Below are positions 1-64,000 of a stretch of DNA of 64,000 bases, piece by piece. The position numbers and the translations under genes were made by a program. The DNA comes from Patescibacteria group bacterium (GTDB taxonomy: Bacteria > Patescibacteriota > Patescibacteriia > JBDRGY01). The notes under the pieces were generated by a model. That model was not told the origin of the DNA. It searched no databases and saw only the letters and a program-made list of their open reading frames with translations. The stretch is from the NCBI GenBank assembly GCA_043817315.1, contig JBDRGY010000001.1:9732-73731 (forward strand). The letters run 5' to 3'. Every line of letters begins with the position of its first letter. Position 1 is the stretch's first letter.

Positions 1-2
1 CC

Positions 3-209
3 ATTGCCAAAGCGGAAGAACACCACGAAGAAAGATACAAGAAACTGCTGAAAATTGTAGAAAATGGTACTGCCTTCAAGAAAGCTAAAGAAGTTTGGTG
101 GGTCTGTCGGGAATGCGGCTATGTTCATTTCGGAAACGAAGCTCCAAAGGTCTGTCCTTCCTGTGATCACGAGCAAGCTTTCTACATGCTTAAGTGCGAA
201 GAGTATTAG
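3..209 (+). CDS. rubrerythrin, C-terminal part (5' partial); ends with rubredoxin-like CxxC..CxxC domain
   Basis: Frame-3 translation gives ...EEHHEERYKKLLK...WVCRECGYVHFGNEAPKVCPSCDHEQAFY*. This is ferritin-like ExxH followed by a C-terminal rubredoxin fold, typical of rubrerythrin. Confidence 0.6.
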   Translation: MAKAEEHHEERYKKLLKIVENGTAFKKAKEVWWVCRECGYVHFGNEAPKVCPSCDHEQAFYMLKCEEY

Positions 210-263
210 TCTGAAGTTAGGAAGCCGATAAGTTATCAAGTTTAATATTAAATACCCAATTAC

Positions 264-782
264 ATGGTTAAATTATATCGCTGTGAAATCTGCGGTGATT
301 CTTATATTGGAGAAGAGCCACCCAGCCGCTGTCCTTTTTGCGGAGCTCATCAGAAGTATATTAAAGAGGTCAATGAGGCGAGAGTTAATTTTGAGGTGAA
401 TTTATCCGAAAAAGATAAGGCTAACGTTGAACACGCTTTACAGGTAGAAATCTCTAACGCCGCTTTTTACGATTGTGCTTCGAGTAAGACTGATGATGAC
501 GAGGGAAAATTACTGTTTAAAGCCTTAAAGAAAGTTGAGCTAGAACACGCTACTGTCTGGAAAAAGATTTTGAAACTTGATGCAATGCCAACTGGCAATG
601 ATCAGTGTCATGTTGCTAACAAAGAGAATCTGGAAGACTCACATACCAGAGAAACTAAAGCCATCGAATTTTACACTAAGGCGGCTGGCGAAGCTGATGA
701 TCAAAGGGTCAAACAGATTTTCCAAGCTTTCGTGGAAGTGGAAACTGATCATCTATATCTTTCTGAAGTTAGATTAAAATAA
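264..782 (+). CDS. reverse rubrerythrin-like protein (N-terminal rubredoxin-like CxxC..CxxC plus ferritin-like ELEH/ETDH motifs)
   Basis: ORF protein starts MVKLYRCEICGD...RCPFCGA and contains VELEHA and EVETDHL diiron-type motifs. Confidence 0.55.
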   Translation: MVKLYRCEICGDSYIGEEPPSRCPFCGAHQKYIKEVNEARVNFEVNLSEKDKANVEHALQVEISNAAFYDCASSKTDDDEGKLLFKALKKVELEHATVWKKILKLDAMPTGNDQCHVANKENLEDSHTRETKAIEFYTKAAGEADDQRVKQIFQAFVEVETDHLYLSEVRLK

Positions 783-795
783 GTAACCCAATTGT

Positions 796-1170
796 ATGAC
801 TGAACTTAAACAAGTATATAAATGCAGTGTTTGCGGTAATATCGTTGAGATGCTACATACTGGGGCCGGGGGATTGGTTTGTTGCGGACAACCGATGGAA
901 TTGCAGGTGGCTAATACTGTGGACGCTGCCCAGGAAAAGCACGTGCCGGTAATCGAAAAAACTGACAACGGCGTTAAAGTTAAAATTGGCTCCGAACCGC
1001 ATCCGATGACCGAAGAGCACCACATTGAATGGATTGAAGTAATTGTTGATGGTCATTCCTGCATGCAGTTTCTAGAACCAACCGGACAACCGGAAGCAGA
1101 ATTTTGTCTAACAGGAGAAAAAATAGAAACTAGAGCTTACTGCAATCTACACGGACTTTGGAAAGCTTGA
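796..1170 (+). CDS. dfx: desulfoferrodoxin / superoxide reductase (2Fe-SOR)
   Basis: N-terminal desulforedoxin motif CSVCGNIVE...CCGQPM, and a neelaredoxin-type domain with HVPV...HPM..EHHIEWIE. Size 124 aa is typical. Confidence 0.8.
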   Translation: MTELKQVYKCSVCGNIVEMLHTGAGGLVCCGQPMELQVANTVDAAQEKHVPVIEKTDNGVKVKIGSEPHPMTEEHHIEWIEVIVDGHSCMQFLEPTGQPEAEFCLTGEKIETRAYCNLHGLWKA

Positions 1171-1173
1171 AAA

Positions 1174-1662
1174 ATGGATCAAATAGAAGAAATTCAAACC
1201 GCCTCTTTCGCCGCCGGTTGTTTTTGGGGGATTGAACAAACTTTTCGAGATATACCGGGAGTAATTGAGACCAGCGTAGGTTACGCCAGCGGACAAATAA
1301 AAAACCCGACCTATAGCTTGGTTAGTACAGGGAAAACCGGTCATGCCGAAACGGTTCAGTTAAAATTCGATCCGGATCAAGTCAGTTATCAACAGCTTTT
1401 AGATAAATTCTGGAAGATCCATAACCCGACCAGTTTAAATGGACAGGGGCCGGATGTGGGCAGTCAGTACCGCTCGATTATCTTTTATCATAACGATCAG
1501 CAAAAAGAATTGGCCGAATCGACCAAGATACAGCTGGATAAGACAGGGCACTACGATAAGCCAATCGTTACCGAGATTGTCAAAGCAGGAGATTTTTACC
1601 GTGCCGAGGAGTATCATCAACAATACTACGAGAAAAAGGGAATAAAAGGCTGTAGCATTTAG
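1174..1662 (+). CDS. msrA: peptide methionine sulfoxide reductase A
   Basis: Contains the GCFWG active-site motif (AAGCFWGIEQTF) and is 162 aa. Confidence 0.85.
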   Translation: MDQIEEIQTASFAAGCFWGIEQTFRDIPGVIETSVGYASGQIKNPTYSLVSTGKTGHAETVQLKFDPDQVSYQQLLDKFWKIHNPTSLNGQGPDVGSQYRSIIFYHNDQQKELAESTKIQLDKTGHYDKPIVTEIVKAGDFYRAEEYHQQYYEKKGIKGCSI

Positions 1663-1674
1663 AAGAAATAAAAA

Positions 1675-1708
1675 AACTCCCAGTATATATACTCGGAGTT
1701 TTTTTATT
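1675..1708 (+). terminator. intrinsic terminator after msrA
   Basis: Hairpin actcc-cagtatatatactc-ggagt followed by a run of seven T. Confidence 0.6.
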
Positions 1709-1953
1709 GTTTATTTTACCTTTTTGCTTTGATTGCGAATGCAAGAAGTGCAAACCATGATTGATTTACCGTCTTTCTTAATTTTTTGTAAATTCAAATA
1801 TTGGCGCCGTTTAGTCGCTATGTTAGAATGACTCCTTTTATTTCCCTTGAGAGCTCCTCTTTGGCAGAGGGCACATACTTTAGCCATAAACGATAATGTG
1901 TTAAAATTACGAGGTACAAGTATTATAGCAAAAGAGATAAATTTGACAAGGGT

Positions 1954-2595
1954 ATGATAATAGAATTACTCTGGGAAAATCCACCATTATTTCTGGTCTG
2001 GGTGCTGGCCGTGGTATTTGCTATCACTATTCATGAATTCAGCCATGCCCTTTTTGGCTACCTTTTAGGTGATAAAACAGCCAAGGATATGGGCCGGTTG
2101 ACTCTCAATCCGTTAGCCCACTTGGATTTTTTTGGTTTCTTCTTACTGATGATTGCGGGATTTGGCTGGGGCAAACCAGTCCCTTTCAATCCTAATAACC
2201 TGAAGAATAAAAAATGGGGACCAGGAATAATTGCCTTTGCCGGTCCCTTGTCCAATTTGATATCAATTATTGTTTTTGGAATTGCCCTTAAATTGGTGGC
2301 CTCTTACTCTGGCTTGGCCATGGATAACTTATTGGTATTATTTCTGATTTACCTGATTCAGATTAATATGATATTGATGTTATTCAATCTTTTACCCATA
2401 CCTCCCCTGGATGGCTCTAAGGTGATGTTTTCCTTCTTGCCGCGAAGCGCCATCAACTTTAAGATTTTTCTGGAAAGATTCGGCCCCACCATTATTTTGA
2501 TGCTGATTTTGTTTGACAGGATGATTTTGGGATATGGCTTTTTTGGGACGGTATTTAGCGAAGTCTACTCCTTCATTTTAGACGTCATTTTTTAG
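1954..2595 (+). CDS. M50-family (site-2 protease-like) zinc metalloprotease, integral membrane
   Basis: HEFSH (HExxH) in the first TM region, and multiple hydrophobic segments. Confidence 0.6.
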   Translation: MIIELLWENPPLFLVWVLAVVFAITIHEFSHALFGYLLGDKTAKDMGRLTLNPLAHLDFFGFFLLMIAGFGWGKPVPFNPNNLKNKKWGPGIIAFAGPLSNLISIIVFGIALKLVASYSGLAMDNLLVLFLIYLIQINMILMLFNLLPIPPLDGSKVMFSFLPRSAINFKIFLERFGPTIILMLILFDRMILGYGFFGTVFSEVYSFILDVIF

Positions 2596-2708
2596 AATAA
2601 AGCCTCCTTTGGTCTGTCGGATCCGCAATCCGATTTTTTGATTGACACAATTATTAAATAGCAGTAAAGTGGGGGTGGATCTTTGAATATTCCTACAAGG
2701 AGGGGGTT

Positions 2709-2978
2709 ATGAAAAGCCAAGAACTTGAGGATCTGCATCGCCGGCTGCAGGAGCGGAAGAAGCAACTACAAGCTCCCGGTGCCAACCGTCAGCTGGTTGA
2801 ACAAGCGGAAAGAGTGGAAAGACTTTATGGTCAGCCCACGGTCCGCAGTCGTGGCTACCGCACCGAAGCCAGACAGGCCCGAATCCGGAGAGAAGCGCAA
2901 GTCGAGCTAATCAACGAAGCGCTGCGTGATCTGAGAAAAGGGGACCCCAGCAAGGCCCTGTCCATTTTGGGAGAATAA
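2709..2978 (+). CDS. small highly charged (R/E/Q-rich, likely coiled-coil) hypothetical protein; GC-rich relative to flanks
   Basis: Strong RBS aggagggggtt before the ATG. Own promoter TTGACA-16-TAAAGT at about 2643-2670. Followed by a terminator hairpin at 3005-3040. Codon composition is much more GC-rich than neighbouring genes. Confidence 0.5.
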   Translation: MKSQELEDLHRRLQERKKQLQAPGANRQLVEQAERVERLYGQPTVRSRGYRTEARQARIRREAQVELINEALRDLRKGDPSKALSILGE

Positions 2979-3004
2979 CGTTCCTTAATATGATCCAGCT
3001 ACGG

Positions 3005-3040
3005 GCGCCTCTTCCTGGCATTGAGGCGCTTTTCTTATTT
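3005..3040 (+). terminator. intrinsic terminator
   Basis: Hairpin ggcgcctcttcctggcattgaggcgc followed by ttttcttattt. Confidence 0.5.
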
Positions 3041-3043
3041 GCT

Positions 3044-3071
3044 TGACACCATATTTGCCCCGTGTTATGAT
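3044..3071 (+). promoter_or_regulatory. sigma70-like promoter of str operon (TTGACA-16-TATGAT)
   Basis: cttgacaccatatttgccccgtgttatgat, about 70 nt upstream of rpsL. Confidence 0.5.
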
Positions 3072-3141
3072 TTTGCTTGAAAAGATGAATCGCTTATCGT
3101 CTGCCAATAATCATCTTTTTTTGTTATAATAAATATCAACT

Positions 3142-3621
3142 ATGCCTACAATCAACCAATTAGTCAGAAAAGGGCGTAAAAAGATAAAGAAGAAGTCCAA
3201 AACTCCAGCCCTGGAGACAACCTTAAATGTGCTCAAAAGAAAGAAGACTAAGCTGAAAAAGGGCTGTGCTTTCAAGCGAGGGGTTTGTGTCAAGGTAACC
3301 ACGGTTACCCCCAAAAAGCCCAATTCAGCCCTGCGCAAGATTGCCAGAGTCCGGCTTTCTAATGGCATGGAAGTAACTGCTTACATTCCCGGTATCGGTC
3401 ATAATTTACAAGAACACTCCATAGTTTTGATACGAGGTGGCAGAGTTAAAGACCTGCCCGGCGTACGTTATCACGTGATTAGGGGTCGTTATGACACCCA
3501 GGGCGTAGATAACCGCAAGCAGAGCCGAAGTCTTTATGGAGTCAAAAAAGAAAAGGGGACTACCAAAGCTCCAACAGCTGCCAAGGCTCCCACTAAAGAA
3601 CCAACCAAAGAGGAGAAATAA
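3142..3621 (+). CDS. rpsL: 30S ribosomal protein S12, with internal insertion and ~35 aa K/T/P-rich C-terminal extension
   Basis: [14 protein letters not shown]...[22 protein letters not shown]...VRYHVIRG. Confidence 0.9.
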
Positions 3622-4086
3622 ATGAGAGGCAAAAAATCACCCAAAAGAAAGATTCAAGAAGATTATAAATTTGGAAGCCCGCTAGTGGCAAAATTTATCA
3701 ATCAACTAATGAAGGGGGGCAAAAAATCCGTGGCCCAAAAAGTTCTGTATTCTGCCATGGAACAAATCAGTGCCAAGACCAAACAAGATCCGTTAGACGT
3801 ATTAGATAAGGCTCTCAAAAATATTTCTCCCCAACTGGAGGTCAAATCCAGAAGGATCGGAGGTGCCCATTATCAGATTCCGATTGAAGTAAGGGGTGAG
3901 AGACGGACTACTCTGGCTATGCGTTGGCTGATTGGCGCTGCCAAGAGTCGCCAGGGTAAGCCGATGGGAGAAAAACTAGCCTTAGAATTAATTGACGCTT
4001 CCAATAAACTAGGAGAGGCCCACAAGAAGATGGAAGACGTACAGAGGATGGCTGAAGCCAATAGAGCTTTTGCTCATTTTGCTTAA
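3622..4086 (+). CDS. rpsG: 30S ribosomal protein S7
   Basis: Position after rpsL, and S7-like sequence (...LEVKSRRIGGAHYQIPIEV...). Confidence 0.9.
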   Translation: MRGKKSPKRKIQEDYKFGSPLVAKFINQLMKGGKKSVAQKVLYSAMEQISAKTKQDPLDVLDKALKNISPQLEVKSRRIGGAHYQIPIEVRGERRTTLAMRWLIGAAKSRQGKPMGEKLALELIDASNKLGEAHKKMEDVQRMAEANRAFAHFA

Positions 4087-4097
4087 ATTGAAAGACT

Positions 4098-6179
4098 ATG
4101 TCCAGAGAGTATCCTTTAGATAAAATTAGAAACATCGGGATTATCGCTCACATTGACGCTGGTAAGACCACAGTCACCGAGCGTATTTTATATTACACCG
4201 GAAAAAAACATAAAGTAGGGGAAGTTCATGAAGGCGAGGCGGAAATGGACTGGATGGAGCAGGAGAAAGAAAGAGGTATTACCATTACTTCAGCTGCCAC
4301 CACAGCTTTTTGGCCGTCTACCGGTGATACCCATCGCATCAATATTATAGACACCCCGGGACATATCGATTTCACGGTAGAAGTACAAAGGTCCCTGAGA
4401 GTTTTGGACGGCGGCGTGGTTGTTTTTGACGGTGTAGCCGGCGTGGAACCTCAATCAGAGACGGTTTGGCACCAGGCTGAAAAATTCGACGTTCCCTTAA
4501 TGGGTTTTATCAATAAGATGGACAGAACCGGAGCCGATTTTTACGCTGACCTCGATGACATCAGAGATAGATTGAACCCCAATGCTCACCCCATTCAGTT
4601 GCCAATCGGTGCAGAAGCAAATTTTCTGGGGATTATCGACTTACTTCGCCAAAAAGCTATTTTATACAAAGACGAAATGGGCAAGGAAATTGAAGAAACA
4701 GATATACCCGATGACATGAAGGAGAAGGTAGAGAAATTTCGCCACGATTTAATAGAGGCTGTAGCAGAACAAGACGATGATCTATTGCATAAATATTTAG
4801 AGGGCGAAGAGATAAAAATCGAGGAAATCCAACGGGTTCTCAGAAAAGCCACAATCGATAATAAGATTATCCCAATTCTCTGCGGTTCGGCATTGAAAAA
4901 CAAGGGTATCCAGTCCCTGCTGGATGCGATCAACCAATATTTACCCTCTCCTCTTGATATCCCTCCAGTTACAGGAAATGATCCCAAAACCGATGAAGAA
5001 AAAACACGTAAAGCTGATGATTCAGAACCTTTTTCCGCTTTGGCCTTTAAGATTGCTAGTGATCCTTTCGTAGGAAAACTGGCCTTTTTCCGAGTGTATT
5101 CTGGTGTTCTGGAGTCAGGTACTTATGTATTAAATTCAGTAAGTGGCAAGAAAGAAAGAATTTCTCGAATTGTCCGCCTACATGCCAACCATCGTGAAGA
5201 AGTCAAAGAAGTTTACGCCGGGGAGATAGCGGCTGCTGTTGGCCTTAAAGAAACAACTACCGGAGATACCTTATGTGACGAGGATAATCCTATTATTCTG
5301 GAGAAGATTACTTTCCCAGAACCAGTAATTTCTGTGGCTATCGAACCCAAGACTAAGGCAGACCAGGAAAAGCTGGGTATTGCTTTAAATAAACTGGCCG
5401 AGGAAGATCCCACTTTTAGAGTAAGGGGTGACGAAGAGACTGGTCAGACAATTATTTCTGGTATGGGAGAGCTGCATCTAGAAGTACTGGTAGAGAGAAT
5501 GAAACGGGAATTTAATGTAGAAGCCAATATCGGCAATCCGCAAGTCGCCTACAAAGAAACTATTAAGCAATTGGGGGAAGCCGAAGGAAAATATATCAAG
5601 CAATCCGGAGGCCGTGGCCAATACGGGCATTGCTGGGTACGTGTCGAGCCCAAAGAAAGAGGGGAAGGTTTTGAATTTGTTGACTCTATCAGGGGCGGAG
5701 TGATCCCCCAAGAATATATAACCCCGATTGGAAAGGGAATCAAAGAAGCTATGGACAACGGAGTAATGGCAGGCTACCCGGTGATCGATCTGAAAGCGAC
5801 AGTTTATGACGGTTCCTATCATGATGTTGATTCATCGGAAGTGGCCTTCAAGATTGCCGGCTCAATGGCTCTGCGGGCTGCTGTCAAAAAAGCCGACCCT
5901 GCCATTTTAGAACCAATCATGAAAATTGAAACAGTTACCCCGGAAGAATTTATGGGTGATGTCATAGGAGACCTCAATTCCAAGAGAGCCACCATTAAAG
6001 AAATGCGCGATCGAGGCAATGTAAAATTAATTGATGCCGATGTACCTTTATCAGAAATGTTTGGCTACGCCACTACCTTGAGGTCAATTACCCAAGGGCG
6101 GGGATCATATAACATGGAATTTGGCAGTTATCAAGAAGTGCCCAAGAATATCGCTGAGAAACTAATGGGAGAAGAATAG
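4098..6179 (+). CDS. fusA: elongation factor G
   Basis: AHIDAGKTT and DTPGHIDF GTPase motifs, 693 aa, in the str operon. Confidence 0.95.
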
Positions 6180-6752
6180 ATGAACGAAAAGAGTAGGTCA
6201 TCTTTACCATCAATAATTTTGATCCTGGTCTTGGCACTTGGCTTGGGTTATGTGATCTATACTAGCTCGCAAGCGTTACAAGATGAATTACCGGCCATGG
6301 CTAATCAACCGGCCCAGTTAGCTGTTGGAGGAGAAATTATAGACTTGGACAAAGAAGGGCTAGCCGATATATTAAATACCAACCAGGAGGTTACAGAAGA
6401 CTCGGAATATGTCGCCGACCAGTTCAGCGTTGTCTACCCGGGTGATTGGAAGCTGGCCCAAAGTAGTTCAGATGATTTTGAGATTTACGTTTTTAGCTCG
6501 GGCGATCAGGAAGTGACCCTAACCATAATGGACGCGGAAATGGAAGGAATTGTAGCTGACTCTGTGTCTGTTGATGAAGAGTCCACTGTCACTATTTCAG
6601 GTGTTGCCGCCCGCCAATTAAAAGGCGGTGATCTAAAAGACGGTTCGCAAATTTATTCAATACTGCTGATTAATGACGGTACTCTTTACAATTTTACAGC
6701 CCGAGACCTGACAGTTTTGAATCAAATAATCGATAATTTTACCTTAATGTAG
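6180..6752 (+). CDS. hypothetical membrane-anchored protein (N-terminal TM, acidic extracytoplasmic domain) inserted between fusA and tuf
   Basis: ATG overlaps the fusA stop (gaatagATG). Hydrophobic N-terminus SLPSIILILVLALGLGYVIY. Confidence 0.45.
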   Translation: MNEKSRSSLPSIILILVLALGLGYVIYTSSQALQDELPAMANQPAQLAVGGEIIDLDKEGLADILNTNQEVTEDSEYVADQFSVVYPGDWKLAQSSSDDFEIYVFSSGDQEVTLTIMDAEMEGIVADSVSVDEESTVTISGVAARQLKGGDLKDGSQIYSILLINDGTLYNFTARDLTVLNQIIDNFTLM

Positions 6753-6821
6753 CCAAAATATCCACAGATATGTTGAAAATCGAGTAATCATTAGGAATAG
6801 CTGGTTACTGAAAAAATCAAT

Positions 6822-6843
6822 ATTTGGCTAATATTAGCCAAAT
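6822..6843. promoter_or_regulatory. perfect 22-bp palindrome atttggctaat|attagccaaat upstream of tuf promoter
   Basis: Direct inspection. Lies about 30 nt upstream of TTGCCA-17-TATAAT (6873-6901). Confidence 0.5.
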
Positions 6844-6872
6844 ACATTAAAAGCTCTTAACAACTAAACCAC

Positions 6873-6901
6873 TTGCCAAGCCCAGAAACACCTGATATAA
6901 T
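6873..6901 (+). promoter_or_regulatory. tuf promoter TTGCCA-17-TATAAT
   Basis: acttgccaagcccagaaacacctgatataat. Confidence 0.5.
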
Positions 6902-6985
6902 CAGAATCACAATAGGTAACTGTGCTTTAAAATTCAATAGTATATAAATTTTTTTGGTTATTAAAATTCATAAGGGAGAATCATT

Positions 6986-8170
6986 ATGGCAGACAAATTT
7001 GAAAGAACAAAGCCCCATGTTAATGTGGGCACCATTGGTCACGTCGATCACGGAAAAACAACTTTGACAGCGGCCATTTTAAAGGTGCTTAAAAGCAAAG
7101 GCATGGTAGCTCAGGATAAATCTGTTGATGATATTGATAATGCACCTGAAGAAAAAGAAAGAGGCATTACAATCGCCACCGCCCACGTTGAGTATGAATC
7201 TGAAAAAAGACACTATGCTCACATTGACTGTCCCGGACATGCCGACTATATCAAAAACATGATTACCGGTGCCGCCCAAATGGACGGAGCCATACTTGTG
7301 GTTTCAGCTGCTGACGGTCCCATGCCCCAAACCAGGGAGCATATTCTGTTAGCCCGCCAGGTTGGGGTACCCGCTATTGTCGTTTATCTTAATAAAATCG
7401 ACCAGGTTGATGATAAAGAATTAATTGATTTGGTTGAAGTAGAAGTTAGAGATCTTCTGAAAAAGTATGAATTTCCCGGAGACGAAATTACAATCATCAA
7501 AGGTTCAGCTCTAAAGGCTCTAGAGGGTGATGAAGAAGAAGAAAAGAAAATTTTAGAGTTGATAAAGGCTTTAGACGAGAATATCCCGGAACCAAAACGC
7601 GATGTTGATTTGCCTTTTTTGATGCCGGTTGAAGATATCTTTACCATCGAGGGTAGAGGTACTGTAGTTACCGGTAGGATCGAAAGAGGTATCGTCAAGC
7701 TAAACGATGAAATTGAAATTGTCGGCATTAATGACACCCAGAAAACTATTGTTACCGGAATTGAAATGTTTAACAAGCAACTTGATGAAGGAAGGGCTGG
7801 TGATAATGCAGGTATCCTGTTACGTGGTACCAAGAAAGATGAAGTAGAAAGAGGACAGGTTTTAGCTAAACCCGGTTCAATCACTCCTCATTCTGAGTTC
7901 GATGCAGAAATCCTCATCTTGACCAAGGAAGAGGGTGGAAGACATACTCCATTTTTCAAAGGGTATAAACCACAATTCTACATAAGGACCACGGACGTAA
8001 CCGGTGGAGTTACTTTACCAGAAGGAACTGAAATGGTGATGCCTGGTGATACAGTTTCTCTGAAAGTAAAATTGATTGCACCGGTCGCCCTGGAAGAAAA
8101 ACAGAAATTCGCTATTAGAGAAGGCGGACACACTGTGGGAGCTGGCGTTGTAACTAAAATTATCCAATAA
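6986..8170 (+). CDS. tuf: elongation factor Tu
   Basis: [10 protein letters not shown] and DCPGHADY motifs, 394 aa. Confidence 0.95.
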
Positions 8171-8177
8171 CCGAAAA

Positions 8178-8210
8178 GGCCCTAAGTAATTAGGGCCAAT
8201 TTGGTAAAAT
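8178..8210 (+). terminator. probable terminator after tuf
   Basis: Hairpin ggccctaagtaattagggcc followed by an A/T-rich tail. Confidence 0.45.
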
Positions 8211-8247
8211 AAGTAGTTTAAAAATTCAAACATAAGATTGATCTTTT

Positions 8248-8610
8248 ATGCCCAACCAGGAAAAGAAAGCAGATCCGAAAAAAGCTGAACAAGGCGAAGA
8301 GGAAATTAAGCCGCGTATTCGAATTAAGATTCGAGCCTATGATCATAAGATTATTGATCAGTCGTGCCAGACAATCATCGATACTGCCGAGCGAACTGGA
8401 GCGGAGATATCAGGCCCTGTTCCTTTGCCAACCGAAAAAAGTAAATATACTTTGATTCGTTCTCCTTTTGTGCATAAAGATTCTCGCGAGCAGTACGAAA
8501 TGAGGATTCACAAGCGCCTGATTGATATCGTGGAACCTTCCGCTAAAACCGTGGATGAATTGAGCAATCTGAATTTACCGGCCGGCGTCGACATAGAAAT
8601 AAAAATGTAG
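8248..8610 (+). CDS. rpsJ: 30S ribosomal protein S10 (N-terminal ~18 aa extension)
   Basis: [16 protein letters not shown]...[15 protein letters not shown]. Confidence 0.9.
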
Positions 8611-8697
8611 ATTGAAAAACTTAAATAGCGAATTAGTTCAGGAGATGATAATACCAAAAACGCAGTGTTAATCTCCCGATAACGATTTGCCAAAGAA

Positions 8698-8738
8698 CCG
8701 AGATTTTTGGTATTTTTGCAGATCGTCTCGGTTTTTAT
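8698..8738 (+). promoter_or_regulatory. hairpin + T5 (terminator/attenuator-like) in rpsJ-rplC spacer
   Basis: ccgagatttttggtatttttgcagatcgtctcgg followed by ttttt, inside a 142-nt intergenic region. Confidence 0.4.
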
Positions 8739-8752
8739 TATATATGTACAGT

Positions 8753-9433
8753 ATGGATTTCATCTTAGGAAAAAAATTGAATATGTCTACTTCTTTCACC
8801 GAGGATGGTGAAGCATTGCCAGTTACTCTGGTTGAGGCTGGTCCCTGCATGGTAACTCAAATAAAGAGTCAGGATAAAGAAGGGTATCAAGCTGTGCAAA
8901 TTGGTTATGGTACCAAAAAGAAGCTGAACAAACCTCTAAAGGGGCATCTAAAGGACTTGGGCGACTGGCGCTTTTTAAGGGAGTTTCGAGTAGACAAGAC
9001 AGAGGACTTTAAAAAAGGACAAAAGATTGAAATAGGTCAATTTAAACCCGGAGACTTGCTGCGAATTACCGGAATTGCCAAAGGAAAAGGTTTTCAGGGA
9101 GTAGTTAAAAGATACGGCTTTAAGGGATCACCGGCTACCCACGGACACAAAGATCAATTACGAATGCCGGGCTCCATAGGGGCCACTGGTCCCCAAAAAG
9201 TTTTTAAAGGAACCAGGCTGCCGGGACGGATGGGAGGACATCAGGCCACTATTAAAAATTTAGAAGTATTGGAAGTTGATCCGGAAAAAAGCATAATGAC
9301 TATTAAAGGAGCCATTCCTGGATCCCGAAACGGCTTGTTGCTAATGCTAAAGACCGGAGCCAGGCCCCAAAAAGCTAAACCAGAAAAAGAGGAAGTTAAA
9401 AAAGAAAAGAAAGATAAAGAAGTGAAAAAATAA
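8753..9433 (+). CDS. rplC: 50S ribosomal protein L3 (K/E-rich C-terminal tail)
   Basis: The start is taken at MDFILGKKLNMSTSFTEDGEALPVT, an internal Met of the longer track ORF, because the upstream part lacks similarity. Confidence 0.8.
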   Translation: MDFILGKKLNMSTSFTEDGEALPVTLVEAGPCMVTQIKSQDKEGYQAVQIGYGTKKKLNKPLKGHLKDLGDWRFLREFRVDKTEDFKKGQKIEIGQFKPGDLLRITGIAKGKGFQGVVKRYGFKGSPATHGHKDQLRMPGSIGATGPQKVFKGTRLPGRMGGHQATIKNLEVLEVDPEKSIMTIKGAIPGSRNGLLLMLKTGARPQKAKPEKEEVKKEKKDKEVKK

Positions 9434-9434
9434 G

Positions 9435-10076
9435 ATGCCTAAAGATTTATCAGTTAAAATATATTCAGCGGATGGCAAGTCAACCGAGACCGTAAAACTT
9501 GACCCCAAAATCTTTAAGGTTGCTATCAAAGAACCCTTGGTTCACCAAGTAGCCGTAGCTCAATTGGCTAACGCTCGTCATCCCTTGGCCCATGCCAAAA
9601 TAAGATCCGAAGTTCGTGGTGGAGGAAGAAAGCCTTGGCGCCAGAAGGGTACAGGCCGAGCCAGACACGGTTCTATTAGGTCACCAATTTGGCGTGGCGG
9701 TGGCGTCACTTTCGGACCGACAAAAAATCGTAATTTTTCTAAAAGAGTAAATAAAGCTGCCAGACAGAAAGCAATTCGCATGGTTTTGACCGACAGACTG
9801 TCCAGCAAGGCAATAATAGTCTTGGATAACCTCAAGTTGGCTGATTACAAAACAAAAGATTTACTAAAGATACTCAACAAATTGCCGTCAAAGCAGAAAA
9901 GCAACTTAATAATCCTGCCAAAAAGCGACCAGAAAGTATATCGCTCGGCCAGTAATTTAAAAAAGGTGGAAACAATCTTGGCTGACAGTCTCAATGTAGT
10001 CAGCTTGCTCAAATACGACTATTTGATAATTATCAAAGACAGTTTAAAAAAGATATCTCAAACTTTTGCCAAATAA
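9435..10076 (+). CDS. rplD: 50S ribosomal protein L4
   Basis: Position and sequence ([25 protein letters not shown]). Confidence 0.9.
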
Positions 10077-10078
10077 AT

Positions 10079-10609
10079 ATGAGTTTACTAGATAAATTCA
10101 AAAAAAAACCGGCAGGAAAGAAAAAAGCTGATTTGGCGTACAAGAAAAAAGAATCCGACAAGAGACGCAAAGAAAAAGAAAAGCAGGAGAAGAAAAAACA
10201 GTTTCAAGCCGTACCGGCTGCCGGAAAAGTTGCTCCCAAGAAAGAAAAAACAGTTACTGATGTATCTGGCAAGAAAGAAAAGGTAACAGCTGCAAAGAAA
10301 GTGACCAAAGAAGACACTGGAGACGCCTACAAAATCCTTATCAGACCGATTATTACCGAAAAAATCACAGGTTTGTCAGTTTACAATCAGTACGGCTTTG
10401 TAGTGCCGACCTCTACCAATAAAATTGAAGTTAAAAAGGCAATCGAACAAGTTTATGGAGTTAAGCCGACTAAAGTTCGCATGATCAGTGTCAAGGGCAA
10501 GTCAGTAAGAACGGGAAAAGTGACCGGGCGAACCAACAATTGGAAAAAAGCAATTATTACGTTAAAACAAGGTGATAAAATCGAAGTTTACGAGACAGTA
10601 AAGAGTTAA
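10079..10609 (+). CDS. rplW: 50S ribosomal protein L23 with ~80 aa lysine-rich N-terminal extension
   Basis: C-terminal 95 aa match L23 ([12 protein letters not shown]...). N-terminus is K/E-rich. Confidence 0.85.
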
Positions 10610-10613
10610 AAAT

Positions 10614-11459
10614 ATGGCAGTTAAGATTTACAAACCAACAACTCCAGCTCGCCGCAAGACATCAGTGGTTGATTATTCACATTTGGATAAAACGAAGCCT
10701 CTAAAAAAACTGACTGTCCGCCTAAAACGAAATGCGGGACGCAACGTTCAGGGTAAGATAACCATAAGACATCGAGGCGGCGGAGCTAAAAAAATATATC
10801 GCCAGGTTGATTTTAAAAGGGAAAAATATGATCAACCAGCCAAAGTTTTGACCTTAGAATATGATCCCAACAGAACGGCTTTTATTTCTCTGGTGGAGTA
10901 CAAAGATGGAGAAAGAAGATACGTAATTGCCCCGGACGGTTTGAAAAAAGGAGACGTTATTATTTCATCAAAAAACAAAACTGAGATTAAAATGGGTAAT
11001 CGAATGCCCCTAAAGCATGTACCGCCAGGATTAAACGTTTACAATATAGAGCTGACACCAGGCCGGGGGGGTGCCATAGTTCGTTCAGCGGGAACGGCTG
11101 CCATACTTCAAAGTTTTGATGAAAATTTAGCCTTACTGAAGCTACCCTCGACTGAAATCAGAAAAGTTTCCCAAGAATCGGCTGCTACCCTTGGTCAAGT
11201 ATCCAATATTGACAAGAAGAACGTCCGTATCGGAAAAGCCGGTCGAATGCGCCATATGGGAGTGAGACCGACAGTACGTGGTAAGGCGATGAATCCGGTT
11301 GATCACCCTCATGGTGGTGGAGAGGGGTCACAGCCCATTGGCCTGAAGCACCCCAAAACACCCTGGGGTAAACCGGCCCTTGGCCGAAGGACCAGAAGGA
11401 AAGGAAAGATGTCATCTAAACTAATTGTCAAAAGAAGAGCTAAAAGAAGAAGAAAGTAA
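10614..11459 (+). CDS. rplB: 50S ribosomal protein L2
   Basis: GRNxxG...[25 protein letters not shown]. Confidence 0.95.
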
Positions 11460-11480
11460 GATTACTAATAATAAAATAGT

Positions 11481-11831
11481 ATGTCTAGAAGTTTAAAAAA
11501 AGGACCATTTGTTGACCCGAAACTGTTGCTGAAGATTTCCAAGCTGCGGGCTGGTGATAACACCGTGATTAAAACCTGGTCAAGAGCTTCTACCATTACC
11601 CCCGAAATGGTCGGTTTTACCTTTGGTGTTCACAATGGCAAGGATCACATCCCGGTTTCTGTGGTTGAGAATATGGTTGGCCACAAACTGGGAGAATTTG
11701 CAGCGACGCGCAAATTTGTTACCCATGGTGGACGCATGGCTAAAGAAGAGGCTCAGGCAGAAGCTGATGCCAAAAAGCAAGAATTGGCCAAGGCCAAAGA
11801 AGAGATAGATGGAAAGGCTAAGGAAGAATAA
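11481..11831 (+). CDS. rpsS: 30S ribosomal protein S19 (C-terminal K/E/A-rich extension)
   Basis: [12 protein letters not shown]...[17 protein letters not shown]. Confidence 0.9.
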
Positions 11832-11838
11832 ATAAACT

Positions 11839-12366
11839 ATGGAATTTACGGCAAAACTTAGACATTTGAGAGTTTCCCCTAAAAAGATCAGGTTGGTGAT
11901 TGATCCAATTCGAGGTCTTGATGTTATTGCCGCCCGCAATAAACTCAATTTCTTCGAGAAAAGAGCAGCCCAACCGGTCTTAAAACTTCTGGAGTCAGCT
12001 ATTGCCAATGCCAAAAATAATTTTCCGCACCTAGGGATCAAAGTGGAGGAAAATAATCTATATATCAAAGAAGTTGTGGCTAATGAAGGACCTACCCTAA
12101 AAAGATGGAGACCACGTGCCTTTGGTCGTGCCACTCCTATCCTAAAAAGATCAACACACATCAATTTGATATTGGCCGAAAGAAAACCCAGTCAAATCAA
12201 GAAAACTAAGGCCAAGAAACCGGAACTGGAGCCGATAAAAACCGTGGACGAGATAAAAGAGGGGCAGGATTTGACAAAGAAGGTGAAGCCTGTGAAGGAC
12301 CAAGAAAAGCCCAGAACTCGCTTCAGTAAATTAACCAATTTTATTAGAAAGACGGGATCCAAATAA
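11839..12366 (+). CDS. rplV: 50S ribosomal protein L22 (C-terminal extension)
   Basis: Position and sequence (LRHLRVSPKKIRLVIDPIRG). Confidence 0.9.
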   Translation: MEFTAKLRHLRVSPKKIRLVIDPIRGLDVIAARNKLNFFEKRAAQPVLKLLESAIANAKNNFPHLGIKVEENNLYIKEVVANEGPTLKRWRPRAFGRATPILKRSTHINLILAERKPSQIKKTKAKKPELEPIKTVDEIKEGQDLTKKVKPVKDQEKPRTRFSKLTNFIRKTGSK

Positions 12367-12367
12367 T

Positions 12368-13042
12368 ATGGGACGTAAAGTAAATCCAAGAATTTTCCGA
12401 ATCGATGGAACCTACCAGTGTCACTCTCGTTGGTTTTCCCAAAAGCAATACAGTCAATTTTTGGAAGAAGATGTCACAATTCGTAAGCATATTCAAAAAA
12501 AACTGAGAAATGGCGGAGTAGCCAGAGTGGATATTGAAAGAGGCAGGGAGAGTATCAAGATAATGATTCACACCAGCAAACCGGGCGTTATCATCGGTCG
12601 AGGCGGCGGCGGCATTGAAGAGCTGAAGACTACGATTAAGAAAATCTTTTTTGCCAACCGCAAAATCTCCATCAATATTGTCATCCAGGAAGTATCGAAA
12701 CCGGAATTATCGGCTGAGCTGGTAAAACAGAATATCATTGACCAATTAGAAAAAAGAATTCCTTTTCGTCGGGCCATAAAAAGGACTATGGCCACGGTAA
12801 CTTCCTCAGGGGCCAAGGGGGTCAAAGTTGTAGTTTCTGGTCGTTTGAATGGAGCATCCATTGCCCGGTCCGAGCTTTTCGTTGAAGGATCGATTCCCCT
12901 GCAGACCCTCCGAGCTGATATTGATTATTCACGTGGAGCGGCCAATACTACCTACGGTTCTGTGGGCGTCAAAGTCTGGATTTATAAAGGAGAAGTATTT
13001 AAAAAGGATAAAAAAGACAGTAACCAGAAGGATAAAATATAA
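12368..13042 (+). CDS. rpsC: 30S ribosomal protein S3
   Basis: KH-domain motif [11 protein letters not shown], 224 aa. Confidence 0.9.
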
Positions 13043-13044
13043 TT

Positions 13045-13458
13045 ATGTTAATGCCGCGAAAAGTAAAGTATAGGAAGTCATTCAGGGCCAAGGTAAAAGG
13101 AAAAGCCACTTCTGGTAATTATTTAAGTTTCGGCTCCTTTGGATTGAAAGCTGTGAACGGCGGTTGGGTAACCGCCAGGCAGATCGAAGCAGCCAGAAGA
13201 GCCATGACCAGGTTTATCAAAAGAGGCGGTAAATCTTGGATCCGTATCTTCCCTGATCGGGCTGTTAGCTCTAAGGGGGGAGAAGCCCGTATGGGCGGCG
13301 GCAAAGGAGCAGTGGATCACTATGTAGCCGTGGTTAAACCAGGTGCCATTATTTTTGAGATGGAAGGTGTAGAATTTGACCAGGCCAAGGAAGCATTTAA
13401 ATTAGCCTCTCACAAGTTACCAATCAAGGCCAGATTTATTAGCCGGGGAGAAGAATAA
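13045..13458 (+). CDS. rplP: 50S ribosomal protein L16
   Basis: [14 protein letters not shown].... Confidence 0.9.
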
Positions 13459-13459
13459 T

Positions 13460-13669
13460 ATGAAGATGAAAGAAATCAGAGAAAAAAATGACCCCGAATT
13501 GAAAAGGTTGTTACAGAGCCAAAAAGAAAAATTACGTTCCCTGCGCTTTAAGGTTTCCCAAAAACAATTGAAAGACGTCAGACAGCTAAGGGAAGTTAAA
13601 AGAGATATGGCTAGATTGAATACGGAAACCAAGAGGCGGCAGCAACAACCAAAGAAGAAACCTAAATAA
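13460..13669 (+). CDS. rpmC: 50S ribosomal protein L29
   Basis: Position between L16 and S17, 69 aa, and IRE...ELKRL.... Confidence 0.8.
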   Translation: MKMKEIREKNDPELKRLLQSQKEKLRSLRFKVSQKQLKDVRQLREVKRDMARLNTETKRRQQQPKKKPK

Positions 13670-13680
13670 TCAATATAATT

Positions 13681-13929
13681 ATGGAAAAACAAATCAAGCA
13701 GAGAAAATTAAAAGGGATAGTAGTTTCTGATAAACCAGATAAAACTATTGTAGTTAAAGTCGATCGAGCAGTCATCCATCCTAAATACCGTAAGCGTTAC
13801 ACCGTTAGCAAAAAATATAAAGCGCACGATGCCAAAAATGAGGCCCAAGAGGGACAATTGGTGGAATTGACTGAATGTCGTCCCATGTCAAAAGATAAGC
13901 GATGGAAATTAACCACTATTATTAAGTAA
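13681..13929 (+). CDS. rpsQ: 30S ribosomal protein S17
   Basis: [19 protein letters not shown]...HPKYRK. Confidence 0.85.
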
Positions 13930-13931
13930 TT

Positions 13932-14303
13932 ATGATTCAGGTCGGTACCAGTTTAAAAGTAGCAGACAATACAGGAGCCAAACGCATCCAATGTATCAAA
14001 GTTCTTGGTGGCCACAAAAAACGCTATGCCACAATCGGAGATATTATTACCATTTCAGTAAAAGAAGCGGTACCGCGAGCCATGGTAAAAAAAGGTGAAG
14101 TTTTGCAGGCAGTCATTGTTAGAACCAGAAAGGAAGTAGGACGTCCTGACGGTACCTATGTCCGTTTTGATGAAAACGCCGGAGTAATAGTCGATCCCAA
14201 GAACAAAGAACCGAAGGGAACCAGAATTTTTGGACCGATCGCACGTGAAATAAAAATTAAGGGATTCAATAAAATCGCCTCGCTGGCGCCTGAGGTTTTA
14301 TAG
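13932..14303 (+). CDS. rplN: 50S ribosomal protein L14
   Basis: [17 protein letters not shown].... Confidence 0.95.
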
Positions 14304-14314
14304 GGAATAAATGT

Positions 14315-14623
14315 ATGAAGATAAAAAAAGGAGATACAGTAAAAATCGTTCTGGGTAAGGACAGAGGAAAGAAGGGAAAAGTGCTTCAGGTTCTTCCCAA
14401 GAGCAATAAATTGAGCATTGAAGGATTGAATCTGCAGATTAGGCACACTCGTCCCAAGAAAGAAGGGGAGAAAGGGCAGCGTATTCAAGTAGCTTCCCCC
14501 ACTGATATTTCCAATGTAATGCTGGTTTGCCCCAAATGCAATAAACCAACCAGGGTAGGATATAAAATCCTGGCCAATAAGAAGAAACTGCGACTTTGTC
14601 GCAAATGTAAACAAGAATTTTAA
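14315..14623 (+). CDS. rplX: 50S ribosomal protein L24
   Basis: MKIKKGDTVKIVLGKDRGKKGKVL, KOW motif. Confidence 0.85.
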   Translation: MKIKKGDTVKIVLGKDRGKKGKVLQVLPKSNKLSIEGLNLQIRHTRPKKEGEKGQRIQVASPTDISNVMLVCPKCNKPTRVGYKILANKKKLRLCRKCKQEF

Positions 14624-14626
14624 ACT

Positions 14627-15175
14627 ATGTCAGATCTAGCCAAAAAATATAAAGATAAGGTAGTGCCAAAAATCATGGAAGATTTTGAATTAAAAAATAT
14701 TCATACTGTACCCAGGCTGGACAAAGTAGTTGTTAACGTGGGCATGGGACAAGCACTAACTGACTCTAAGTTTTTAGACGTAGTCAAGGGCACCCTAAGT
14801 AGCATTACTGGCCAAAAGCCGATTTTTACCAAGGCCAAGAAATCAATATCAAATTTTAAAATTCGTAGTGGGATGGTAGTAGGAGCCAAAGTAACCTTGA
14901 GAGGCAAGAGGATGTATGACTTTGTCGATAAACTGGTAAATATTTCCTTGCCCAGGGTAAGAGATTTTAGAGGACTGTCCATATCCGGTTTTGACGGTAA
15001 GGGTAATTACACCCTTGGTATCAAAGAACATATGGTATTTCCTGAAATGAATCCTCATGAAGTGGATAAACTTCACGGCCTGGATATTTCTATAGTGACT
15101 ACCGCCACCAATGACAAATTGGGTGAAGCCCTGTTGCGATACCTCGGTTTCCCTCTGGAAGTAAAAAATAAATAA
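14627..15175 (+). CDS. rplE: 50S ribosomal protein L5
   Basis: Position and sequence. Confidence 0.9.
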   Translation: MSDLAKKYKDKVVPKIMEDFELKNIHTVPRLDKVVVNVGMGQALTDSKFLDVVKGTLSSITGQKPIFTKAKKSISNFKIRSGMVVGAKVTLRGKRMYDFVDKLVNISLPRVRDFRGLSISGFDGKGNYTLGIKEHMVFPEMNPHEVDKLHGLDISIVTTATNDKLGEALLRYLGFPLEVKNK

Positions 15176-15184
15176 TTTTCTATC

Positions 15185-15370
15185 ATGCCAAAAAAATCAC
15201 AGATTGCCAGAGCCAAGAAAAAGCCAAAATACTCGACTAGAGTGGTGCGACGTTGTTGGCGCTGCGGGCGTCGCCGAAGTTATATACGCCAATTCAACCT
15301 TTGCCGAATTTGTTTTAGAGAATTGGCCAACAAAGGTGAAATGCCAGGCATAAATAAATCAAGCTGGTAA
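15185..15370 (+). CDS. rpsZ: 30S ribosomal protein S14, zinc-binding type Z
   Basis: 61 aa with [22 protein letters not shown]. Confidence 0.85.
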
Positions 15371-15400
15371 ATTACTAATCACTAATTACTATTTAGAAAA

Positions 15401-15811
15401 ATGACAGATCCGATAGCTGACATGTTAACAAGGATAAGAAACGCTTCTGCCGTCAATAAAGAAGAGGTGGTTATTCCCTTTTCCAAAATGAAATGGGAGA
15501 TTGCCCAAATATTGGAGAGAGAAGGATTTATTAAAGGGGCAGAAAAAACTAAGGAGGTTAACAGTTTTGGGAGTGAGTTTGACAACATCACGGTTGGTCT
15601 CCGTTATTCAGAAATTGACGGGCAGCCATTGGTAAGAAAAATAAAGCGAGTTTCTACTCCGGGTCGTAGAGTCTATAAAAAATACCAAGCGATGCCCCAT
15701 GTCTTGGGAGGACTGGGGATTGCCATAATCTCAACTTCTGCCGGTATCATGACTAATAAGGAAGCTAAGAAGAAAAAAGTTGGAGGAGAAATAATTTGCG
15801 AGGTGTATTAA
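15401..15811 (+). CDS. rpsH: 30S ribosomal protein S8
   Basis: MTDPIADMLTRIRNA.... Confidence 0.9.
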   Translation: MTDPIADMLTRIRNASAVNKEEVVIPFSKMKWEIAQILEREGFIKGAEKTKEVNSFGSEFDNITVGLRYSEIDGQPLVRKIKRVSTPGRRVYKKYQAMPHVLGGLGIAIISTSAGIMTNKEAKKKKVGGEIICEVY

Positions 15812-15823
15812 ATCTATATTATT

Positions 15824-16378
15824 ATGTCCAGGATTGGTAAACAACCTATAACTATCACAGAGGGGGTAACCGTAAAAATCGCCGAAGACAAAATGTCGGT
15901 CAAAGGCCCCAAGGGAGAGCTATCCTTGGATTTGCATCCCTTGGTGAAAATTGAGGCCAAAGACAAGCAGATAATTCTTTCCGTTAAAAAGCCTCAAGAT
16001 AAACAGAGCCGGTCTCTATGGGGGACCTACCGAGCGCTTATCGCTAACCAGATAGTGGGTGTCACTGAGGGATTTACCAAGAAGCTGGAAATAAACGGAG
16101 TTGGCTACCGGGTAGCTCTGGCCGGAAAAAAGATGACACTGGAAGTTGGCTTTTCTCATTCGGTAGAATACAAATTGCCAGAAGGGATAGAGGGTAAGGT
16201 AGAGAAAAATACCATTAGTATCTCTGGCATCGATAAGGCCTTGGTGGGCCAGGTGGCAGCCGAGATAAGAGCTATTAAAAAACCGGAACCCTATAAAGGT
16301 AAAGGGATAAAATACGATGATGAGGTAATAAGGAGAAAGGCCGGTAAAGTAGTTAAAACAGGGGCCGACGCAAAATAA
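15824..16378 (+). CDS. rplF: 50S ribosomal protein L6
   Basis: MSRIGKQPITI.... Confidence 0.9.
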   Translation: MSRIGKQPITITEGVTVKIAEDKMSVKGPKGELSLDLHPLVKIEAKDKQIILSVKKPQDKQSRSLWGTYRALIANQIVGVTEGFTKKLEINGVGYRVALAGKKMTLEVGFSHSVEYKLPEGIEGKVEKNTISISGIDKALVGQVAAEIRAIKKPEPYKGKGIKYDDEVIRRKAGKVVKTGADAK

Positions 16379-16414
16379 AACTTATTACTAATTTCCAATT
16401 ACTAAATACAAGAT

Positions 16415-16771
16415 ATGAAAAATAAGCAGAAAATAAAACAGGCCAAACTCCAGACCAGAAAGAAAAGAGTCAGGGCCAGGGTTATGGGCAGTGGTGATCG
16501 TCCACGCCTTAATGTTTATCGTTCCACCAAGCACCTTTTTGTTCAACTGATTAACGATGATAAAGGATTGACCGTAGTTTCTGCCCACGATCGTGAATTA
16601 AAAAAAGGCTTAGCCCAAATGGATAAAGCTAAGGAAATCGGTAAACTGATAGCTAAAAAGGCCTTAGTCAAAAGGATTGACCAAGTAGTATTCGACAGAG
16701 GTGGTCGACCTTTCCACGGTCGGATCAAAGCAGTAGCCGAAGGAGCCAGAGAAGGCGGTTTAAAATTTTAG
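16415..16771 (+). CDS. rplR: 50S ribosomal protein L18
   Basis: PRLNVYRSTKHLFVQLINDD.... Confidence 0.9.
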   Translation: MKNKQKIKQAKLQTRKKRVRARVMGSGDRPRLNVYRSTKHLFVQLINDDKGLTVVSAHDRELKKGLAQMDKAKEIGKLIAKKALVKRIDQVVFDRGGRPFHGRIKAVAEGAREGGLKF

Positions 16772-16784
16772 TAATAAATAGAAT

Positions 16785-17270
16785 ATGCGTAGAAAATTAC
16801 CAGAAGTAAAAGACCAAGAATTTGAGCAAAAAATTGTCGATTTAGCCCGGGTCACCAGAGTGATGGCCGGCGGCAAACGGATGCGTTTTCGAGCCTGTGT
16901 TGTCATCGGGAACGGTAAGGGTAAGGTAGCCTACGGTGTGGCCAAAGGTGCCGATGTTTCTATTTCCATCAATAAAGCCGTTACTCAGGCCAAAAAAGAC
17001 ATCAAGAAGGTTATGATAGTAGATGACACCATTCCTCACGAGGTCAATATAAAATTTAAGGCGGCTCGGCTGATGTTAAGACCAGCCCCGGCCGGTACCG
17101 GTGTAATTGCCGGGGGCGCGGTCCGGACCGTGATGGAATTGGCCGGAGTCAAGAATATCGTGACCAAGATGATTGGTTCCAAAAACAAGATCAACAACGT
17201 AAAGGCCACTTTCCTCGCTCTAGCCAGCCTGATTGGCAAGGAAAGACTTGAGGAAAGAAAGAAAAAATAG
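16785..17270 (+). CDS. rpsE: 30S ribosomal protein S5
   Basis: VTRVMAGGKRMRFRACVVIGNGKGKV.... Confidence 0.9.
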   Translation: MRRKLPEVKDQEFEQKIVDLARVTRVMAGGKRMRFRACVVIGNGKGKVAYGVAKGADVSISINKAVTQAKKDIKKVMIVDDTIPHEVNIKFKAARLMLRPAPAGTGVIAGGAVRTVMELAGVKNIVTKMIGSKNKINNVKATFLALASLIGKERLEERKKK

Positions 17271-17272
17271 TC

Positions 17273-17737
17273 ATGCCATTAAAACTACACAATTTAAAAA
17301 CCAACCGACACAAGACCCGCCAAAGACGAGGTCGTGGCAATGCTACAGGTTCCGGAAATTATTCAGGTCGGGGAATGAAAGGTCAGAAATCGCGTTCCGG
17401 CGGAAGGCACAAGGGTCGTCATGCAGGTAAGAAATTTCCCGCCTTCATCGCTCAAATTCCTAAAAAAAGAGGATTTAGAAGCATCCATCCCCAAAAGATT
17501 GTGGTAAATATTGAAGACATCAATAAAGAGTTTAAATCGGGTGAAACCGTAGACGTTAAAAAGTTGAAAGAAGCGGGATTGATTACCCAAACTCATCCTG
17601 GAGTTAAGATATTGGGCCGGGGCAAGATGTCCAAAAAACTTACGGTAACAGCTGATAGTTTTTCAAAATCAGCGTTTGATGCTATAAAGAAAGCAGGTGG
17701 AGAGCCGATAATAATTAAGAAGCCAAAGAAAAAATAA
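17273..17737 (+). CDS. rplO: 50S ribosomal protein L15 (directly follows S5; no L30 gene between)
   Basis: MPLKLHNLKTNRHKTRQRRGRG.... Confidence 0.85.
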   Translation: MPLKLHNLKTNRHKTRQRRGRGNATGSGNYSGRGMKGQKSRSGGRHKGRHAGKKFPAFIAQIPKKRGFRSIHPQKIVVNIEDINKEFKSGETVDVKKLKEAGLITQTHPGVKILGRGKMSKKLTVTADSFSKSAFDAIKKAGGEPIIIKKPKKK

Positions 17738-19017
17738 TGGGTTTAATGCAAAAAGTGTCACAGGTCTGGCGCGTCAAAGATATTCGAAAGCGTATACTTT
17801 TTGTATTGGGACTGTTGATAGTTTTTAGAATAGCTGCTCATATCCCGGTGCCCGGAGTTGATGTAGAAGCCTTGAAACAATTTTTTGACAGTAACCAGGT
17901 TTTAGGTTTATTGAATCTGTTTTCTGGTGGGGCCATGGCCAACTTTTCCATAGTGATGCTTGGTGTCGCTCCCTACATTACCGCTTCCATTATTTTCCAA
18001 CTGCTGACCATGATTATCCCCAAACTGGAAGAAATCCAAAGGGATGGAGAGGCAGGCCGAGCCAAGATCAATCAATGGCAGCGTTATCTGACTATTCCTT
18101 TAGCTGCTCTGCAGGCCTACAGCATGATAATCATTCTGTCCAAGCAGGGCCAGGGGATTATCAATATTGTTTCTCCGATACAGTGGTTGAGCACTATCAT
18201 TACAATTACCGCCGGTACTGTATTTCTGATGTGGTTAGGTGAGCTGATTACCGAAAAAAATATCGGCAACGGAATTTCCTTAATTATTTTCGCCGGTATC
18301 GTAGCCAGATATCCCACTCAGCTGCAACAGACCATGGCTACTTTTGACGCTACTCAGGTAATTACCTTAATAATCTTTGCCACCATTGCCATTCTGACTA
18401 TTGCCGGGGTGGTATTGGTTACCCAGGGACAGCGCAATATTCCCGTATCTTATGCCAAGAGAATTAGGGGCAATAGGATGTATGGCGGGGTCTCTACCCA
18501 TTTACCATTGAAAGTTAACCAAGCCGGCGTCATCCCAATTATTTTTGCCATTTCTATTATTTTGATTCCACCCATGGTGGCGCAATGGCTGGTAAATTCC
18601 AATATCACTTGGCTGGCATCTCTGGCCAACACGACAGTCAATCTTTTCAACAACCAAATATTCTATTCGGCTATCTATTTTACTTTTGTTGTCGCTTTTA
18701 CTTATTTTTACACTGCGGTTGTTTTCCACCCGGATCAGATCTCGGAGAATTTACAGAAACAAGGTGGTTTTGTACCCGGAATCAGACCAGGGCGCAATAC
18801 AGCCGAGTTTCTCAGCTACACCTCCTCACGCATTCTGCTTACCGGTGCCTTATTCTTGGGCATCATAGCTGTTCTGCCGTATATCATGCAGGCTACGACT
18901 AATATCACCACTTTTGCTATTGGCGGTACCAGTTTATTGATTGTAGTTTCCGTGGTTATCGAGACAGTCAAACAGGTAGAATCTCAACTGATCATGCGGG
19001 ATTACGAAGGATTTTAG
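17737..19017 (+). CDS. secY: preprotein translocase subunit SecY
   Basis: 426 aa multi-TM protein with typical SecY N-terminus (RILFVLGLLIVFRIAAHIPVPG). Confidence 0.95.
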   Translation: MGLMQKVSQVWRVKDIRKRILFVLGLLIVFRIAAHIPVPGVDVEALKQFFDSNQVLGLLNLFSGGAMANFSIVMLGVAPYITASIIFQLLTMIIPKLEEIQRDGEAGRAKINQWQRYLTIPLAALQAYSMIIILSKQGQGIINIVSPIQWLSTIITITAGTVFLMWLGELITEKNIGNGISLIIFAGIVARYPTQLQQTMATFDATQVITLIIFATIAILTIAGVVLVTQGQRNIPVSYAKRIRGNRMYGGVSTHLPLKVNQAGVIPIIFAISIILIPPMVAQWLVNSNITWLASLANTTVNLFNNQIFYSAIYFTFVVAFTYFYTAVVFHPDQISENLQKQGGFVPGIRPGRNTAEFLSYTSSRILLTGALFLGIIAVLPYIMQATTNITTFAIGGTSLLIVVSVVIETVKQVESQLIMRDYEGF

Positions 19018-19054
19018 TTTAGGAAGTAGGGATTAAAATAACAAATATTAAAAA

Positions 19055-19085
19055 ATGACCGGGGTGTTCCGGTCATTTTAAATTC
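19055..19085 (+). terminator. terminator after secY
   Basis: Hairpin aatgaccggggtgttccggtcatt followed by ttta. Confidence 0.5.
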
Positions 19086-19103
19086 TGCTGTGTTGTGGAA
19101 TTA

Positions 19104-19242
19104 AAGCCTCAGCTTGGTGCGCCAGAGACTAAAGTCTCTAATCCACATAGTTTTTACTAACACCAGAAACTGAAGTCTCCATTCCGCGGAGGTTGTGGGA
19201 TAGAAGCTTCAGCTTCTTTGCACCAGAGGCTAAAGTGTCTAC
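19104..19242. repeat. REP-like palindromic repeat cluster upstream of RAYT
   Basis: Two copies of a ~37-bp unit, each with the hairpin core cCAGAGRCTAAAGTSTCTA (19122-19140 and 19223-19242). Also one copy of the 27-bp repeat atccacatagtttttactaacaccaga (19141-19167). Confidence 0.6.
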
Positions 19243-19260
19243 CCCCGTAATATATTAAAA

Positions 19261-19758
19261 ATGAAAAATCCTTATCATAATCCACCTCATATATATTTAG
19301 ATGATACTGTATATTTTATTACAGCTAAAACAATTGGGAAAAATAATCATTTTAGTTCTAATAAGAAAAAAGAAATACTGAAAAATAGATTATCGCAAAC
19401 AGTGAAAGAATTGAAAATAATAATATATGCCTGGGTTATTCTTGATAACCACTATCACTTACTAATTAAAATAAAGAAAAAAAGCGACCTATCAAAGTTG
19501 ATGCAGCTATTCCATGGAAGAACGTCTTATATATTAAATAAAGTTGATGACAAAAAAGGCAGGCAAGTCTGGTTTAATTATTGGGACCATTGTATTAGAA
19601 ATGAAAAAGATTTTAATAATCATCTAAATTACATACATTTTAATCCGGTTAAACACGGCTTAGTTAGTAAACCAGGAGATTATAAATATTCGAGTTACGG
19701 CCAATATTTGAAGAAGGGTTATTATGAGCGGAAGAGACTAAAGCTCCAATCCACATAG
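19261..19758 (+). mobile_element. IS200/IS605-like HUH tyrosine transposase of the REP-associated (RAYT) type
   Basis: HuH motif NHYHLLIK and a catalytic-Tyr region YIHFNPVKHGLV...YKYSSY. The 3' end of the ORF is built from repeat sequence. Palindromic REP-like repeats flank it on both sides. Confidence 0.6.
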
Positions 19759-19840
19759 TTTTTACTAACACCAGAGGCTAAAATCTCTATTCCTGGGGCA
19801 AACGAGAGACTAAAGTCTCTATCCCGCAGGGGTTTTTGTG
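19731..19840. repeat. REP-like repeat cluster downstream of RAYT
   Basis: A degenerate core gaagagactaaagctccaat (19731-19750). A second copy of the 27-bp repeat (19748-19774). Cores ccagaggctaaaatctctat (19771-19790) and cgagagactaaagtctctat (19803-19822). Then cccgcaggggttttt. Confidence 0.6.
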
Positions 19841-19911
19841 CTATAATAATGGAGGCTTGACAGTATACTAATATTAAGATAAAGTATTAGACTAAATATT
19901 AAAGAAAAATC

Positions 19912-22900
19912 ATGACTAAAAAGGTAATCATTTTAGCGGTGGTTGGCGTTTTTTGCTTATTTTATAGCGCTGATTCAGCTCGGGCTCCTTATAAACAGGA
20001 TAGCCCTCAATTATGTACCCAAAGCTCTGAAGTGCTCGGTATTGATCAATCTGATCCTACGCCCAAGATCGGTTCTGCTAACCCGGCCGCTGTTTATTGT
20101 ACCGAACTTGGCTATAAGCATGATATCATCACCGAAGCTGATTCTAGTCAGCACGCCGATTGCGTTTTCCCTGATAATAGCCGGTGTGATGAATGGTCAT
20201 TTTACTATGGACAATGCGGGCAGACCCATTCTTATTGCGCCCAAAACGGTTACGATATTATTACCAAACAAGCAAATGATAATCCTTATTCTCAAAAGTA
20301 CACGGTTTGTACCGAGAATGGCCGAGAGATCGGGGCGGTGGCTGACTTGATGAATCTGGAGGATAAAATTGTAGGAGCCAGTTATAAACCAACGGCTGAA
20401 GAGATTTTAGCCTCGAAAGACAGTGGATCCGGAAGTAACAGAGTCCTGCCGGATAGTTTTAACTGGCAAGACTTTTTAGGCCAGAATTTTATGACTCCGG
20501 TTAAAGATCAACAGACTTGCCCTCTTTGTTGGGCTTTTTCTGCTATCGGCACTACAGAAGGAATGTATGATATCAGAAATGGTGCTGATTACAATCTGGA
20601 CATGTCCGAACAACAAATAGCTTCATCCGGCGGAGTCGGCTATTGTGCCGGTTACGGCTGTGTCCCCGGTGGTTCAACTAATGCCTTGAATTATATCAGA
20701 GATTATGGTTTGGTCAGTGAAACTTGTTTCCCTTACACCAATAGTGGTTCAACACCCTGCAATCTGTGCAGTGGCTGGGAATCAGAATTGAAGTATATCA
20801 CTGATAAGAATATTGATATTCCTTCGGATACTGAATCAATAAAGGAGTATATTTTTAATCACGGACCGGTCTCGGTTAATATGGCTTTTGATTTTGGAAC
20901 TATTCAGTGGGGAGATTATGATGGCAATAATATTTACCGTTGTGATGAAGGAGACCCCGGTTATGACATCAACCACGCGGTGGTCATCTCCGGCTATAAT
21001 GAGATAGAAGATTATTGGGTAGTCAAGAACAGCTATGGAACATACTGGGGTCAGGGAAACGGAGATGGATACTTCAATGTCGGCTATGGCGAGTGCAACA
21101 TACAGGGCAGTCCTACCGGGGTAGAGCTGGACCATGAATGCGGAGGTTTTGTCTACACCCAAGCTGATGCCACTTTGAATAAAGATTTAATTGGCTGTTC
21201 AAATGGATTGAGCATCATGGCAGATGATATCGCGTTTGATTGCCAAGGCCACAAAATTTCCGGAACCGGATCTGGTGTTGGTATTAATCTTAATGGCAGA
21301 ACCAATGTGACGATTAATAATTGTGTGATAGAAGGCTTTGACACAGGAATAAATCTGGTCAATTCCGAGAATAATCAGTTCTTTGGCAATATTTTCATGA
21401 ACAATAATTTCAATGCTTCTGAAGATGCCAGCTCCAATAATAATAACTGGAATGATGTTGATACTGGAAATTATTGGGATGATTATGAAATCAATCCTGG
21501 ATTGCCATGGGGTTATGAGATTACCGGACCAGGAGATGGCATGGATTACAAATTTTATCTGACAGAAGACAATGTGACAACCTTCAACAACGGTCTACCT
21601 TCAGAGCAATTGACTTTTACCGGAGAAGATATTACAAGATATATTGAACTGCCCAAAGATAATCTAGCAATTGGTGGCGATTTTGAGGTGACAGGCATAG
21701 TCTCTTACACTGCTAATGATGATGAGTTCCAGGATGATTGGGATAGTGCAGGTGAGTTCTATCTGCCGGCTACTTACGGTCCGGAAAAAGCGGTAGACGG
21801 TGATTACGGTACCAAGTCAATTTGTGTTTATGACACTTATTGTGACATATTTGAATATTATGATAGAGATCCCAGTATTACTTCAGCTACCTGGACTTTC
21901 AAATATCAGCTTTATTCCGGAGCCGGCGGAGCTAAAGTAGAATGTTGGAATTATGACACTAGTGCTTATGAACAGTTTTATTATTCTAGTCAAACTAATA
22001 TCCAAACTAAGAGTGCAGCGGTTCCGGCAGCTTGCTTAAGCGGCCCGCAATTGAAAGTGAGAACACCAATGAACGGTTTAGGCGGCGGCGGTTTCCGCTT
22101 ATTTGAAAGTAAAGTAACCTGGGATGAACCGATGTATCCGACCAATCCGGAGATAGAAGTAGGGACCGATGACAATAATCCAGAATGGTCATACAGTGGA
22201 GTATTTGACCAAAGCAATGTAGCCATTGGCGACTTTTCTTATGCTTTGTATCAAGCGCTGAATCACGGGGCTTGTGATTGCACCGGCTGTACTTTAAACG
22301 ACGATACTTGTTCCATCCCGGTCAAATTCCATTCAGCCACCGGCGGAATCCTGGAGTATTCCAATATTGGAGTAAGTCATGCTTCCCCATTTTTAGACAC
22401 TGATAGCGATGGAGTGGCTGATGTGAATGATAATTGTCAGGCAACTTATAACCCGGGACAGGAAGACTTTGACGAAGACGGAATCGGTGATGTCTGTGAC
22501 AACTGCCAAAACGACTACAACCCCGGGCAAGAGGACGGTGATGGTGATCTGATCGGCAACGTCTGCGATAATTGTCCGATTAACTATAACCCCGGCCAAG
22601 AAGACGGTGATGGAGATCTTGTTGGTGATGTCTGTGATAATTGTGAGTTTATTAATAACCCCGGCCAAGAAGATGATGACTCGGATGGGATTGGTAACGT
22701 TTGTGACAACTGTGTGGAAGATTATAACCCAACCCAGTTAAACTCTGATGCCGATGTCTGGGGTGACGCTTGTGACAATTGCCATTTGGTATACAACCCT
22801 GCCCAAGGAGACATTGATACAGACACTGTCGGCGATGCCTGTGATTACGAAGATTATGAATATATTAGGCATTTCTCGGCTGAATATTTGGATACCGGCA

Positions 22901-23364
22901 ATGTCAGTTATGACAATGTAATGGGTGGCGGGCCCTGTAACCAGCCTGGTGGTTGTGAATACACAGACCAAACAACTTCAGTAGCCTTCTGCAATGGACC
23001 GAGTTATCCCAACTATTGTAGCTACCAAGGAACCTGCTACGAGGGAAATGGTTCAGTAATCTTAGATATTGACGGCGATGATCGACACGAAGCCATCTGT
23101 GTCGGTAAGGGCTGGTGGGACTTAGATTCCGGAACTGAGTTAGGTTATGGTTATACGCCGTTACCGGGCATAGAAGTGTGTGAAATGGGTGGTTATCAGT
23201 GGCTACCAGGCGAAACAACCGCTGTGGGTGAATACCTGTGGAGTTACAATAACTTCGGTTGTTGCGGAGATGATGAGGGTGAGTATATTGATGGAATAAC
23301 CTGCAAGAGTTCGATTAGAAAATCAATTCCGGTCAAACAGCCAATTATCGGCTTATTTCGATAA
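19912..23364 (+). CDS. large secreted multidomain protein: signal peptide, papain-like (C1) cysteine peptidase domain, beta-helix-like region, six thrombospondin type-3-like Ca-binding repeats, Cys-rich C-terminus
   Basis: N-terminal hydrophobic leader. QQTCPLCWAFSAIG (catalytic Cys) with NHAVVISGYNE...YWVVKNSYGTYWG (His/Asn/Trp). Six DxDxDGxGDxCDNCxxxYNPxQED repeats at 22393-22850. Own promoter TTGACA-17-TAAAGT at about 19857-19890. Confidence 0.7.
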   Translation: MTKKVIILAVVGVFCLFYSADSARAPYKQDSPQLCTQSSEVLGIDQSDPTPKIGSANPAAVYCTELGYKHDIITEADSSQHADCVFPDNSRCDEWSFYYGQCGQTHSYCAQNGYDIITKQANDNPYSQKYTVCTENGREIGAVADLMNLEDKIVGASYKPTAEEILASKDSGSGSNRVLPDSFNWQDFLGQNFMTPVKDQQTCPLCWAFSAIGTTEGMYDIRNGADYNLDMSEQQIASSGGVGYCAGYGCVPGGSTNALNYIRDYGLVSETCFPYTNSGSTPCNLCSGWESELKYITDKNIDIPSDTESIKEYIFNHGPVSVNMAFDFGTIQWGDYDGNNIYRCDEGDPGYDINHAVVISGYNEIEDYWVVKNSYGTYWGQGNGDGYFNVGYGECNIQGSPTGVELDHECGGFVYTQADATLNKDLIGCSNGLSIMADDIAFDCQGHKISGTGSGVGINLNGRTNVTINNCVIEGFDTGINLVNSENNQFFGNIFMNNNFNASEDASSNNNNWNDVDTGNYWDDYEINPGLPWGYEITGPGDGMDYKFYLTEDNVTTFNNGLPSEQLTFTGEDITRYIELPKDNLAIGGDFEVTGIVSYTANDDEFQDDWDSAGEFYLPATYGPEKAVDGDYGTKSICVYDTYCDIFEYYDRDPSITSATWTFKYQLYSGAGGAKVECWNYDTSAYEQFYYSSQTNIQTKSAAVPAACLSGPQLKVRTPMNGLGGGGFRLFESKVTWDEPMYPTNPEIEVGTDDNNPEWSYSGVFDQSNVAIGDFSYALYQALNHGACDCTGCTLNDDTCSIPVKFHSATGGILEYSNIGVSHASPFLDTDSDGVADVNDNCQATYNPGQEDFDEDGIGDVCDNCQNDYNPGQEDGDGDLIGNVCDNCPINYNPGQEDGDGDLVGDVCDNCEFINNPGQEDDDSDGIGNVCDNCVEDYNPTQLNSDADVWGDACDNCHLVYNPAQGDIDTDTVGDACDYEDYEYIRHFSAEYLDTGNVSYDNVMGGGPCNQPGGCEYTDQTTSVAFCNGPSYPNYCSYQGTCYEGNGSVILDIDGDDRHEAICVGKGWWDLDSGTELGYGYTPLPGIEVCEMGGYQWLPGETTAVGEYLWSYNNFGCCGDDEGEYIDGITCKSSIRKSIPVKQPIIGLFR

Positions 23365-23650
23365 ATACAGCTTTAAAATTACCCGTTGGTTATGATATAG
23401 CCGGCGGGTAGTTTTTGTTATGTTTTACGACAATTACCGAACCGCCCCCTTGGCCACTTTGTTGGGTAATAACCCAAAGCCGTTTCCCCCTCCTTATCAA
23501 GGAGGGGAGAATGAGTTGGTTCTTTTTGCTGAGTAAGTGTTAGAGGGGAGGTCCGGTATCCTAGAACATATTACAAAGTAATCTAGTTAAACTCGGTCAT
23601 TTTATTATTTTATGCTATAATAAACGGGTAATTTTTATTGAATAATATAA

Positions 23651-24340
23651 ATGAACACTTTAGGCAATCCTAAACATTTGGTTTTCTTAGGGCCGCCGGG
23701 TTCCGGCAAGGGAACTCAGGCCAAGCTTTTGATGGAGCAATGGAAGATGAATTATCTTTCCACCGGTGATATGGTCCGGGATTTTTTGGCCAAAGCCAAA
23801 GATGGAGATAATGTTGGTAGCGAGATGAAAGTAAGATATGACAAAGGTATTCCCCAGCCCGATGATTTGATAATTAAGGGTGTAAGGGAAGTGATCAAAA
23901 ACTGGGATTTGAGAAAGGGTGTCATTTTTGACTCTTTTCCCCTATCCGAGCAGCAGGCCTGGGGATTAGATCTGATTGTTAAGGATTTTATCATGGAAAT
24001 CCCCATCGTCCTCTACATTGCCATTTCAGAGGAAGAGGCAGTCAACCGACTCTCCAAAAGGAAATATTGTCCTAACTGCAAATCTGTTTTTTACCCCCTA
24101 TCGCCCAATTATGAAAGTGGTTCTTGTGATAAGTGCAGTACAGTATTAATTTCTCGCTCTGATGATAAACCGGAAGTGGTTAAGAAGCGATATCTGGAAT
24201 ATGTAGGACGCATGGAGGCCTTGAAAAAATTCTATGAACCCAGACTTCGCTGGGTTAATATTGACGGGGAACAGTCTGTCGAGGAAGTACAACAAGAGAT
24301 AATAAAAAAATTGACCGAGTTTCGAGCCAAAAGAGCATGA
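23651..24340 (+). CDS. adk: adenylate kinase (zinc-finger LID)
   Basis: GPPGSGKGTQ P-loop and CPNC...CDKC lid motifs. Confidence 0.9.
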   Translation: MNTLGNPKHLVFLGPPGSGKGTQAKLLMEQWKMNYLSTGDMVRDFLAKAKDGDNVGSEMKVRYDKGIPQPDDLIIKGVREVIKNWDLRKGVIFDSFPLSEQQAWGLDLIVKDFIMEIPIVLYIAISEEEAVNRLSKRKYCPNCKSVFYPLSPNYESGSCDKCSTVLISRSDDKPEVVKKRYLEYVGRMEALKKFYEPRLRWVNIDGEQSVEEVQQEIIKKLTEFRAKRA

Positions 24341-25081
24341 TCGATATAAAGACCGATAAAGAAATTGCCTTGATGAAAAAGGGAGGGCAAATATTGTCCC
24401 TGGTTCTTCATCAAGTAGCCAAAAGTGTCAAACCCGGAATCTCCACCTACGACCTGGATAAAATGGCTTATCAAATGATAAAACAAAGGAAGGCCAAGCC
24501 TTCTTTTTTGGGTCATGAAGGTTATCCCGCCTCTCTCTGTGTTTCTATCAATGAAGAATTGGTGCATGGCTTGCCTCATAAAGACCGAATAATAAAGTCA
24601 GGAGATATTGTCAGTGTTGATCTGGGGGTTAAATATAAGGGACTTTATACTGATATGGCTCTGACAGTTGCGGTGGGCCAAATAAGTCCGGAAGCTTAAA
24701 AAACTGATCAGAGTTACGGCTAAATCATTGGATAAAGCCATTAAGGTATTGCGACCCGGTGTTCATCTGGGTGATGTATCGGCAGCCATTCAGAATTATG
24801 TGGAGCAGCAAGGTTTTTCCGTGGTACGCCAGCTGGTGGGTCACGGAGTAGGCAAAAAAGTCCACGAAGATCCCCGGGTGCCCAATTTCGGAAAGAAAGG
24901 GGAGGGAGTAATCCTCAAAGAAGGCATGTGCTTGGCTATAGAGCCGATGGTTAATATGGGCGGTGCGGACGTTGCCCTAAAAGGTGATGACTGGACCTAT
25001 CAATCGGCTGATTCTAGCTTATCAGCCCATTTTGAAAAGAGCATAGCCATTGTCAAAAACGGCTACCTAATTCTGACTTAA
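24337..25081 (+). pseudogene. map: methionine aminopeptidase type I split by a +1 frameshift in an A6 run (24698-24703)
   Basis: ORF 24337..24699 is the MAP N-terminal half ending ...VAVGQISPEA*. The next frame continues KLKKLIRVTAKSLDKAIKVLRPG..., which is the contiguous MAP sequence through to 25081. Confidence 0.75.
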
Positions 25082-25086
25082 GGAAT

Positions 25087-25485
25087 ATGGGAAAATATTT
25101 AGGAATCGACTACGGTAATAAACATGTCGGTATAGCAATCAGCAACGAAGAAAAAAATTTCGTTTTACCACGAGAAGGAGTGGCTACCAAAGAAATTTTC
25201 GATTACCTAAAAAATATTGTGGAAGATGAAGCCATTGAAAAAATCATCGTCGGCCTCCCCATAGGATTAAACGGCCAAGAGACGGCCCAAACCAAGAAGA
25301 CCAGAGAATTTATAGAGCAGCTTAATTGCCGACTGTCTGTTGAAATTGTAACCGAAGATGAAAGGCTAACCACCGGTGCAGCTAATCGTTTACTGGTGGG
25401 GTTAGACAAAAAATCGAAAAAGAAGAAAATTGACCAAAGTGCTGCCGCTTTGATATTACAAGATTATTTGACCAAAAATGCTTAA
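25087..25485 (+). CDS. ruvX: RuvX/YqgF Holliday-junction-resolvase-like pre-16S rRNA nuclease
   Basis: GIDYGNKHVGIAISN N-terminus, 132 aa. Confidence 0.8.
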   Translation: MGKYLGIDYGNKHVGIAISNEEKNFVLPREGVATKEIFDYLKNIVEDEAIEKIIVGLPIGLNGQETAQTKKTREFIEQLNCRLSVEIVTEDERLTTGAANRLLVGLDKKSKKKKIDQSAAALILQDYLTKNA

Positions 25486-26593
25486 TTATAGTTCCTACAT
25501 TTTACCTTTTGGCCTGGGAGTAGTTTTTGCAGTTATCTTTACCCTGGTAATCAAGAAAGTTGCTAATCAATGGCAAATTGTCGATCGGCCAGAAACTGAC
25601 CCAGCCAGAAAGATTCAGGATAAACCAACTCCTCTTTTGGGCGGCCTGGCTATCTATCTAGCCTTTTTAGTTGTGATCTTAATCTACGCCCTGGGCACTG
25701 ATCGCTTGTTCGGAGGATACTTCTTGCCTAAACATCTGGCGGGTCTTCTCCTGGCCGGTTTCTTTATAATGATTGGTGGCTTTTTGGATGATCGGTTTGA
25801 CCTTAAGCCCAAAAAGCAAATTATCTGGCCCCTATTGGCTGCTCTATCCATCATTGCGGCCGGCATCGGCATTAGTTACGTTACCAACCCCCTAGGCGGC
25901 ACCCTATATTTGGATCAGATAAAAATCAAACTTTTTAGTTTGGGAGATACTCCCTACAATTTTATCCTCTGGGCGGATATTTTTGCCCTGTTGTGGTTAC
26001 TGGGCATGATGTATACCACCAAGTTTTTAGACGGACTGGACGGATTGGTGGCCGGAATCAGCACCATTGGCGCTTTCATAATTTTTCTGCTCAGCCTAAA
26101 TCAAGAAGTGGCCCAGCCGGAAACCGCCTTGATCAGTATCATATTTGCGGGGGCGGCCCTGGGCTTCTTATTTTTTAATTGGCATAGGGCCAAGATATTT
26201 TTAGGCGAAGGAGGGTCACTATTTTGCGGTTTTATGCTGGGAATCCTGGCCATTATTTCCGGGGCCAAGATTGCAACAGCCTTACTGATTGTAGGAATCC
26301 CCATTTTAGACGTTATCTGGGTGGTTATCAGGAGACTATTTTTAGAAAGAAAATCACCTTTCTTTGGAGATAGTAAACATTTACATTTTCGTTTATTGGA
26401 TGCAGGACTAAGCCATCGTGGCGCTGTTTTGCTGCTTTATCTACTGACTATCATGTTCGGGATTTCCGCTCTTATCCTCAAGGGCCAGTGGAAACTATAT
26501 TCCCTGCTTATCCTGGCTGGGGTGATGATTATTATGGCCATTGTTCTGGTTTTGGCTTATCGGCGCAAGAAAGTTGACCCCGAAACAAATTAA
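25478..26593 (+). CDS. polyprenyl-phosphate N-acetylhexosamine-1-phosphate transferase (MraY/WecA family)
   Basis: About 10 TM segments and the DDRFDLKPKKQI loop, 371 aa. Whether it is the WecA or MraY subfamily cannot be decided. Confidence 0.6.
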   Translation: MLNYSSYILPFGLGVVFAVIFTLVIKKVANQWQIVDRPETDPARKIQDKPTPLLGGLAIYLAFLVVILIYALGTDRLFGGYFLPKHLAGLLLAGFFIMIGGFLDDRFDLKPKKQIIWPLLAALSIIAAGIGISYVTNPLGGTLYLDQIKIKLFSLGDTPYNFILWADIFALLWLLGMMYTTKFLDGLDGLVAGISTIGAFIIFLLSLNQEVAQPETALISIIFAGAALGFLFFNWHRAKIFLGEGGSLFCGFMLGILAIISGAKIATALLIVGIPILDVIWVVIRRLFLERKSPFFGDSKHLHFRLLDAGLSHRGAVLLLYLLTIMFGISALILKGQWKLYSLLILAGVMIIMAIVLVLAYRRKKVDPETN

Positions 26594-26606
26594 AACCTAG
26601 AAGCAT

Positions 26607-26876
26607 ATGTACTACACCTATGTATTGCTGAGCTTTAAAGACAAGAAATTCTATATTGGATATACAAATGATATTGTTAAAAGGGTCAGGAACCATAATA
26701 AGGGAAAAGTAACGTCGACGAAATACCGTCAGCCTTTAAAGCTAATATATTATGAGGCGTGTTTAAATAAAGATGATGCCATTACCAGAGAAAAATACCT
26801 GAAATCCGGAGTGGGAAAACGCTATATAAAGAATAGGCTAAAGAAGTTTCTCGACAAAAATTTGTTTCGGGGTTGA
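26607..26876 (+). CDS. small GIY-YIG nuclease-superfamily protein (YhbQ/UPF0213-like), copy 1
   Basis: YTYVLLSFKDKKFYIGYTNDIVKRVRNHNKG, 89 aa. Confidence 0.7.
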   Translation: MYYTYVLLSFKDKKFYIGYTNDIVKRVRNHNKGKVTSTKYRQPLKLIYYEACLNKDDAITREKYLKSGVGKRYIKNRLKKFLDKNLFRG

Positions 26877-26930
26877 CACATCAGGATAATTAAGATAAAA
26901 TATTGATTACCTAATAATTTAAGGATAAAT

Positions 26931-27242
26931 ATGGCAGAAGCAGTAATAAAGACAGGCGGCAAGCAATACCTGGTCAAGAAAGGTGATGTTATTAAGATTG
27001 AGAAAATCAACAAAAAAGAGGGAGCTGAAGTAAGCTTTAAAGATGTTTTATTGTTCAGTGACTCCAAAGGAGTGAAGGTCGGAAAACCTAAGGTAGCCGG
27101 AGCTAAAGTAACCGGTGAAGTATTGAACCAGGCCAAGGATAAAAAGGTTACAATAATCAAATACAAACGAAAAACCCGTTACAGAAGAAAACAGGGACAC
27201 CGCCAGTTTTTTACCCAAGTGAAAATCACGGCGGTTAGCTAA
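26931..27242 (+). CDS. rplU: 50S ribosomal protein L21 (no rpmA follows)
   Basis: MAEAVIKTGGKQYLVKKGDVIKIEKI.... Confidence 0.85.
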   Translation: MAEAVIKTGGKQYLVKKGDVIKIEKINKKEGAEVSFKDVLLFSDSKGVKVGKPKVAGAKVTGEVLNQAKDKKVTIIKYKRKTRYRRKQGHRQFFTQVKITAVS

Positions 27243-27250
27243 AATAAACT

Positions 27251-27286
27251 AAAAAAGACTCCAGTTTATGTGGGTCTTTTTTGGAT
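27251..27286. terminator. bidirectional terminator between rplU (+) and recR (-)
   Basis: aaaaaagac-tccagtttatgtgg-gtctttttt, an A-run, stem-loop and T-run. Confidence 0.55.
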
Positions 27287-27291
27287 TTTGT

Positions 27292-27891
27292 TTAAACTGG
27301 CAAACGCCCCTTTAAGGCATTAGTCAGCGTTATCTCGTCGGCGTATTCAATGGACGAGCCGGTGGGCAATCCTTGGGCCAGCCGGGTTACTTTTACTTCA
27401 TATTTACCTAATAACTTTATCAGGTACAAAACTGTGGACTCTCCTTCTATGGTAGGATCTAAGGCGATTATAATCTCTTTTATCCCATCTTTGTCTAGGC
27501 GATCGGTTAACTGCTTGATTTTTAGGTCTTTGGGACCAATACCTTCCACTGCGTTAATCACTCCGCCCAGGATATGATAGACACCGGTGTATTCCCCGGT
27601 TTTTTCAATGGCCAGCACATCAGGACTTTCAGCAACAACACAGATGGTCTGGTGGTCTCTTGATCGGGTGTTGCAGATGGGACAAGGATCAGATTCAGAG
27701 TAATTTTGGCAGGAGGAACAGATCTGTATTTTATCTTTGAGATGTTCAACAGCCTGTCCCAGTTTCTCCAGCTCGGCTTTGGGTTGGGATAGTAAATAAA
27801 AAACAAACTTCTCAGCCGTTTTCGGACCAATGCCGGGAAGCTTGTTGAATTCATCTATCAATCTTTCGATAGAGGGGGAGTGAGTTGACAT
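27292..27891 (-). CDS. recR: recombination protein RecR
   Basis: HhH motif LPGIGPKTAEK, C4 zinc finger CSSCQNYSE..CPIC, and Toprim, 199 aa. Confidence 0.9.
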   Translation of the reverse strand: MSTHSPSIERLIDEFNKLPGIGPKTAEKFVFYLLSQPKAELEKLGQAVEHLKDKIQICSSCQNYSESDPCPICNTRSRDHQTICVVAESPDVLAIEKTGEYTGVYHILGGVINAVEGIGPKDLKIKQLTDRLDKDGIKEIIIALDPTIEGESTVLYLIKLLGKYEVKVTRLAQGLPTGSSIEYADEITLTNALKGRLPV

Positions 27892-28038
27892 AAAATACGA
27901 AATTATAATATCGAAATTCGAAACAAATTTAAAATCCTAATATTCAAATTCCAAACACTTATTAATACCAGGTTTAGAATTTAGAATTTTGAACATTGAG
28001 ATTTATTTAGTATTTAGTATTTCGGATTTCGAATTTAC

Positions 28039-28335
28039 TCAAGTCGTTCCTGGAATATTCATCCCAGAGGAGTATAATTTCTGGGCCATTAGTTGTTTGA
28101 TTTTCTGCATGCAATCAATATGGGCCTCTTTTAAAGCTTCTTCCAGCTCCGGCTTCTTGTCAGGACTGAGCAGTTCCGGCTCAATGTTAATACTCTGAAT
28201 GTTCTGATTACCGTTCATTTCAATACTGACCTTATTGGCCGCAGCTACACCGGTAACTGTTTCTTGGGCCAAGGTCGCTTCCAGTTGCTTGGCCTGATCT
28301 CGCAGATCTTTTAGTTGTTTAAGTTTATCTAACAT
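28039..28335 (-). CDS. ybaB: YbaB/EbfC nucleoid-associated protein
   Basis: The start is taken at the internal MLDKLKQLKDLRDQAKQLE.... YbaB-like sequence (GNQNIQSINI...). The longer track ORF (to 28386) probably over-extends. Confidence 0.75.
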   Translation of the reverse strand: MLDKLKQLKDLRDQAKQLEATLAQETVTGVAAANKVSIEMNGNQNIQSINIEPELLSPDKKPELEEALKEAHIDCMQKIKQLMAQKLYSSGMNIPGTT

Positions 28336-28400
28336 ACGTATATTGTAGAGCAAATCGATAAAAAAATAAAGAGGATCACTCTTCATTTTTAAGCTTAATA

Positions 28401-29783
28401 TTAGAAATTCGGGGATTCCGGAACATCTTCAAGGGATTTTTCCAGATTTCTAAAGGAAACTCTTTTCTCGTCAAAGAATAAATCAACAATACCAGTGGGG
28501 CCATTACGGTGTTTGGCGATATGGATTTGGGCGATACTTTGCTTTTCCGGGGGTAAATCCTTCTTATACATGGCTTCACGGTAGATAAACATGACTACAT
28601 CAGCGTCTTGTTCAATAGAACCGGATTCACGCAAATCAGCTAATTTGGGGATATTGGAAGGTCTTTGTTCTACGGCCCGAGACAGCTGAGACAAAGCCAA
28701 AACAGGTACTTTCAATTCCCGGGCGATCCCCTTAAGAGCTCTGGTAATCTCGGAAACTTCCTGGACACGATTATCGGATCCAGCCCGGCCTTCCATCAGC
28801 TGCAAGTAATCGATGATGATCAAGCCCAAATTATGTTCGGCCTGAAGCCGCCTGGCCTTAGTGCGCAATTCCATTATATTAGAGGTGGCTGAATCATCGA
28901 TATAAATGGGGGCTTCTGAAAGCACTCCCATGGCATGCCCGATTTTGGGGAAATCGTCGTCTTCCGGGCGATCGGAAAGACGACCGGTTCTCATTTTCCA
29001 CAATTCGACATTAGCTTCTGAGCAGAGTAAACGGTCAACTAATTGTTCTTTGGACATTTCCAGGCTGAATATGCCAACCGGGACTTTTTGTTTGGTAGCT
29101 ACGTGCCGGGCCATGTCCAGAGCCAGGGTGGTTTTTCCCATTGAGGGGCGGGAAGCTAAAATCACCAGGTCGGAAGCCTGCAAACCAGCCAGTTTATTAT
29201 CCAGGTCTGAAAAGCCGGTGGGAATCCCTCTGAGCTTGCCGGATTCGCGGTGCAGTTCATCGATCCGATCAAAGGCTTCGGTTAAAACATTTTTGATAGG
29301 AATAAAATTTTGTTTGAGGTATTTCTGGGATACTTGAAACAGGGACTGCTCAGCCTTATCCAGCAAAACATCGACTTCGTCAGTTTCCTGATAACCGAAA
29401 CCTAGAATTTCTGAAGCGGTATGTATTAATCGCCTCAGGGTAGATTTTTTCTGGACCGTATTGGCGTAACTGGCTACATGACTGGCTGTGGGCACTGAAT
29501 TAGCCAGAGTAGCAAGATAAGTTTTTCCACCGATCTCTTTTAGCTTGCCTTTTTCCTCTAAACGGTTGGAGAGGCTAAGGATATCAATCGGCTCGTGTTT
29601 TTCATACAGTTCCACCATGGACTCAAAGATAGCGTTGTGAGTGTCCTTGTAGAAATCACCGGGAAGTATTATATCGGCGATTTTAGTAATGGCGTCTTTA
29701 TCAATCAATAAAGACCCCAATACCGCCTGTTCGGCTTCAATATTTTGGGGTGGTAGCTTTTCCGTCTGCTCATTTTTGGCCAT
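28401..29783 (-). CDS. dnaB: replicative DNA helicase DnaB
   Basis: 460 aa, Walker A GSRPSMGKTTLAL, and DnaB N-terminal domain. Confidence 0.9.
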   Translation of the reverse strand: MAKNEQTEKLPPQNIEAEQAVLGSLLIDKDAITKIADIILPGDFYKDTHNAIFESMVELYEKHEPIDILSLSNRLEEKGKLKEIGGKTYLATLANSVPTASHVASYANTVQKKSTLRRLIHTASEILGFGYQETDEVDVLLDKAEQSLFQVSQKYLKQNFIPIKNVLTEAFDRIDELHRESGKLRGIPTGFSDLDNKLAGLQASDLVILASRPSMGKTTLALDMARHVATKQKVPVGIFSLEMSKEQLVDRLLCSEANVELWKMRTGRLSDRPEDDDFPKIGHAMGVLSEAPIYIDDSATSNIMELRTKARRLQAEHNLGLIIIDYLQLMEGRAGSDNRVQEVSEITRALKGIARELKVPVLALSQLSRAVEQRPSNIPKLADLRESGSIEQDADVVMFIYREAMYKKDLPPEKQSIAQIHIAKHRNGPTGIVDLFFDEKRVSFRNLEKSLEDVPESPNF

Positions 29784-29923
29784 AGTATTGTTTATGTTAA
29801 CAGAAAAGCAGATTATAGCAATAGCGTTATCAATAGCTTACCCACAGTGATTTTCCACAAAAAAGTGGATACTTGATTTTCTTGAAAATCCCTGTAAAAT
29901 ACTATATACTTTATAAATACTAT

Positions 29924-30023
29924 GGGTCGTTAGCTCAGTTGGTCCCTCGTTCTTGGTCTCTGACGCACCCTGCGAACTACGGGATCCCGTCCCCGCTTTT
30001 AGTGGGAGAGGGATAGAGCGCCA
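29924..30023 (+). other. disrupted duplicate of tRNA-Lys 5' part: nt 1-20 (29924-29943) + 70-nt insertion (29944-30013) + nt 21-30 tagagcgcca (30014-30023)
   Basis: The first 20 nt and the 10-nt D-stem/anticodon-stem segment are identical to the intact tRNA-Lys at 30269. They are separated by a structured 70-nt insert, ccctcg...gagggat. Confidence 0.55.
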
Positions 30024-30029
30024 TTGATA

Positions 30030-30278
30030 ATGCCCTACGTTTACATATTAAAGAGCCAAAAAGATAGAAACTTATATGTCGGGGCTACTTCTGATGTTAG
30101 AAAACGTTTCGATGAACATAATAGGGGGAGAGTGAAATCAACTAGAAATCGAAGGCCACTTGTACTAGTATATAAAGAGGAATATCGAACATTATCAGAA
30201 GCCAGAAAGAGGGAGTGGTATTTAAAACATCATCCCACGGGACAGCAATTGAAAAAGAAATTAATCATGGGTCGTTAG
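30030..30278 (+). CDS. small GIY-YIG nuclease-superfamily protein, copy 2; stop codon lies inside the tRNA-Lys 5' end
   Basis: MPYVYILKSQKDRNLYVGATSDVRKRFDEHNRG. Ends ...IMGR* with TAG at 30276-30278. Confidence 0.7.
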   Translation: MPYVYILKSQKDRNLYVGATSDVRKRFDEHNRGRVKSTRNRRPLVLVYKEEYRTLSEARKREWYLKHHPTGQQLKKKLIMGR

Positions 30279-30341
30279 CTCAGTTGGTAGAGCGCCAGCC
30301 TTTTAAGCTGGGCGTCACAGGTTCGAATCCTGTACGACCCA
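30269..30341 (+). tRNA. tRNA-Lys (anticodon TTT)
   Basis: Hand-folded cloverleaf. Acceptor gggtcgt/acgaccc, D-stem gctc/gagc, anticodon stem ccagc/gctgg with loop cTTTtaa, T-arm acagg-ttcgaat-cctgt. Confidence 0.9.
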
Positions 30342-30353
30342 CGGTCCATCTCA

Positions 30354-30443
30354 TACTGCGGCTTCCGCGTGAAAAAACAAGTTTCTCCCGCTGCAGCCTC
30401 CGCATGAGTGTACCTTTCCGAAAAATTGCACGCAATTTTTCGG
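30354..30443. promoter_or_regulatory. imperfect direct repeat (ctgcggcttccgcgtga / ctgcagcctccgcatga) followed by perfect 26-bp palindrome ccgaaaaattgc-ac-gcaatttttcgg
   Basis: Direct inspection. Lies between the tRNA-Lys and the promoter of the OMPdc-like gene. Confidence 0.45.
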
Positions 30444-30491
30444 ACAGAAGACAGACCCGAACAGGGTTTGTTTTTATTTGGGGTCCAGGGC

Positions 30492-30519
30492 TTGACAAAT
30501 TGGACCTATAGGGTAAGAT
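30492..30519 (+). promoter_or_regulatory. promoter TTGACA-16-TAAGAT for GC-rich OMPdc-like gene
   Basis: cttgacaaattggacctatagggtaagat, about 75 nt before the RBS ggaggtagcATG. Confidence 0.5.
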
Positions 30520-30595
30520 AGCTCAATTGGCTCTTTTTAGTGTTAGTTGTTGGCTGGGTCAAACGTGACCCGAAACGTGTGGCAAAGGAGGTAGC

Positions 30596-31393
30596 ATGAA
30601 GCCCGCAGACAGAGTGATGGCCAATGTTCAGGTCAGTGAGATGGGGGAGTTGATCGCCGCAGTGGATGCTCTGGGTCCCTACATCCAGACCTTCCGCATC
30701 GACACTTCGGAATCGGCGGCACTGGGGATTCCTCATGCCTTCAACGAGATCCACGAGCGGGGTCGGCAGGTCTTCTTTGACTGCCGCCTGCACGAGGATC
30801 CGGGAACCATGGCGGACACTGCCATCGAGCTGGCTCAGGCCAAGATCGCTTTCTTCAGCATCCACGCCTCAGCTGGCATGGCTGCCATGAGGGCGGCCGT
30901 GATCAACAAGGGTGACTGCAAGGTCCTGGCAGTGACTGTACCCCCGCACTTCAGCGGGACTGACTGTGAGAGGATCTACGGTGTCTCTCTGAAGACCAAG
31001 ACTATCCAGCTGGCTCATGAAGCCGAGACAGCAGGAGTGGACGGGCTGGTCTGTTCGGCGGCTCAGATGAAGATCCTTCGAGACAGCGGAGAGTTCGACG
31101 ATACCTTCATCGTGGTTACTGACATTCTGCCCAGCCCTTCGAGCGAGGAGAAGCGCAGAGGGCTGCTCAGTGCCTACGACGCCATAAGCGGCGGGGCTGA
31201 TGCCATCGTGGTTAGTCAGCTGACTGCTGATCTCTACGCGGTCGGTGCCGAGGTGACCGAAGCTGGGAGATCGGCCCTGTCCCATCTGATGGGTGCTGTG
31301 CAGCTGGGCCTCGGCGAGGTCAGCAAACGAGTCGGGCAGGCGGCTACCGGAGTTGGTAAGGCCAAGGCCAAGGTCGGCCCGGGCGAGGAGTAG
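30596..31393 (+). CDS. divergent orotidine-5'-phosphate decarboxylase-family protein (catalytic DxKxxD replaced by DCRLHE), with ~60 aa Gly/Ala/Lys-rich C-terminal tail; GC-rich
   Basis: Similarity to the PyrF motif regions: VFFDCRLHEDPGTMADT..FFSIHASAG and AETAGVDGLVCSAAQMKIL. GC content is far above the flanks. Confidence 0.55.
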   Translation: MKPADRVMANVQVSEMGELIAAVDALGPYIQTFRIDTSESAALGIPHAFNEIHERGRQVFFDCRLHEDPGTMADTAIELAQAKIAFFSIHASAGMAAMRAAVINKGDCKVLAVTVPPHFSGTDCERIYGVSLKTKTIQLAHEAETAGVDGLVCSAAQMKILRDSGEFDDTFIVVTDILPSPSSEEKRRGLLSAYDAISGGADAIVVSQLTADLYAVGAEVTEAGRSALSHLMGAVQLGLGEVSKRVGQAATGVGKAKAKVGPGEE

Positions 31394-31401
31394 CACGACA
31401 A

Positions 31402-31445
31402 GCGGTTTTTGGTAGATATTACCAGAAACCGCTATTTTATTTGTG
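31402..31445 (+). terminator. intrinsic terminator
   Basis: gcggtttttggta-gatat-taccagaaaccgc followed by tattttattt. Confidence 0.55.
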
Positions 31446-31493
31446 AAGATCATTTTTTTCTGTTAAAATTAAGATAAATAAACCCATTTTTTT

Positions 31494-34172
31494 ATGCCCA
31501 AAACCATTTGGCACAGTTCAACGATAGAAGAAGTCTTGGGAGACGTTAAGTCGGCAAAAACTGGCCTAACTATTAGCGAAGTAAAAAAAAGATTACATCA
31601 TTTTGGCTATAACGAGCTACCCAAAGAAAAAGGCTTAACTAAACTGACGATTCTACTGGAGCAGTTCAAAAGCTCCTTAATTTATGTTTTGCTGTCAGCT
31701 GTTTTTATTACACTTTTGATGAGTCACTTTATTGATGCTGGGGTAATTTTTGCATCCGTTGTTTTAAATGTGATAGTAGGATTTTTTCAGGAGAACAGGG
31801 CCTATAACGCCTTGGAGAAATTACGCCAGGTAGTTTCTTATCGAGCTGAGGTGAAACGAGAAGATCACGAGATGGAAATCGCGGTTGAGGAAATAGTACC
31901 GGGTGACATTTTAGTACTACGACCAGGGGAGAAAGTACCTGCCGATGCCCGATTAATATCAGCTAAAGATCTGCAAATCAATGAAGCCAGCCTAACTGGT
32001 GAATCATATCCAGAAAGTAAGCAAAATAAGAAACTGGTGGGAAAAGTAGATTTAGGTGATCGGAAGAATATGGCATATATGGGAACGGCTGTTACCCGAG
32101 GAGTAGGGGAAGCAGTAGTGGTGGCAACCGGTGCCCACACTGAAATTGGCAAAATAGCTTCTTTGATCAAAGAAACCAAAGAAGAACTGACTCCTTTGCA
32201 AAAACGTTTACAGAAATTTTCCAAATGGTTGGCCAAGGCAGTTTTATCAATCTCTGCTCTTTTATTTATTATAGGGGTAGTTTCGGGAAGAAATATTGAA
32301 GAGATGTTTACTACTTCGGTGGCAGTGGCCGTTTCAGCCATTCCCGAGGGATTGATCGTGGCGGTTACGGTTATCTTAACTATCGGCATGCGCCGCATTT
32401 TAAAAGAAAAAGGATTAGTAAAAAAACTGGTAGCTGCTGAAGCCTTGGGGTCAACAACAGTTATTTGTACTGATAAGACCGGAACATTAACTGAAGGCAT
32501 AATGCACGTTTCAGAGATAATTACTAACAATTATAATTTAGATACTACCAAGAAGAAGTCACCTGATATTTTTAAAAAGGGTCAATCAACATTGATGGCT
32601 TTGCATATCGGCATGTTGTGTAATAACGCCTTCGTGGAAAACGAAGAGGAAGATTTAATACAGTGGAAAGTGATTGGGAATCCCACGGAAAGGGCCTTGT
32701 TGGTAGCCGGAAATAAACTTGGTTTGCGCAAAAGCGAACTGGAAAAACACTATCCCCGACTCGATGAAATTCCTTTTGATTCGGCCAAGAAATACATGGT
32801 AACTCTAAACAAAAAAGACTCTCAGAAGAATTATGTCTTTATGAAGGGAGCTCCGGAGAAAGTGCTGGCCATGTGCAGCCGGATTGACGATGACGGAAAA
32901 GTAATTAAATTAACCGAGGAAAAACGTCAACAATTCCTCAAGCGCTTTGAGCAATTAAGCAGCCAGGGGCTGCGCTTGCTGTCTTTTGCCTACAAGGAAG
33001 TGTCTGCCGGCATTCACCAATTTGTAGACTTCCAGGAATGGGGAGAGAAATTAATTTTTGTTGGTTTTGTCTCCATCAAGGATCCTTTGCGCCCGGAAAC
33101 CAAGCAGGCGATTAAAATCTGCCGCAAGGCTGGCCTAAAGCCGATTATGATCACCGGTGACCATAAATTAACCGCTAAGGCCATTGCCTCTGAATTAGGT
33201 ATTCCAGCTGGCATTCACAATATTATGACCGGCGAAGAGATTATGGAAATCAGCGATAAAGATTTGGTCGCGAGAGTTAAAGATATTACCGTTTATGCCC
33301 GGGTTTCCCCGGAAGATAAGTTGCGGATTATTGACGCCTGGCAAGCGCGTGGCGAAGTAGTAGCCATGACTGGCGATGGAATCAATGATGCTCCGGCTCT
33401 AAAAGCGGCTGATATCGGAGTAGCTTTGGGTTCGGGTACCGATGTCACCAAAGAAACGGCTGAACTGATTATTTTGGATGACAACTTTAGTACAATTGTT
33501 AAAGCGATTGAACAAGGTAGGGTTATTTACGATAATATTAAAAAGGTAATACTATATCTTCTTTCTGATAGCTTTACCGAAATTATTATTATCGTTGGCG
33601 GTATTATCCTGGGTTTTCCCTTGCCTTTACTGGCGGCCCAGATTCTTTGGGTTAATATTGTTGATGACGGGCTGCCCAATTTAGCTTTGACAGCCGAACC
33701 CGAGGAGCCGGAAATCATGATCGAATCTCCTCAGAGGGTTGAGAAAGGCTTTTTGGACAAAGAAATGAAGGTGCTGATTGGTTTGATAAGCTTTATTACT
33801 GGAATTATTATCCTGGGGATTTTTTATTATTTTTGGCAGAAGACAGGCGATATAGTTTTGGCCCGGACAGCCGCTTTTACTGCCCTGGGTATCGATTCCC
33901 TACTTTATGTTTTTAGTACCCGGTCAGTCAGACACCCGATCTGGCACAAGAATCCGTTTTCCAATAAGTTGTTGGTTGGGGCGGTATTTATTGGGATTTT
34001 CTTACAACTCGCAGCAATTTACACTCCCTTCTTACAAAAGGTATTAAGAACGACCTCATTAAGCTGGCAGCAGTGGCAAATAATTATTCCCCTCACTCTT
34101 GTAGTAATATTTTTTATTGAGTTAACCAAGTACATCTTTATTCATAAACGGATTAAAGTTAAGCAAGAATAA
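31494..34172 (+). CDS. cation-transporting P-type ATPase (type II, Ca2+/Mg2+-ATPase-like)
   Basis: DKTGTLT phosphorylation site, TGDGINDAPAL hinge, 892 aa with N-terminal cation-ATPase domain and about 10 TM segments. Confidence 0.85.
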   Translation: MPKTIWHSSTIEEVLGDVKSAKTGLTISEVKKRLHHFGYNELPKEKGLTKLTILLEQFKSSLIYVLLSAVFITLLMSHFIDAGVIFASVVLNVIVGFFQENRAYNALEKLRQVVSYRAEVKREDHEMEIAVEEIVPGDILVLRPGEKVPADARLISAKDLQINEASLTGESYPESKQNKKLVGKVDLGDRKNMAYMGTAVTRGVGEAVVVATGAHTEIGKIASLIKETKEELTPLQKRLQKFSKWLAKAVLSISALLFIIGVVSGRNIEEMFTTSVAVAVSAIPEGLIVAVTVILTIGMRRILKEKGLVKKLVAAEALGSTTVICTDKTGTLTEGIMHVSEIITNNYNLDTTKKKSPDIFKKGQSTLMALHIGMLCNNAFVENEEEDLIQWKVIGNPTERALLVAGNKLGLRKSELEKHYPRLDEIPFDSAKKYMVTLNKKDSQKNYVFMKGAPEKVLAMCSRIDDDGKVIKLTEEKRQQFLKRFEQLSSQGLRLLSFAYKEVSAGIHQFVDFQEWGEKLIFVGFVSIKDPLRPETKQAIKICRKAGLKPIMITGDHKLTAKAIASELGIPAGIHNIMTGEEIMEISDKDLVARVKDITVYARVSPEDKLRIIDAWQARGEVVAMTGDGINDAPALKAADIGVALGSGTDVTKETAELIILDDNFSTIVKAIEQGRVIYDNIKKVILYLLSDSFTEIIIIVGGIILGFPLPLLAAQILWVNIVDDGLPNLALTAEPEEPEIMIESPQRVEKGFLDKEMKVLIGLISFITGIIILGIFYYFWQKTGDIVLARTAAFTALGIDSLLYVFSTRSVRHPIWHKNPFSNKLLVGAVFIGIFLQLAAIYTPFLQKVLRTTSLSWQQWQIIIPLTLVVIFFIELTKYIFIHKRIKVKQE

Positions 34173-34176
34173 TAGC

Positions 34177-34809
34177 ATGAACAGCAGTTTAAATAAAAGG
34201 ATAATCTGGCTTGCCATTGGTTCTTTATTTGTTTTATTGGGCTTGGAGTTTTTCTTGAATTATGACACTACGGATCGCCAGATTGCTTTGGCCATTACCA
34301 ATTTAGTGACTTTGGCAATTTATCTGTCGATTCATTTATACTGGCAGAAGAAATTTAAAATCGAACTCCCCTGGATTGTTATTTGGTCAGTAGCTATTGG
34401 GGTCTGGTTGGATGCCGTCGGCAACTTTGCCCACTATTATGTTGACCTGGCCTGGTATGATGATTTCACCCATGTGGTTGGTACTATGACTGTGGCTGTT
34501 GCCCTGTTTGTCATCTTGCGCAGCCTAAACAGAATTGGCCAAATCAAGGTAAGCCGTTTTGTTTTGTCACTGTTTACAGTTTCTTTAAGCGTCATGTTAA
34601 GTTCTTTTTATGAAATTACCGAATACTGGGGAGATATGATGTTCAACACCTACCGCATTGGTGACCGTTTTGATACGGCCTCAGATTTGATGTGGAATTT
34701 GCTGGGAGCGGTGGTAGTAGTCCTAGTTGCCAATTTGATTAGCAAAAAACAGTCCATTAGAGAAGTTTCTAACAATTATTCTTCGAGCGATATCGAGCGA
34801 ACGAAGTGA
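34177..34809 (+). CDS. hypothetical integral membrane protein immediately downstream of the P-type ATPase
   Basis: Five to six hydrophobic segments, with a 4-nt gap after the ATPase stop. Confidence 0.45.
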   Translation: MNSSLNKRIIWLAIGSLFVLLGLEFFLNYDTTDRQIALAITNLVTLAIYLSIHLYWQKKFKIELPWIVIWSVAIGVWLDAVGNFAHYYVDLAWYDDFTHVVGTMTVAVALFVILRSLNRIGQIKVSRFVLSLFTVSLSVMLSSFYEITEYWGDMMFNTYRIGDRFDTASDLMWNLLGAVVVVLVANLISKKQSIREVSNNYSSSDIERTK

Positions 34810-34976
34810 GTCGAGATAGAGTCGAAAAGTTTACATTAAATTTAAAGAAAAGTTCTCGATGCGTCCCGACGATCTCGCGACTTACTCGAACAATGAAGAG
34901 AGGTTTACTAACCTTGCTTTTTTATCACAAAAAGCCGGAGGGTTGAGACTTCGGCTTAGTTAGAATAAGTAATATT

Positions 34977-35774
34977 TTAATCAACAATATCAAAATCCAG
35001 GATCAGGGGCAGATGATCGGAAATATCGGTTTCCCTAACTTGAAAATCATTTACCTTTATTTGATCATTGATGAAAATGTAATCTAAGACTCCTTTCTTG
35101 GTAGTCTCGGTACCGTGATCAAATTTTGGAATAGTTGAAGTAATCTTATATTCTTTGATCAGGTTGCTAAATTCTTTTTCCATCAAGGCAATGCTCTTGG
35201 TGTCCGGCAATAAATTGAAATCGCCGGCGATTATGGTTGGATTTTTTTTTCTTTTAGCAGCCTCAATAATGTATTTACTTTGTTTAATGGTGCGGGGAAT
35301 ATCCTTTTTATCTCTGGTATATAAACCGTGTAAAGTCAGAATCTGTAATGGTTGGCCTGCAACGTCTAATTCAACAATGGCAACTGATCTGGCATGATCA
35401 TCAGTATGAAAGTTGGTTCTATCAGAACTATCTTCGTATGATTTATGATAATGTTCGTTGGCCGCTCTTTTGATAGGGAACCTGGATATGACTTCATTTC
35501 CTTGTTCGATTTTTCCGCCAAAATCACGGCAGACTTTGTTATTTTTGATATCGGCATAAGCAAACCACTGGGGGCCGAAGAAGGAATAGGGTAAACCTGG
35601 CCCAATGATTTTCTCTATTTTAGATTTTGATTGGTACATATCAAAAACAGAATCATCAAAATGTCTGATAATTTCCTGGAAAGCCACAATGTCGGGCTGC
35701 TCTGATTGAATAAATTCAGCAACTTTTTGGGAGTTATCGATTTTGATAGCGACGTTTAGACTGATAAATTTCAT
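34977..35774 (-). CDS. endonuclease/exonuclease/phosphatase (EEP) family protein
   Basis: IVAFQEI and C-terminal SDHLPL motifs, 265 aa. Confidence 0.7.
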   Translation of the reverse strand: MKFISLNVAIKIDNSQKVAEFIQSEQPDIVAFQEIIRHFDDSVFDMYQSKSKIEKIIGPGLPYSFFGPQWFAYADIKNNKVCRDFGGKIEQGNEVISRFPIKRAANEHYHKSYEDSSDRTNFHTDDHARSVAIVELDVAGQPLQILTLHGLYTRDKKDIPRTIKQSKYIIEAAKRKKNPTIIAGDFNLLPDTKSIALMEKEFSNLIKEYKITSTIPKFDHGTETTKKGVLDYIFINDQIKVNDFQVRETDISDHLPLILDFDIVD

Positions 35775-35919
35775 TTATAGCTAACTTAGCCAATAAATTA
35801 TGCATTTGTTTCAGCTTTATTATACGAGAAAAAGTGAGAATTAGCCAAAATTTGCATAATCTTAGGGTCGGACTATTCTTTTGACGAAACCCAATTATTT
35901 TGTTATAATTTGATAAACT

Positions 35920-37197
35920 ATGCCGTATATTTTACTCAAAGACGTTAGCCAGAACACAGAAAAGGAGGTAATTATCAGAGGTTGGGCAAATAATGTCCGT
36001 TCTTCCGGCAAAATTTTGTTTATCCAGCTCCGCGATGGAACCGGGGAAGTACAAGCCATAATTAATCAAGCTGATGTTAAATCATCAGCTTTTGATTTGG
36101 CCAAGACGATCACTATTGAATCCTCACTGGAATTAACAGGTAAAATTAAGGAAGAACCACGTTCACCCTCTGGCTACGAAATGCTAGTTAGCGATTTAAA
36201 AATAATACAAGTGGCCGCAAAATACCCCATAGGCAAGAAAGAGCACGGTCCGGAATTTTTGATGGATAATCGTCATCTGTGGCTGCGTTCTCCCAAACAA
36301 GCGGCAATTTTAAAAATTCGTGATGAAGCAATTTTTGCCATGCGGGAGTTTTTTAGAAAAGAAGGGTTTACTTTGACCGATTCGCCGATCTTGACCGCTT
36401 CAGCCTGTGAGGGTGGTACTACCTTATTTAAGACGGATTATTTCGGTGAAGATGCCTTCCTGTCGCAATCAGGCCAGTTGTATTTGGAAGCCACGATATA
36501 TTCTCTGGGACGGGTTTATGATTTTGGCCCGACCTTCCGAGCCGAGAAATCAAAAACCAGAAGGCACCTGATTGAATTTTGGATGTTGGATGCCGAGGCG
36601 GCATTCGTAGAGTTTGAAGAAAATTTGGAAATCCAGGAACAGCTGGTTAGTTACGTTGTTAGACAGATATTGATTAACAGGGAAATGGAATTAGAAATTT
36701 TGGAACGGGATACCAAGTTACTTCAAAAAGTAAAGCCGCCTTTTCCACGCCTCAAGTACGACGATGCTGTGAAAAATTTAAAAATAAAATGGGGCGAAGA
36801 TCTGGGAGGAGATGAAGAAACAGAAATTTCTAAGCAGTATGATAAACCAGTTTTTATAACCCACTACCCTGCCAAAGCCAAAGCTTTTTATATGCAGCCT
36901 GATCCTGATGACGAAAAATACGTTTTGAATTCAGATTTAATTGCCCCCGAGGGTTACGGCGAAATTAGTGGCGGCTCTGAAAGGATTCATGATTACGACT
37001 TGCTCGTCAAGAAATTGAAAGAGTTCAAGTTATCAGCCAAAGAATATCAGTGGTATCTGGATTTGAGGAAGTACGGCTCCGTGCCTCATGCCGGCTTTGG
37101 TATCGGCCTGGAACGGACCGTAGCCTGGATTTGCGGCTTACATCACGTCAGAGAAACCATACCATTTGCCAGATTATTAAATAGACTGAGACCATGA
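35920..37197 (+). CDS. asnS: asparagine--tRNA ligase (class IIb)
   Basis: [21 protein letters not shown] (motif 2) and C-terminal [24 protein letters not shown], 425 aa. Promoter TTGACG-17-TATAAT upstream. Confidence 0.7.
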
Positions 37198-37670
37198 GAT
37201 CGAAAAAATCGGCTAAAACGTGGGATAATCATAAAGGTTTAGCTTCTGCCCTCTCTATCATAGTGCTGGTTGTCTTGTCCGGGGGCATGGGAGCTGGTAT
37301 TTGGGCCTTTTCCAGGGCTGAAATTGTCAACTTTGGAGAAGGAATAGAAATACAAATAGACGAGTATCAAAGTGTTTTGGTCACTGAGCTGGCCAAATCA
37401 GCCAAAAACTACGCCGGTCAGAAAATAGAGGTCGTGGGACTGGTTAAAAGCGGTCAAAACAATACTTGTTTGATTGAGGAATCAGGCCGACAGTTTGAGG
37501 TTGAATGTTGGGCTCCAATTAATGAACCACCCCCAGTAAATACCAATGTCCCCTTGGCGCCAACCCGGACCATGAGCTATTACTTTGATAAGAAATGGGT
37601 ATTAAATGGAGAAGTTGTCCCCAAAGGCAGCGGTTACTATCTTACTGTGGAATCTTATAACGCTTTATAG
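37194..37670 (+). CDS. hypothetical membrane-anchored protein
   Basis: N-terminal TM segment ([24 protein letters not shown]). No recognisable motifs. Confidence 0.4.
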
Positions 37671-37672
37671 CT

Positions 37673-38737
37673 ATGCCCCAAAAGAAAAAAAAGATTATCA
37701 AGAAACAGATTAAGCCAAGAACAGTTAAGAAGACTGTTAAGAAAAGAACCACCAGGAAAGCGGCGGCCAAGAAAAATTTATTATTGAAAGATTTAATCGG
37801 TGGAGCAGTTATAATGGGAATAGGGCTTTTTGTTTTGAATTTGTCGGTCACTCTTTTGGGGAGTACCGGCCCGATTCCCCTGGAAACAAAACAGCCAGTC
37901 GTTTTAGGAGACAATCATGTTATGCCTTCGGCGCCATTGATAACCGAGACTGCTACTCCTCCACAATTAGATGAAGTGGCAGAGACAGTGACACCATGTT
38001 GCGGGGCCCAGATGCCTCCCGTTGAGGAGGAAAACTTAGTTGAAGAGGCTGATCCTGTTGAATCAGCTATCCAACCAGAGACCCCCGAAGAGCCGGAAGC
38101 TGTCGCAGAAAAAATTGCCACCCCAATTCTGGATGCCATGTTTTGTTCTAACTACAGTTTTCATCAATTAGACCTATCCAGCCAAGACCCTTCTCATTCC
38201 TCAATTATTCTTAGGGAGAAGGAAAAGAATTCCGCCGTTACTTTAATTGAGGACGTAAGCGTTTTTAAGCAACGGGACGGTTACCATCTGCACCTGTTGA
38301 CTCAATTGGCTGATAATGGTGATTGTCGCCTGCTATTTTTTACAGAAGTTGATAACCAGCCGAAATCTCCCAAAGAAGGTTTATTCTCCTACGATATCCA
38401 GACCGGCGAGTTTAAGGAACTTAATACCTCAGATCGATTTAAAGGATTCAGCAACTTTCAATTTAACGAGGACTTTTCGCACCTAATTGTAGTGCATGAC
38501 AATCAAGAGCTAGATGATACTGGCAAGACACTAGAAGTAATAAATTTACCTGAAGATACTACCCGAATTATGGTAAAATTAGAGGGAAATGAGACCTTTA
38601 ACGCTGGTGGTGGATTTGGTGGTTTTTCGGGAAATTTTGGTTGGCAAGACGACCAAAAAACCATCTTTTATTACGTATATGAGGATACTGATGGGCAAGT
38701 AGGGTTTATGGAACAAAGAACAGTAGCTTTGGAATAA
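37673..38737 (+). CDS. hypothetical secreted/membrane-anchored protein with K-rich N-terminus, TM segment and P/E-rich acidic linker
   Basis: MPQKKKKIIKKQIK...TM...PPQLDEVAETVTP...EEPEAVAEK. Confidence 0.4.
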   Translation: MPQKKKKIIKKQIKPRTVKKTVKKRTTRKAAAKKNLLLKDLIGGAVIMGIGLFVLNLSVTLLGSTGPIPLETKQPVVLGDNHVMPSAPLITETATPPQLDEVAETVTPCCGAQMPPVEEENLVEEADPVESAIQPETPEEPEAVAEKIATPILDAMFCSNYSFHQLDLSSQDPSHSSIILREKEKNSAVTLIEDVSVFKQRDGYHLHLLTQLADNGDCRLLFFTEVDNQPKSPKEGLFSYDIQTGEFKELNTSDRFKGFSNFQFNEDFSHLIVVHDNQELDDTGKTLEVINLPEDTTRIMVKLEGNETFNAGGGFGGFSGNFGWQDDQKTIFYYVYEDTDGQVGFMEQRTVALE

Positions 38738-39111
38738 TGGTAGAAGGAGAAGAAAAAAAAAGCAGATTTAACATGTCCGCTGTCTGGTGGGGCCTGGTGG
38801 CCATAGTGATAGTGGGGGGATTGGGTACTTATGTTTGGCTCAATTCACTTCGCTACGAGGCCGAAGAAAGAGCTAATGCCAATATTAACATTACGGTCAA
38901 TATTAATAGTGAACTGGTATCAGATACTGACGGAGATGGTCTGATAGACGTTCGGGAAGAATTTTGGGGGACTGATCCCAGAAACCCGGATAGTGATGGC
39001 GACACTTATTCTGACGGTTTTGAGATCGCCAACGGCTATAACCCCAAGGGAGAAGGTAAATTAGAAATCTATAACATCAATAACATCAATGGAACGAACA
39101 CCAATAATTGA
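38737..39111 (+). CDS. hypothetical membrane-anchored protein with Asp-rich Ca-binding-like repeats (DTDGDGLIDV...DSDGDTYSDG)
   Basis: TM segment followed by DxDxDG motifs. Overlaps the aspS start by 23 nt. Confidence 0.4.
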   Translation: MVEGEEKKSRFNMSAVWWGLVAIVIVGGLGTYVWLNSLRYEAEERANANINITVNINSELVSDTDGDGLIDVREEFWGTDPRNPDSDGDTYSDGFEIANGYNPKGEGKLEIYNINNINGTNTNN

Positions 39112-40465
39112 GACAAGCCAACACAAAGAGAAAATAATCAAGCTTTTTGGCTGGGTCAATAATACCCGAAGAATGGGTAAAATTATTTTTGTTGACCTTA
39201 GAGACAAAAGTGGTTTAGTACAAGTAGTCTGCGGTCCGGAAATCAAAGGGGCTGATGAGCTGCGCTCGGAATTTGTAGTTGAAATAACCGGCAAAGTAGT
39301 GTCGCGATCTGAAAAAAATATCAATACGGATCTAGCCACTGGTCGGATTGAAGTGCAAGCCTCCGGTTTAGTGGTACTGGCCCAAGCCAAGACTCCGCCG
39401 TTTGAAATTGCCAAGGAAAGAACAGTAGAAGAAGAAACCAGACTGAAGTACCGCTACCTAGATTTGCGCTTACCGCGAATGAAGAGAAATTTGATTTTGC
39501 GGCATAAGGTCAATAAATTTTTCCGAACCTTTTTAGATGACAGAGGATTTACCGAAGTGGAAACTCCCATTCTATCCAATGCCACCCCAGAGGGAGCCAG
39601 GGACTACCTGGTACCTTCCCGGATTCAGAAAGGAAATTTCTACGCTTTACCCCAAGCACCGCAACAGTTTAAGCAATTGTTAATGGTGGCGGGCTTGGAA
39701 AAATATTATCAGATTGCCCGTTGTTTTCGTGATGAAGATACCCGGGGTGATCGCCAACCGGAATTTACCCAGCTGGATATAGAGCTGAGCTTTGTTACCA
39801 TGGATGACATTATGAAGCTGACCGAGAAGATGTTTATCGAGCTGGTCAAAGAGGTCTGTCCTGACAAGAAAATCACTTTAACTCCTTTTCCCAGATTATC
39901 TTACGCCGATTCCTTAGCCCAATACCAGACCGATAAGCCTGATCTGCGTAAAAACAAGAAGAACGCCAAAGAATTGGCTTTTTGCTGGGTGATTAACCCA
40001 CCACTATTCGAGTTTTCGGAAAATGAAAAAAAATTAATATCCACTCATCATCCATTTACTGCTCCCATAGAAGACCAGGCCAAGCATTTGGATAAAAAAC
40101 CGGAAAACGTCTTATCCCAGGCTTACGACATTGTCTTAAACGGCTACGAATTAGGGACCGGCAGTATCAGAATCCACGATTATAAACTGCAGGAAAAGAT
40201 TTTCAAGATACTGGGTTTGAAGGACAAGGAGATCAAGGCCAAGTTCGGCCACCTGCTGGAAGCGTTTAGTTACGGAGTGCCCCCGCACGGCGGCATCGCC
40301 CCGGGCATTGATCGTGTTATGATGATTTTAGCTGAGGAGCCCAATATCAGAGAAGTGATCGCTTTTCCCAAAACTTCTGATGCCAGGGATTTGATGATGG
40401 GAGCTCCGGCCGAAATTGACAAAAAACAACTAGGCGAATTAGGAATTGAGATAAAGAAAAAATAA
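39089..40465 (+). CDS. aspS: aspartate--tRNA ligase, bacterial-type motifs but lacking the GAD insertion domain (458 aa)
   Basis: FRDEDTRGDRQPEFTQLDIELSF, C-terminal GGIAPGIDRVMMIL, and N-terminal OB anticodon-binding domain. Confidence 0.8.
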   Translation: MERTPIIETSQHKEKIIKLFGWVNNTRRMGKIIFVDLRDKSGLVQVVCGPEIKGADELRSEFVVEITGKVVSRSEKNINTDLATGRIEVQASGLVVLAQAKTPPFEIAKERTVEEETRLKYRYLDLRLPRMKRNLILRHKVNKFFRTFLDDRGFTEVETPILSNATPEGARDYLVPSRIQKGNFYALPQAPQQFKQLLMVAGLEKYYQIARCFRDEDTRGDRQPEFTQLDIELSFVTMDDIMKLTEKMFIELVKEVCPDKKITLTPFPRLSYADSLAQYQTDKPDLRKNKKNAKELAFCWVINPPLFEFSENEKKLISTHHPFTAPIEDQAKHLDKKPENVLSQAYDIVLNGYELGTGSIRIHDYKLQEKIFKILGLKDKEIKAKFGHLLEAFSYGVPPHGGIAPGIDRVMMILAEEPNIREVIAFPKTSDARDLMMGAPAEIDKKQLGELGIEIKKK

Positions 40466-40466
40466 T

Positions 40467-40805
40467 ATGGATAATCAAAAAGAAGAGAAAAAGGATATTG
40501 TGGGAGAAAAAAAAGAGCCGGGTTTGTTTTACCTTATTATGGTGATTATTTTTAGTGTGGTTGGATACTTTATATTGTATTTTATTCTTTTATATTATGA
40601 AGTTGGTGATGCTTGGGGGGCCACAAGTCATCTCCCTGATTCAATTTACAGCCTTAAGGAAATATTAGTCGTCTTGTTTTTGGCATTAACCAGCTATTGG
40701 GCTAGCCGAAAACTCTTGCGCCACCGGCTTAGAAATTTTCTAATTATATTTTTTACAACTCTAATACTTCTTTTTGGTCTTATGTTTTTAATGTCGAAAT
40801 GGTAA
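40467..40805 (+). CDS. hypothetical small membrane protein
   Basis: Two to three hydrophobic segments. Confidence 0.35.
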   Translation: MDNQKEEKKDIVGEKKEPGLFYLIMVIIFSVVGYFILYFILLYYEVGDAWGATSHLPDSIYSLKEILVVLFLALTSYWASRKLLRHRLRNFLIIFFTTLILLFGLMFLMSKW

Positions 40806-40809
40806 AATT

Positions 40810-41127
40810 ATGCGACTTTCAAAATTACAAAAATACATTTTAATCCAGAGCCTGGGTCGCAAGCCCGGTCGTTTTGGCCGTAATGTTTTAAATCGGTTTT
40901 ACGACAAAGAAAAGAAAAAACCGTCGAAGAAAGACATCCAGAACATCATTACCAAAAGTATAGAAAGAATGATTGATAAAGAGTTATTGATTGGTTACGG
41001 CCGGCGGACGCCTCACATGTGGTTTATTGACGAAATTCAGCTGACTGGCAAGGGGAGAAGAGAAGCTAAGAAACTTTTTGGCCAGCAGCAGGCCCTGCCT
41101 TTTAAGAAGAGAAAGAAATTAACTTAA
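40810..41127 (+). CDS. hypothetical basic protein
   Basis: ORF only. No recognisable motif. Confidence 0.3.
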   Translation: MRLSKLQKYILIQSLGRKPGRFGRNVLNRFYDKEKKKPSKKDIQNIITKSIERMIDKELLIGYGRRTPHMWFIDEIQLTGKGRREAKKLFGQQQALPFKKRKKLT

Positions 41128-41142
41128 ACTTAATATAAAACT

Positions 41143-41640
41143 ATGCCAATTCCCAAATCAGTTTTAAGCTACTTAGACCAAAATAAAATAAAATACGATA
41201 CCGTGGAACACCGCACAGTTTATACCGCCTGGGATTCGGCCCAAACCCAGCATATCAAGCCGGATCAGGTGGTTAAGACTTTAGTGTTGAAATATGATGC
41301 CGGCCACTGCTTAGCTTTACTTCAAGCCAACAAAAATATTGACTTTGCTAAATTCAAGAAAGTATTGAACGCCTGGCTGAAGCAAGAAGAACAAAAAGCA
41401 GCCAAAAAGGTCAGCCTGGACAAAGAAGCCTGGATGAAAAAGAGTATTGTGGGCAAAGTGGGTGCCACTCCGCCTTTTGGTTCTTTACTGAAAATGCCGG
41501 TTTTTATCGATGCCCCCGTTCTCAAGCAAAAAAAGATTCAAGTTAATTCCGGCGATTACGATTTTTCCCTGCAGATTACTGCCAGCGCCTTAATTAAATT
41601 AGAAAACCCCATCAAAGGAAACTTCGGAAAGAAAAAATAA
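41143..41640 (+). CDS. YbaK/ProX-family aminoacyl-tRNA deacylase-like protein
   Basis: 165 aa. N-terminal pattern VLSYLDQNKIKYDTVEHRTVYT and GATPPFG are typical of YbaK/ProX editing domains. Confidence 0.55.
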   Translation: MPIPKSVLSYLDQNKIKYDTVEHRTVYTAWDSAQTQHIKPDQVVKTLVLKYDAGHCLALLQANKNIDFAKFKKVLNAWLKQEEQKAAKKVSLDKEAWMKKSIVGKVGATPPFGSLLKMPVFIDAPVLKQKKIQVNSGDYDFSLQITASALIKLENPIKGNFGKKK

Positions 41641-41643
41641 AAA

Positions 41644-42363
41644 ATGTATAAAATAAAATTAGAACAGTTTGAAGGACCTCTTGATTTACTGCTGCAGCTG
41701 ATTGAACAGCAGGAACTGGATATTACCACCATATCTTTATCTACAGTCACTGGTCAGTATTTAGAATATTTAGCCAACACTGAAAGTCTGGCCCCTGAAG
41801 AATTAGCCGATTTTTTAGTTGTAGCCGCTAAGCTGCTGTTGATAAAATCTAAAACTCTGTTGCCCCAGCTGGATTGGGAAGATGAAGATGCCGGTTCATT
41901 GGAAACCCATCTGAAGATTTATAAGGAATTTCTGGAAGCATCTTATGTAATCCAAAAAACGATACGCCGCCATAAATGGTCCTACACCAGGGAAACTTTG
42001 AAAACTTTTAACCTGACGCCGGTTTTTAGCCCGCCCCAGCATTTGACCACTATTGATCTGCGGGACATGTTCATCAGAATCATTAAAGATATTGAGCCTA
42101 TTGTGGAACTACCGGCCAGTGTGATCAGGAAAACCATTTCCATCAAAGACCGCATTGGCTATATCCAGGGGCTGATCAATGAACGCATTTCCGTCAATTT
42201 TTTGGCGGTATTGAAGGGAGCTAAAACTAAAACTGATATCGTAGTTACCTTTTTAGCCCTGCTGGAATTAGTCAAACAAAAGACAGTCGTAGTTACCCAA
42301 CCGTCAATTTTTTCCGATATAATTATTAAAAGAAATGAACCAAAGGAAGAGCTACATGAGTAA
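41644..42363 (+). CDS. scpA: segregation and condensation protein A
   Basis: LEQFEGPLDLLLQLIEQQELDIT N-terminus. Confidence 0.8.
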   Translation: MYKIKLEQFEGPLDLLLQLIEQQELDITTISLSTVTGQYLEYLANTESLAPEELADFLVVAAKLLLIKSKTLLPQLDWEDEDAGSLETHLKIYKEFLEASYVIQKTIRRHKWSYTRETLKTFNLTPVFSPPQHLTTIDLRDMFIRIIKDIEPIVELPASVIRKTISIKDRIGYIQGLINERISVNFLAVLKGAKTKTDIVVTFLALLELVKQKTVVVTQPSIFSDIIIKRNEPKEELHE

Positions 42364-42991
42364 AGCAAAATCAAAAATAGAAAGCCTTCTTTTTATTTCG
42401 CACAAACCTCTTTCTGTCCAAAAAATTGCTGAGCTGACCAAGTCCGAGAAAGAAACGGTCAAAAACACTCTAAATGAATTGATGCAGCAGTATCAGGAAG
42501 AAGAGCGCGGTTTTCAGATTATGAAAGTTGGTCAATCTTACCAGATGGTTTCGGCTCCGGACAATGGCAAGATTATCAAAGAGTTTCTCAAAGACGAACA
42601 GACTGGTGAGATGACCAAACCTTCATTGGAAACTTTGACCATTATCGCTTATCGCGGGCCCATTACCAAGGCCGAGCTGGATATGATCCGAGGAGTTAAT
42701 TGTAGCTTGATCCTGCGCAATTTGATGATCAAAGGGCTGGTGGAGTCTAAAGAAGACAAATCCAAGATGCAGACAGTCTACGGCATTACCTTTGATTTTA
42801 TGAGACACCTGGGTATTTCTCAACTGAAGGATTTGCCGGACTACGAAAAATTAAATCAAAATGACAATCTGGACAAACTACTTCATCCGGAAGAAACCGA
42901 GGCAGCCAAACAGGAACAATTACAAAGCGAATTAAATAATCAAGAAAGTAACCAAGAACCCGAGCCAGATGATACTGAAAATCCTTCTTAA
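42356..42991 (+). CDS. scpB: segregation and condensation protein B
   Basis: IESLLFISHKPLSVQKIAELT and ITKAELDMIRGV winged-helix motifs. Start chosen at the internal Met overlapping the scpA stop. Confidence 0.75.
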   Translation: MSKAKSKIESLLFISHKPLSVQKIAELTKSEKETVKNTLNELMQQYQEEERGFQIMKVGQSYQMVSAPDNGKIIKEFLKDEQTGEMTKPSLETLTIIAYRGPITKAELDMIRGVNCSLILRNLMIKGLVESKEDKSKMQTVYGITFDFMRHLGISQLKDLPDYEKLNQNDNLDKLLHPEETEAAKQEQLQSELNNQESNQEPEPDDTENPS

Positions 42992-43904
42992 TTTATTTTT
43001 CGTTTCCTATCTTTTGGTGCCGGTAGAGTCGACCGACCAGGCTATGGTTGCTACACTTGACGACGCCAACCAAGTAAGTTACCAGGTTACCAGCCATTAT
43101 TTGCCGGAGATTGGTAATAAATACAAACTACCGGCTAAATTAGGAGACTCTTTAGGCATAAAAGTGTCAGCTGATTCCGTGATTATTATTGATGCCAATT
43201 CGGGACAGGTGCTCTGGCAAAAAAACCCAGGACGCAGTCACCCCATTGCCTCATTGACCAAATTAATGACTGCCTACACCTTTTTGGGAGAGAATTACGA
43301 CTTAGATAAAGTTGTGGAAATTTCCTTAACCCAGAAAGAAGACCCAGAAGAATCCACTTTGAACGTATCCCGAGGAGAGCAGATTACCGTTTATGATCTC
43401 TTTTACTCTGCCTTGGTCGGTTCAGCTAACAACGCTACCCGTGAGCTGGCGACTTCTTTGGGCTATACCGAGAGTCAGTTTACGGCTCTGATGAACGAAA
43501 AGGCTCAAGGTCTGGGCCTGACTGAAACTAATTTTGTAGATGTGACCGGGATTAGCAAGGGTAATGTTTCTACAGCTTCTGACTACATAAAACTGGTAAG
43601 ACTGGCCCTCAATAAGGAGCTGATCCAGGACGCTACTACCAAATTAGAGCATCGTTTTACTACAGTTTCTGGTAGCGGCCATAATATTAAAAACAGCAAT
43701 AAGCTTCTAGAAAGAGATCTAAATATCATTGCCGGAAAAACCGGGTTTATCAACGAGGCCGGTTATTGTCTGGCCTTGAAAGTAGAGGATGACGAAGGAA
43801 ACGCCATTATCATTTTAAGTTTGGGCAGCGACAGCTCCTCAGCCCGTTTTGCTGAAGTAAAAAGCCTGGCCCAGTGGACTTTCTTAAATTATCAATGGGA
43901 TTGA
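42969..43904 (+). CDS. D-alanyl-D-alanine carboxypeptidase (S11, PBP5/6-like), secreted
   Basis: SxxK (ASLTKLM), SGN-like SAN, and KTG (AGKTGF). Confidence 0.7.
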   Translation: MILKILLNLFFVSYLLVPVESTDQAMVATLDDANQVSYQVTSHYLPEIGNKYKLPAKLGDSLGIKVSADSVIIIDANSGQVLWQKNPGRSHPIASLTKLMTAYTFLGENYDLDKVVEISLTQKEDPEESTLNVSRGEQITVYDLFYSALVGSANNATRELATSLGYTESQFTALMNEKAQGLGLTETNFVDVTGISKGNVSTASDYIKLVRLALNKELIQDATTKLEHRFTTVSGSGHNIKNSNKLLERDLNIIAGKTGFINEAGYCLALKVEDDEGNAIIILSLGSDSSSARFAEVKSLAQWTFLNYQWD

Positions 43905-43924
43905 ATTTAGCCTAAAAATACGAT

Positions 43925-44419
43925 ATGTTTAGTGTAGACTACGTCGAATTATTTCGAAGTGTCCCCGAAGGACTGGCCACCTTCTTAATTGCCACCATAC
44001 CTGTTGCTGAGCTAAGGGTGTCTATCCCAGTGGCCTTGAGCTCCTTTGATATGACCTGGGTCTCGGCCTACTTCTTCTCGGTTCTGGGCAATATTTTTCC
44101 CATAATATTTTTACTATGGTGGTTGGAGCCCATTTCTAAGTTTTTGAGCAGGCACTTTAAAATAATGGCCAAATTTTTTAACTGGCTGTTCGATCGAACC
44201 AGAAAAAAACACAGCCAGAAGTTTGATAAATGGGGAGCCATTGCCCTGATCACCTTTGTGGCCATCCCCCTACCGATTACCGGAGGTTGGACCGGAGCGG
44301 CAGCTGCTTTTGTCTTCGGTATTCCTTTCAAAAAAGCTCTCCCCTGGATTTTTCTGGGAATATTAATTGCTGGAATAATCGTCACCGTAGCCAGTTTAGG
44401 ATTCATATCAATATTTTAA
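43925..44419 (+). CDS. predicted small integral membrane protein (possibly small multidrug-export-like)
   Basis: Four TM segments, 164 aa. Confidence 0.4.
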   Translation: MFSVDYVELFRSVPEGLATFLIATIPVAELRVSIPVALSSFDMTWVSAYFFSVLGNIFPIIFLLWWLEPISKFLSRHFKIMAKFFNWLFDRTRKKHSQKFDKWGAIALITFVAIPLPITGGWTGAAAAFVFGIPFKKALPWIFLGILIAGIIVTVASLGFISIF

Positions 44420-44425
44420 AATCAA

Positions 44426-45196
44426 ATGAGATCACAACACATCATCGCCAACTGGAAAATGAACAAGGATTTAAAGGAAGCAGAAGTTTTTGCATTAGAG
44501 TTGGCGGAAAAGTTAAAAGGCACAGGCAAGGTGAGGGTAATAATTGCTGCGCCCTACATTCATCTGCCCTTCTTGAAAGATAAGGCTAATAAGAAAATCG
44601 GTTTGGCGGCCCAGAATCTATATCCCGGAGAGAAAGGTGCTTTCACCGGTGAAATCTCCGGCAATATGTTAAAGCCGTATGTTAGCTATGTCATCCTGGG
44701 GCATTCGGAGCGCCGCTCTCTTTTTGGTGACAACGATCAGCTAGTTAATGAAAAAATTCAATCGGCTCTGTTCTTTAACTTGCGACCAATTATCTGCCTT
44801 GGTGAAACAACCGAACAAAAGGAAAACGGTCAAACCAAGCAAGTACTTAATGACCAGCTGTCCGTTTGTTTAAAAGGCCTAAAGGCCGACGAGGTAGCCA
44901 AATGCATTTTGGTCTATGAACCGATTTGGGCCATTAGTTCTTCACCGGGCGCAACTGGACAAGGTGATAATCCGGAAAATGCCCAAGTGATGCATAAACT
45001 CATTCGACATTTTATTGAAGAGAAATTCGGGAAAGAATTAGCTGACAAAATTCCAATAATCTATGGTGGTTCCGTCAATCCCCAAAACGCCTCAGACCTT
45101 CTGGCCATGCCCGATATTGACGGGGGGTTGGTAGGCAAAGCCAGTTTGCCAGTTAACAGTTTTTTTGAGATAATAGAGATAGCAGCCAAACAATAA
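44426..45196 (+). CDS. tpiA: triosephosphate isomerase
   Basis: ANWKMN and catalytic motifs, 256 aa. Confidence 0.9.
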   Translation: MRSQHIIANWKMNKDLKEAEVFALELAEKLKGTGKVRVIIAAPYIHLPFLKDKANKKIGLAAQNLYPGEKGAFTGEISGNMLKPYVSYVILGHSERRSLFGDNDQLVNEKIQSALFFNLRPIICLGETTEQKENGQTKQVLNDQLSVCLKGLKADEVAKCILVYEPIWAISSSPGATGQGDNPENAQVMHKLIRHFIEEKFGKELADKIPIIYGGSVNPQNASDLLAMPDIDGGLVGKASLPVNSFFEIIEIAAKQ

Positions 45197-45202
45197 TAAC
45201 TT

Positions 45203-46063
45203 ATGTTAGTTTCTACAAAAGACATCTTACAGAAAGCCTTAAAAGAAAAATATGCAGTTGGGGCTTTTGATATTTACAACATGGAAGTGGCTTTGGCGGT
45301 GGCTCGGGCTGCTGTAGAAATGAAGTCACCAGTTATCATGTTGGTTTCCGAAACCACTCTAAAATACGCCGGGATAAAATCAATCGTCCATATAGTTTCC
45401 ACTATTGCTAAAAATGACGCTTTATCCGTTCCAGTGGCTTTACATCTGGATCATGGTAAATCCTTTAAATCAGTAGTGGAATGTATCAAGGCTGGATTTA
45501 CCTCTATTCATATTGATGCTTCTGATTTACCGATTGATGAAAACGTGTTGATAACTAAACAATCAGTAGATTATGCGCACAAAAACGGAGTCTGGGCCCA
45601 AGGCGAATTGGGGACACTCAAAGGAGAACATAGAGTCGGTGGAAAATTTGAAGGAGAAATACCCAAAACTGATCCCACTCAAGTGAAGGAATTTATCAAA
45701 AAAACTGGGGTTGATATGCTGGCAGTTGCAGTTGGACCGACTCATGGTATATATTCCAACGAGCGAGTTGATTTTGAACTACTGAAAAAAGTAAAACAAA
45801 AAGCTGGACAAACTCCTTTGGTTCTCCACGGTTCATCTGGCGTACCGGAAAATGAAATAAAAGAATCAATTAAATATGGAATTGCTAAGATTAACGTGGG
45901 TACAATTATTAGAAAAACATTTACTGACAGTTTAGTGGATACAATCAAGAATAAAGACAAAGATATGATAGACGTCAGAAAGATAATGCAGCCCTCTATC
46001 GATGCTGTTCAGGCCGTAGTCAAACACAAAATTGAAATTTTTGGCAGCGCCGGCAAAGCTTAA
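45203..46063 (+). CDS. fba: class II fructose-bisphosphate aldolase
   Basis: ALHLDHGKSF, 286 aa. Confidence 0.85.
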   Translation: MLVSTKDILQKALKEKYAVGAFDIYNMEVALAVARAAVEMKSPVIMLVSETTLKYAGIKSIVHIVSTIAKNDALSVPVALHLDHGKSFKSVVECIKAGFTSIHIDASDLPIDENVLITKQSVDYAHKNGVWAQGELGTLKGEHRVGGKFEGEIPKTDPTQVKEFIKKTGVDMLAVAVGPTHGIYSNERVDFELLKKVKQKAGQTPLVLHGSSGVPENEIKESIKYGIAKINVGTIIRKTFTDSLVDTIKNKDKDMIDVRKIMQPSIDAVQAVVKHKIEIFGSAGKA

Positions 46064-46081
46064 CCATTAAATAAATATAAT

Positions 46082-47089
46082 ATGATCAAAGTAGCCATTA
46101 ACGGATTCGGTCGCATCGGCCGTCCTGCCCTCAAAATAGCCTTAACCAAATCAGATTTGGAAGTGGTAGCCATAAACGATTTAACCGATGTGGAAACGTT
46201 GGCTCATCTGCTTAAGTACGATTCCAGTTATGGCATCTACCCCCAAGAAGTTACCACTACAGACAATTCTATCAAAATTGGCGATAAAGAAATTAAGATT
46301 GTTTCAGAGAAAGAGCCCGATAAATTACCCTGGAAGGATATGGGGGTTGATATCGTTATTGAATCAACCGGTCTTTTTACCAAGGAAGAGGATGCTTCCA
46401 AGCACCTAGAAGCTGGTGCCAAGAAGGTAATCATCTCTGCCAATGCCAAATCAGACTCGATACCTTATCTGGTGATGGGAGTCAACCAAGAAAACTATGA
46501 TCCCAAGAATAACGATATTGTCTGCAACTGTTCCTGCACCAGTAATTGTCTGGCCAATATTGCCAAAGTTTTAAACGATACTTTGGGCATTGAGAAGGGT
46601 TTAATGAGTACGGTGCATAGCATAACCAATACTCAGAGGATATTGGATCTGCCACACAAAAGCTTAAGGGAAGCCAGATCAGCCAGCCAGAATATAATTC
46701 CTACCGAAACCGGAGCGGCCAAATCAATCGGCAAACTGGTTCCGGAGTTGGATGGTATCATGCACGGCATGGCTTTCCGAGTACCCACCCCGGTGGTTTC
46801 TGTTGTGGACCTGGTAGCTTTGGTCAAAAAAGAAACCACCAAAGAGGAAGTTGATAAAATTTATATCGAAGCCGCCAGATCGGATGGCCTCAAGGGAATT
46901 TTGGGCGTCAGCTTGGAACCATTGGTTTCTATGGACTATAAAGGTAGCCCCTATTCAGCAGTTGTCGATCTGCCCCTCACTTTAGTAGTCAGCGGTAATT
47001 TGGTAAAAGTAGTGGCTTGGTACGATAACGAATGGGGTTATGCCAACCGCTTGGTGGAACTAACCGAATATATAGGAAAGAAATTATAA
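46082..47089 (+). CDS. gap: glyceraldehyde-3-phosphate dehydrogenase
   Basis: INGFGRIGR, SCTSNCLA, 335 aa. Confidence 0.9.
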   Translation: MIKVAINGFGRIGRPALKIALTKSDLEVVAINDLTDVETLAHLLKYDSSYGIYPQEVTTTDNSIKIGDKEIKIVSEKEPDKLPWKDMGVDIVIESTGLFTKEEDASKHLEAGAKKVIISANAKSDSIPYLVMGVNQENYDPKNNDIVCNCSCTSNCLANIAKVLNDTLGIEKGLMSTVHSITNTQRILDLPHKSLREARSASQNIIPTETGAAKSIGKLVPELDGIMHGMAFRVPTPVVSVVDLVALVKKETTKEEVDKIYIEAARSDGLKGILGVSLEPLVSMDYKGSPYSAVVDLPLTLVVSGNLVKVVAWYDNEWGYANRLVELTEYIGKKL

Positions 47090-47116
47090 AATAAATAATT
47101 TTGGGAGAAAAAGCGT

Positions 47117-47305
47117 ATGTTCAAGCTAAACCACAAACTGCTAGCCAATTCATTCTTTTGGTTTGCAGTCACTTGCGCCATCTTTGGCATCGCCACCCAA
47201 TATTCAGACAAGATCTGGATTGCTCCGGGCAGTTTCTATTTGGAATTAGCCATTATCTCCATGCTTGGCGGTATCTTTGTCGCCTTGAAGGAAAAGTACT
47301 TGTAA
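47117..47305 (+). CDS. hypothetical small membrane protein (62 aa)
   Basis: Two hydrophobic segments, followed by hairpin+T-run at about 47330-47375. Confidence 0.3.
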   Translation: MFKLNHKLLANSFFWFAVTCAIFGIATQYSDKIWIAPGSFYLELAIISMLGGIFVALKEKYL

Positions 47306-47497
47306 TCAAATAAAAACAAAAACAGTCAAAAACTGAAATTTTGGGTACCTGCTCAAAACTCAGTTTTTGTTTTTAAAGAGGCCCTATCGTCCCCGCCTAC
47401 GTACACTGCGGCGGGTAGGTAGTGGTTAGGACCCCACAACTATTCGCCTGCGGCTCAAGTGCGGGGCAAGCATCAGGTTCAATATAATTAGTAATAT

Positions 47498-47572
47498 GCC
47501 GCGTTCGTCTAGTGGCTAGGACGCTAGGTTCTCATCCTAGTAACACGGGTTCGATTCCCGTACGCGGTACCA
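47498..47572 (+). tRNA. tRNA-Glu (anticodon CTC), CCA encoded
   Basis: Hand-folded. Acceptor gccgcgt/acgcggt, D-arm gtct-agtggcta-ggac, anticodon stem ctagg/cctag with loop ttCTCat, T-arm acggg-ttcgatt-cccgt, 3' acca. Confidence 0.85.
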
Positions 47573-47600
47573 GAAATTCCGAAATTTAAATTGAGTATAA

Positions 47601-48248
47601 ATGAGTCGAGCTTATCCGATCAGCCGTTATTTTCTCTACTACCCGTTTCTGTGGAGAGTGAATGAAGTCAGGGGAATTGACAATCTGCCCAAGACAGGTC
47701 CTTTTATTTTGGCTGCCAACCACGTTAGCTACTGGGACCCTTTTTTTATTGTTATTCTGATCGTCAAACATCTAAATCGTAAAATCCACTTTATTGCTAA
47801 TCCCCGAATTTGGAATTGGCCGGGACGAAAGATAACCGCTGCTTATTCTGGCACTATCCATCTTGATTTATCTGACAAGGGAAAGGTGCTGGAACCTGCC
47901 TTGGCAGTTTTAAAGAAAAATGGGATTATCGGCATCTTTCCGGAAGGACATCAGCATCAGGGAACCAGTTTGGGTAAAGCGCGAACCGGATTGGCTCGCC
48001 TGGCCTTAGCCTCCCGAGTGCCTGTTATCCCGGTCGGCTGTTACGGGTTTGAGACACCATCATTATGGCTAAAAATAAAAAAATTACTACGCAAAAAAGA
48101 ACCGGTAGAAATATATTTTGGCGAACCAATCAATCTAGATCAATATTACAACCAACCAGTCGATAAAATGCTATTGGACAAGATTTCTAATCAGGTAATG
48201 CAAGCCATCGCTCAGTTGTCCAATAAATCCTACCCTTTCGTTGCCTGA
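47601..48248 (+). CDS. plsC: 1-acyl-sn-glycerol-3-phosphate acyltransferase
   Basis: NHVSYWDP (HxxxxD) and FPEG motifs. Confidence 0.75.
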   Translation: MSRAYPISRYFLYYPFLWRVNEVRGIDNLPKTGPFILAANHVSYWDPFFIVILIVKHLNRKIHFIANPRIWNWPGRKITAAYSGTIHLDLSDKGKVLEPALAVLKKNGIIGIFPEGHQHQGTSLGKARTGLARLALASRVPVIPVGCYGFETPSLWLKIKKLLRKKEPVEIYFGEPINLDQYYNQPVDKMLLDKISNQVMQAIAQLSNKSYPFVA

Positions 48249-48278
48249 TTTGGGGCAATCAGTTATCCTAAAAATGTT

Positions 48279-49412
48279 ATGCGTATAGCAATAATCACCC
48301 AATTATATTATCCAGTATTAGGCGGTATTACCGAACATGTTTATTATACCTATCAAGAGTTAACTAAGCTGGGCCACCAGGTGACCATAATCACTTCCCA
48401 TTTCATGGGGAGGAATTATGATAGGGGAGCGGACGTCATCAGGATAGGTTATGACATTCCTGTTCCCATTCCCATGAACGGTTCTTTCCCGGAGTTCAAT
48501 CTAGGCAAAGACGTTCCCAAAGAATTGAATAAGATTACCCGCCAGAAAAAATTTGACTTGATCCACATTCATAGCCCCCTAACCCCGCTGCTACCCTTTA
48601 TCGCTTTAAAAACCATAAAAGGTATTCCTAAGGTGGGCACCTTTCACACTTTCGGTCGTGACACCATGCTGTACCAGGTTTTTAAATATCCGCTGAAGAC
48701 TTTTACTAAAGAGTTGGACGGACGCATTGCCGTTTCCCCTGCAGCCAAAAAATACATATCCAAAAATTTTCCGGGGAACTATGTAATCATTTCCAACGGA
48801 GTGGATACGGTTCGCTTCAACCCCCATAATCCCGAGATCGCTGATTACGACGATGATAAATTCAATATTCTTTTCGTGGGACGGATGGACCCCAGAAAAG
48901 GATTGCGTCATTTACTGCTGGCCTTTCCCTATGTAAAAAAACAAATTAAGAATGCCAGGTTGATCATCGTGGGTGGTGGCCATCTCAAGGCCTACTATAA
49001 AAGTTTTGTGACTCAAGAACACAAAAACGATATCATCTTTGAGGGGTATGCTCCTTATGATGATTTACCTAAGTATTACCGGACAGCTGACATCTACTGC
49101 TCCCCGGCTACCGGGGGAGAGAGTTTCGGTATTGTTTTGATTGAGGCTATGGCTTCCGGTACCCCAATTGTGGCTTCTGACATTGATGGCTATCGCGACG
49201 TCTTAAGCGACGGCCAAGAGGGGCTGTTGACCAAAAATAAAGATAGTAAGGATCTGGCAGCAAAGATTATCAAATTGGCCAAGAACAAAAAGCTCAGAGA
49301 ACAGATGGGACAAAATGGGGTAAAAACCTCGCAGAAATATGGCTGGCCCAAGGTTACTAAACAAATAGAGGGTTATTATAAAGAAGTTTTAGCCAATTAT
49401 CGTAAGAAGTAG
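48279..49412 (+). CDS. GT4-family glycosyltransferase
   Basis: C-terminal GESFGIVLIEAMASGTPIVASD motif, 377 aa. Confidence 0.75.
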   Translation: MRIAIITQLYYPVLGGITEHVYYTYQELTKLGHQVTIITSHFMGRNYDRGADVIRIGYDIPVPIPMNGSFPEFNLGKDVPKELNKITRQKKFDLIHIHSPLTPLLPFIALKTIKGIPKVGTFHTFGRDTMLYQVFKYPLKTFTKELDGRIAVSPAAKKYISKNFPGNYVIISNGVDTVRFNPHNPEIADYDDDKFNILFVGRMDPRKGLRHLLLAFPYVKKQIKNARLIIVGGGHLKAYYKSFVTQEHKNDIIFEGYAPYDDLPKYYRTADIYCSPATGGESFGIVLIEAMASGTPIVASDIDGYRDVLSDGQEGLLTKNKDSKDLAAKIIKLAKNKKLREQMGQNGVKTSQKYGWPKVTKQIEGYYKEVLANYRKK

Positions 49413-49445
49413 ATAATAAACGGTACAAGGGGAGTCTTGTAGTAC

Positions 49446-49474
49446 TTGACACCCTTTTTTAGTATTGATATGAT
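49446..49474 (+). promoter_or_regulatory. promoter TTGACA-17-TATGAT of hrcA operon
   Basis: cttgacaccctttttagtattgatatgat, immediately upstream of CIRCE. Confidence 0.6.
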
Positions 49475-49478
49475 GATT

Positions 49479-49505
49479 TTAGCACTCTCTACATAAGAGT
49501 GCTAA
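49479..49505 (+). promoter_or_regulatory. CIRCE operator (HrcA binding site) TTAGCACTC-N9-GAGTGCTAA, perfect match
   Basis: ttagcactc tctacataa gagtgctaa, 16 nt upstream of the hrcA start. Confidence 0.9.
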
Positions 49506-49520
49506 TGGGAGAATCTAACT

Positions 49521-50213
49521 ATGGATGACCGAAAAAAGGCCATTTTAAGCGAAATTTTAGAGGAGTATATCAAGTCAGCCAAACCGATTGGCTCCAAAGC
49601 TATTGTGGATAAATACTACAATGATCTGAGTTCGGCTACTATTCGTAATGAAATGAAGACTTTGGAAAAAGAAGGGTTTATTACCCATCCTCATACTTCA
49701 GCCGGCCGTATTCCCACAGAAAAAGGTTACCAGTTTTATATCGACAATTTCTTGAAGGAGAAGGAAGTCGCCAAGTCAGACCGGGAATTTATCCAGGGAA
49801 CTATCAGTCACTTTAAGAATTACGAACCGGATTTAGCTAAAAACCTGGCCAAGGCAATTTCCCACCTTTCTGACGAGACGGTCTTTGTGGCTTTTTCAGA
49901 AAATGACTTTTTCTACACCGGAATTTCCAATATCTTTAAAAAGCCGGAATTTGCCGATTTGCAATTAGTTTATAATATCTCAGAAATAATTGATCACATG
50001 GACGAAGTCTTAAACGAACTGTTTACAGAAATAGATCAGGGGACGATCCTGTTAGGCCAGCAAAATCCTTTTGGCGATTTTTGTTCCTCAGTGATTACCA
50101 AATACCACAACGAATCACAAAGCGGGTTACTGGGAATCTTAGGCCCTTTGCGTATGGACTACAATCGTAATAGACAACTGGTTAATTACGCTGAAAAATT
50201 ATTAAGTTCATAA
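49521..50213 (+). CDS. hrcA: heat-inducible transcription repressor HrcA (short form)
   Basis: N-terminal winged-helix MDDRKKAILSEILEEYIKSAKPIGSKAI, 230 aa. Confidence 0.85.
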   Translation: MDDRKKAILSEILEEYIKSAKPIGSKAIVDKYYNDLSSATIRNEMKTLEKEGFITHPHTSAGRIPTEKGYQFYIDNFLKEKEVAKSDREFIQGTISHFKNYEPDLAKNLAKAISHLSDETVFVAFSENDFFYTGISNIFKKPEFADLQLVYNISEIIDHMDEVLNELFTEIDQGTILLGQQNPFGDFCSSVITKYHNESQSGLLGILGPLRMDYNRNRQLVNYAEKLLSS

Positions 50214-50214
50214 A

Positions 50215-50721
50215 ATGATAGAAACCAATAAAACTTCTCGACAAAGCTCGAAGCAAGAAGAAGAAAAACACCCGGAAGAAATCGAGATTCTAAAAACCAA
50301 GATGGCAGAATATCTGGATGGCTGGAAACGTGCCAAGGCTGATTATCTTAATCAGAAGAAAGAGACAGAAGCTCAACTCAAAGATACGGTTATGTTTGCC
50401 AACGCCAGCCTTATCTTTGAACTGTTGCCGGTGATGGACAATTTTGATCGAGCTATGTCTCATGTCGCCAAGAAGGACAAAGACACCGATTGGGTTAAAG
50501 GTGTGGTTCAGATTCAGAAACAGCTGGAAGATATTTTGAAAATTGAAGGTGTTGAAAGAATCAAGACCGTTGGAGAAAAATTTAACCCGGAAGTTCATGA
50601 AGCCATTACCATGGAAGACAAAAAAGAAGAAGAATCAGGAATAATTTCGGAAGAAATGGAAGCCGGGTATAAATTGAATGAAAAAGTGCTACGACCGGCC
50701 AAGGTCAAAGTTATTAAATAA
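50215..50721 (+). CDS. grpE: nucleotide exchange factor GrpE
   Basis: Coiled-coil N-terminus and C-terminal GrpE beta domain (GYKLNEKVLRPAKV). Confidence 0.9.
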   Translation: MIETNKTSRQSSKQEEEKHPEEIEILKTKMAEYLDGWKRAKADYLNQKKETEAQLKDTVMFANASLIFELLPVMDNFDRAMSHVAKKDKDTDWVKGVVQIQKQLEDILKIEGVERIKTVGEKFNPEVHEAITMEDKKEEESGIISEEMEAGYKLNEKVLRPAKVKVIK

Positions 50722-50740
50722 TTGATAAGGAGACGATACT

Positions 50741-51160
50741 ATGTCAATTGTCAGATGGAGACCATTAATTCAACCGGATGAATTCGGCAGTATGTTTGAG
50801 GATTTTATGCCGCAGAGAGGTAATTTTATCCCAGCCCTGGACGTTTATCAAGACAAAAACAACGTAATAGTGGAAACCCCGTTAGTGGGGATAGACCCCG
50901 ACAAAATCAATATTTCCGTGGAAAATGATGTTTTGACCATAGAGGGTAATACCGAAAAGAAAACCGAAGTTGATGATAAAAAGTATTACCGTAAGGAAAT
51001 AAGGACAGGTTCATTTCACCGAGCCGTGGCTTTGCCTACAGCAGTTAACGGAGAAAAGGCTGAAGCCTCTTATGCTGAAGGAGTGTTGAAAATAGTGATT
51101 CCCAAAGAGGAAAGAGCTAAGAAGAAAACGATCAAAGTTCAAGTAAAAGGCAAGAAATAA
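50741..51160 (+). CDS. Hsp20/alpha-crystallin small heat shock protein
   Basis: ACD motifs (LTIEGNTEKK...YYRKEIRTGSFHRAVALP...GVLKIVIPK). Confidence 0.85.
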   Translation: MSIVRWRPLIQPDEFGSMFEDFMPQRGNFIPALDVYQDKNNVIVETPLVGIDPDKINISVENDVLTIEGNTEKKTEVDDKKYYRKEIRTGSFHRAVALPTAVNGEKAEASYAEGVLKIVIPKEERAKKKTIKVQVKGKK

Positions 51161-51398
51161 GTTTTTTGAAATAAAAAAGGCCCGCGAAGCGTCGGGGCCT
51201 TGACCCAGAATACGCTGAGTCTTTTGGAGCAAAAAGGACAAAGACGATCAGGGAGATACTGAAGAGAATCATGACGATACCGGCCATCTGGGGTATGGTT
51301 ATCACATCCCAAGTGGGATTGTGCCGCCGCCACATCCAGACACCGATCAAGCCGGTGACTATAAAGATGCCGAGGAAGACTGTCTCTATAGGTTCCAT
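51132..51398 (-). CDS. GC-rich small membrane protein (88 aa); C-terminal 25 codons read through a GC hairpin+T-run that otherwise looks like its terminator
   Basis: ORF in track. Two TM segments. The hairpin aggcccgcgaagcgtcggggcct (51178-51200) with a T-run on the minus strand lies inside the 3' end. Confidence 0.4.
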   Translation of the reverse strand: MEPIETVFLGIFIVTGLIGVWMWRRHNPTWDVITIPQMAGIVMILFSISLIVFVLFAPKDSAYSGSRPRRFAGLFYFKKLISCLLLEL

Positions 51399-51403
51399 AA
51401 TTA

Positions 51404-51583
51404 CCTCACAGACTGATGGTTATGATACCGATGATAAAAGCCATGAAAATGGCGTAGAGGACAACCGCTACCAGGCCGTCTATCAGATTAGAGAAGGCTA
51501 CGGCCAGGCCACCGAAGATAACCACGCCCATGAAGGAAAGAAAGGCGCCTGTTCCCAGAGCAAGCTTTCCCAAGATGATTCCC
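51404..51583 (-). CDS. GC-rich small membrane protein (59 aa, below ORF-track cutoff): MGIILGKLALGTGAFLSFMGVVIFGGLAVAFSNLIDGLVAVVLYAIFMAFIIGIITISL
   Basis: Hand translation of the minus strand. RBS aagggggtgaaactATG. Minus-strand promoter TTGACA-17-TAAAGT at plus coords 51629-51657. Confidence 0.45.
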
Positions 51584-51698
51584 ATAGTTTCACCCCCTTG
51601 TTGAAAAGAACATTTAGGTAATTAAGTTACTTTATTAAATATTAAGTATTTTGTCAACCACGCCCAAATTTTTTAAGAAATTTAGTCGGGTAAATAAT

Positions 51699-52013
51699 AT
51701 GAACAATAAATTAAAAATTCAATCTGATTGTCCCTTTTGCGGGTCAGAATACGATATGCAGTCTTTGCACGTTCTTGAAGAAAGAGGCAGCGGATTCTTA
51801 GCTCATCTCAAATGTATGAACTGTCACGGTGCCGTGGTTACCTTAGTTTCCATGAGTCCGCTGGGCGGTCTGCTGGTAACCGGAGTAGCTACTGACTTGC
51901 AGGAGAGCGAGGTTCTGGGATTTGAAAAAGGGGAAGAGGTTAGTTATGACGACGTAATAAATATTCACGGGCTTTTAGAAAATAACGGGGAGTTGTTTAT
52001 TGATGTGAATTAA
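51699..52013 (+). CDS. hypothetical Zn-ribbon protein (CPFCG...CMNCHG)
   Basis: ORF with probable ATG start MNNKLKIQSDCPFCG. The track ORF begins at a TTG at 51651. Confidence 0.4.
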   Translation: MNNKLKIQSDCPFCGSEYDMQSLHVLEERGSGFLAHLKCMNCHGAVVTLVSMSPLGGLLVTGVATDLQESEVLGFEKGEEVSYDDVINIHGLLENNGELFIDVN

Positions 52014-52300
52014 TGAAAGAAAAAACGTACTACGTTTACATGTTATCTAATAAAAGGAAGAATGTTCTTTACACGGGAATTACTGGAAATTTGGAAGGAA
52101 GAGTTAGAGAGCACAAGAATAAGTTAGTTATGGGGTTTACCAGTAAGTATAATGTTGATCTATTGGTGTATTACGAGGAATATAATGATGTTTATGATGC
52201 GATTGCAAGGGAAAAGCAGATAAAGGGATGGTTGCGTAGCAAAAAGGATCAATTGATTAATAAACTAAATCCTAAATGGAAAGATTTGAGCGAAGGATAA
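52013..52300 (+). CDS. small GIY-YIG nuclease-superfamily protein, copy 3
   Basis: TYYVYMLSNKRKNVLYTGITGNLEGRVREHKN. The ATG overlaps the upstream stop (TAATGA). Confidence 0.7.
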   Translation: MKEKTYYVYMLSNKRKNVLYTGITGNLEGRVREHKNKLVMGFTSKYNVDLLVYYEEYNDVYDAIAREKQIKGWLRSKKDQLINKLNPKWKDLSEG

Positions 52301-52380
52301 AATATATAGTATTGTCATTCTGAATAAAGTGAAGAATCTCGATAAGTAACGAGATCCTTCGCTCCTCTCAGGATGACAGT
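52283..52380 (+). promoter_or_regulatory. complex stem-loop region with mutually exclusive pairings between GIY-YIG 3' end and dnaK
   Basis: gagcgaagga (52285-94) pairs with tccttcgctc (52357-66). Competing with this, tgtcattctga (52312-22) pairs with tcaggatgaca (52370-80), enclosing gaagaatctcg/cgagatccttc. Confidence 0.4.
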
Positions 52381-52413
52381 TGAGGAAATGATTAATAACA
52401 AATTAATTAATAA

Positions 52414-54396
<1,983 letters not shown>

Positions 54397-54407
54397 TGTT
54401 TAAATTA

Positions 54408-54431
54408 CCACCCCGCCGCAAGGCGGGGTGG
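54408..54431 (+). terminator. terminator hairpin after dnaK
   Basis: ccaccccgcc-gcaa-ggcggggtgg. The T-tract is weak (cttactta). Confidence 0.5.
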
Positions 54432-54439
54432 CTTACTTA

Positions 54440-54721
54440 ATGAACGTGGTATATAAAAATATGAATTGGAAAAGATTTTTTAAGCCAACTATTTGGACAT
54501 TATTACTTACCATTGTAATTTTCGCTGGATTTTACGAGTTAATCTTGTCTTATGGTACTGGACTACATGTTGATTGTTTTGAATGGCACGAAGGGTGTGG
54601 ATATCATCCGCCAAGGTTTGATTTGGGGATTGGCTTTAAAGGCATGCTAGTATTAGCTTACTTCTTATCCTATTTGATCTCTTGTTTGTTGTTATATTTT
54701 ATTAAGAGAGAGAAAAAGTAA
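54440..54721 (+). CDS. hypothetical membrane protein
   Basis: AT-rich ORF with three hydrophobic segments. The ATG at 54440 is preferred over the upstream GTG. Confidence 0.35.
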   Translation: MNVVYKNMNWKRFFKPTIWTLLLTIVIFAGFYELILSYGTGLHVDCFEWHEGCGYHPPRFDLGIGFKGMLVLAYFLSYLISCLLLYFIKREKK

Positions 54722-54724
54722 TAA

Positions 54725-54973
54725 ATGAAAAAGTCAGAACGTTTCTTGGCTAAAGCCAAGCAGGAGGGCTATGATATTCCTCAAAAGTACCTGACCAAGT
54801 ATAAACTGCCCAAGTATCAGGATTTCATTATTTTGGGCAAATGTTGGCGAGCGCTCAAGAAAAAGAAGTTGTCTAAGGAGGATCGGCAGCAGGTGCGCTT
54901 TATTATGACTCAACTGCTAGCCAAATGGCGGCCGCCGTTGGAGAAAGAGATAGATAGGATTTTGAGAAAATAA
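54725..54973 (+). CDS. hypothetical small basic protein
   Basis: ORF only. Confidence 0.3.
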   Translation: MKKSERFLAKAKQEGYDIPQKYLTKYKLPKYQDFIILGKCWRALKKKKLSKEDRQQVRFIMTQLLAKWRPPLEKEIDRILRK

Positions 54974-55014
54974 GAGATTCGTAATTGGATATTCGTAATT
55001 CGGGGGATTTTTTT

Positions 55015-55057
55015 GTTGGAAAAAGAAGAACCCCTGCACCACGATGTGATGCAGGGG
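55015..55057 (-). terminator. island terminator T1 (minus strand): hairpin cccctgcatcacatcgtggtgcagggg + T-rich tail
   Basis: Plus-strand cccctgcaccacgatgtgatgcagggg at 55030-55056, preceded by aaaaagaagaa on the plus strand. Near-identical to T2. Confidence 0.6.
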
Positions 55058-55088
55058 GTGCCCGAGATGGGCAAGGTGCGGATAGGAG

Positions 55089-55340
55089 TTACATGATAGG
55101 TCCGGAGATTTCTCCCATTCTATGCATCTCCTTGATCAGCTTGAAGAGCAGGAGCAGAGTATGAGAGGTAGCTTGGTCTACCTCTTCAGGGCTGGGTTCG
55201 CTGCCCTTTTCTTGGTGCAGGTTCTGGCGGACAGCATCCTCGATCCCGATGCGAGCCAGGTCAGCCCTTTCTTCTTCGCTGAGATTGAGAGTAGGATCCT
55301 TCAGAATCCTACTCATCTTGGTCATCGGTTTGCTGGCCAT
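55089..55340 (-). CDS. island gene J, hypothetical (83 aa), GC-rich
   Basis: ORF on the minus strand, last gene before T1. Confidence 0.4.
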   Translation of the reverse strand: MASKPMTKMSRILKDPTLNLSEEERADLARIGIEDAVRQNLHQEKGSEPSPEEVDQATSHTLLLLFKLIKEMHRMGEISGPIM

Positions 55341-55412
55341 TATTGACTCCTCTTTTCTCCAGCCAAAGCTGGGAAACCGTTAGTGGCTACCTCCCAACGA
55401 AAATAGGCTGAC

Positions 55413-55643
55413 TCAATCAATTACCAGAGAACCCGGCAAGAAGATGCGCGAGTTCGGGTGGCCCTCGATCGTGCCGTCGGGTGTTATCTTAACAGTATTA
55501 GTGCCGTCCACAAATTGGCACCCGCCGCTGGCAAAGGCTACAACTATTTGCGGCTTCATCAGCCTGCAGCTTGTCATTACGTCATTGCCTATTCCCGATA
55601 TGCAGATTATATCTGCCTTGCTGATCGCCTCGGCCCAGTTCAT
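55413..55643 (-). CDS. island gene I, hypothetical (76 aa) with ITPDGTIEG motif; may be fused with gene H if a frameshift is present
   Basis: ORF. It is 16 nt downstream of H in a different frame. Confidence 0.4.
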   Translation of the reverse strand: MNWAEAISKADIICISGIGNDVMTSCRLMKPQIVVAFASGGCQFVDGTNTVKITPDGTIEGHPNSRIFLPGSLVID

Positions 55644-55659
55644 CTCATCTCCTGTGTGT

Positions 55660-55989
55660 TTACCATGTTTCGAAGCAGCGGTGAAACTGCACCCGTTCTT
55701 GCAGCTCGATCCAGGCTCGTATTGGTGCCCGGTCCACCTGAACCCAGACCTGGCTTTTTATGTACCAGGTATCCTCGTTAACATCGAATCTCCCGTCCTT
55801 TTCCCGGTAAAGACGGCCTTGGTAATCCATCAGGAAACGAACTGAACCATCTTGGTCATTGACCATGGTCAGGATAGCCCCCTCTTTGACCAATTCAACG
55901 GCCTCGGGTTTTCCTTCCCAGGTCCCGCCATTCTTTAAGTCGTTGATGCGAAAGGGCTGTTCCGTATTGGCCAGACTGGCGATACTCAT
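55660..55989 (-). CDS. island gene H, hypothetical (109 aa)
   Basis: ORF with RBS agaggagag. Minus-strand promoter TTGACT-17-TATGAT at 56035-56062. Confidence 0.45.
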   Translation of the reverse strand: MSIASLANTEQPFRINDLKNGGTWEGKPEAVELVKEGAILTMVNDQDGSVRFLMDYQGRLYREKDGRFDVNEDTWYIKSQVWVQVDRAPIRAWIELQERVQFHRCFETW

Positions 55990-56034
55990 GGTGGCTCTCC
56001 TCTAAGGTGATTGAATGAAACGAACGGTTATTTA

Positions 56035-56062
56035 TCATATTAGAAACCACTAATTCAGTCAA
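56035..56062 (-). promoter_or_regulatory. island promoter P_H (TTGACT-17-TATGAT, minus strand)
   Basis: Reverse complement reads gtttgactgaattagtggtttctaatatgat. Confidence 0.5.
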
Positions 56063-56097
56063 ACAAAAAATCCCTGCACCACGTAGGTGATGCAGGG
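56063..56097 (-). terminator. island terminator T2 (minus strand)
   Basis: Plus-strand ccctgcaccacgtaggtgatgcaggg, preceded by aaacaaaaaat. On the minus strand this is a hairpin followed by atttttgttt. Confidence 0.6.
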
Positions 56098-56124
56098 CAT
56101 AGAGTTAGCAAAGAACAGTTGAAG

Positions 56125-56418
56125 TCAACTTTGAGGTTGACCTCTTCTCTGGCGAATCTGCTGGCCGCCTTTGATGTCTTCCTGGATCTCCAATTGCTGG
56201 TTTCTGTCGTGGACGTTGATGCCGTTGTCGTCAATGGTCACCGTGCCTGGCCGGGTTCCATGGATGACCACAGCCAGTCCGTCCCGGTATTCCTTGCAGT
56301 CAGCAATCTGACCTTTGAGGATGATCTTGGGTGCAGAGGTTCCCTTATCACCGGTGACTGACTGGGTCTTATCTACCAGTCGGGCAGACTGACCGAGTAA
56401 AACCTGACGATCGATCAT
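56125..56418 (-). CDS. island gene G, hypothetical (97 aa)
   Basis: ORF, 13 nt downstream of gene F. Confidence 0.4.
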   Translation of the reverse strand: MIDRQVLLGQSARLVDKTQSVTGDKGTSAPKIILKGQIADCKEYRDGLAVVIHGTRPGTVTIDDNGINVHDRNQQLEIQEDIKGGQQIRQRRGQPQS

Positions 56419-56431
56419 TAGCGTGCTCCTT

Positions 56432-57070
56432 TCAGACCTGACAGGCTCGAGCCGGGGGATAGACCCAGCTGTTACCCTGAAACTGGGTGACCAAGGGCAC
56501 TTCTATCACGAAGCCCTCGTCCTCTTCACTATCGATAACCTGAGCGAAGCAATCATGAAAAGCCCCAGCGGTCGGCTTGATCGTTCCGTCAGTTCGGATC
56601 ATCACTATGTGTTCCGGACCCTCGGAATTATCTTCATGGACGGTGACCAGGGTAATAACCACGATGTCAGGATCGCGCTCCGAAATGATCGGCCCTTCGA
56701 CTCTGCCTTGACGGATGACCTTTCCTGAACTGGCCTTGACGATCTGCAGGCCGTGGCAATCACGCAGCACGCTTTGCAGGAATTCGACGGGCAGGTGACG
56801 CCTTTCGGTAATCGGTAACCAGGTGCCATCTTCACCGATACGACGCTCGATCCGTATCTCGGGGATAGCCGAGTAGAACCCATCTGGTGTCACGGTAATT
56901 ATTCGGGGTTCGATGTCGTTGGGTCCCATCATCTTGATGTCCACTGGTCCCTTGGTATCTGACTGAGGGGTTATTTCTTCAACGGATCCCTCAAAAAGGA
57001 CTGCCCCATCCCGGTCAATCCGTGGATCTACTGCCCTGACCTGATCGTAATCAGCTAGCAAAACAGCCAT
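56432..57070 (-). CDS. island gene F, hypothetical (212 aa) with repeated (I/V)TPDG / RTDGTIKP motifs
   Basis: ORF. Promoter P_F lies upstream. Confidence 0.45.
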   Translation of the reverse strand: MAVLLADYDQVRAVDPRIDRDGAVLFEGSVEEITPQSDTKGPVDIKMMGPNDIEPRIITVTPDGFYSAIPEIRIERRIGEDGTWLPITERRHLPVEFLQSVLRDCHGLQIVKASSGKVIRQGRVEGPIISERDPDIVVITLVTVHEDNSEGPEHIVMIRTDGTIKPTAGAFHDCFAQVIDSEEDEGFVIEVPLVTQFQGNSWVYPPARACQV

Positions 57071-57135
57071 TGACCGATTCTCCTTATGGACTGCTGGGCC
57101 GATAGTAACCCACTGGAATGAGAAAAACTGGCTCT

Positions 57136-57164
57136 ATCTTATTAAAAACTAGAAGTTTAGTCAA
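57136..57164 (-). promoter_or_regulatory. island promoter P_F (TTGACT-17-TAAGAT, minus strand)
   Basis: Reverse complement reads ttgactaaacttctagtttttaataagat. Confidence 0.5.
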
Positions 57165-57165
57165 G

Positions 57166-57191
57166 AAAAAAAGCCCTGCAATTTGCAGAGC
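57166..57191 (-). terminator. island terminator T3 (minus strand)
   Basis: Plus-strand aaaaaaa + gccctgcaatttgcagagc. Confidence 0.55.
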
Positions 57192-57210
57192 TTGGGGAAT
57201 GAGTCCTAGA

Positions 57211-57771
57211 TTAGTCCTCATCTCGATCAGTGTCGATGAAGAGAACCTGTTGCCACTCCAACCAGTCATCAGAGTCTGACTTCCGAAACTGTACTACAGC
57301 ATTACCAGGTTGGTTGGCCAAGGAACCGTCCACGGTTCTGACAAGCAGACGCCTATCATTACCGCCTAGGTTGAGAAAATCTCCAGTACGGTAATGATCA
57401 AGGTAGCCGAAAGAAAGCCCATGTGGGACCTGCTGGTCGGCATTCCAGATACGGATAGACCAGCCAACTTGTACTACTTCATTGTGGTGAGCTTCCCAGG
57501 GCCCGAACCGGATCAGACTGCTAAGTTCCTGCCATCTGTCTGGTAGGTATACAACAGAGATAACCACCGAGGGATGGCTAAGACACTTACCGTCCCGTCC
57601 CACTTCGTAGGTTTGTTCTCCGATATGTTCCAAATCGACAGTGAAAGCCAAGCCGGACTCAGTCGGCCTCACTTTGGTAATTTCGGCAATCGGAGCTTCT
57701 GATCCTGGGGTCAGGGTACAAACGATTTTAACCAGCTGTTCCGGCTTGATAAAATCATGAATGATCATCAT
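57211..57771 (-). CDS. island gene E, hypothetical (~186 aa from MMIIHDF...), paralog of gene A (shared W-x-RIW-N/D-A and DDWLEWQQV motifs)
   Basis: ORF in the track runs 57211..57801. RBS gggagga precedes the ATGATG at 57771. Confidence 0.45.
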   Translation of the reverse strand: MMIIHDFIKPEQLVKIVCTLTPGSEAPIAEITKVRPTESGLAFTVDLEHIGEQTYEVGRDGKCLSHPSVVISVVYLPDRWQELSSLIRFGPWEAHHNEVVQVGWSIRIWNADQQVPHGLSFGYLDHYRTGDFLNLGGNDRRLLVRTVDGSLANQPGNAVVQFRKSDSDDWLEWQQVLFIDTDRDED

Positions 57772-57815
57772 TCCTCCCGTTTGGCGGTTTCTTCCTTTCA
57801 ATGTGCAATTAAACT

Positions 57816-57844
57816 ATCTTAGGAAATTAAGCCAAATAAGTCAA
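57816..57844 (-). promoter_or_regulatory. island promoter P_E (TTGACT-17-TAAGAT, minus strand)
   Basis: Reverse complement reads ttgacttatttggcttaatttcctaagat. Confidence 0.5.
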
Positions 57845-57871
57845 GTAACACAGCACCAGGTTCGGTGCAGG

Positions 57872-57901
57872 ATAAAAAAACCCCGTCAAAAACGACAGGG
57901 T
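57872..57901 (-). terminator. island terminator T4 (minus strand)
   Basis: Plus-strand aaaaaaa + ccccgtcaaaaacgacaggg. Confidence 0.55.
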
Positions 57902-57914
57902 CTAAGGAACGAAG

Positions 57915-58574
57915 TTAAGAGGTTAGTTGCCTGCGGCGATACAGCACAGCGGCGCGTTCGTCCACTGGGACAAAACCCAGTTCCGGCACTTCTTTCTCCA
58001 CGATGAAGTGGTCGTAGAACTGTGGGGGATCAGCACTGATTTGATGTGAGCCAGAATCACGTCCCGCTGCCAGGCGCAGGAAAAATCCCCGATTATGATC
58101 TGGAGGCATCTGCCGGATGTTGCCGGTAAAGATGATGCCCTTTTTCTGGCCTATACGGCGACGTCGCTCCTCGGTGTTGACGATGCGGACCACATCAGCT
58201 ACTTGGAAACGGCCTACTTGATGAGGATCCAGCTGACCTTGCAGCAGCAGCCAGGCCAGATCCTGATTGGCCATCAGGAAAGTGAGGAAGAACCAAGTGT
58301 CCTCGATTCTGACCAGGATTTCGATGACACCTCGCTTGGGGTAGGAGAAGTTGGGTGTAATGGTCTCAGCGACCTTACCACCCAGGTTAACCGTCAGCTT
58401 CTTCAAGGCGTGGAAGGGTCTATCCAGACGAATCTCTGCCTCCCGATCAGTAAAGGGGAGTCTGCCCAGCTCAATAAGGAGTTCAGCGAATTGGCTGGGG
58501 CGGATCCTGACACTTCTTCCTTTACAGAGAAGTAGTTTCAGTAGATCCAGAGGATACCTCTGTCTCTTGATCAT
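57915..58574 (-). CDS. island gene D, hypothetical (219 aa)
   Basis: ORF, third gene of the B-C-D unit. Confidence 0.4.
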   Translation of the reverse strand: MIKRQRYPLDLLKLLLCKGRSVRIRPSQFAELLIELGRLPFTDREAEIRLDRPFHALKKLTVNLGGKVAETITPNFSYPKRGVIEILVRIEDTWFFLTFLMANQDLAWLLLQGQLDPHQVGRFQVADVVRIVNTEERRRRIGQKKGIIFTGNIRQMPPDHNRGFFLRLAAGRDSGSHQISADPPQFYDHFIVEKEVPELGFVPVDERAAVLYRRRQLTS

Positions 58575-58589
58575 CTCTGACTCCTCGTC

Positions 58590-58871
58590 TCAATCATCAA
58601 CCCCGAACCTAACTTGCTTGAGAGTGGCACCGTCTTGGACAAAGAGCCGGAACTCATCACCAGGAACCGGCACCTGGCCATCGAAGGAGCAATTGAACAT
58701 GCATTCGCTTCGGCCAGTGACCATCTCTATCTGGACACCAACTCCCAGGTCGGTCAGTCTGGCAAACCTTCCTTTCAGATGATATTCACCGGCCAGGATG
58801 CGTTCGCTGGGAGTCTTGGGATCAGCCACTACTATAGTGTCGCCCGGGGTTAATCTTTCCACGGTTTCCAT
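58590..58871 (-). CDS. island gene C, hypothetical (93 aa)
   Basis: ORF. Confidence 0.4.
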   Translation of the reverse strand: METVERLTPGDTIVVADPKTPSERILAGEYHLKGRFARLTDLGVGVQIEMVTGRSECMFNCSFDGQVPVPGDEFRLFVQDGATLKQVRFGVDD

Positions 58872-58883
58872 TCAGCCTCTCCT

Positions 58884-59432
58884 TTATCGGGACAGCTTGT
58901 CTAGAGTGATCCATTTGCTGGCACCGGCGACCCAGTAAAACATCATCTGATCCTGCTGGCCCTTGATGTTGCCCTCGAGGTCGATGGTGGCTTGACGGTC
59001 TGTCTTGTTCTTGTCGCGATAGGTGACAATCCAGCCTTCTGGTGGATGATTGACCCTAATCAGGTCATTGATGGTGCCTTCCAGCAGGATCTCGGGATTG
59101 CCGTCTGGATCTTGAGACGGATAACCAATACCGATATAATCTCCGTCTCTTAGCGCTGCCCGCATGACCATTTCCTTTCTCGGCTCGGTAACTTGCCTCC
59201 ATTTTTCTTCAATTGGCAGCCGGTACTCGATTTTTTCTTCCGGATAGTCCACTAAGACTCCGTCAGGCTGGACTAACAGCCAGTCGTAGTTGATGCCCTT
59301 GCCTGGTCTGATCAGCCAGATACAGAAGTTATCTCCAGCTGTCTTTAAAGACATTATCAAGCCCAGATATTCCTCGGTTCCGTCAGGGTGGATACGACGG
59401 ATCCGATCTCCTTCCTGCAGGTAGAAGGCCAT
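58884..59432 (-). CDS. island gene B, hypothetical (182 aa) with HPDG/QPDG motifs
   Basis: ORF with RBS aataggag. Confidence 0.45.
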   Translation of the reverse strand: MAFYLQEGDRIRRIHPDGTEEYLGLIMSLKTAGDNFCIWLIRPGKGINYDWLLVQPDGVLVDYPEEKIEYRLPIEEKWRQVTEPRKEMVMRAALRDGDYIGIGYPSQDPDGNPEILLEGTINDLIRVNHPPEGWIVTYRDKNKTDRQATIDLEGNIKGQQDQMMFYWVAGASKWITLDKLSR

Positions 59433-59477
59433 TAGTAGCTCCTATTTGATGTCGATTTCTAAGGTGCGAATTGGGTT

Positions 59478-59506
59478 ATCTTAGCCAATATAATATATAA
59501 AGTCAA
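59478..59506 (-). promoter_or_regulatory. island promoter P_B (TTGACT-17-TAAGAT, minus strand)
   Basis: Reverse complement reads ttgactttatatattatattggctaagat. Confidence 0.5.
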
Positions 59507-59507
59507 G

Positions 59508-59541
59508 AAATAAAAACCCCGCTAAGTCTAATTTAGCGGGG
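59508..59541 (-). terminator. island terminator T5 (minus strand)
   Basis: Plus-strand aaataaaaa + ccccgctaagtctaatttagcgggg. Confidence 0.6.
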
Positions 59542-59550
59542 GACTAATGA

Positions 59551-60195
59551 TCAAGCTGCTGCCTCCACTTTGCCACCAATTGGCCATTTGGCACGGGCTT
59601 CCTCGGGCGGTGTCGGTTGTAAGCAGTATGCTTCGAAGGTAACTAGCCCCAGTTTGTTGCCGAACCAGCGGTAGATTTGGTAGGTTCGTTTACCATCCCT
59701 GACTCTGGCATCAAACCTGGCAAAAACTGGTACGTCCCTGTAAGCAGCATTCCGCACCGTGATGATGACGCCATCGGGGGTTACCCGGGTACCCTGGACT
59801 TTGCCACTGACTAGTACACCTACCCGGCCGCCGCGTTGGCGATCCTTCCTGCGCAGAGATTCGGGTACGGGAGTATCTGATATTTGAATGATGGTTTCCC
59901 TGGGCATAGTTGAAAAGGGTAGGGTGTAGCCTGGACCCAGGGCACAGACATCGTACCAGTCCAGCCATTCCTCAGATCCAGGTTCCTGGAACTGGACAAA
60001 ACGGGTGCTCCTGGAATTAACCACTGAACCGTCACAGCAATTCATGTGGATGCTATATCCCTTTTTATCAGAATTCCACAGGATGGAACCGGTTCCAGAA
60101 TGTCCTTGGTACTCCCATTCTTTCACGCACTTGTCGGCGACAGCGTCCCAGATACGTAGATGCCAGCCTTTACCGACTTGCTTTCTCTCGGGCAT
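59551..60195 (-). CDS. island gene A, hypothetical (214 aa), paralog of gene E
   Basis: ORF. Motifs WHLRIWDAVA and SEEWLDWYDV match WSIRIWNADQ and SDDWLEWQQV of gene E. Confidence 0.45.
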   Translation of the reverse strand: MPERKQVGKGWHLRIWDAVADKCVKEWEYQGHSGTGSILWNSDKKGYSIHMNCCDGSVVNSRSTRFVQFQEPGSEEWLDWYDVCALGPGYTLPFSTMPRETIIQISDTPVPESLRRKDRQRGGRVGVLVSGKVQGTRVTPDGVIITVRNAAYRDVPVFARFDARVRDGKRTYQIYRWFGNKLGLVTFEAYCLQPTPPEEARAKWPIGGKVEAAA

Positions 60196-60337
60196 CAGTT
60201 ATCCCTTTCGGCGCTGGCGCCAGCCTTCGGGTCGTTTACTGCCTCGATTCCTTCTAGAGGTGATTCCTAGTGAACTGTGGGTCAGGGTTAACCAGTTACC
60301 GTTTCGCGAAAGAAATTTCAGACATAGGTAACCAGGA

Positions 60338-60514
60338 TCACTGAAGTTGTTGTTTGGATTTATCTGATACACTATCGCGTCTTCGTATCATCATGACGGA
60401 TACTTTCTCACCTTCGATTTGATAACCGCCGTAATGTCCATGAGCTACTGGTTCTCCGACATTACTATCAAGGACACGAAGACGGGTTACGCCCTTGACC
60501 ACTTGTTTTCCCAT
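60338..60514 (-). CDS. island gene L, small hypothetical (58 aa, below track cutoff): MGKQVVKGVTRLRVLDSNVGEPVAHGHYGGYQIEGEKVSVMMIRRRDSVSDKSKQQLQ
   Basis: Hand translation. RBS ggaggg precedes the ATG at 60514. Confidence 0.4.
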   Translation of the reverse strand: MGKQVVKGVTRLRVLDSNVGEPVAHGHYGGYQIEGEKVSVMMIRRRDSVSDKSKQQLQ

Positions 60515-60560
60515 TTGGCACCCTCCAGCTTAGGTACTTAAATAAAGAACGAATTTATAT

Positions 60561-60589
60561 ATCTTATTAAATAGGTTATACTTAGTCAA
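60561..60589 (-). promoter_or_regulatory. island promoter P_L (TTGACT-17-TAAGAT, minus strand)
   Basis: Reverse complement reads ttgactaagtataacctatttaataagat. Confidence 0.5.
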
Positions 60590-60596
60590 GTGGCAC

Positions 60597-60633
60597 AATA
60601 AAAATAGGCCCTGCCAGTTTAGCCTGACAGGGC
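60597..60633 (-). terminator. island terminator T6 (minus strand)
   Basis: Plus-strand aataaaaatag + gccctgccagtttagcctgacagggc. Confidence 0.6.
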
Positions 60634-60652
60634 AAAGAACAGATGGAGGTCC

Positions 60653-60937
60653 TTAGTCGATACAGCCGAGGGCGATGAGGGTCTGACGACTCAGGCGAAT
60701 ACAGCCGAGGTCAGGATCTTCACAGTGCATCTCCCTGGCACCGTTGGCCCAGAGAGTGGCATCATGCATCACTTCGATGGACTGTACGCGGCCATTCTCA
60801 GTGATTTTAAAGAAGGTGCGGCCGTCACGGGCCGATATGTCCGATAAAGTCATGGGAAAGGCCCGTGGTACAAATTCCTCGCGGGCAGTGTCGTAGAGCC
60901 GGAGCCTGGAGCCCGGTTTCAACCTGCCTGTGCACAT
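60653..60937 (-). CDS. island gene K, hypothetical (94 aa)
   Basis: ORF with an upstream divergent intergenic region. Confidence 0.4.
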   Translation of the reverse strand: MCTGRLKPGSRLRLYDTAREEFVPRAFPMTLSDISARDGRTFFKITENGRVQSIEVMHDATLWANGAREMHCEDPDLGCIRLSRQTLIALGCID

Positions 60938-61085
60938 GAGTTACCTCCGTGGGCGTTTTCAAGGAATTCCCCGAAAACAAGCCAAAAGTGCCCTTATTTA
61001 TCCACAACAATTATTAATGATATCAGAAATTGCTAATGTTAGCAATTATCATATCAAGTATGACAATTAGGAAAGGAAAAACTTT

Positions 61086-61388
61086 ATGAACGGACAAAAT
61101 CCCCAGCAGCAACAGCAAATCCAGATCAAAATCCCCGATGAGGTATTAAAGGGTTTTCACGCTAATATGATGGCTGTGGCCCACTCCAAAGAAGAATTTG
61201 TGTTGGATTATATCAACGTTTATCCGTGGCAGAAATCCGGTATTGTGGGCGCGCGAATAATTTTGACGCCGGGACATCTGAAACGAATCATCTCCGCCTT
61301 AGCCGAAAATCTGAAAAAGTACGAAAAACAATTTGGCAAGATTGAAGAAGCTAAAGCACCCTCTGAAGAGATTGGCTTCAAAACCTAG
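61086..61388 (+). CDS. hypothetical protein (100 aa, Gln-rich N-terminus)
   Basis: AT-rich ORF. Palindrome attgctaa-tg-ttagcaat in its upstream region (61039-61056). Confidence 0.4.
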   Translation: MNGQNPQQQQQIQIKIPDEVLKGFHANMMAVAHSKEEFVLDYINVYPWQKSGIVGARIILTPGHLKRIISALAENLKKYEKQFGKIEEAKAPSEEIGFKT

Positions 61389-61424
61389 ATTGAAAAAAAC
61401 CCCAATTTCCGCTAAAATTAGTAT

Positions 61425-62462
61425 ATGACTAATAAAACATTGATCAAAGAGATTTCTTTAGGATTGATGACTTTAATAATAGCCATCTTTTTTTGGCTGG
61501 CGGTTTTTGCCGCTTTTCAGATGGAGTTTGCTTTCGATACCTTGAGCTTAGTTGGTTGGAGCTCTTTGGTATATTCTTTGCTGGCCTTTTGTCTGCTGCT
61601 CACTTTTTTGGGAATTTTTGGCACCTTAGTGCGCAACAAAATGGTTGTTTATCTAACCGTTTTTTTAGTAGCCGTAGTGCCTTTCTTCTTTTTCATCAAA
61701 GGTTATTATTCACTATTCATCATAGTCAGTTGTACTATGATGTTTTGGTTTTACACTAAGTATTGTCGTGATGAAACGGATGGACGGTATAAATTCTCCA
61801 TTGTACGCAGTACTTATTTTGGTCTGCCGCTGGTGGTTATTGTATTATTAATTGCTCTGTCTCTAAGCTATTACGTAGCTATGACCCATGACGATGAAGA
61901 CGGCACCAAGCTAAAAGATAGCATTAATACCATTGTTCTCAATTCTTTAAACAAAGTAATGGAGAGCCGGATGGAAGACTATGACCCCAATATGGCTCTG
62001 GATGACTGGTTGGGTAATCTGCAGATTCAGGAAGTCTTTAGTACTTTGCCTGAGTTTCTGGGACCTGAAGTTATCTCCGAAGATTTAAAGAATGAGATCG
62101 AACAATCAGCCGAGTATCAAGAAGCATTATCCGAGGCTGAAGAACAGGCCAAGGCAGAAGTGATTGTAAGCCTGCGCAACGAATTTCTAAAACAATTTGA
62201 AATTGAAGCCGAAGGAAGTGATCCTATTTCTGAAGTTCTAACCAAATGGGTGGACCAGACCATCGGTGATTTTGTAACTCCTTATACCAAATTTATTCCG
62301 CCCGTTTTGGCTATCTCCTTATTTCTCGTTCTTAGATTACTCACCCCAATATATATTGCCATTGCCCGTTTCTTCCAGTGGATAATCTTCAGCTTGCTAC
62401 TCAAATCAGGATTTATTCATATTAAGAAGGAAAAGAAAGAAGTGGAAATTGTGGGGTTATAA
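61425..62462 (+). CDS. hypothetical integral membrane protein (345 aa)
   Basis: Four to five TM segments in the N-terminal half, an acidic middle, and a TM segment at the C-terminus. Confidence 0.45.
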   Translation: MTNKTLIKEISLGLMTLIIAIFFWLAVFAAFQMEFAFDTLSLVGWSSLVYSLLAFCLLLTFLGIFGTLVRNKMVVYLTVFLVAVVPFFFFIKGYYSLFIIVSCTMMFWFYTKYCRDETDGRYKFSIVRSTYFGLPLVVIVLLIALSLSYYVAMTHDDEDGTKLKDSINTIVLNSLNKVMESRMEDYDPNMALDDWLGNLQIQEVFSTLPEFLGPEVISEDLKNEIEQSAEYQEALSEAEEQAKAEVIVSLRNEFLKQFEIEAEGSDPISEVLTKWVDQTIGDFVTPYTKFIPPVLAISLFLVLRLLTPIYIAIARFFQWIIFSLLLKSGFIHIKKEKKEVEIVGL

Positions 62463-62463
62463 C

Positions 62464-62492
62464 TTGACAGTAGATCGTTTTTTTGATAAATT
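62464..62492 (+). promoter_or_regulatory. promoter TTGACA-17-TAAATT
   Basis: cttgacagtagatcgtttttttgataaatt. Confidence 0.5.
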
Positions 62493-62499
62493 AGGTAAT

Positions 62500-62896
62500 T
62501 GTCAGCTGCGGCGAAGTTCAAAAGAAAGGAGGGATATTCGCCTAGGTGGGGACTTAACAACATGAACCCTGCTTCCTATAGGGAGGTTGCGGATGCCAAG
62601 AAGGAGCCGTTTCAGCAGGTCTACCTCTGTGGCCACTCTGGATCCTTGCCAGCACTGCAAGGGAACTCGGGCCACATTCAAGATGGGCGGTAACGCGGAG
62701 CACAGAGCAACGATTCTTGATCCGGATAGCGGACAGGTATCACTGGTTAGGGCAGGCCAGAAACCAGCCAAGGCAGTTCTGGGAAGGGTGAGCCGCAAAG
62801 GCCCCCTAACCGCTACCTTGGCGAATGGAATGCCCTGGAGATCCACTACCCAAGTGAAACAAATCCTACTAGAAGTACCCAAGTAGGGCTGACATA
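62500..62896 (+). ncRNA. candidate structured RNA, ~400 nt, GC-rich, possibly RNase P RNA-like (unverified); alternatively encodes an atypical 99-aa Arg-rich ORF (62587..62886)
   Basis: Bounded by a promoter and a strong terminator. The 5' tgtcagc (62500-06) can pair with the 3' gctgaca (62888-94), P1-like. The transcript contains the P3-like hairpin ggcgaa...ttcgcc, UAUAGGGAGG, GGGCGGUAACGCGGAGCACAGAGCAACG and GGGAAGGGUGAG, which resemble conserved RNase P RNA segments. Confidence 0.35.
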
Positions 62897-62905
62897 GCAG
62901 TAATC

Positions 62906-62948
62906 GAGGTGGGACCGAGCCAGGCTCGACCCACCTCAAATTTTTTTA
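62906..62948 (+). terminator. intrinsic terminator
   Basis: gaggtgggaccgagcc-agg-ctcgacccacctc followed by aaattttttt. Confidence 0.6.
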
Positions 62949-62963
62949 AAACATTTCTTCAAT

Positions 62964-64000
62964 ATGGCCAAGGATTACTACAATTTATTAGGCATAAACA
63001 AATCAGCTTCCGTGGCGGAAGTTAAAAAGGCTTTTCGCAAACTGGCCCATAAATACCACCCTGATAAAGGAGGAGGGGACGAGGCTAAGTTTAAAGAGAT
63101 TAACGAGGCCTATCAGGTTTTAAGTAATAAAGAGAAGCGGGCCCAATACGATCAATTCGGTACTACCTTTGAGGATGCAGCCAAAGGGGGGGCTGGTGGT
63201 TTTAATTGGCAGGATTTTACAGGAGGACAAACTGGGGGGTTTTCTGGCTTTGGAGGGGCGGGGGGACAGTATGGCGGGCAAGGAGCTAATTTCGATTTTG
63301 AAGACTTGGGCGACCTGTTTGGTGACATGTTTGGTTTCGGAGGAGGACGTCGCCGCAAGAGAGGGGGAGGTGCTTCCGATATTGCAGCAGAGCTTACTGT
63401 TGATTTTAATGATGCGGCTTTTGGGGCTGATAAAGTTTTGGATTTATACAAGGATATTATTTGTCCCAAGTGCAAAGGTAACAAAGCAGAACCTGGTTCT
63501 AAGATAGAAGATTGCAAAACTTGTGAAGGTTCCGGTCAAGTGCAGCAGGTGCAGCAAACTTTCCTGGGTGCTTTCCGTACTGTGGCCGCTTGCCCAGAAT
63601 GTCGGGGTGAAGGAAAATCCTATTCCCAAAAATGCAAGAAGTGCCAGGGTATCGGAGTGATAAAAGACAATAAAAGGATTAAGGTTAAAATACCTGCCGG
63701 CATAGACAACGGCCAGACAATTAGACTGGCTGGTGAAGGAGAAGCCAGTTCCACCGGGCAATCCGGAGATTTATTTTTAAGAGTTAACGTTAAACCACAC
63801 CCATCGTTGAAGCGGGTCGGTTACAACATTCATACGGAAAAAGAGATTACTATCTCCCAGGCCGTTTTGGGCGCCAAGGTGCCCATTGAGACTGTAGACG
63901 GTGAAGTAACACTAAAAATCCCTGCAGCCACCCCGGCTGGCAAAGTATTCAAACTGTCCGGAAAAGGAGTTACCAAATTAGGGGGCAGAGGTAAAGGGGA
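62964..64000 (+). CDS. dnaJ: molecular chaperone DnaJ (3' partial, runs off window)
   Basis: J domain MAKDYYNLLGINKSAS...KYHPDKG, a Gly/Phe-rich region, and four CxxCxGxG zinc-finger repeats. Confidence 0.9.
   Translation, partial: MAKDYYNLLGINKSASVAEVKKAFRKLAHKYHPDKGGGDEAKFKEINEAYQVLSNKEKRAQYDQFGTTFEDAAKGGAGGFNWQDFTGGQTGGFSGFGGAGGQYGGQGANFDFEDLGDLFGDMFGFGGGRRRKRGGGASDIAAELTVDFNDAAFGADKVLDLYKDIICPKCKGNKAEPGSKIEDCKTCEGSGQVQQVQQTFLGAFRTVAACPECRGEGKSYSQKCKKCQGIGVIKDNKRIKVKIPAGIDNGQTIRLAGEGEASSTGQSGDLFLRVNVKPHPSLKRVGYNIHTEKEITISQAVLGAKVPIETVDGEVTLKIPAATPAGKVFKLSGKGVTKLGGRGKG

What the first reader, a model, noticed from the sequence alone, without database searches (positions are those of the whole stretch)
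56432..60195. Paralogous protein families inside the island
Gene A (59551-60195) and gene E (57211-57771) share two distinctive Trp motifs in the same order: WHLRIWDAVA / WSIRIWNADQ, and SEEWLDWYDV / SDDWLEWQQV. Gene B has a related DWLLVQPDG. Genes F and I (and B) repeat an (I/V)TPDG(T/F) or RTDGTIKP beta-strand-like motif. The island therefore contains diversified paralogs rather than unrelated cargo. This pattern is seen in polymorphic, surface or host-interaction families.
Basis: seen in the sequence. Interest (0 to 1): 0.6.

Follow-up and report, generated by a model that had tools for sequence, protein, structure and literature searches.

The report
Orphan small-protein cassette island in Patescibacteria
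A 6-kb foreign-looking island between the dnaK and dnaJ genes of a Patescibacteria genome holds twelve small, soluble, orphan proteins; several are true diverged duplicates, each group has its own promoter and terminator, and their function is unknown (nothing marks them as surface proteins).

Summary
The core observation is real. A (res 7-86) and E (res 100-179) share a ~80-aa Trp-rich domain (BLASTP E=4e-9; shuffle z=14-17). B (1-96) and F (1-104) share a second domain (E=4e-6), and the V(Q/T)PDG motif is a conserved column in it. The B 'DWL' link to A/E and the F-I link are not significant, and profile-profile tests do not join the families into one superfamily.

The island (~55031-61048, minus strand) has 50% GC against a 41-42% host. 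It has Shine-Dalgarno sites on 10/12 genes, against 6-7/45 host genes. It forms six cassettes separated by a conserved terminator + TTGACT-N17-TAAGAT junction that occurs nowhere else in the window.

The same island type lies at the same site, next to DUF3467, in two other metagenomic contigs. Their gene content differs and includes more copies of the B/F and C families. More distant relatives have nothing there, or unrelated cargo (Fic, HD, Trypco2).

No homologues were found in 1.8-5.8 billion proteins, PDB, Pfam, PHROGs, PADLOC, phage or plasmid collections. No protein has a signal peptide or TM segment, so 'surface family' is unsupported.

Best reading: a laterally acquired, moron-like cassette array of cytoplasmic beta-domain binding proteins, probably conflict or immunity related. 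That function is inferred, not shown.

The parts
55031..61048 (-). The whole island: six cassettes and 12 ORFs (13 reading frames), all on the minus strand, between the dnaK side (small ORFs ending at 54973) and the DUF3467 gene (61086)
   Evidence: GC is 0.48-0.53 against ~0.38-0.46 in the flanks. Gene GC3 is mostly 0.51-0.66 against 0.40-0.50 for host genes. SD sites are on 10/12 genes against 6-7/45 host genes. The island promoter motif occurs only here.
60653..60937 (-). g60653, 94 aa, first cassette. Orthologues are in L002 (47% identity) and, weakly, in L001
   Evidence: SD GGAGG. Its promoter region, with the palindrome TTGCTAA-TG-TTAGCAA at ~61031-61046, is conserved in L002.
60561..60633 (-). 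Junction 1: intrinsic terminator (60633-60608) plus promoter TTGACT-N17-TAAGAT (60589-60561)
60199..60514 (-). g60338 (60338-60514) plus ORF 60199-60372: one ~104-aa gene with a very basic tail, split by a 1-nt frameshift near 60372
   Evidence: Both halves align to a single 112-aa protein of L001. Sequence at the shift is shown.
59551..60195 (-). Gene A, 214 aa (NCBI ABIB97_00515)
   Evidence: The L001 orthologue is 65% identical over 124 aa, dN/dS ~0.11 with dS saturated.
59938..60177 (-). W domain of A (res 7-86), with WHLRIW and EEWLDW
   Evidence: AF2 predicts six beta strands with only patchy confidence.
59478..59541 (-). Junction 2: terminator 59541-59517 plus promoter 59506-59478
58884..59432 (-). 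Gene B, 182 aa (ABIB97_00510)
59145..59432 (-). BF domain of B (res 1-96), ending in the motif W-R-x-V-T-E-P-R
   Evidence: Homologous to F 1-104, to three L002 genes and to both halves of P0015. AF2 pLDDT is 68-96 per 10-residue block over res 1-80, with a six-strand all-beta fold.
58590..58871 (-). Gene C, 93 aa. Family C also includes L002 1608-1868, L002 473-769 and L022 519-776
   Evidence: The B-C gene pair is conserved in three genomes.
57915..58574 (-). Gene D, 219 aa, basic (pI 10.1), no relatives found
57816..57903 (-). Junction 3: terminator 57903-57878 plus promoter 57844-57816
57211..57771 (-). Gene E, 186 aa (ABIB97_00495). The true start is the ATG at 57771, not the TTG at 57801
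57235..57474 (-). W domain of E (res 100-179), with WSIRIW and DDWLEW
57136..57193 (-). Junction 4: terminator 57193-57171 plus promoter 57164-57136
56432..57070 (-). Gene F, 212 aa. The BF domain is res 1-104 (56759-57070). The C-terminal half is unassigned
   Evidence: A weak GrpE-like hit (E=0.18) is not supported by direct comparison.
56125..56418 (-). Gene G, 97 aa. It has an orthologue in L002 and a tentative similarity to B's C-terminal half
56034..56097 (-). Junction 5: terminator 56097-56072 plus promoter 56062-56034 (TATGAT)
55660..55989 (-). Gene H, 109 aa, orphan
55413..55643 (-). Gene I, 76 aa, with KITPDGT. It has an SD site and island-like GC3 but is absent from the NCBI annotation
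55089..55340 (-). Gene J, 83 aa, no DG turn motifs; looks helical by eye (not computed)
55031..55057 (-). Last terminator of the island. Its stem CCCCTGCA..TGCAGGGG resembles that of junction 5

Best explanation
Window ~55031-61048 is a laterally acquired accessory islet restricted to one narrow Patescibacteria lineage. It sits in a variable hotspot between dnaK and the DUF3467-membrane-dnaJ genes.

Anatomy (shown). It is an array of six self-contained expression cassettes on the strand opposite the host genes. Each cassette has a sigma-70-type promoter (C)TTGACT-N17-TAAGAT(A), one to three ATG ORFs led by Shine-Dalgarno sites, and an intrinsic terminator. Each terminator and the next promoter form a conserved ~60-90-nt junction element.

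Proteins (shown). The 12 products are small (76-219 aa) and soluble. Both AF2 models (A and B) are almost all-beta. There are no detectable relatives outside this lineage.

How the repertoire grew (inferred from the alignments). It grew by duplication and domain shuffling. The W domain is N-terminal in A and C-terminal in E. The BF domain is N-terminal in B and F, stands alone in relatives, and is tandemly doubled in P0015. The order A | B(BF + G-like) parallels E | F(BF) + G, which suggests an old duplication of two adjacent cassettes.

Function (inferred, not shown). The proteins act in the cytoplasm as constitutively expressed binding or neutralising modules in a genetic-conflict setting: an immunity-type or anti-phage-type repertoire, possibly working as BF+C pairs. 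They are unlikely to be enzymes or surface proteins.
For: Paralogy.

Family members elsewhere:
- L001 carries an A orthologue next to the same DUF3467 and membrane genes.
- L002 carries g60653, B, C and G orthologues plus two more BF genes and one more C gene.
- P0015 is a tandem BF-BF protein followed by a C orthologue.

Cassette structure:
- Five promoters and six terminators lie on the minus strand.
- The promoter pattern occurs 5 times and only in the island, against 0.19 expected.
- The same junctions are present in L001 and L002.

Foreign character:
- GC is 0.50 against 0.41 in all three genomes.
- SD sites are on 10/12 island genes against 6-7/45 host genes.

Hotspot: the dnaK-DUF3467 gap ranges from 86 bp to 5.3 kb in relatives. 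Where it is filled it holds unrelated cargo, including Fic, HD, SEC-C and Trypco2 proteins. L005 has an ~8-kb insert flanked by two DUF3467 copies.

Real, constrained genes: dN/dS is 0.09-0.33, with dS saturated, and nine of the twelve ORFs match NCBI gene calls exactly.

Soluble. All-beta, with a confident N-domain in B.

Orphan status.
Against: Nothing speaks directly to function. There is no homology to known immunity, defence, anti-defence or toxin families, and no significant fold match. Foldseek against PDB gives E>=0.06. Foldseek against BFVD gives only weak hits (E>=0.012) to small uncharacterised phage proteins.

No recombinase or other mobility gene is in or next to the island, so how cassettes are gained and lost is unknown.

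Synonymous sites are saturated between the three genomes, yet the high GC persists. That fits repeated re-acquisition or selection, but neither is shown.

Several genes (D, H, I, J) belong to no family, so 'one repertoire' may overstate the unity of the island.

Only three genomes carry the island, two of them as fragments.
Confidence: 0.55

Rival explanations
1. One reading: a polymorphic surface or host-interaction family, meaning variable exposed proteins that the episymbiotic cell uses to contact its bacterial host or evade recognition.
For: There is real diversification, paralogy and gene turnover between close relatives. Patescibacteria are known from the literature to be largely episymbiotic; this is background knowledge, not tested here.
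Against: No signal peptide, lipobox or TM segment is present in any of the 12 window proteins or the 13 related proteins tested. No adhesin, repeat or anchor domain is found. There are no long repeats or variable/template pairs.
Confidence: 0.08
2. A domesticated or decaying piece of a phage or phage satellite: an early-gene or moron block whose small proteins once served host takeover or superinfection exclusion.
For: Each gene group has its own strong promoter and terminator, and a composition different from its surroundings. These are the usual criteria for morons (PMC2920897). SD use is unlike the host's. The only structural neighbours of the B domain are small uncharacterised phage proteins, and those matches are weak.
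Against: There are no phage structural, replication, lysis or integrase genes in or near the island. There is no match in 50,697 phage genomes or in four pattern scans of IMG/VR contigs. The island is kept at the same chromosomal site in three genomes whose synonymous sites are saturated, and it shows dN/dS<0.35.
Confidence: 0.2
3. Two-gene toxin-antitoxin-like or toxin-immunity modules. The BF-family protein and the acidic C-family protein would form a neutralising pair, and the array would be a stack of such modules.
For: A BF gene immediately followed by a C gene recurs four times in three genomes: window B-C, L002 2138-1868 and 1055-769, and L022 P0015-519. In the five cases where upstream sequence is available, the BF gene is the first gene after a junction promoter. 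C-family proteins are acidic, pI 4.7-4.8.
Against: There is no similarity to any TA, toxin or immunity family. F is followed by G, not by a C gene. A, E, D, H, I and J do not fit the scheme. No nuclease or other toxic fold is recognisable in the confident B model.
Confidence: 0.1
4. Chaperone-linked function: the island encodes co-factors or clients of DnaK/DnaJ/GrpE, because it lies inside the hrcA-grpE-dnaK-dnaJ neighbourhood.
For: The island lies between dnaK and DUF3467-membrane-dnaJ. There is one weak NCBIfam hit of F res 155-191 to the GrpE C-terminal region, E=0.18.
Against: The island is on the opposite strand and has its own promoters. The single CIRCE operator is at 49479-49505, upstream of hrcA, and none is in the island. 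F compared with the window's own GrpE is not significant, E=49. Relatives have the same operon with no island, or with unrelated cargo at this site.
Confidence: 0.04
5. The motif sharing is chance, or merely the signature of beta-hairpin-rich composition, and there is no paralogy.
For: Most pairwise and profile comparisons are not significant. PDG is a common beta-turn former; this is background knowledge.
Against: A-E has E=4e-9 and B-F has E=4e-6 over 83-105 residues with composition correction. No shuffle reached either score. Independent orthologues extend both families.
Confidence: 0.03

Closest known systems
Phage 'morons' (Hendrix/Juhala concept; criteria as summarised in PMC2920897)
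   Same: Autonomous units made of a sigma-70-type promoter, gene(s) and a factor-independent terminator. Their base composition differs from the surroundings. They are variably present at the same position in related genomes, and different cargo enters the same hotspot.
   Different: Morons are by definition inserted between genes of a phage or prophage. Here the flanks are housekeeping genes (dnaK, DUF3467, dnaJ) and no phage gene or phage homologue was found. Here six units are stacked in tandem and joined by a conserved terminator-promoter element.
Recombinase-associated acquired interbacterial defence arrays (rAID-1) of Bacteroidales (bioRxiv 10.1101/471110)
   Same: One-directional arrays of many small genes, skewed GC content, repetitive intergenic sequences, rapid turnover between strains and paralogous or diverged members. 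This is the model for the 'repertoire of neutralising proteins' idea.
   Different: rAID-1 is defined by a conserved XerD-family recombinase and by homology of its members to T6SS or other immunity genes. Neither is present here. The host phylum is different, and the intergenic repeat here is an ordinary terminator plus promoter.
Integron gene-cassette arrays
   Same: Tandem, same-strand small ORFan cassettes separated by a recurring hairpin-containing element, with content that varies between relatives.
   Different: There is no intI integrase and no Pc/attI. Integron cassettes are mostly promoterless, whereas these each carry a promoter. The hairpins here are short G+C stems followed by T-runs (terminators), not 60-140-nt attC sites.
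Genomic islands of Patescibacteria in general (PMC12455944)
   Same: Hundreds of compositionally deviant, laterally acquired islands have been reported in aquifer Patescibacteria genomes. This one fits that general picture.
   Different: That work describes islands with recognisable functions (R-M systems, translation genes and others). This island consists only of orphan paralogous small proteins in a regular cassette layout.

Membership tests
Phage moron | Own promoter and terminator around the gene(s) | tested here: met
   Five TTGACT-N17-TA(A/T)GAT promoters and six intrinsic terminators bracket the gene groups.
Phage moron | Base composition different from the surrounding genome | tested here: met
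   GC 0.50 against 0.41-0.42; GC3 mostly 0.51-0.66 against 0.40-0.50.
Phage moron | Inserted between genes of a phage or prophage, and found in phages | tested here: not met
   The flanks are dnaK and DUF3467/dnaJ. No PHROGs hit. No tblastn hit in 50,697 phage records. None in IMG/VR pattern scans.
rAID-1 / orphan immunity array | Adjacent conserved XerD-family tyrosine recombinase | tested here: not met
   No integrase or recombinase domain in any island protein or in the immediate neighbours. The rest of the 321-kb contig could not be examined.
rAID-1 / orphan immunity array | Members homologous to known toxin-immunity genes | tested here: not met
   No Pfam (including Imm/SUKH-type models), NCBIfam or PADLOC hit at E<=1 for 10 proteins.
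rAID-1 / orphan immunity array | Skewed GC and repetitive intergenic sequences | tested here: met
   GC; ten aligned junction elements in three genomes.
Integron cassette array | IntI integrase with attI/Pc at one end | tested here: not met
   No integrase. The ends of the island are a terminator (55031-55057) and a divergent promoter region shared with DUF3467.
Integron cassette array | attC recombination sites after each cassette | not tested
   No attC model was available. By eye the inter-cassette hairpins are 23-27-nt G+C stems followed by T-runs, as expected of terminators.
Polymorphic surface / secreted protein family | Export signal: signal peptide, lipobox, TM anchor or a known secretion domain | tested here: not met
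   The highest 19-residue hydropathy is 1.38 and no N-terminal h-region is present in 25 proteins. No such Pfam domains. The test was a simple hydropathy scan, not a dedicated predictor.
Diversity-generating retroelement target | Reverse transcriptase plus a template/variable repeat pair | tested here: not met
   No RT domain. The longest direct repeats in the island are 31 nt and are the promoters.
Toxin-antitoxin / known anti-phage defence system | Match to a described TA or defence protein family | tested here: not met
   PADLOC, Pfam and NCBIfam all empty.
W-domain family (A/E; defined here) | ~80-aa domain with GW-x-[LI]-R-[IV]-[WK] ... DGS ... VQF ... S-[ED]-[ED]-W-L-[DE]-W | tested here: met
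   Present in A, E and the L001 orthologue. No other true member among 1.84 billion representatives.
BF-domain family (B/F; defined here) | ~88-aa N-terminal all-beta domain with V-[QT]-P-D-G and a C-terminal W-x-x-x-T-E-[PR]-R | tested here: met
   Present in B, F, three L002 genes and P0015 (twice). The AF2 model is confident for B res 1-88.

The most novel reading that the evidence does not exclude
A previously undescribed kind of cassette array in Candidate Phyla Radiation bacteria. The conserved terminator-promoter junction would be the unit of cassette gain, loss and shuffling, either by homologous exchange or through a recombinase encoded elsewhere. The cargo would be a new superfamily of small beta-barrel binder proteins (W, BF and C domains as diverged relatives) serving as an expandable immunity or anti-phage repertoire for an episymbiont with a tiny genome.
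Probability: 0.12. Interest if true: 0.7.

Novelty: new variant of a known kind. Interest (0 to 1): 0.4.

Why it matters
Patescibacteria have about 1-Mb genomes with little room for accessory DNA. A 6-kb block of constrained, independently transcribed orphan genes, kept at one site in several diverged genomes, therefore probably does something useful for the cell.

The regular cassette layout gives clear experimental handles: defined promoters, terminators and gene pairs such as BF+C.

Two or three new protein domain families are defined here. None has a relative among billions of sequences.

If the proteins prove to be immunity or anti-phage binders, this would be a recombinase-less counterpart, in a very different phylum, of the orphan-immunity arrays of gut Bacteroidales.

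If they do not, it remains an ordinary, well-delimited example of an ORFan genomic islet with tandem gene duplication.

Tried and rejected
1. A concatenated 1419-aa query of 11 island proteins in the search for homologous proteins returned nothing, not even self hits. D, E-N, G, H, I and J were therefore never searched individually against the large protein database. Only 90%-identity cluster look-ups were done for them; C-H, J and g60653 are singletons, and I and the 58-aa g60338 ORF are not in the collection.

2. Exact look-ups of A, DnaK and P0001 in the contig index found nothing. The source contig beyond the window could not be read.

3. In the full HMMER search with the A/E profile, hits 3-11 are long tandem-repeat Ig-like proteins that match 20-50 profile positions many times over. 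They were rejected as spurious.

4. One superfamily for all island domains: hhalign between the W, BF and C profiles gives probabilities of 0.06-6.6%. In 136 local profile comparisons only family C against A's C-terminal half survives correction, and only just (P=2e-4). There is an excess of P<0.01 values, 9 against ~1.4 expected, which is suggestive only.

6. The GrpE-like hit in F was rejected.

7. A DUF3467 remnant at the left edge of the island was looked for and not found.

8. tRNA or ncRNA at the borders: none. The only Rfam or ARAGORN hits are two distant tRNAs.

9. Flanking direct repeats or att sites: none convincing.

10. Plasmid origin: no tblastn hit in PLSDB.

Full report
**What is at the coordinates.**
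Between 55.0 and 61.05 kb the window changes character. GC rises from about 0.38-0.46 to 0.48-0.53. All substantial ORFs switch to the minus strand, whereas the rest of the window is almost entirely plus-strand.

Twelve ORFs fill the space: g60653, g60338, then A to J. A is 59551-60195, B 58884-59432, C 58590-58871, D 57915-58574, E 57211-57771, F 56432-57070, G 56125-56418, H 55660-55989, I 55413-55643 and J 55089-55340.

All twelve start with ATG. Ten have a GGAG/GAGG Shine-Dalgarno site 4-16 nt upstream, against only 6-7 of 45 host genes in the window.

Nine of the ORFs (A-H and J) coincide exactly with NCBI gene calls ABIB97_00475 to 00515 of a 'Patescibacteria group bacterium' MAG, all named hypothetical protein. 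ORF I is not annotated there, but it has an SD site and island-like GC3.

**Checking the observation.**
They are the two ends of one homologous domain: A res 7-86 against E res 100-179, 33% identity, BLASTP E=4e-9 with composition adjustment. Smith-Waterman gives z=14-17 against shuffles and P~1e-9 to 1e-10, by far the best of 66 pairs. The domain is N-terminal in A and C-terminal in E.

B and F are homologous over their first ~100 residues: 29% identity, E=4e-6; z=8. The V(Q/T)PDG motif is one conserved column of this 'BF' domain, which ends in W-x-x-x-T-E-P-R.

The other proposed links fail:
- The A/E profile against the BF profile gives hhalign P=0.11 and aligns only a DG hairpin, so B's 'DWL' is not the A/E 'DWL'.
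- F against I gives E=18.

PDG-type turns are nevertheless over-represented in the island as a whole. There are 6 PDG against 0.54 expected and 5 [VILT]xPDG against 0.14, and none of 2000 shuffles reached either count. This may reflect very distant common ancestry or simply a preferred hairpin turn in all-beta proteins.

**Architecture of the island.**
Five promoters of the form TTGACT-N17-TA(A/T)GAT and six intrinsic terminators lie on the minus strand. The promoter pattern, allowing one mismatch, occurs five times. All five are in the island on the minus strand, against 0.19 expected in the 64-kb window.

Each terminator is followed within 0-40 nt by the next promoter. This gives a recurring junction element: a hairpin, often CCCTGCA...TGCAGGG; a T-run; CTTGACT; 17 nt; TAAGATA.

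The transcription units are [g60653] [g60338/ORF60199, A] [B, C, D] [E] [F, G] [H, I, J].

**Relatives.**
A alone has only a self hit among 5.8 billion clusters. A full HMMER pass of the A/E profile over 1.84 billion representatives finds only A and E. The remaining hits are tandem-repeat proteins matching short pieces many times, and are spurious.

A pattern scan of JGI metagenomes found one contig, L001. It carries dnaJ, the membrane protein (59% identity), DUF3467 (84%) and then, on the other strand, the same kind of island. That island has a g60653-like gene, an extra 93-aa gene, a 112-aa gene equal to g60338 plus ORF 60199-60372 fused, and an A orthologue (65% over 124 aa) cut off by the contig end.

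A scan of GTDB genomes with DUF3467 found L002, whose DUF3467 is 96% identical. Its island holds g60653, B (BF domain only), C and G orthologues, followed by another BF gene, another C-like gene and a third BF gene.

The BF profile retrieved only B, those three L002 proteins and P0015. P0015 is a 170-aa tandem BF-BF protein from the same JGI sample as L001, and it is followed by a C orthologue.

Both relatives show the same junction elements and the same GC contrast, 0.50 against 0.41.

**The site is a hotspot.**
The neighbourhood is the heat-shock cluster. A perfect CIRCE sits at 49479-49505, followed by hrcA, grpE, two small inserts, dnaK, [island], DUF3467, a membrane protein and dnaJ.

In more distant Patescibacteria the dnaK-DUF3467 gap is 86 bp (L012), 315 bp (L009), 0.8-1 kb (L007, L011, L005), 3.1 kb (L003) or 5.3 kb (L006). 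The large gaps hold unrelated plus-strand cargo: SEC-C-motif, HD, Fic/DOC and Trypco2 proteins, a methyltransferase and a hydrolase.

In L005 an ~8-kb block of other cargo is bracketed by two DUF3467 copies that are 85% identical in DNA.

So the island is an insertion relative to the ancestral layout, and different cargo has entered the same place repeatedly.

**Are these real, constrained genes?**
Between orthologues dN is 0.25-0.88 and dN/dS is 0.09-0.33. dS is saturated, so the ratios are rough. The flanking membrane protein has dN 0.32-0.34 and DUF3467 has 0.01-0.10. The island proteins therefore evolve as fast as, or faster than, the fastest neighbour, but under purifying selection.

**How the repertoire arose (inference).**
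Several observations point to tandem duplication and domain shuffling:
- The W domain occupies different positions in A and E.
- The BF domain occurs alone (L002), doubled (P0015), or fused to other domains (B, F).
- A's C-terminal half resembles family C (hhalign P=2e-4, borderline after 136 tests).
- B's C-terminal half resembles G (P~1e-3).

The gene order A | B(BF+G-like) mirrors E | F(BF), G, which suggests an old duplication of two neighbouring cassettes. In L002 the BF-C pair is itself repeated.

The three family profiles are not significantly related to one another, so a single superfamily is not shown.

**What the proteins might do.**
There is no hit in Pfam, PHROGs, NCBIfam or PADLOC. 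PDB sequence searches give nothing. Phage and plasmid genomes give nothing, and neither do IMG/VR pattern scans.

AlphaFold gives a confident six-strand all-beta N-domain for B: pLDDT is 68-96 per 10-residue block over res 1-80 (mean ~86). The model for A is poor (mean pLDDT 45) but also all-beta.

No protein has a TM segment or a signal-like N-terminus.

The features to be explained are: small soluble binding-type domains; strong independent expression signals; foreign composition and translation signals; rapid turnover; duplication; and a hotspot that elsewhere holds conflict-type genes. My best guess is a cytoplasmic repertoire of neutralising or sensing proteins, immunity-like or anti-phage-like, possibly acting as BF+C pairs. 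This is inference only. I put about 0.3 on the functional part and about 0.85 on the structural and evolutionary description.

**Comparison with known systems.**
The units meet two moron criteria, own promoter/terminator and deviant GC (PMC2920897), but they are not inside a phage.

The array resembles rAID-1 orphan-immunity arrays in its skewed GC, repetitive intergenic sequence and many small one-directional genes (bioRxiv 10.1101/471110). It lacks the defining XerD-type recombinase and any homology to immunity genes.

It resembles integron arrays only superficially: there is no intI, the cassettes carry promoters, and the hairpins are terminators.

Genomic islands as such are already documented in Patescibacteria (PMC12455944).

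I therefore rate it a new variant of a known kind, an ORFan cassette islet containing two or three new domain families, and of moderate interest.

Noticed in passing
window 60199-60514 (-), shift near 60372: g60338 (58 aa) and the overlapping ORF 60199-60372 (57 aa) are the two halves of one gene. Both align to a single 112-aa protein in L001. Skipping one G in ...CGC GAT AGT [G] TAT CAG ATA... restores the frame. This could be a pseudogene, an assembly error or a +1 frameshift site. The product has a very basic tail (RRNRGSKRPEGWRQRRKG).
   Followed up: partly
window 55031-55057, 56034-56097, 57136-57193, 57816-57903, 59478-59541, 60561-60633; L001 4529-4594 and 4949-5013; L002 2181-2258, 1123-1236 and 370-460: A conserved terminator-plus-promoter junction element separates the cassettes in all three genomes. 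It consists of a hairpin (often CCCTGCA..TGCAGGG), a T-run and CTTGACT-N17-TAAGAT. It could also serve as the homology used for cassette exchange.
   Followed up: partly
window 55413-55643 (-): ORF I (76 aa, contains KITPDGT) has a good SD site (CAGGAG) and island-like GC3 (0.64). It is missing from the NCBI annotation: locus tags jump from 00475 (J) to 00480 (H). It is probably an unannotated gene.
   Followed up: partly
window whole; island versus host genes: Only 6-7 of 45 host genes have a GGAG/GAGG/AGGA motif at -16 to -4, against 10 of 12 island genes. The host seems to make little use of Shine-Dalgarno sites, while the island relies on them.
   Followed up: partly
window 61029-61048, and L002 ~2640-2660: The palindrome AATTGCTAA-TG-TTAGCAATT sits in the divergent promoter region between g60653 and DUF3467 and is conserved in L002. 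It may be an operator, or overlapping back-to-back -35 boxes.
   Followed up: no
window 49479-49505 (+): A perfect CIRCE operator (TTAGCACTC-N9-GAGTGCTAA) lies just upstream of hrcA (49521-50213) and grpE (50215-50721). It is the only one in the window.
   Followed up: yes
window 51651-52300 (+): A 120-aa ORF with no Pfam match (its CxxC pairs suggest a zinc ribbon; by eye only) and a GIY-YIG nuclease-domain ORF (95 aa) sit between grpE and dnaK. This looks like another small insertion in the heat-shock cluster.
   Followed up: no
L005 2355-2642 and 10574-10864: Two DUF3467 genes, 85% identical in DNA over 276 bp, bracket ~8 kb of unrelated cargo between dnaK and the membrane protein. The pattern would fit an element that brings its own DUF3467 copy, or recombination at that gene; neither was tested.
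   Followed up: partly
L006 4716-9485 and L003 6889-9903: In these relatives the same dnaK-DUF3467 gap holds SEC-C-motif, HD, Fic/DOC and Trypco2 proteins (L006), or deoxyribosyltransferase-like, serine-hydrolase and methyltransferase genes (L003).
   Followed up: partly
L002 (JAIWBS010000011.1): This 8.1-kb contig is deposited in a 'Pirellulales' MAG. Its DUF3467 gene is 96% identical to the window's, and it carries the same island, membrane-protein gene and 41% GC. It is very probably a mis-binned Patescibacteria contig.
   Followed up: no
window 56432-57070 (-), F res 155-191: There is a weak NCBIfam match to the C-terminal region of GrpE (E=0.18). It is intriguing given the dnaK neighbourhood, but direct comparison with the window's own GrpE is not significant (E=49).
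   Followed up: yes
window B-C; L002 2138-1868 and 1055-769; L022 2-514 and 519-776: A BF-family gene is immediately followed by an acidic C-family gene four times in three genomes. In the five cases where upstream sequence is available, the BF gene is the first gene after a junction promoter. This may be a two-protein functional module.
   Followed up: partly
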